Assembly (NCBI GenBank): GCA_965637545.1
Contig: OZ281497.1
Coordinates: forward strand, 6,572,001-6,636,000
Origin: Phallusia mammillata
Taxonomy: Eukaryota
Reading direction: 5' to 3'
Length of the DNA stretch: 64,000 nucleotides
The notes under the pieces were generated by a model that was not told the origin of the DNA, ran no database searches, and was given only the letters and a program-made list of their open reading frames with translations. A program made the translations under genes and the position numbers. This document shows, piece after piece, positions 1 to 64,000 of the stretch (within the stretch, counting starts at the first letter, position 1; each line of letters starts with the position of its first letter).

Positions 1-1953
1 GCATTGTACTTGAACAGAGACTTTGTTTGGCACAATAATACCACCAGATTTTAGAAAAGCTTTTGATTCTGCAATCATGCTCAATGCATTTGGACTAATA
101 AGGCCACTTGGTTCAATAATGTCTGATAATATCATATCAAATTTTGGTGTCCTGCTAACCACTGTATCTGCATCCGAAAACGCTATGTTGTTAATATTGT
201 TTTTGTTAGCAATTTGTTCATATGATTCTCGGATCTTAGCTGTTTGGCAGTGTTTCGTTACTTGTACTGTATCAGGCAAAGATGTGCAGATTTTAAGAGA
301 CATACAATCCAGCCCATTCGAGACATCAAGAACAGGCAGATGATTAGAGGCAACATGTTGACAAACTGCTTTTACATACAAATCACTGTAACCAGTATCA
401 TTGCATCTTGACACTTGTACTTCAGGTATGACAACATGCAAAAAATCTTCTGTGATTTCTGTTTCTTTTGTGAGCATCGCAGACAAGATTTGGGGGTATG
501 TTTTTGAACACTGCATTTCAAAACTTAATTTGTCAATGCTTTCCAGTTGAAATCTGTCGACATGTACAGAGAAGTGTGCACGTAAAATATCACTCGCTTG
601 TATTGAAAGTCGATTCTCTATTACTACTTTAGACTTTTCATCATTTGATGCTACTGCATATGACCGTACTGGATACACTGCTTGATCCCAACAAAAATTA
701 GAGCCACATTCAGTGTTAATTACATGTTTATGGTCAGCATCTAAATATAAGCGAAACCAAAGAACTATGCCATCCACATTACCATCACATAGATTATGAA
801 AATCAACTGATATAGGCATATGCTGACCACTCGCAATTCTGTGTAACATTGCTGGGTCAGTAAAATTTATATCAAACAGTTTGCTTGGCTCTGATAGCAT
901 TTTGTGTGGTATGTTCTTTAGGCGTTCGGAAGTGTAAGGCTCTATGTCGCATGTTGTTTTTAGGAATGGTAAATTCTGTTCTATATCCATGTCACATTTA
1001 CTTTTTCCAACATCATGCCCAACACCGCTTGTCACTAAAATATTTTTAAGGCACTGTGCACTGACTACAGTATGCTTCTTGAAAATTGCTTCACTTTCCA
1101 CCAAGGCACAATAAACAGTTGCAGAATGTGGAAGAACAGTTCCACCATTTCTTGAAGGTAGCAAAAGATTTTTCCATGCATGGTCCAATGCATCAACTAT
1201 GCCTTCTCCCAGTAACCCAGCATCTACAATTTCAGAAATCACAAGTGCAGCTCTTTCAGGTATCTGTGTTTCTGTATCAGAGCCTACAGATAGTTTTGCA
1301 GAGTCTGCATGAATTGCCACAATCTGCTCATCAAGGTCATTCACTTCAATGCATTCCTCTGCAACACTATGCATAACCTCTGAAATTTCACAACAGTGAA
1401 CTTTGGCAGCACCATTTTTGACAGCGAACATTCCTAAAAGGCCAGTTCCTGAACCAATATCTAGTATACAGTCATCCCAGTCCATTGATTCCAAAGTGAC
1501 CCTGATGGCATTGTTAAATATCTTGTTTCGTTTTGTATCATTTAGCATGGCGAAATGCCAACTATCAACAAGACCTCGGCAGGCATTTTCCAAGTTTACA
1601 AATGCTTCATGAGAATCTTTATTGATGAGTAAAGCTCTTCGAAACATGCCTGCTGCTTCAAATTTCATGTTCATTTGATGTAGACAACAGCCCATATATA
1701 AATGCAGTGCTTCTGATTCCATATAGGCCTCACAGCCTTGCTCATATAGAGAGAACAAGTCATTAGGCCGGTTTAGTTGATAGAGTTCTTGACACCACAT
1801 CTTCCACGCTTGACTAAAGTCTTCTTTAATTTGAGGCTTAATGTTAGGATTTAGTTTTAGCACAAGCAGGAAAAATGCATATGCCTTGCCATAGTTCTGA
1901 TTGTTCAAATTTAGCTGTGCTTCACTTAGATACAGGTTAAGTGCCTGTTCCAT
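1..1953 (-). CDS. PRMT9: Protein arginine methyltransferase 9, 5' part (651 codons, single uninterrupted exon, continues past the window start)
   Basis: ATG at 1953 (MEQALNLYLSEA...). Frame open to base 1 in the segments I translated by hand (most of the ORF). TPR-like N-terminus, then LVDSWHFAMLNDTKRNKIFNNAI, motif I LDIGSGTG, double-E loop VISEIVDAGLLGEG, EPYTSERL, CWDQAVYP, and a degenerate second MTase domain (FDMILSDIIEPSG...FLKSGGIIVP). These match PRMT9 motifs as I recall them. Confidence 0.95.
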   Translation of the reverse strand, partial: MEQALNLYLSEAQLNLNNQNYGKAYAFFLLVLKLNPNIKPQIKEDFSQAWKMWCQELYQLNRPNDLFSLYEQGCEAYMESEALHLYMGCCLHQMNMKFEAAGMFRRALLINKDSHEAFVNLENACRGLVDSWHFAMLNDTKRNKIFNNAIRVTLESMDWDDCILDIGSGTGLLGMFAVKNGAAKVHCCEISEVMHSVAEECIEVNDLDEQIVAIHADSAKLSVGSDTETQIPERAALVISEIVDAGLLGEGIVDALDHAWKNLLLPSRNGGTVLPHSATVYCALVESEAIFKKHTVVSAQCLKNILVTSGVGHDVGKSKCDMDIEQNLPFLKTTCDIEPYTSERLKNIPHKMLSEPSKLFDINFTDPAMLHRIASGQHMPISVDFHNLCDGNVDGIVLWFRLYLDADHKHVINTECGSNFCWDQAVYPVRSYAVASNDEKSKVVIENRLSIQASDILRAHFSVHVDRFQLESIDKLSFEMQCSKTYPQILSAMLTKETEITEDFLHVVIPEVQVSRCNDTGYSDLYVKAVCQHVASNHLPVLDVSNGLDCMSLKICTSLPDTVQVTKHCQTAKIRESYEQIANKNNINNIAFSDADTVVSRTPKFDMILSDIIEPSGLISPNALSMIAESKAFLKSGGIIVPNKVSVQVQC

Positions 1954-3054
1954 ATTTTTTACAGTAACAATACAAGCGTTAAATTTAAATCACCATTTTT
2001 TAAAGCACCTGTCAAAACCTTACCAAGAACGTACAATATTAAGCCTTGACTCCATTTGCATCAAAATGCATCACATACACTCAGAATTAATACCTAGTTA
2101 GTAAAAGTTGAGAAATAACACTTTTTTACAAGCAATTCGGTTTATAGCGGGCAGCGGCAAAACAAATAAATGAGGCACGCCAGAAATGTCTAACGAGTCA
2201 TTTTCCCACTTAGCTAAAATGCAACAAACAAATAACATCAATGACCAAACGCACTAAGTTTGTTATAGACTTACGGCCGCCGAAAATCCTAAATTTAAAG
2301 CAAAGTTAAGAACCTTTACCTCTGAATACCCAACAATACAACATCCGTTTGCAAGAAAAATACGTAACGCAATATGCTTGACATAAAACTCAGTCATGCG
2401 TCACGATAACTATGCACACGCTGTTGATCATCTGTGACGTCTTTAAAAACATATTCCTGTTTACATTTTATATTACAGGCCAAACAATATTAATCTATCT
2501 CCTCGTACGGGGTCATAAAAATACTTAAAATGTTTAGATGTTACTTCAGCAATGTGTTGATTTTTCTTCCTGTCTCCTGATTTCTGTCAATTTATATAAC
2601 TTTCCATGCTTCTGTTTTAGTAAGTAAATTTGTTTGTTTTATTAAGTTATAGAAGTCTATGGAATCATTTTTTGACTGAGTATGTTACAACTTTCATTGA
2701 TTAAACCCAATTTAGACAAAAAGGTATCATTTCAATACACTATTTCCCTAACATTAAGTTAATTTTCTCCTACAATGCTTTCTGTTGCACCTGCCTTAAT
2801 GGTCTTGTGCTATGGGCATGACTTTCCTATGCTTGTTTATTACGAAACACAATATGTAGAAAAAGATCACTGGGTCACAAGGGTGACTACCGGCAGTTTG
2901 AAACTATGTTATGCAGGAAAACGTTTCAAAAAACATGACATAGGGAAAGGCATTGTTTCAACATCAATGTATATACAAGTTGTAAGGTACTGAATACCCA
3001 ATGGAACCACAACTGTAGATTCTCACATAATCTTTGACAACAAGAAGGCTCTGT

Positions 3055-4575
<1,521 letters not shown>

Positions 4576-5181
4576 TTAACAAACCCAAAACTACAACGAA
4601 AATCAGATGGAACCTAAAGGAAAAAGAATATAGCACATCAGTTTAATATTGTATTTTAAGATAAAAAGGTTACTAGATTTTAGCAGAACTTCTTTTATGT
4701 ATCATAAAAAAAAACGCTCCTCAGTCCTTAAAAATGCAAGTAGAAAGGGTGAATTCTGTTGATGAGAACCTAATTACTTCAAATGGCAAAATATGTACAT
4801 TTAATACAATTTGAACAGCATCTTATGCTTCTTTTTTATTCAAATTATGTCATATACTGTTTTGTTATATAAAATTAGTAAAAAAGTGTCCAATAGTTAT
4901 TAACATATAGAAATAAACAACAAATCCTGAAAACAGTGGTAAAAAAACAGTAACATACTCGTTTTTTGTTTAGTGAATGACTAAGGGGGCTACTATTGTC
5001 TATTGATCTTTTAACACAATGAAGAGCAATTAACATGTTAAAATAAACGTAAGCAAAACTTATGTTGAATCATAAGAAACGTTTCTGGAAAAATAATCTA
5101 ACTGCCAACAAACACTACAACGCCAAAACTTTAAGGACATTTTCAAACTCTTCAATTGATCTTTTACCCGAACCAAAAACT

Positions 5182-5189
5182 TTTCCCGC
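5182..5189 (+). promoter_or_regulatory. E2F consensus site TTTCCCGC upstream of the RBBP4 CDS
   Basis: Exact TTTSSCGC match in a locally GC-richer patch of the RBBP4/PBDC1 divergent region. Function is inferred, not shown. Confidence 0.35.
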
Positions 5190-5329
5190 GAGGTTCCGTT
5201 CTCTCGGAGCAGATTCGTCCAATGAGTTAAAAATTAAATTCCCGTTTGTCACAAAGAAAATATGCTTTACTTTGGGATAATAAAACAACTTGCGAGTAAA
5301 TAAAATCTTACTAACGAGATGTTAAACAA

Positions 5330-5548
5330 TTCCAAATTACCTTTCATAAATAAGAAATACATTTTGAAAAAAAAACAGTTACATACTTACATCTTTTCGC
5401 ATATTATCTGGTGACATCTGTTCACTGATAGGATTTGATCACGTCCGTTATTGTTTTCACATCGATTCACAAACACACGTTGATTTTCGACTGTTGTTTT
5501 CAATCCACAATTGTCTTTTAATTTATCAAGCAAAACTTTTGCGATAAG
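5330..5548. promoter_or_regulatory. Probable bidirectional promoter of RBBP4 (minus) and PBDC1 (plus)
   Basis: A minus-strand donor GTAAGTATGT at 5390 (candidate non-coding RBBP4 exon, acceptor near 4614) lies ~160 bp from the PBDC1 ATG at 5549. The genes are head-to-head. Confidence 0.45.
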
Positions 5549-6691
5549 ATGGGAGACAGTTACGGAAATAGCGTAAGTACTTTTGTAAATGTCAAACAAA
5601 ACAATATATTGTGCAATCGTGAAAACCTTGTATTATCTGTGATAAAAAACATGTTTATGGTGTTTATAATTATAAGGCATTGGTCAAATGCAAAATCATG
5701 TAAAACATGTTTTAATTGTTTCAGGAATCGGTGGAACACGCATGGGCCTATAAAGCAATGGGTGAGGCAGACACACATTACAATGTATGTTAGATTTTGT
5801 TTCAAAATCTTTGCAATCCTTTAAATAAACCATTTGTGGGATTGTATGGTGCTTTTGACTGTCTAAAATTATTGGTGCACATTGCACAACTACAAATGCA
5901 TTTATAATTATACACCTTTAAACTTGCTGTAATTTTAACTTAATCTAATGTGTGTTGTTTGCAGATAATAACATCAGTTGATCCAGATTTTCTTACACTA
6001 TCTGAACAAGATGATAAAATATATGAAGAATTCCGGTCCAGTTTTCCAGACTTCGACATAAACATGATCAATGAAGATGAAATGAAAAGTGCTGAAGGAA
6101 AAAAGGTGCATTTAACAATGTTTCAAATAAACCATATTATCTAGTCTAGGCCTTTCAATTGTTTTAATGTGAAAGAGCATTCGCTTAAAAACGTTTGCAA
6201 TGGACTTGTTAACATATACATAACAAGACTTTGTTTTAGAAATGGAGAACATTTTGCAACAAGTTTGATTCCATGCAAAATTTTAATTATGGTTGTTTAG
6301 TGAGAATCAATCCCATGGAAGATTACAATGCAAACAACTGCACTTTTGGCAAGTAAAACACATGAATGTTGTTTCAGTTACCTTATTTTCCTGACTGTTT
6401 GCATTTGTTCACTATCAAGCTTGTACTAAACAAAATACATGTATTTGTTACTAACACAGTATTTAGCAAATATATATTAAATGTACATAAGTCTAATTAC
6501 AATTATTGTTTTGTTTAAAAACAGCTACGCACATCCAATACCTAGCCATAGAAATTGCCCGCAACCGTGAAGGAATAACAAAGAAGCTCTATTGCAAAGC
6601 TTTGGCTGAGCGGCGTGCAAGACGGTTGGCAGGAGTAACCAGTATGGAAAAACTTAAAAGCATGGCAGGAGAAATAACTGGAGCGAAGTAG
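5549..6691 (+). CDS. PBDC1: PBDC1 (polysaccharide biosynthesis domain-containing 1 / CXorf26 family), 166 aa; exons 5549-5572, 5725-5784, 5965-6105, 6240-6348, 6525-6691
   Basis: Spliced product MGDSYGNS|ESVEHAWAYKAMGEADTHYN|IITSVDPDFLTLSEQDDKIYEEFRSSF...KSAEGKK|KWRTFCNKF...NFNYGCLVRI...NCTF|ATHIQYLAIEIARNREG matches PBDC1 (SYGND..AWA..YY.LISSVDP..DDQIYSEFR..KWRPFC..RIQFFAIEIARNREG). Intron 4 must be GC-AG. Confidence 0.92.
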
Positions 6692-6854
6692 CTCTGTTGA
6701 AAACTTGGTAGCCACAGGATTGGCTAAATGTTACCATCCAAACTGAGGGTAAATGGAGCTAGGGTTCCTGTTTTCCAATCGGGGAAAAATTGCCTTTTAA
6801 AAATGCATTTTACTGGATTTAATTGAAAGAACTCAATAGGTTTATCAGTACAGG

Positions 6855-7190
6855 CAGGGTTGCCATACCGTCCTTATTTCTAAGATTTGTCCTTATTTTG
6901 GGGGGTTATGTCTTAGAAAATGTCGTAGTCCTTATTTCTAAGAAATGTCCTTATTTTCATCAATTACACGTCAAATCCTTGCTACAAGTAAAAGTAAACC
7001 TAGACCTGTTGTGAGATGCACGAAGTACTTTCTATGAACAAGGAGTTAATGGAACAGCTTGTTTCCGACCAAAATATTGCCAATGATATGTGTAAGTGCA
7101 AAGATTTGTTCAAAACGTTTGTTTCGTGTCATATGAAAATTTAATTTTTCGGTTGTCCTTATTTTTGGTTTCAAATCGATGGCAACCCTG
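6855..7190. mobile_element. Non-autonomous hAT MITE, 336 bp
   Basis: TIRs CAGGGTTGCCAT / ATGGCAACCCTG. Perfect 8-bp TSD AGTACAGG (6847-6854 and 7191-7198). Internal repeated GTCCTTATTT motifs. Confidence 0.93.
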
Positions 7191-7546
7191 AGTACAGGTC
7201 TACTTTTGTTGAATCAAACTATGTATGCAATTTGTTGCTTTTGTTGTGGTTAGTACTGTATATTGTAGAGTCCCCCTGCAGTGAGGTAATCGAAAATGAT
7301 AAGCGCACTGTTGACCTAATAAATCAACATCTACATGTTTGCAGCGTAAAAAAAAACAAAAAAATGTCAGAACGTCCATCTCCTTGTTGTACACACTTCG
7401 CATATAGGAGTCATATTAAAACACTCTTTTCAATCAGCACTATACGTTCTTGAAACTGTGTTGCTACAGCTGTTTCACCAGACCGCTAACACTTCAAGAT
7501 GCGTAGCTTGAACCAAAATGTGTTTTATGAATTTGAGTGCTATGGC

Positions 7547-7741
7547 CAGTGCTGGATTAAGGGTCTGCTGGCCTGTAGGCACATTTTATAAGTGGCCCGA
7601 AAATCAGGGTTGCCAACTAAAAAAATAGAATTATCAGTGTTGCCAAATCATTGTCACAAAGATCGTTGTTGCAAAGTGGCCTGGATTTTTGACTGGCCTG
7701 TAGGCACGTGTCTAGTTTGCCTAATGGTTAATCCGGCACTG
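7547..7741. mobile_element. Non-autonomous hAT MITE, 195 bp
   Basis: TIRs CAGTGCTGGATTAA / TTAATCCGGCACTG. TSD GCTATGGC / GATATGGC (7 of 8). Subterminal TGGCCTGTAGGCAC occurs twice. Confidence 0.85.
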
Positions 7742-8128
7742 GATATGGCTGGTTGTAGAGACTTTAAACGTTAAAAGACACAGTTATTGACTCGCCCAAG
7801 CCACATTAAACGAAAAAGCGGGATGTAGATTGTTTATCCAAGCACGGTTTGCCCAAAAACCATTCTATTGGAAAAAACGACTCACGTATAACAATACGTG
7901 CATCATTTACTTTTGTTTACGCAGCGTTTTGCAACAGGCCAAATTCCACGCGAGCGCATATGATCTTCAGCTAATGTTCATAACTTACAGTCTAGTCATA
8001 AACCTTTCAATCCGATTTCCTAATATAAAAAGGGGAGTAACAGACGAGCCTGTCTCGCGTTTTCCAAGTATTACGAGGTGTGATACACGAGTGAATGACT
8101 CTTATTGGCATTTAGTTGGCAGTAGCAG

Positions 8129-9679
8129 ATGTACAACATTATGTCCAGCAGCAAGGAACAATCTTCTGATAAAAAATCGTTGTGCGAACCTCAAACTTCG
8201 AAATTGCACCAGGGCTGGCCAGTTTTTAACCCAGGCGCCCAGTTAAAGTTTCCAAACATACAGAAGAAAAATAATCAAAAGAAATTGCAAAGACATGTTT
8301 CAGAAGGCAAGCTCCGAAGGTAACGTATTAGTCTAAATTAAATTGATCGTGAATTGTTCGTGTTTAGAGGACACGGCATTGACAATCCTAATGAAATCTT
8401 CATGAAATGAGTTCATGCACTAATCGAAGACACTTTCAGTCGATTTTAAAAATAAAAGGCATCTTGAAGATTTTAACATACAAATAATGCAAAAAATGAA
8501 CGCATTGTTTCACTTCACAAGAACTGACTGTATATTTTTGGGACTATTTAGAACTAAATATTCTCTGCGACAAACTGTATTATACTAAACATAAAACGGA
8601 GCAGTACACACAAGGTTAAGATTTTCTGCTTAGGGCTTTCAATATGTAATATGTTTGTTCATTGTTAGTTGCCCTTCCAGCAAAAGAACTAGCCGCACAT
8701 CAAACCTCGACAAAGGGAGGTCGGCTTCGGAATCCGCTTTTCAACATGAAGACAACCAACCACTGATTAGCAAGTAAGATATGAATTCAGAAAACAGACA
8801 TTTATGATCCCTCAAAGTTCATGTTGATCAGACGTTTAAAGCTTGCGGCTCACTAACATAAACACATTGCTGAAAGAAACTCCATAAAGGTTGTGAAAAG
8901 AAATAATTTGCAGTTTTAATGTCGATGCGAATGATTCTGGTAAAAATAAGGTTTAGGCAAAGTCACGTACAATTGAAACGCATTTCACCATTAAACAGAA
9001 ACGCATGAGACTCTGGCAAAACGCATTTTGCGAACCACTAAAAACTCTCTCGATGTCGAACAGAGTGCCACCGTACAGTACACTGTCTTGAAAAGCTTTG
9101 CTTTAGGTCTAAATAGCCTTACTGTTCATAACCGTATTAAACGTTCGGATCTTTCAACCTTAGTACCTTACATTAAAGTTAAACGAATGTTACATCCAGG
9201 TACTTTAAACTAATATTAAAGTGAACGAAACACGGTCATCGCTACGTTAAACATTGTATCGTACTGATACTAAACATTGATAAACAGTCATTTTGGTGAT
9301 ATCATAAGATTTTTAATGCCATACGGCTACTTAATTGTTGTTCCGAAATCACCTTTAAGTAGCGGTATTTGTTGTTTTATCGCACCACACTGTCAAATCT
9401 ACCGTCATATCAATAGAAACTACAACCTTAAACTCTTTATCAAGGGATTTCAAGGAAAGCATTATCGAGGAAGATCCAGCAGAAAATGCCAAAAACACTT
9501 TGCCGCCAATGGTCCTTCCATCTCTGTTCAACACCAAGCCCTTCAACTTCCAGAAAATTAACGCCGGAAAGCAACGACAGCCATCGCTTGACCCGTTTCA
9601 CTTCAGCAACAAAAAAGCAATAAGAAGACGCACAGAGATAGAGAAGAAAAACATATCCCGGCAAACTTCACACGATTAA
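8129..9679 (+). CDS. Uncharacterised basic, Ser/Lys/Arg-rich protein, ~168-172 aa; exons 8129-8319, 8681-8773, 9445-9679
   Basis: Three stop-free segments joined by canonical phase-2 introns (AG|GTAACG...TTCCAG|C and AA|GTAAGA...ATCAAG|G). Product: MSSSKEQSSDKKSLCEPQTSKLHQGWPVFNPGAQLKFPNIQKKNNQKKLQRHVSEGKLRSKRTSRTSNLDKGRSASESAFQHEDNQPLISKDFKESIIEEDPAENAKNTLPPMVLPSLFNTKPFNFQKINAGKQRQPSLDPFHFSNKKAIRRRTEIEKKNISRQTSHD*. No family recognised. Confidence 0.7.
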
Positions 9680-11459
9680 ACAATTTGTAACACATATCTT
9701 TGTAGTAATCTTGGAACTTCATCAAAGACAACGTCAATATTACCGTAGGCCTAGTCTTTTTTATCCAAGTGTGAATAGCGGATAAATCACAATTTTGCTG
9801 CTCAAATATTGGGCACTGTAGTTTAAATTGAGTATCGTTTGTTATACACTGAATTTATTTTGTTTTCACATATATATAGTGAAAACATTTTTCTGTAACT
9901 TGGACAAAATTTGTTTTGTAACCACCCCAAAACTACTACGAATAATTTCTGCCTTGGCATGAGTGCATTAATTTGTTATAACTTAACGTTTTACAGTCAC
10001 ACTGTATCAATATACAATGTTTATACCACCCCTTATTAAAAATGCAGTCTCTTCTGAGCAGTTGCAATTGAAATTTCACTGCCTATACATTCATGTTAGA
10101 TATTTCGAGTAAATTATACTACAGATTTGTAACAAGCACATGCTGGTATTAAATATTTGTCAATTAGTTCTATGAATAAATATTGGGAAAACTGTTTGTG
10201 TGGTAGTTTATGTACACACTACACACTTATGGTTTGACAAGAAATTATACAAAACGTTTTGATAGAACGGTTATACAAAACTGGTTAATTTAGCAGGTGA
10301 AAGCACAGCATAGCTAGGTTAGAGTTGTTTAAATAATGTGCTGCAAAACTTAAAAAAGGCACACTATCCTTCCTTGGGAGCAAAGGGGGCTACATCCCCA
10401 GACATTTTATCACAACATAAGTATTTCTGCACTTAATTTAAACTTGAAACAAAACTTATGCTATTGCTACATACCATCCTTTGACTTTCACCACTCTCTC
10501 AATACAAATTGTGTTTATATCTGGTGCAACTTTGACGTGTATGAACAATAGATGACATTGTACGGCGTCCTTAGAGTTAGAAATGCAAAGATAGTTACAA
10601 ACCCATGCCAAGATCAAAGTCAACTTCAAGCGATCTTGTCCACACAATCACTGCCGAACTGTTACAAAGTTTGCTGCGGGACAAATTGGCGGTAACTTTT
10701 TGGCCATAGAAATTTACATCAAAATGCAAATATTTTTTTTTAATTTTTACCCTAAAATGTCGTTTTAAACTACAACTTGTTTAAAAATACCTAAAACTAT
10801 TTAAAAAGTACTAAAAATTCTATTTGAACTAATCAAACTATGTTTTTAAAAAAATAAAAATAAAAGATAAATTCTCAATCGTTGTGATTTTTTTCTCGTT
10901 GATTTTCTTTATTTGTTTGGAAAACTTTTGACTTGAGTCATAAAACAAATATTAATTCGGATTTAGATTTTACTTCGAACTATTCAGAGTCTCCTCTTCT
11001 ATCTAAACTCTCTGGTGATTTGGATTTTAGTTTTTGGAAGAGCAATTGTTGACCGAAACGCAGATTTCACAGAGTAATACAAGAATAAAACAGGCCTTTA
11101 AGCCTGGATGCCTATTATGTGGTTTGGTTTTGAAACTTATTGCTTGTATGCAGGCCTTTAATTTTTCCATTGCTCTACGAATTATAATGTGACAAGGGTT
11201 GGATAACGGCCTAAGGAACAGATTTGATCAGAACTAAAAGATTAACCCTATTTCAAAGAAAAAATGGATATTATTATGATTAGAAGTATATACATATATG
11301 CATTGCCCAGGGTAAGACTATTGTGGTTTGAAATTTGTGAAAGTTATATTTTTGATTTTTTTGCAATATAATAACACATTTTTTTCTCTGTTTAGGTTTT
11401 ATTTTGTAGTAAAAATAGCAACTACTATCGTTTAGCAACTTTTGTTTAAACACCCAGTG

Positions 11460-29215
<17,756 letters not shown>

Positions 29216-29614
29216 AAATCACCAGCCTGCCTCATTGTCTACGTTGCAAACGCAATGGTTTGAAATCCTTCTATTCAAAACACCACCTGGGATATTTTTG
29301 CAATAACTAATGCCAATGTAAAAACAAGTTGGACAAAATTGTGTTGTTTTGTGTACGACACGTGGTTATAAACCGTTGTTTCTTTGAGGAAAAGGCGTTA
29401 TTATATGGTTGGTTCCAAATCAAGTGGATTAAAGAAAAAAAGAAGTAGCTCAAATTTCGTCAAAAACATTCTGCCGCTGGGCTTTAAACACTGTAAAAAT
29501 TGGCTGACGCTTTCTGCACTACATTCTTCTTGTTTGTGTCAAATTTACAACGAAATAACTTGTTTCGTTTTCGGAAAAGAGATTCAATTTGTTTTCTGTA
29601 AAAAGCTTTGACAA

Positions 29615-29790
29615 TCGGATTATAATACCCGACTAGGATTCGGATGCAAGATATAAAACAAATCGGATACCCGGATCCGAAAAGCTGCGAATTCGGATAT
29701 AATTTTTTTTAAACGGACCTGGATTCGAAAAGGATTCGGCTATGATATTCTGAAAACGAATCGGTTACCCGAATCTCCACCGGTATTTCG
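29615..29790. repeat. Cluster of GATTCG(G)/CGAAT/ATCGGAT motifs, probably a MITE remnant without termini
   Basis: About ten short motif copies in both orientations, resembling the subterminal repeats of the 11879-12397 element. No TIR or TSD found. Confidence 0.45.
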
Positions 29791-30233
29791 TTTCTGCCAA
29801 TTCAATACTTTGTAACTTTAGTTTGTATTTCAAGTATACTGGGTCCAAATTCACGTTATGTAGTGCACATATGAAAATCGCAGTTATTAAGTTTTTTTTC
29901 CTGTATCACATATAAGTTTTATGTTCCAATGGATAAAATTATCTACACCACCGTCTGTGTTGTCCTGGTAAACTTCATGTCAAATGTGTTTCAATTGTTG
30001 ATTTTTATCTCTGTATTTTCCCTATAACGATTTTTCGTGTCGGAAAAACAATATGAACTGAGTAATGCTGGCGTTCTTGCTTTCAAAACCCTTTTTATTT
30101 GGAAGTCAGTTTGTTTTCACTGACTTCTGTTTCTTGTAACACTCAATGAAATTTGGCCCACCGTTGAACTGCAATGTTAACCTTATTTACATTATTTACA
30201 TTAGTTTGTAAAAATATCCCATTTTATCGTTGT

Positions 30234-31543
30234 TTACAATTCGGTGAACTGTTCTGAATCTGTTTTTCTTTTCTTTCGGAGTCCACAGATTCTTTTGGCA
30301 AACGCATGCGGTGAACATAGGGTTTTTGAATTTACACTGTCTTTGTCCGGTCGTGATTTTTTCAGTGTTATTGTCGGTTTTCGTGTGATTGTTGAACTTA
30401 TGTGTGTGTCTGTGGTGGCGCTGGTTGTAGAATAAACAATAGGAATTTCAATTGCTCTGCGAAATCCATTCAAATTGCCGTGAATTCGAAACCCCATTTG
30501 AAGACCGGGAAAAGGAGCTCAGATTTAAGTTTTTGAACTGCAACATGTACACCATAGTATAGTTTTTATTGCAAAAATTACAGTTGGCACAAAAACGCGA
30601 AGGCAGGAAGCCAGAAGGGGTGCTGTCGCTTTAGGGAAACCCACTTCTTAAACACCACCGAGCAGTCACTATTTACGTAATAAGAGGTCAGTAAACGTAC
30701 AAAACGAACACAATATTGTATCTACGGCGATAAGAATGAAAGAAACAAGGCCTTGCAGCAAGGAGCAGAAAATGCACAAGATAAAAAGCGAATTGCATGT
30801 GGTATATAAGAGCAAAAGGAATAAAATCTTCTGACGGGAAGAGCTCTCTACTGCCAGCAGTGGAACTATTTTTTATCGAGGAAATGCAGCAGTGGTCAGA
30901 TTGACGTCACGATTTTAGAGGATTCCGTACTGGGCTGAAAGTTAAATAGATCATTGTTATTAATTTCAAAATCTTTTTTGAAAATTACCTTGGTCCAATT
31001 GACATCAAACTCTTGCAGAAAATGAATAACAAATGCCAGAATTGGTCCATTTTCTTTGTGCTATTTATTATGACAAACAACATGCATTTTGGCTGTGTTG
31101 GTGAAAATTGTGACGTGGTCAAACAATTTTCATCATGCAACATTTAGGAATTAGTAATAGCAGTGATGTTGTTGGATTCCACCAATGTGTTATCAGATTA
31201 TGTTGTGATAAACATTGGTGTTAAAGGCGACCAGGAAAAGTTAAAAACAAAAAATTCTGCATTTATTTAAAGCAAAAAAAGCCGCTTGATAAAGCTTACA
31301 TGGGAAAACTTGTTGAAGCAAAAGGGTACCTTGCACACATACTTACGTACATGTTACTGAATTTGCTTGAGAAAAATTACCATCTTCCGTTTAAATAAAA
31401 TGAAAAACAAGCGATGGTTTTCCTTTAAGATATTAAGTTAGCTTCGCACAGCCAACATAAAACCAGAAAATACTTCAGAATTGTGTTTTAAGTTACCTTG
31501 GTATCATACTTGAACATTTCAATCGCGGCCGTGGTATCTTCTG
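30234..31543 (-). CDS. Candidate terminal coding exons of KANK (31543-31497 and 30456-30234)
   Basis: The last certain KANK exon ends at phase 0 without a stop. CTGCAG|CAGAAG...CCAAG|GTAACT gives QKIPRPRLKCSSMIP (phase 2), which joins TTTCGCAG|A to read RAIEIPIVYSTTSATT...RKKRKTDSEQFTEL*. Phases fit, but there is no homology support. Confidence 0.4.
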
Positions 31544-31820
31544 CTGCAGATAGAACAACGAAAAAACATGAAACGACGTGAATGTAAGCCGACGCTCTTG
31601 TCAGAACGGGTCAATACAAAATCGACATGCAAGAGCAAAGTGTTTCATGGGGTTACAAGAGTATTGGTGGTTGTTAGTTGTGGAAATTTTTGGATTTCAT
31701 GCAAGTTACTGAGCATAACACATGGCTGGTTTTATTTCGATTGTTATTAATAAACCTTTATGCTAGTATTTTTGACATGTTACTGTGCCCAAAAACCTTA
31801 ATGTATGTACTTTTCCTTAC

Positions 31821-32088
31821 AACCGGGGAGAAATTTTAAAACTTGAGGGTTTTTTACATGTGGTTCCCAACCAAGAAGGAATTTCTTCCAAGGGAAGAGT
31901 TTACTTTGATTTTTACATGTGGTCTCCAAATAGACACTTAGGAATATAACCAATGAAGTTGATAAAAGACCTTTTTTTAAACATTATTTGTATGGTTTTG
32001 CATCTACTATTTATAGTCTATTGGAGAGGAATGAAAATGTTTTGAATTGTTAAGGGAGCAATTTATCGAAACAGGTTGGGAACCACTG
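31821..32088. mobile_element. Second copy (5'-rearranged) of the 24832-25071 hAT MITE family
   Basis: Shares AACCGGGGAG.AATTTTAAAACTTGAGGG, AAATAGACACTT, GAATGAAAA.GTTTTGAATT and the right TIR GGTTGGGAACCACTG. Confidence 0.75.
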
Positions 32089-32296
32089 GATTAAGCTATT
32101 TCTTAACCTTTACCCTTTATTCTGTGGCAGTCGTCTCCAAAATAGAACCCACTGTTTTCGAGTATTGTAACTTTAAAATCGAAATTAAACAAATTTATGC
32201 GTTACAATTGTTAATGTTATTTTAGGCCCCCAGCGAAGCCACCATTCATGCACTGGGCCTTTTAAGACAAGATTGTCCCATTTTGTGTACACTTAC

Positions 32297-47952
<15,656 letters not shown>

Positions 47953-48528
47953 TGTTGAAGTTGAACGTAATGCCAACGAAAAAGGCTCATTTAAAGTGTA
48001 ACTTCAATTCTGTTTGGCTTTAGACTCAATGTGCGCTCTTATCGCCTATATATGTACAATTTTGGTCGATACTTATAATCATCAATAAAGATACAGACAA
48101 AAAGAAAAATCATCTTTAAAATATTACAATTCCGATCAAGGGGGTCTTTTAGGAATTGGTGTTCACAAAAAAACGATCTTTTTTTGATACAAAATTTATG
48201 GCGGTTTTCCTTTAAATATTAAACGTGTTAGTGGAATTGGTGGGGTTTGATTTAGACTTTATACAATAGGCAAAAACATAGCACACGACAAAGTACAACT
48301 TCAAAACTTAAATCAACTTTCTTAAAAAGTCTGCTCCGAATAATATATTTTTGCGGTTTCCCTTTAAGATAAAAAAAAGTTGTAATTTTCAAGTGCGGAA
48401 ACAGGGTATGGACATGAAAGCAAGTGGTGGCGTAAACGATATGCGTGGAAGCGGTGATGCGCAAAACAAGAGTTTCCTGTTTCGACCCACAACCCCATAT
48501 ATTTCACATACCGACCTAAACGTAGCGA

Positions 48529-48536
48529 TGACGTCA
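48529..48536. promoter_or_regulatory. CRE palindrome TGACGTCA in a GC-richer patch ~580 bp upstream of the proximal KANK first exon
   Basis: Exact motif match. A promoter role is inferred from position only. Confidence 0.3.
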
Positions 48537-50702
48537 TACTTTAGTTGTTGTAAACAATGATAGACACCTCAAATTGCCAGTTGGTTTTATAACATGTATT
48601 TTTTTATTGAACAAAGGGGTTACCAAATTGGGGTTACAACCCCCTTGGTGTGATTTTCTGTCGTTGTATGGGTGAAGAAAGATCTACCCAGCTTTGCCAT
48701 TTGGATCTCGCCAAAAAGGCAAACTACTGATTCATAATAGGGGAAATATTTTAAGCACATTTTGTGGAAATTCAGTATCTCTTGCTATGCGTACGTTCAA
48801 TAGTTTCTTAACTTCCAATTCGTTTGACGAAACCAAAGTAAAGTTGGCCAATCTAGGCGTTTCAAATTTTGGGACATATTTGGGTACTCAGAAAAGAGCA
48901 TTTTGCATTGCGTTGGTTGGAAATATAACAGTTTTTACAAAGTGAGACATCATATAGATTAATTTACCCACGACTACTGATTATATACATCAAAAATGTC
49001 CACATAACCCTATAAAACTTTGCTTTGTAAAAAACACAAACGGTTAATACACGATACTGTCAACAGTTGTAATTAGGTTCTCAGCATTTCCTATCGTTTG
49101 AACAGCTGTAAATAACCGCCAAGTCTTATGAACGCATCTGATAAGCGAAATCAATGCTCTAGATAATAAAATAACCAAACATGAAAATGCTACATTTGCA
49201 TCGAAGGCAGTGCAATGTGATCATACTTGAGATCATATCAAGCCTTACGGACGCTACAACAACTTCCAGCAAAATCACGTTGTTGAAATTCCACATCAGT
49301 GTCCGGTTGCCATAATGGGACAATTTCGTGGCAGAAAAGGTCAATACTTTTGACCGGACTGGTCTCCAGTATTTTGGGTTTTTGTTATTGCCGCACAGAC
49401 TTTAAATAGGTAAAAGTAACTTGAGAGTCATCAGGTCATTGCCAAAGGGTCAAGGTTATGTCAGGGTCAGTTTTCAACAACGTTTGCTGTTTAAGAAAGA
49501 ATAAACTGTACACATGTAAAAAAAACACATTCAAGGTGATTTTATTTTAAGGTGAACCATGTATTCGGCAAGTGATAAACTGGCCTAAAGACTTGAACAT
49601 CTTTATTGCTAACAAAGTCAGGTAAATTAACAAAAACAAAAAAACGCAAGTTGCTGAGAACATTGGTGTTTTTGTGCTTATTGGTTTTAGCGTTTATTTT
49701 TCCTATACCTTTGCTTTTTTCATAGGGGGGCTTTAACGCATACAGTAAATTTCGAAGACTTTGCACACACTTGTACCAAAAATAGTCACAAAAAAATAAG
49801 CAACAAATATTACAAAATGACCAACTCAGAGACCAAACAAGTTTCATCGATTTCTGTCTGGACGTGGCTTAGTGAGAAACGAAAGAACATGATGACGATT
49901 TCCCACAACGCGTTCGTTACAACGAAAATCAATTCTAGTTTCGATAATTAGTCGCAATTAGCTGCACAGCGAACACGATTACAAGCGAGTAGTGTTGCTT
50001 TGATCGCAGATTACTTTACACCAAATGGTTGCGAGTTTAATTGGTAATCGATACACGATACATCCACGGTTACGTGTACTAAATCTCATTAAAACATATG
50101 AGAGTGTACTATCGAGGTACGAGATACTATTGAAGGTGTTTAATAAATATTTTTCGGCGAAACACGCGCGTTTTATATGTGTATTTAACACCCATTTTTT
50201 CGATGTTTTTTTGAAGAACTCATGGACACGAGTTGTACGTTTTGTTTTACTCTTTGTGTAATCAAATTTACAAATTAGGTTAAATAACTGTTTATGGTTG
50301 TTTTTTATGAGAAAAACAAACATAATTCTGTGCAACTATTATTAATGTTTTGTGTAATTAACAGAATATACGAAACTCAGTGAGCAAAATAATTCCTACA
50401 CAGGTGTTTCAAATTAAAAAATCTCTCTTCTCTATGTCGATGCATCTACCTCACCGAGATATCGAAGCGGTTTTAAAGTTAACACTCATCCGGCTTTATA
50501 GGATTCAAATAAGATGGTCACGTTTCAGGAAAATTCAAGAGGCCTAACCCGAATTTTTGACCACCAAGCGTGCATTGTAAGGTTGTTACATTAATGGCTT
50601 CGCCAACGCCACGACTTACAGCGCAGTGATTCAAAATTATAAGTTAAAATTTGGTTGATGGCAAGTTTTCAGATAAAACGTATTTATTAAAATTTGTGAT
50701 TA

Positions 50703-50892
50703 CGTAAACATTGGTTAAACCGGATCCGGTTAATCTGGAACTTTGCCCAATTCGGACAAAACCAAAGGTACAAATGATTTGTAATGTGGTAAGGCTTTAA
50801 CTAATCGACATCGGTTAAATCAACACCTAAACTTCGCCAAATCCGGACAATAGTTTTGGTCCAAACCGGTTCGGACTAACCGAGGTTTACCG
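50703..50892. mobile_element. Second, more diverged copy of the Tigger-like MITE at 25813-26004
   Basis: Shares GGTACAAATGATTT.TAATGTGGTAAGGCTTTAA.T.ATCGACATCGGTTAA, TTTTGGTCCAAA and the terminal TAACCGAGGTTTAC. Confidence 0.8.
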
Positions 50893-51934
50893 CACCCTTC
50901 TTTGTGTGGTACCAAGTACCCAATTAATATGGTTAACAATTCTATTTGGCCTTCGACTAAGGACAATTTTAACATAAACTGCATGCAGTAATAGAGAGAT
51001 CATTCTTAAAACACAGAATTCAGACTCTAAAAAGGGCAAAGCAGTGGTCAAAATGTGCACCGGTCAAAGGTTTCATCAACCAAAAATAAACACATTAAAC
51101 GCGTCGCCAGCCGTCCTTTAATCCGCATACAAAACAGAACTGGTTTATTTACACAGAGCTAACCTTCAGTTTGACAAACAACGGAATGAAACGACTTATA
51201 TCTGGAAATGTCAATCATTTATGTCGTTACAATGCCGACAGTATGACATGTGGTCGACCACTGAGAAGGTTTTTGCGAGGAAATCAATCGTACGATACCA
51301 AAGAACGATAAGGATCCAGGAAAATCGACGGGCCCACTAAGATTTTAACCTCGGCTCATGGTTAAAATACCAAATTCTTCCTAGAACGTGCAAAGCCCAA
51401 TCTTGAAATGTGAAAAGACTAATCCGATAAAAAGGGGTTTGTCTGGGTTATAATAAGTCTACATCGGGTTGTTTTAGCAAGCTTCCATCAATTTCTGATA
51501 ACTATATTAGTCTTGATGAAGGCTTTCACCATATTTATTTCACACACATTTCATAAAAAACAAGATAAGCTGCATACAGAGGCAGCGCATATTGTTTCGA
51601 CCTAGCTGCAATGACCAAACCTTATAGGTTGAAATAGTGTGCACTGTCTGCAGCTTATGTGTGTAAAATATACTTGGTAAAACCTAGTGATAACCTAACA
51701 GGTCATTCATTGGCTTGATACTTTTATATTTCACAATAGGTTTTTGGCATCGAAGTTTCTCATTTAAATAAAAATCTATTGTACGGTTTCGTGTTGACAA
51801 AGCAACGTTCAATATGACTGTATGTATTACTAGAGCATGTTTTGCATATGTGATCTTCAAAAAGGTCGAACACAGCTCTTGAAAGATTTTATGAAGCGCC
51901 TGCGAACATGGGTAAAAGTCAACATGGCTCTAAC

Positions 51935-52631
51935 CTTTTGCGGTGGTTCTACTTCTGTTGACACTGCTATTGTTGTTGCTATTCGCGTTGTAAGTCTTTG
52001 CAGTCTTCGTGGTCTCCATAGGGTTAATGATTTTCTCTGGTTTTTCCGTGTTTGACTTCCAGAAACCACGAAGCTTATTGAACTCCATTCTATTGTCAGT
52101 TGTTGTAGTGACAAAAACGCCTACCAAAGGCGAGGTTACTTGGTTAAAAACAAGGGTTAAAAGCAGTAAGCCCTACAACATCATCCTGAAACGATATGAA
52201 AATAAGATTTGATACTTCTTGATGTACTACTGATAAGGTTGCATAAAATATTTCTTGAAATACAAAGATACTTAGTCCAAGAATTATAACTAACGCTAGG
52301 TAACTTAGTTTCAATGTGGTATTGTGTTGCATAGTAACGAAACACAAAACTATTTTACTGTCACTAATTTAACTTTACAATGTACAGTAAATAAACTGTA
52401 ATGTTGCTCACTAATTTGCCGTTGGTCAGTAAAATTGCATTACCTTCAGAAAACAGATAAAAAGGCATATAAGACTGCATTGAATAGACTACACCTAACA
52501 GTCCTAGCACTATAGTACACGTTCAACATAATTAACCTATGAGAACACACAGTCGACCACAAAACCCACAAAAAAATGCAAGTACTTCGTTAAGTGGACT
52601 CACTTGGCGATTTTTTCAATGGGCTAGTCAT
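51935..52631 (-). CDS. Candidate distal coding exons of KANK (52631-52604 and 52120- or 52088-51935)
   Basis: MTSPLKKSP A|GTGAGT (phase 1) and MEFNKLRGFWKSNTEKPEKIINPMETTKTAKTYNANSNNNSSVNRSRTTAK G|GTTAGA (phase 1). Both fit the phase-1 KN exon acceptor at 47267. The first also joins the second in frame through the acceptor at 52120. Confidence 0.5.
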
Positions 52632-55600
52632 TTGGCCCCGACTCACTACTAATCCCTCAAGTGCCTGGCGCTGGTTAATTGCTCTACAGGTGGACGGTGA
52701 AAATAGACGCGCCAATTTCGATGTATAGGCTTTAATAGCCGCGTTGGTATACAATGGGCAAATTGCGGTTGCTTTGTTTGCTGCTTATAGGTCGTGCCGT
52801 GCTTTGTGAAAAGAAAGAGTTGAATGACGTCGTTCTTGGTAAATCTAATAGTTTTTGGTCGTTGCCGCTTTGTACCATTCAAGTGGTTTTTAAACAAGAC
52901 TTGTTCAGTCCAATGTAACTGCGGTTTTAAGACATCTTTGAAATAAGATGAGAATAGTTTGAAACCTGTTTAAGGAATACGTTTTAGAAATGTTTACTCC
53001 ATACAAACCACTTTGAAGTCAAAAAATCATTTTCGGTTTGTGTTAAGGTGTACGAAAAGAGACTTTTTGACAGAGAATCGTACAACGTACAAGTGATTAC
53101 ATTTAGTCCCATGTTAGTTCAAGTTACCAATTCTTGTTACTCCAAAGGTTAGAAACTACTGAAAAACCGTTGCGTCCACCAGGTTGCATATTTACCGAAT
53201 TTGTCTTTTAAGTGCTAATTTGCTGACGTTTCGCCAATTCGCCCAGTTATACGTCATATACTCGCTTTTGACGTCGCAACGTAACTGTTGGACGTCACTT
53301 CAAATGACGCGGTGTCCCACTTCAAACAGAGTTTAATGTTTAACTCAGTTATCACTTATTACCTATTTGCACCCATCAAAGAATTGGACCAGTTTTCCAT
53401 CCAAAATTCTGCCAACCAATCTCAAAAAATACGTCTACGTTTACGTAACCACTTGCCACATGCATAAAAACACTTAAACGAAGTATCCTTCTGGACAGTG
53501 TTTTTTTAAGGTGTTTTGGGTGTCAAATTTCTCCAGCGGTTTCCCAAAATTCCCGTTTAAGCAAATATGGCTATTTTTTGGTATTTAAATGAAACACTTG
53601 CGGTCTCTTAAAACTACTTAGCGGTCACCCAAACCAAACCTTAAAAAAAAACCTGCTTCTGGATACCAATTTTTACAACATAACAGACGCCTATTAAACC
53701 GATACCAATTACAAAGCAAGGAGTCATGTATAAACGCCATCCCGCATATATTGATTCATATGCGACGAATATATTGATCGATTGCGGAAAATGAGAGCAC
53801 GAATTCCCGCTGGTTTCAAATTATGCCACTTCCAGATTAGCACGCCTCGAATTTCTCATTAACTGAACGCAGAAATCTGTGTAGATTATTAATGTACACG
53901 GCTGTTCCCAAATCTGCATTTTACCTGTCATAAACATATACCAGTTACTCGGTACTGCAACATACTGGTAAAACGCATGTATACACCGGTTTACTATTTC
54001 AAAAGGTTGGCAGATTCTCAAAATAAACTTCAAGTATACGTAAAAAACAACCAACAGTCTTTCTCGTTTTTTGACAAATTTAGCGTAACAAAGCAAGGTA
54101 TGGATATGTTCAGCATTTGAACTGACTAAAACAACATATATTCTAAGCAAATGGTAAACTATACTGCTTCGGAAACGCCACGAAATATTCGGGCTCTATC
54201 AATGACTTTTCAACGGTAACAAAATCATCACCTGTGGAATCTAAAAATTCCACACTGAGCTTCTATCAAATTTAAATGAAGGTCTCTCTATGTAGATGAC
54301 TTCTTTGTCAGTCAGGCGTTCAAGCTTGTTAGCGCATAAGCAGGAAATCGTAATCGACACGCATTAAACGGTCAGGCAGACCTTCTTTGCGGCTATTCCA
54401 TTGCCAGCGACAAAATCTCGGCTAATCGCCCAGGAAAAAACAACACAACGGATAAGAGCTAACGTAATCCTTCGTCGGTCAGATGTCCTTGTGTACACAA
54501 TCCGCTAATACAAACAGCACGGTGGGTTTTTGGGCGATTTCAAAAGTCACAACAGAGCGTTCTTATTTCTTACTCTGAAAATGCGCTGGAGTGATCACGT
54601 GAGCACGCGGCAAACGGAGCGTGACAGATGTTTTTCCACGCAGTTTCTGCTGGACGAAGTCCAAATATGGTCCAGCGGTTTTCTGGCTAAGTCGAAAACT
54701 GCGGCCATCTTTAGACGGCGATCCTACTTATTAAAGGTAACTGCCAAACATATTTTGTTTCAACGTGTTGAACTTAGTACATGCAGTAAAGTAAAGCACG
54801 ATAAAGACCTAAAAAGGAAAGAAACAGTTCATTCGGCGGGGGCATTTTAAACTTGAAATATAGCCTTTTATCTAAGGTTTAATTACGTAAAAAATGTCGG
54901 AACAGTTCTCCTTTAAAGTCGATTCCCGGTGACGCAAATAACAGATAAACGCGATTTTATCAACTTTACCACAAGCCCATTAGAGTACGATTCATGTGTA
55001 GGTCGTCGAAGCCACGTTGATACGCCAATGGGAGTGTACGATTTTAGATTGAGTTACAAGGCTTTAAAAGGATGTATACTAAAGCCATGACATTTAGAAA
55101 CAGCATTTTCCCACGTTTTCCAGCAAAGGTAAAACGTTGCCAATAATTTGCACATGCACAGCTTTTCGAATGGATAAATTTGGACCATAGCGACGGATAA
55201 AACTTTCAATTGAATTCCTAATCAATAAAGTAGGGAATTATTTTACCAAAACCGGTATAATTCATTTCAATTTTTACCTGACGATAACATTAGAAACTGT
55301 CGAAACTCAGATACTGACTTGCATTTTCTTGCTCTACAATAGTAGCATTTGCGGTCTAGAAGTATGTAAATTGCACAATTGGTAGCAAACCGCGGCATTG
55401 TTGACAATTTTACCCTTCTGTCTCTCTATTCAATAAAACTTATATCCGATTTTAAAGCAACTTCTGATCAGACCAAGGCCGTACAAAAACACTATCAAAA
55501 CCACTTCACTTTTAGACTAAGATCCAAAACGCTCTTTGCGGACAGACACGGCGAAAAACCCACGCAAAGATGCGGGTTGCAGTTTCAAACAGCAAGGAAA

Positions 55601-58600
55601 CCGTTGCTCTCTGACTTTTCCACACGTCGTCTATGAATGCCCACGAAGCCGCATATCATTTTCCATGTTGTTGGGGGATCTTAAAGCACAAGCCCAACGC
55701 TGTTTTCGAACAAAACAAGTCGATGTCAATCATTTTACGATCCAAAGGTCTGATTGACAGCAACCACATCAATTTTCCAGAAAATACGTTATTAATGTAT
55801 TGGAAGTGCCATATATGGGTGGAATGGAAAATTAATGTTGCAAGGACCAGAACCCGGTGTTTATGAAATCAACCTTTGAGTAATGGCTGATCAAAATAGA
55901 TTTGTTGAAATTGTTGACCCTTCATACATAGTGTAGGTATCAGCTAAAGTGCACTAAACCCACTCAAATACCTAAACAGAGTAACTGGGTTTTTCGATTT
56001 TCTAAATGTTAATACAGTGAAATTCACCAAAAAATGCTCTTTGTTCGCGCGTGGATTCCGATGAAAAAATCTGTCATATTATGCGACATTTTACCAAGCA
56101 CAATCTGCCCACACAATACTTTTAAGCGAGATTCAACCTGGACTTCAAACTTTTAAAGCCTGGCAATCAGAAGGTTTCATCTATGCACAATTTCTGCGGT
56201 CTCAACATGTCGCCTGGAAAGACCGAACTTAAATAAAGTTATAGCAATCACACGCATGTAAGAAACGTCCATTGTTGCAAACAAGAAAACAGCTAAAATG
56301 ATGAGGTTTGATATTGCAAAACCTCCTTCAATTACGCTATTGACACAAACCCACTGTGAGTGAAACTTTTTTTAACCAAAAAAAAAACATCTCCCAAACG
56401 CAACTACGCTTACCTGGGAAACCGTTTTTAGCTTAATTTAAATAACAGCCTAGAACGTTTTGGGCCAGCTGAAGAACTCATTACAAGCAAACGAATTCTG
56501 CCCCTCATATCACTCTATGTTGCTGAACAAACTTCTTTGTACTAAGGCACAAGGAAGTCAAGTCTACCGGTGCATGGACGGAGAGTCGGAGACACCATAC
56601 AACTGATATTGGTTGGTTGAAACAGGAGGGCATTGATATTGCGAGAAACAATACACCGACAAGAGAAAAGGTTCGTGGCACGCTGACCTCCCAATTCTAC
56701 AAAGTTCCCACACGCCAAGATACAACAAGTTTTGTACGTCCTGTGTGGTACATTGCCGACTGGATAAACCATATATAAAACAGTCGATTGTACACTACCT
56801 ATATAATACTGTACTCCCGCATGAAACGTCTAAGGATTGGGGTTAAAAAAAACATATCAAACCAAGCTGTTAAGGAATGTTTTATGAGCGGACCAAAACC
56901 CACTCCAAACCTATTTGCAAACCTTTTTTGACTGCAAATCAATAAAATCTATTCATAAGCCTAAACAGACAGCAGAGAATAACAGTAAAACCAGCCTCAA
57001 ACATTGCAATTCTGTCTCAACCAACAGTGGAATTTCCATACATTTCTATGAACTATAAAGCAAAGCTTTTAATTCACCTCCCACACCTAACAAGCAGCCT
57101 CACGTAAATGAGATTGGTCTATAATCGTTCACCGCATCCCGACAATGTGATTTAAGCTGGACCAAGCAGCTTAAACCATACTTTCAATGCAATTGAATGT
57201 ACCAGTCGAAAACAACTTACGTGCACTTAAAGTAAACCATATGAGTTTGTTATAAGTGCATATGGTAGTAATAGGATAACCACAATTCTTGAAAGCACAG
57301 CTTAAGGTCTAGCGCTGTTGTATTTTAATGGCTTTAACAAACGCTGCATTATACACATGCAATATTATGGGGCAAACTGGCCCTTTGAGACCTTAACCTT
57401 GTGTATATCAGTTTTAAAGACATATTTAACTAAATCTTGGTAGTCCATATTTATTTCACATCATAAGTGCATAATGCTTCGGTCTAAAACTAATCTAGAC
57501 ATATAAAACTTCCAAAACGTCAATATAAGCTGAACAGGAAATTGCTTTTAAGACGTTATTTGCACGAATGCAACCCATGCATTTCCTCGTTAATTTATTT
57601 GTGGGCCTCAAAAACACCTAAACATATTTTAACTATCGCTACCAATAAAACTGTTGATAGTAACCAGCTTACTAAAATCACCCTGTTCAAATTCCCCAGA
57701 AAAAAAAGCTTTCACAGAATTCAGGTAATTGAATATCTGTCCTGTACTTTACAGAAAGGCACACCCGTAGTCAAATAACGAACAACCCATTAAAAGCAAC
57801 TAGGTGCTGACAAAACAACACGTCCAAACACATTAGAGCTTTTTCGTCGACTACCGCCCGCTGGCAGATTGTCACGAGAACAAAAACAACTTTATTGTGA
57901 AGTCAGATCCACCTGCTTGTAACCACGAACACTTGTGAGAGGAAGCAGCTTCGACGCTTCTTAGCCGTAGGGTATGTTTGTAATTGCTGGACACTTAGAT
58001 ATGGACTGTAATAAGCAGATTGGGTGACGGCTATCTAGATTTTGTTTAGGCACCTGAAGCGGGAACGCAAGTAAGATGCCTTTACCAGAAGCACAGTAAA
58101 TACTTGGAAAGCGACAGTGTTAGCTTATCTGTGAATAAATGGTTACCTACGCTTTTGGGGAATATTTGTTCACATAAACAAATCGAATAATTGACACATT
58201 TTTATGAATATTTTCCAATGGTGTTACAAATACTTGCATACCACACGGAAATCATATCCAGAAGTGTTTTTTTCACAGCGGTTACACGAAAGAAAGATTA
58301 AAACAGGCTCATATAAGTGCATTTGCGTTGTAATATCAATGTATTTACGACACTTGTGTCAAAAGAACATGTGTTAAATGAACACTTTTCATGTTAGTTT
58401 CCAACCCGTAAAGTATTAAACCAAACAACGACAACATGTGCTGCTAACACGTTTAACTTATCTGCACAAAAAACATTCCTAAAAAACAATTTTTGTAGTG
58501 TTCTCTGTTCACCACTACTGTACAAGAGTTTGATATACAATACCAGACGCCGTGCGTCCATCATAAATTTGCACAAAACGGGCTCTACACGAAATTTGAT

Positions 58601-61600
58601 ATTCATTAGAACAAGCAAATTCATCAATATGGCGATTTTCTGCAAAACAGCTTAGAAGCTTTGGTTTATCCATGCGTGGGCAGTCAATCGAAACAGCCCT
58701 TCGTAAACAAATTTAATGCCTCACTGCTCCCAAGGAATTGATTCTGCGGGCAATAACATCTTCTGCTAAAGGTCAAAGTTTCAGTGGAAAGTAAACAAGT
58801 TCAAGTCGATAAAGCAGACATAGACAGCGTTATAAACGAGATAGACACTGAGTTTCGGGATGGATATCATTTGAAATTTGACATACGCGACGACTGATCT
58901 TAGTTTATCATCTGTATGCTGTCATGTGTCATCAAATGTTATTTTCTCGTTATCAGCAAAACAACATGTCTAAAACTTGACTTTAAAACAAAAATCAAAT
59001 GTTCCCAGCCAAACCTTACTTTTCAAGACGCCAAAACGACATTATTGCTTCCAGCGAAAGTTCGTCAACAAAAAACGAGCGATTTGTACAGTTATTTCAA
59101 TATGTCATAATCTTAGGATCGAATGTAGTTTTATTGACATCATATAGAGAGGTTTTCTCAATTTGGCCCCCTAATTCCGAAATGCATTAACAAAAGTTTG
59201 TTGATCCAAAGTAGTTTGGTTTCAAACCGTGTCAGTTTCATATCCGAGAACTTACCCGAGAAAAAACGCAATATGATCCCATACGGACAAACAAGTACAC
59301 GACCGAGCTCATGGCGCCTCACAATAACATGTCAATCAAATCTATTCTAAAATCTTAATTCAATCTCTTGTGTCTCTACCTCGAAGCGTGGCACGCATCC
59401 CACAAAAACGAGATAACCTGTTGGCATGAAGAGCAAACAAAACTACAAAACCTCTCCACGCTTTGTCAATGTTGGTATAGCGGGTACGACATTAGCTTTG
59501 TGTTTGGTTACCAACGCGGTTCGCTGCGTTAAGGGCTTTTCAATGCAAGAACGACAAGGCATGTTTAGTTAGGACGCAACCCAAACCAAGTACATAAGGT
59601 GCTGCACCAAAAGGGTTGTTTCTGCTGAGTTGTACGATTTGTGAAACCAAAAACAAAGTGACTCCGGTTTATCAAACAACTTTGGGGAGAGCAATATATA
59701 ACCACACAGACAAACTGCATAAAGTGCCACGCTTAATCAGAAGATCTCAGTTGATCACTTAGGTCATTGCAAAAATAGAATAAGACCATATACGAGCCCC
59801 AAATGCGTGCAATATTGCAGTGTACCCAATATTTGCATAAATTCGTACTGTGCTATTGCAAATTGGTTTGGCTGTAAAAATCTGCACTTCCATTTCAGTA
59901 ATACTTTATTGAAAAAAAATATATACTACTTCCACCGAAACTGGTAATTCAGTTCGGAATTCGCGCTTTCCAGTTGGCACTTTAGTGTGTCAAGTAACAA
60001 CTTAGCACTAAGGAACAAACAAACTCTACGGTTCCAACGAGACCAACAGGTATAACCTTAATACTTGTTACATCCAACGAAGTCTACACATTATCAAAAA
60101 AGTGAAACAAATACCCATGTAGGTTTTCAGAACCCCTGTCTGCTCCATTGCCTACAGTGCAATGGCAGCCATTACTGATCAACATAGCTTCACAAACTGA
60201 CCTAAAATTACGCCTGCCGCAAAGGAATGCGCGTCTCAATTTAATTCAACCCCTTTTTTGCAGGCGCAGAAAATTTCGTCAGACCGGTAAAATGCATTGC
60301 GTGGCTGCACAACAATAGCAATGACGCAGCGCCCAGGGCAGTGCGTGTTAAGTAGCATATTAGCTTCTGAAGACACGCACTCCACAACGTTTAAAACTGC
60401 AACGCGGGCTTAGAGAAAACACCCAATGGCGCTCATTGTCCGAAATGAGCGCGATTTTATGCCAGAACGGCGTTGAATAGATCGTATAGTTCACATGGAA
60501 ATTGAAAACCGCCTTTTTTCCCCTGATAAGAAACTGAGGGCCCTTTATCGGCAACTAAATAGGTCCAACAGAACCCCTGTTTAAGCCAAATCGCATACTT
60601 TCGCTCTTAAGTGCTGGAGTAGAGATTAATAAAGTTCACTAAGGTGAGAGTTATAACGGTTATCAGTCACTGGAATCCCAATTCCATACACAGGTTATCA
60701 AAGAGTGCATTGTGTAAAACTTAATTAAAATTGGAACTTATTTTTTGCATGAATCATTTGAAGGTCTGAAACACATTACAAAATTGACGGTTGACAAATT
60801 AGATACAAACATTTGATGAGTTACAGTCTGATATTAAAATCAATTTTAACTGGTATTGATAAAACAATGCAAGAAAGTATGTAACATACAAATACTTATT
60901 AGTCTTTCAAAAACATTCCTGCTTAATTTCAGATTTGGTTACATTGTATGTATATCTCGTTTAAGAATTACATATTGGACAGTTTTATTAACCTTTTAAT
61001 TTTAGCCGATGGTATTATGAAGTAATTTAATCAGCAAAACGAATAGAATCTGGTGACTTCAGTTATATACATCTAATTGTTATTATTAATTATGCTTAAA
61101 ATCCATTAATTTTTGATCCATTATCGCCTTGCAGTCAGAAATGTCTAGTTCCCAACTCAAGTCACTGGCAAATCATGCAAGAACCAAAACTAAACCTAAA
61201 CAGTATTTTTGTTATTATTCTTTAATAAAGTAGGCTAAATGAAACCACGATCCTAATGTAGATGAACCTATTTGCTTTGACTACTTGTTACCATTACTTA
61301 ATAGAAAAAATATCAAACCTGGCATAAAAATCACTGACAAACAAAAGCATTAATTAAAACAAATCATAACTAAAAAGCACATCTTTTTTTAATGCATGGA
61401 AGTAGACTACAGTAGCTGGTTTTCTTTTACTTGGAATCTTGTTTTGTCTGCTGAGTACAATTAACTGTATGCTTTCATACCTTGGGGAAACATATTGACA
61501 TTAATTATCTCATTCACAACCATATATTGCTTTGTAGTTCACATTTTAGATTCATTACTTGGAAGGCTTATTTAAAATTTAAAACACAAACTATCTTCTA

Positions 61601-61881
61601 CAAAAAGTACAAACCCAAGATTCAAAATTGTGTACATGCTACATAAAGAACTAAATAAACATCTTCAAGAACTACAACGCAGAAGCATTTTTTTGTCAAA
61701 ACCAACTACTAGTTGCAGACCTAGTTGATAGAAATTCAAAAACTTCCTCAACCAGGTAGTAAAGTCATAACCAACAAATGACAAAACTTACAAAACTGAA
61801 CTGTAAAGTTTAGTGTTACAATCCAAATCAGGGTTGAACATAACATCACATTTACCATGTTAAAGCTTTCGTATATATTCT

Positions 61882-62175
61882 TTACATATAATTTGGGGTT
61901 TGTTTCAAAGTAACTGATTTTTCATACCTTTTAGGTTTCGCAACGCCGAGATATTTAGGTGTGTAGGTTTTTCTTTGTAGTGATGGTGATTTATCCCTTT
62001 GTTGGCCGATCTTTATTTGCACGCACCTACGCCAAGCATGCCTGAACTTTCTGCGTTGAACTAAAGCGGCACTGGAGCAAAACAAACAAACCGCCAAATA
62101 TAATGCGACGTCATGTGGGACATCCCCGAAATAGAAATCGTACAAAACTTTGCTAAACATAATAATTTGTTTCAT
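61882..62175 (-). CDS. Candidate 97-aa single-pass membrane microprotein
   Basis: ATG at 62175, a few nt after the acceptor-like CATTTTCAG. Hydrophobic VALYLAVCLFCSSAALV is followed by the basic QRRKFRHAWRR. Appears GC-richer than its flanks. No family recognised. Confidence 0.5.
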   Translation of the reverse strand: MKQIIMFSKVLYDFYFGDVPHDVALYLAVCLFCSSAALVQRRKFRHAWRRCVQIKIGQQRDKSPSLQRKTYTPKYLGVAKPKRYEKSVTLKQTPNYM

Positions 62176-62729
62176 ATAAATTGTCTGAAAATGGTGGTCA
62201 TGTGTAACAGGATATCTTTCGGACATGTTTTCATTTGCTGTAAAGCACTTCCTTCTTATAACTATCCACAGTTTTTATCAAGATTGCTACATTTTTAGCC
62301 TCGGCTACAAACTATGGTTTCTGGCTTAAACTGCTATACTTGCTACCGAAACAAGATTGCACAAAAAAATTAACTGAAATATTTGTTGAACATACACTAT
62401 TCAATAATTAAAACGAAAAACATTTGTGCAAATATGATAACCAATTCAACAACAAAAAGGCACTTTTTATTTTAACAAACGTTGTAATTATCTTCAGGAA
62501 ACGCGGCAAAACTTGCTTACAAAACAAAATTACTGTTAAAAAGTAACAGTCTTCGTTTCAAATACGAGGCGAGCTTAATAACATTAATCATTCCATAGAA
62601 AAAAGATTCAAATTTGTCAAAACGTCTTCAAATGCTGGTATTAAACTCTTTGAACTTTGTCTATAATACTCTTGTGTAAGCGTAAAAGGCACTTAAAAAA
62701 AACTAATTTGTTACATCATAATGTTAGAG

Positions 62730-63976
62730 TTATTTTCCTTTCCGAAAATACATCTCTATCTCTTCCAATGTCTTTCCTTTGGTCTCAGGCATAAGGAAAA
62801 TTGTGAAGAGGACTGACAATGCACAGTTTCCCGCAAATATCCAAAAGGTCCCTTGAGGTGTAAAAGCAACCTAAACAAAAATTATTGGGTATACATACAT
62901 ATATATATCCAATACAGGTTATATAAGCACACACACATGCTTAAAGCACAGAAATAAGCTATTTTGCAGTAGAAATGTAAACTATATGACGATTTGAGCT
63001 TTGCGCCTGAGATGCAATGAACCAGTTGTGTTATGAGCCAAAAGACGTGTATACCATTCCTTGCTAAGCTTAAGACTTATTTTTAATATTTTTTTGCCTA
63101 GTTAATTAGCACAAAAATTGGGTAGGCTGAATTGTCTAAAAAAATCGCACAACATAGCATTGGCGACTATTTTAATTTCTAGAAAACACTTTCTTACCAG
63201 CATATTGCTGAATTCTAAGGTAAGAATGAATACAAGGAAATAGTTGAATCCAGTGGAAAGACCAGCAGCTCTCTCTTTGGCTCGGGCTGGGATGATTTCA
63301 CCAACAAGTAACCAAGCAATTGGTCCGATCCCAATGGAATATGCAGCAATGAAAACCACCATGCTTACAAGGGCCATCCAAGAAAGACTGGGATCTTTAA
63401 GATGAAATATTTTATTTACACGTGAAAGAGAAGATGACAATCATAGAAATCAGACATTTAAACTTACTTCCACTTGAGGCAGCATGTACCGCGGTCATGT
63501 TACTGTGGGTCACGTGAGCTGCCATGGATTGTTTCAGTTGGAAGTAGATGCCGAAAGTTGTAAGACTGAGTGTCATGATTACAGCTCCCGTTATGAGAAG
63601 AACTTTTCTTCCTGTACAAGCGATTCAGATCAAGGTTAGGACAGCATAAGAGACTACATGTAACTAATTTAAAGATATTTCAGTAATCAAACGGAACGAA
63701 AGGGGACTGATTTTTCTGCTTATCGCAGAAGTATCCACAACAAACCACAAATTGGCAACATGGAATATTTTTCTTTCTGCAACTTTGATACAACTCACGC
63801 GTGTAGTTTTTGAATGTTTTCGAAATAGTTTGTATTTTTTAAAAGTTGACTTAAAAACAGTTTATCTTACCAGTTTTGTCTATGATCAGGCAGGCGACGA
63901 TAGTAAAGAAAACTTGAGCCGAAGCGATTGCCAGCAAAGCGATGGTGATCTGGGTGTGATTGGTAAATCCAGCGCT
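62730..63976 (-). CDS. Facilitated sugar transporter, class III GLUT (SLC2A6/SLC2A8) or Tret1-like, 3' part; exons 63976-63871, 63611-63468, 63394-63198, 62870-62730
   Basis: The in-phase spliced product has sugar-porter motifs [29 protein letters not shown] and [12 protein letters not shown]. The long extracellular loop between TM9 and TM10 is typical of class III GLUTs. The 5' end is outside the window. Confidence 0.92.
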
Positions 63977-64000
63977 CTATAAGTATAAAAAACATATTAA

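Follow-up and report, generated by a model that had tools for sequence, protein, structure and literature searches.

A three-exon gene between PBDC1 and tankyrase in Phallusia mammillata, its relationship to an uncharacterised Ciona gene and a possible docking role of its product

Does the interval between the PBDC1 and tankyrase genes of Phallusia mammillata harbour a protein-coding gene of its own and, if so, what kind of protein might it encode? An earlier note had described there an unrecognised gene of three exons for a basic, disordered protein. We analysed this locus in its genomic setting, the window, i.e. the whole stretch of 64,000 nucleotides that corresponds to positions C4:6572001-6636000 of the 240-Mb genome. 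The window consists of N-free eukaryotic DNA of 37% GC.

Gene structure and genomic neighbourhood

The coding exons, the introns and the closest candidate signals are the following:

8024..8030, + strand: TATAAAA, a possible TATA box, read directly ~100 nt upstream of the ATG
8129..8319, + strand: coding exon 1, 63 codons and 2 nt, with donor AAG/GTAACG
8320..8680, + strand: intron 1, 361 nt, phase 2, GT-AG, 32% GC, GTAACG...TTCCAG
8681..8773, + strand: coding exon 2, 93 nt, 31 codons, both borders in phase 2, with donor CAA/GTAAGA (8773/8774)
8774..9444, + strand: intron 2, 671 nt, phase 2, GT-AG, 35% GC, GTAAGA...ATCAAG
9445..9679, + strand: coding exon 3, 1 nt, 77 codons and the TAA stop (9677-9679)
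10175..10180, + strand: AATAAA, a candidate polyadenylation signal, the first after the stop on this strand, a consensus match only

Exon 1 starts with the ATG at 8129, shortly after a stop in the same frame (8123-8125), and contains another ATG in frame at 8141. The acceptors are TTGCCCTTCCAG/C at 8680/8681 for intron 1 and CTCTTTATCAAG/G at 9444/9445 for intron 2, with an alternative acceptor possible for exon 2 at 8669. Once joined, the three exons form an open frame of 519 nt that encodes 172 residues followed by the TAA. With a pI of 10.0, the spliced product is basic; it contains many K, S, N, Q and P residues, and the portion encoded by exon 2 is Ser/Thr/Arg-rich. The GC content of the exons is 40-47%, vs 32-35% for the introns. 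The coordinates, splice sites and phase-2 introns proposed in the earlier note were found as it gave them, and the 172-codon frame was open throughout. The note had also remarked that exon 1 alone appears as an open reading frame, and this agrees with the list of ATG-initiated frames (8129..8323, 64 aa). Both sequence and profile searches found the gene to be single copy in its own genome.

Of the two candidate signals, the TATAAAA is weak evidence, since such heptamers are common in DNA of 37% GC. If the AATAAA were used, the 3' untranslated region would be ~0.5 kb long.

The neighbouring genes were delineated as follows:

5956-6108, 6222-6347 and 6524-6691, + strand: exons of PBDC1 (PF04669), with the profile match in the last exon at 6524-6589 and the stop at 6689-6691
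11460-11589, + strand: exon 1 of tankyrase, with its own ATG at 11460 and a conserved N-terminal block of 10 residues, ending at a GT donor

The ankyrin exons of tankyrase start at ~12470. The position of the gene between PBDC1 and tankyrase was thereby confirmed, with all three on the + strand. The three-exon gene is thus a separate unit, at a distance of 1.4 kb from PBDC1, which has its own stop, and of 1.8 kb from tankyrase, which has its own ATG.

Several other features of this region were noted. The N-terminus of tankyrase is short, with the first ankyrin cluster starting after ~43 residues, and its reading frame shows no extended His/Pro/Ser-rich region like that of vertebrate TNKS1. Intron 1 of tankyrase contains a MITE-like element of ~530 bp (11874-12402) with nested terminal inverted repeats rich in CCGAAT/ATTCGG. 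Its arms are at 11874-11894/12382-12402, 11901-11925/12316-12340 and 11966-11991/12348-12373, and it has an internal perfect hairpin of 22 nt at 11938-11992. The spacer between PBDC1 and the three-exon gene harbours repeated GGGTTGCCA / TGGCAACCC pieces at 6850-7620, including an inverted pair (7180-7205 / 7590-7615) that is 77% complementary; these pieces are probably decayed ends of small transposons. Upstream of PBDC1, an ordinary gene for a WD40 histone-binding protein of the RBBP4/7 type is found on the - strand (3055-4566).

Orthologues in Ciona and in a metagenome

Homology searches were run exon by exon, and the exons were joined only for the frame check, the composition and the motif counts. 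An exhaustive phmmer search of 1.84 billion representative sequences with exon 3 yielded only two proteins. One of them (P0001) is the 74-aa product of a contig from a JGI metagenome, matched with a library-wide E-value of 1.9e-12 and 57% identity. The other (P0002) is a Ciona intestinalis protein of 156 aa, XP_018668426.1, annotated as 'uncharacterized protein LOC100186279 isoform X3'; exon 3 matched its residues 80-141 with a library-wide E-value of 1.7e-4 and 44% identity. Beyond these two proteins, a profile search retrieved the remaining Ciona isoforms and no others. A word-index search with exon 3, using its open frame of 106 aa as the length, gave no match among proteins of 58-185 aa, and the protein of this genome itself was not found in the collections searched.

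Another isoform of the Ciona protein (P0003; UniProt H2XUI4) has 176 aa, a length close to the 172 aa predicted here. BLASTP aligned residues 28-58 of exon 1 with residues 17-47 of this isoform (pairwise E-value 5e-4, 32% identity over 31 residues), and exon 3 aligned with its residues 111-163 (pairwise E-value 7e-9). The two matches are collinear on the Ciona protein. Since the first is short, the support of exon 1 for orthology is moderate. On the basis of these alignments, the gene is the orthologue of the annotated, uncharacterised Ciona gene LOC100186279/H2XUI4, and, within the databases searched, the family appears to be confined to sequences of ascidian type.

The gene had earlier been proposed to be lineage-restricted or fast-evolving, which is in line with matches to Ciona and to one metagenome contig only among the 1.84 billion representatives. 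The same note regarded it as an undescribed gene; in a broad sense this does not hold, because the Ciona orthologue (XP_018668426.1 and its isoforms, H2XUI4) has already been annotated, albeit as uncharacterised, and the gene is therefore not wholly undescribed. A search with its identifiers found no literature on Ciona LOC100186279.

The metagenome contig, JGI24021J15306_10008850 (called L004), is 12.4 kb long. The counterpart of exon 3 is found at positions 10001-10222, followed by a stop, and an AG upstream of it at 9965-9966 is a possible phase-2 acceptor. At the DNA level, the window and the contig align over 48 nt only (window 9581-9628). No match to exon 1 or PBDC1 was found within the 10 kb upstream of the exon 3 counterpart, and exon 2 was likewise not found on this contig. 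A QPWPIL match at L004:7591 was set aside as a chance occurrence, as it has no ATG and runs into a stop. Scanning metagenomes with P0001 retrieved this single contig, and scanning them with the family profile gave no match. Because L004 carries a clear orthologue of a gene that appears ascidian-restricted, its DNA is probably of tunicate rather than microbial origin.

We then considered exon 2, for which no sequence match was found in Ciona. The only difference between the Ciona isoforms X4 (P0004) and P0003 is that X4 lacks 23 Ser/Thr/Lys-rich residues at the place equivalent to exon 2, which indicates that the middle segment is a skippable cassette in Ciona. These 23 residues and exon 2 have no common sequence, and the exon borders in Ciona were deduced from the isoforms. 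In Phallusia, skipping of exon 2 would keep the frame, since this exon is 93 nt long and has the same phase on both sides; the resulting product would have ~141 aa. Between exons 1 and 3 (8320-9444), the 8681-8773 segment, or its variant starting from the 8669 acceptor, is the sole in-frame open cassette that has GTAAGA as donor together with an acceptor rich in pyrimidines. By analogy with Ciona, exon 2 is probably a skippable cassette, its model being derived only from the splice signals, the open frame and this analogy. Among the other Ciona isoforms, X2 (P0006) has the same alternative first exon as X3 and then continues in a different frame, with loss of the conserved core described below. 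Rather than a functional variant, X2 would seem to be an out-of-frame splice form or an artefact of the annotation.

Conserved blocks, predicted disorder and alternative explanations

Three features of the predicted protein emerged from the alignments and the structural models:

8210..8302, + strand: conserved N-terminal block, residues 28-58, WP[VI]...IQ[KR]..NQ[KR].L...[VM]S, from BLASTP with the Ciona protein P0003
9500..9604, + strand: conserved 35-residue core, LPPM.LP-x5-K.F.F.KI-x7-P.LDPF[HF][FY], from invariant alignment columns
9608..9670, + strand: predicted basic C-terminal helix, exon 3 residues 55-75, from AlphaFold2 (pLDDT of the block 74-82)

The alignment of exon 3 has 18-19 invariant columns. 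Between this genome and Ciona, 19 of the 35 core residues are identical (54%), vs 3/18 in the upstream flank and 8/24 in the downstream flank (17-33%). Two Ciona records are identical at 34 of the 35 core positions (97%), vs 47/56 upstream and 27/38 downstream (71-84%), and the core of the metagenome copy shares 23 of 35 residues with that of this genome. Thus, the identity of the core is well above that of its flanks, which bears out the earlier suggestion of a conserved linear motif in the aromatic/proline block. To our knowledge, none of the PIP-box, LIR, RVxF, PxIxIT, ABBA, DEF, EVH1 and SH3 motifs fits the core in all three orthologues. The core contains a bare DPF, the AP-2 ear motif, which is too degenerate to count.

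The basophilic motifs listed in the earlier note (RHVS, KRTS, RTSRTS, RSAS, RQPS and RQTS) are all present in the translation. The RHVS site of exon 1 lies inside the N-terminal block and is aligned with KRMS in Ciona. The region of the C-terminal helix carries an RRR-T/S basophilic site and an NLS-like cluster, and its R61 and E66 residues are invariant. In total, five R..[ST] sites were observed vs 1.6 expected from composition shuffles, a modest, approximately threefold excess (P ~0.01). The kinase-type motifs on which the idea of a phosphoregulated protein was founded are thus present, and phosphoregulation itself is suggested at the motif level only.

Searches of Pfam with each exon and orthologue yielded no match, nor did those of PDB sequences at an E-value of 10, which agrees with the earlier statement that the protein belongs to no recognised family. 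No paralogue was detected in the genome itself. In the ESM Atlas, the Ciona protein is modelled with a pLDDT of 0.54 and a pTM of 0.18. An AlphaFold2 model of exon 3 based on a five-row alignment has a pLDDT of 70 and a pTM of 0.25, with a single helix (residues 55-75) and the core as coil. The protein is thus predicted to be devoid of a globular fold.

We considered whether the three segments might represent a chance run of open frames in non-coding DNA, or a non-coding transcript, with no protein made. For this, 300 random sequences of 1.9 kb were generated with a first-order model of the local non-coding DNA, and the longest ATG-to-stop chain with at most two introns (GTRA...Y-rich-AG) was scored under lenient splice rules. 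The median length was 95 codons, and chains of at least 172 codons were obtained in 3 of the 300 sequences (1%); ~1 such chain is expected by chance per 64-kb window, counting two strands. As the chain alone is near chance level, the significance of the three-exon gene comes from homology. The lack of conservation of exon 2 might also speak for a chance run. In contrast, exon 3 matches two independent proteins in a library-wide search, exon 1 aligns with the Ciona one with the order kept, conservation peaks in a discrete core and stops at the shared stop region, and the GC content of the exons exceeds that of the introns. We thus hold a chance run to be extremely improbable. Alternatively, the exons might belong to a neighbour, as alternative 3' exons of PBDC1 or upstream exons of tankyrase, or form the middle cistron of a trans-spliced operon. 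The three genes are all on the + strand within 6 kb, the ATG at 8129 is immediately preceded by an AG, as at trans-splice acceptors, and the Ciona orthologue has alternative first exons. However, PBDC1 terminates at a stop of its own (6691), and tankyrase starts at a separate ATG (11460) with its conserved N-terminal block. The frame of the three-exon gene starts at yet another ATG, downstream of an in-frame stop, and ends at a TAA of its own. In Ciona, the orthologue is an independent protein of 176 aa, and the gaps of 1.4 and 1.8 kb far exceed the spacers of Ciona operons, which are near zero. We therefore regard a shared transcription unit as very unlikely, and the sequence evidence indicates that the three-exon gene is real, separate and small.

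The product of this gene might yet be a highly diverged member of a known family, for example a CDK inhibitor of the CIP/KIP type, a PCNA-binding protein with a PIP box or a ciliary microtubule inner protein. Its size, charge and disorder are typical of such proteins. The FDF and LDPFFY pieces are reminiscent of WNFDF and LPEFYY in p27, and RQPSLDPFHFSNKK of the PIP box of p21 with its basic tail; we take these to be points in favour of such a kinship. However, the CDI domain (RxLF ... WNFDF ... PLxGxYxW) is absent, and no match to the CDI profile (PF02234) was obtained even at an E-value of 10. The true CDI gene of this genome is on another contig (C7:4168576), and hhalign of the profile of the present family against that gene gave a probability of 0.1%; kinship with CDK inhibitors was therefore rejected. 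The PIP-box consensus is Q-x-x-[ILM]-x-x-[FY]-[FY], and a Pro at position 6 is disfavoured in the canonical motif. The corresponding region reads QPSLDPFH, TPSLDPFH and KPVLDPFF in the three lineages, so that position 1 varies (Q, T or K), as does position 8 (H, H or F), and a Pro occupies position 6 in all of them; of the motif, only L4 and F7 are kept. As the motif positions change across the three lineages, this candidate was also discarded. Finally, the language-model features of the ESM Atlas placed CIMIP4/TEX33 as a neighbour of the Ciona protein with a score of 0.78, which is within the range reached by shuffled sequences and below the reliable range. This score is the sole link to the ciliary or testis-specific role put forward in the earlier note, and Pfam does not confirm it: neither the Ciona protein nor the pieces from the window match the TEX33 family (PF15400). 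A scan of the genome with the TEX33 profile gave no match at any locus, which makes this negative result a weak one. CIMIP4/TEX33 kinship was rejected accordingly, and membership of any of these three families is unlikely.

Proposed role and comparison with related proteins

Overall, we consider it likely that this locus is a single-copy, three-exon orthologue of Ciona LOC100186279 that encodes a basic protein of ~172 aa without a fold and with a putative docking or regulatory role. We infer its expression in Phallusia, its phosphorylation, its partner and its cellular role. The protein would be non-enzymatic. Its 35-residue core (LPPMxLP, KxFxFxKI, PxLDPF) might use its prolines and aromatic side chains to dock onto a folded partner, in the manner of short linear motifs, and the conserved N-terminal block would provide a second contact. 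Phosphorylation of the basophilic Ser/Thr sites next to the two blocks (RHVS/KRMS in exon 1 and RRR-T/S after the core) could tune binding or localisation, as could alternative splicing of the variable Ser/Thr-rich cassette.

A bolder reading, which we put forward tentatively and hold to be possible rather than probable, is that the core represents a new class of short linear docking motif. An ascidian-specific orphan protein would then be plugged into a conserved machine, for example a kinase/phosphatase or a trafficking module, with the skippable phospho-cassette setting the output. If true, the protein would be a lineage-born regulator of an old pathway. Otherwise, this is an ordinary fast-evolving orphan gene for a disordered protein, which opens no long-standing question. 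The gain is a correctly spliced gene model for this genome, tied to an annotated but unstudied Ciona gene. In addition, the constrained 35 residues of the family are now defined, and they offer a peptide handle for pull-downs on an ascidian-restricted orphan.

The closest known system is Ciona LOC100186279 with its isoforms X1-X4. The two proteins are similar in length (176 vs 172 aa) and both are predicted to be basic, disordered and domain-free. They share an N-terminal WP...IQ..NQ..L...S block followed, in the same order, by a C-terminal LPPM...KxFxFxKI...LDPF core, and both have a Ser/Thr-rich middle segment at the same position, which is skippable in Ciona. In contrast, their identity is low, at 32% over 31 residues in exon 1 and ~40% in exon 3, with none in exon 2. 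The tail of the Ciona protein is ~15 residues longer, and the Ciona gene has an annotated alternative first exon.

The product of the metagenome contig resembles exon 3 more closely, at the identity of 57% given above; the two share the core and the FSN-K-A-x-RRR sequence that continues it, and the stop follows at a comparable distance. It differs from the gene described here in that its last exon alone is recognisable. The protein is also similar to the CIP/KIP CDK inhibitors in that it is small, basic and disordered, and its mode of action, with a few aromatic/proline contact motifs and tuning by phosphorylation, would be similar to theirs, a resemblance limited to this general style. It differs from them by the absence of the CDI domain (Pfam PF02234) that defines that family.
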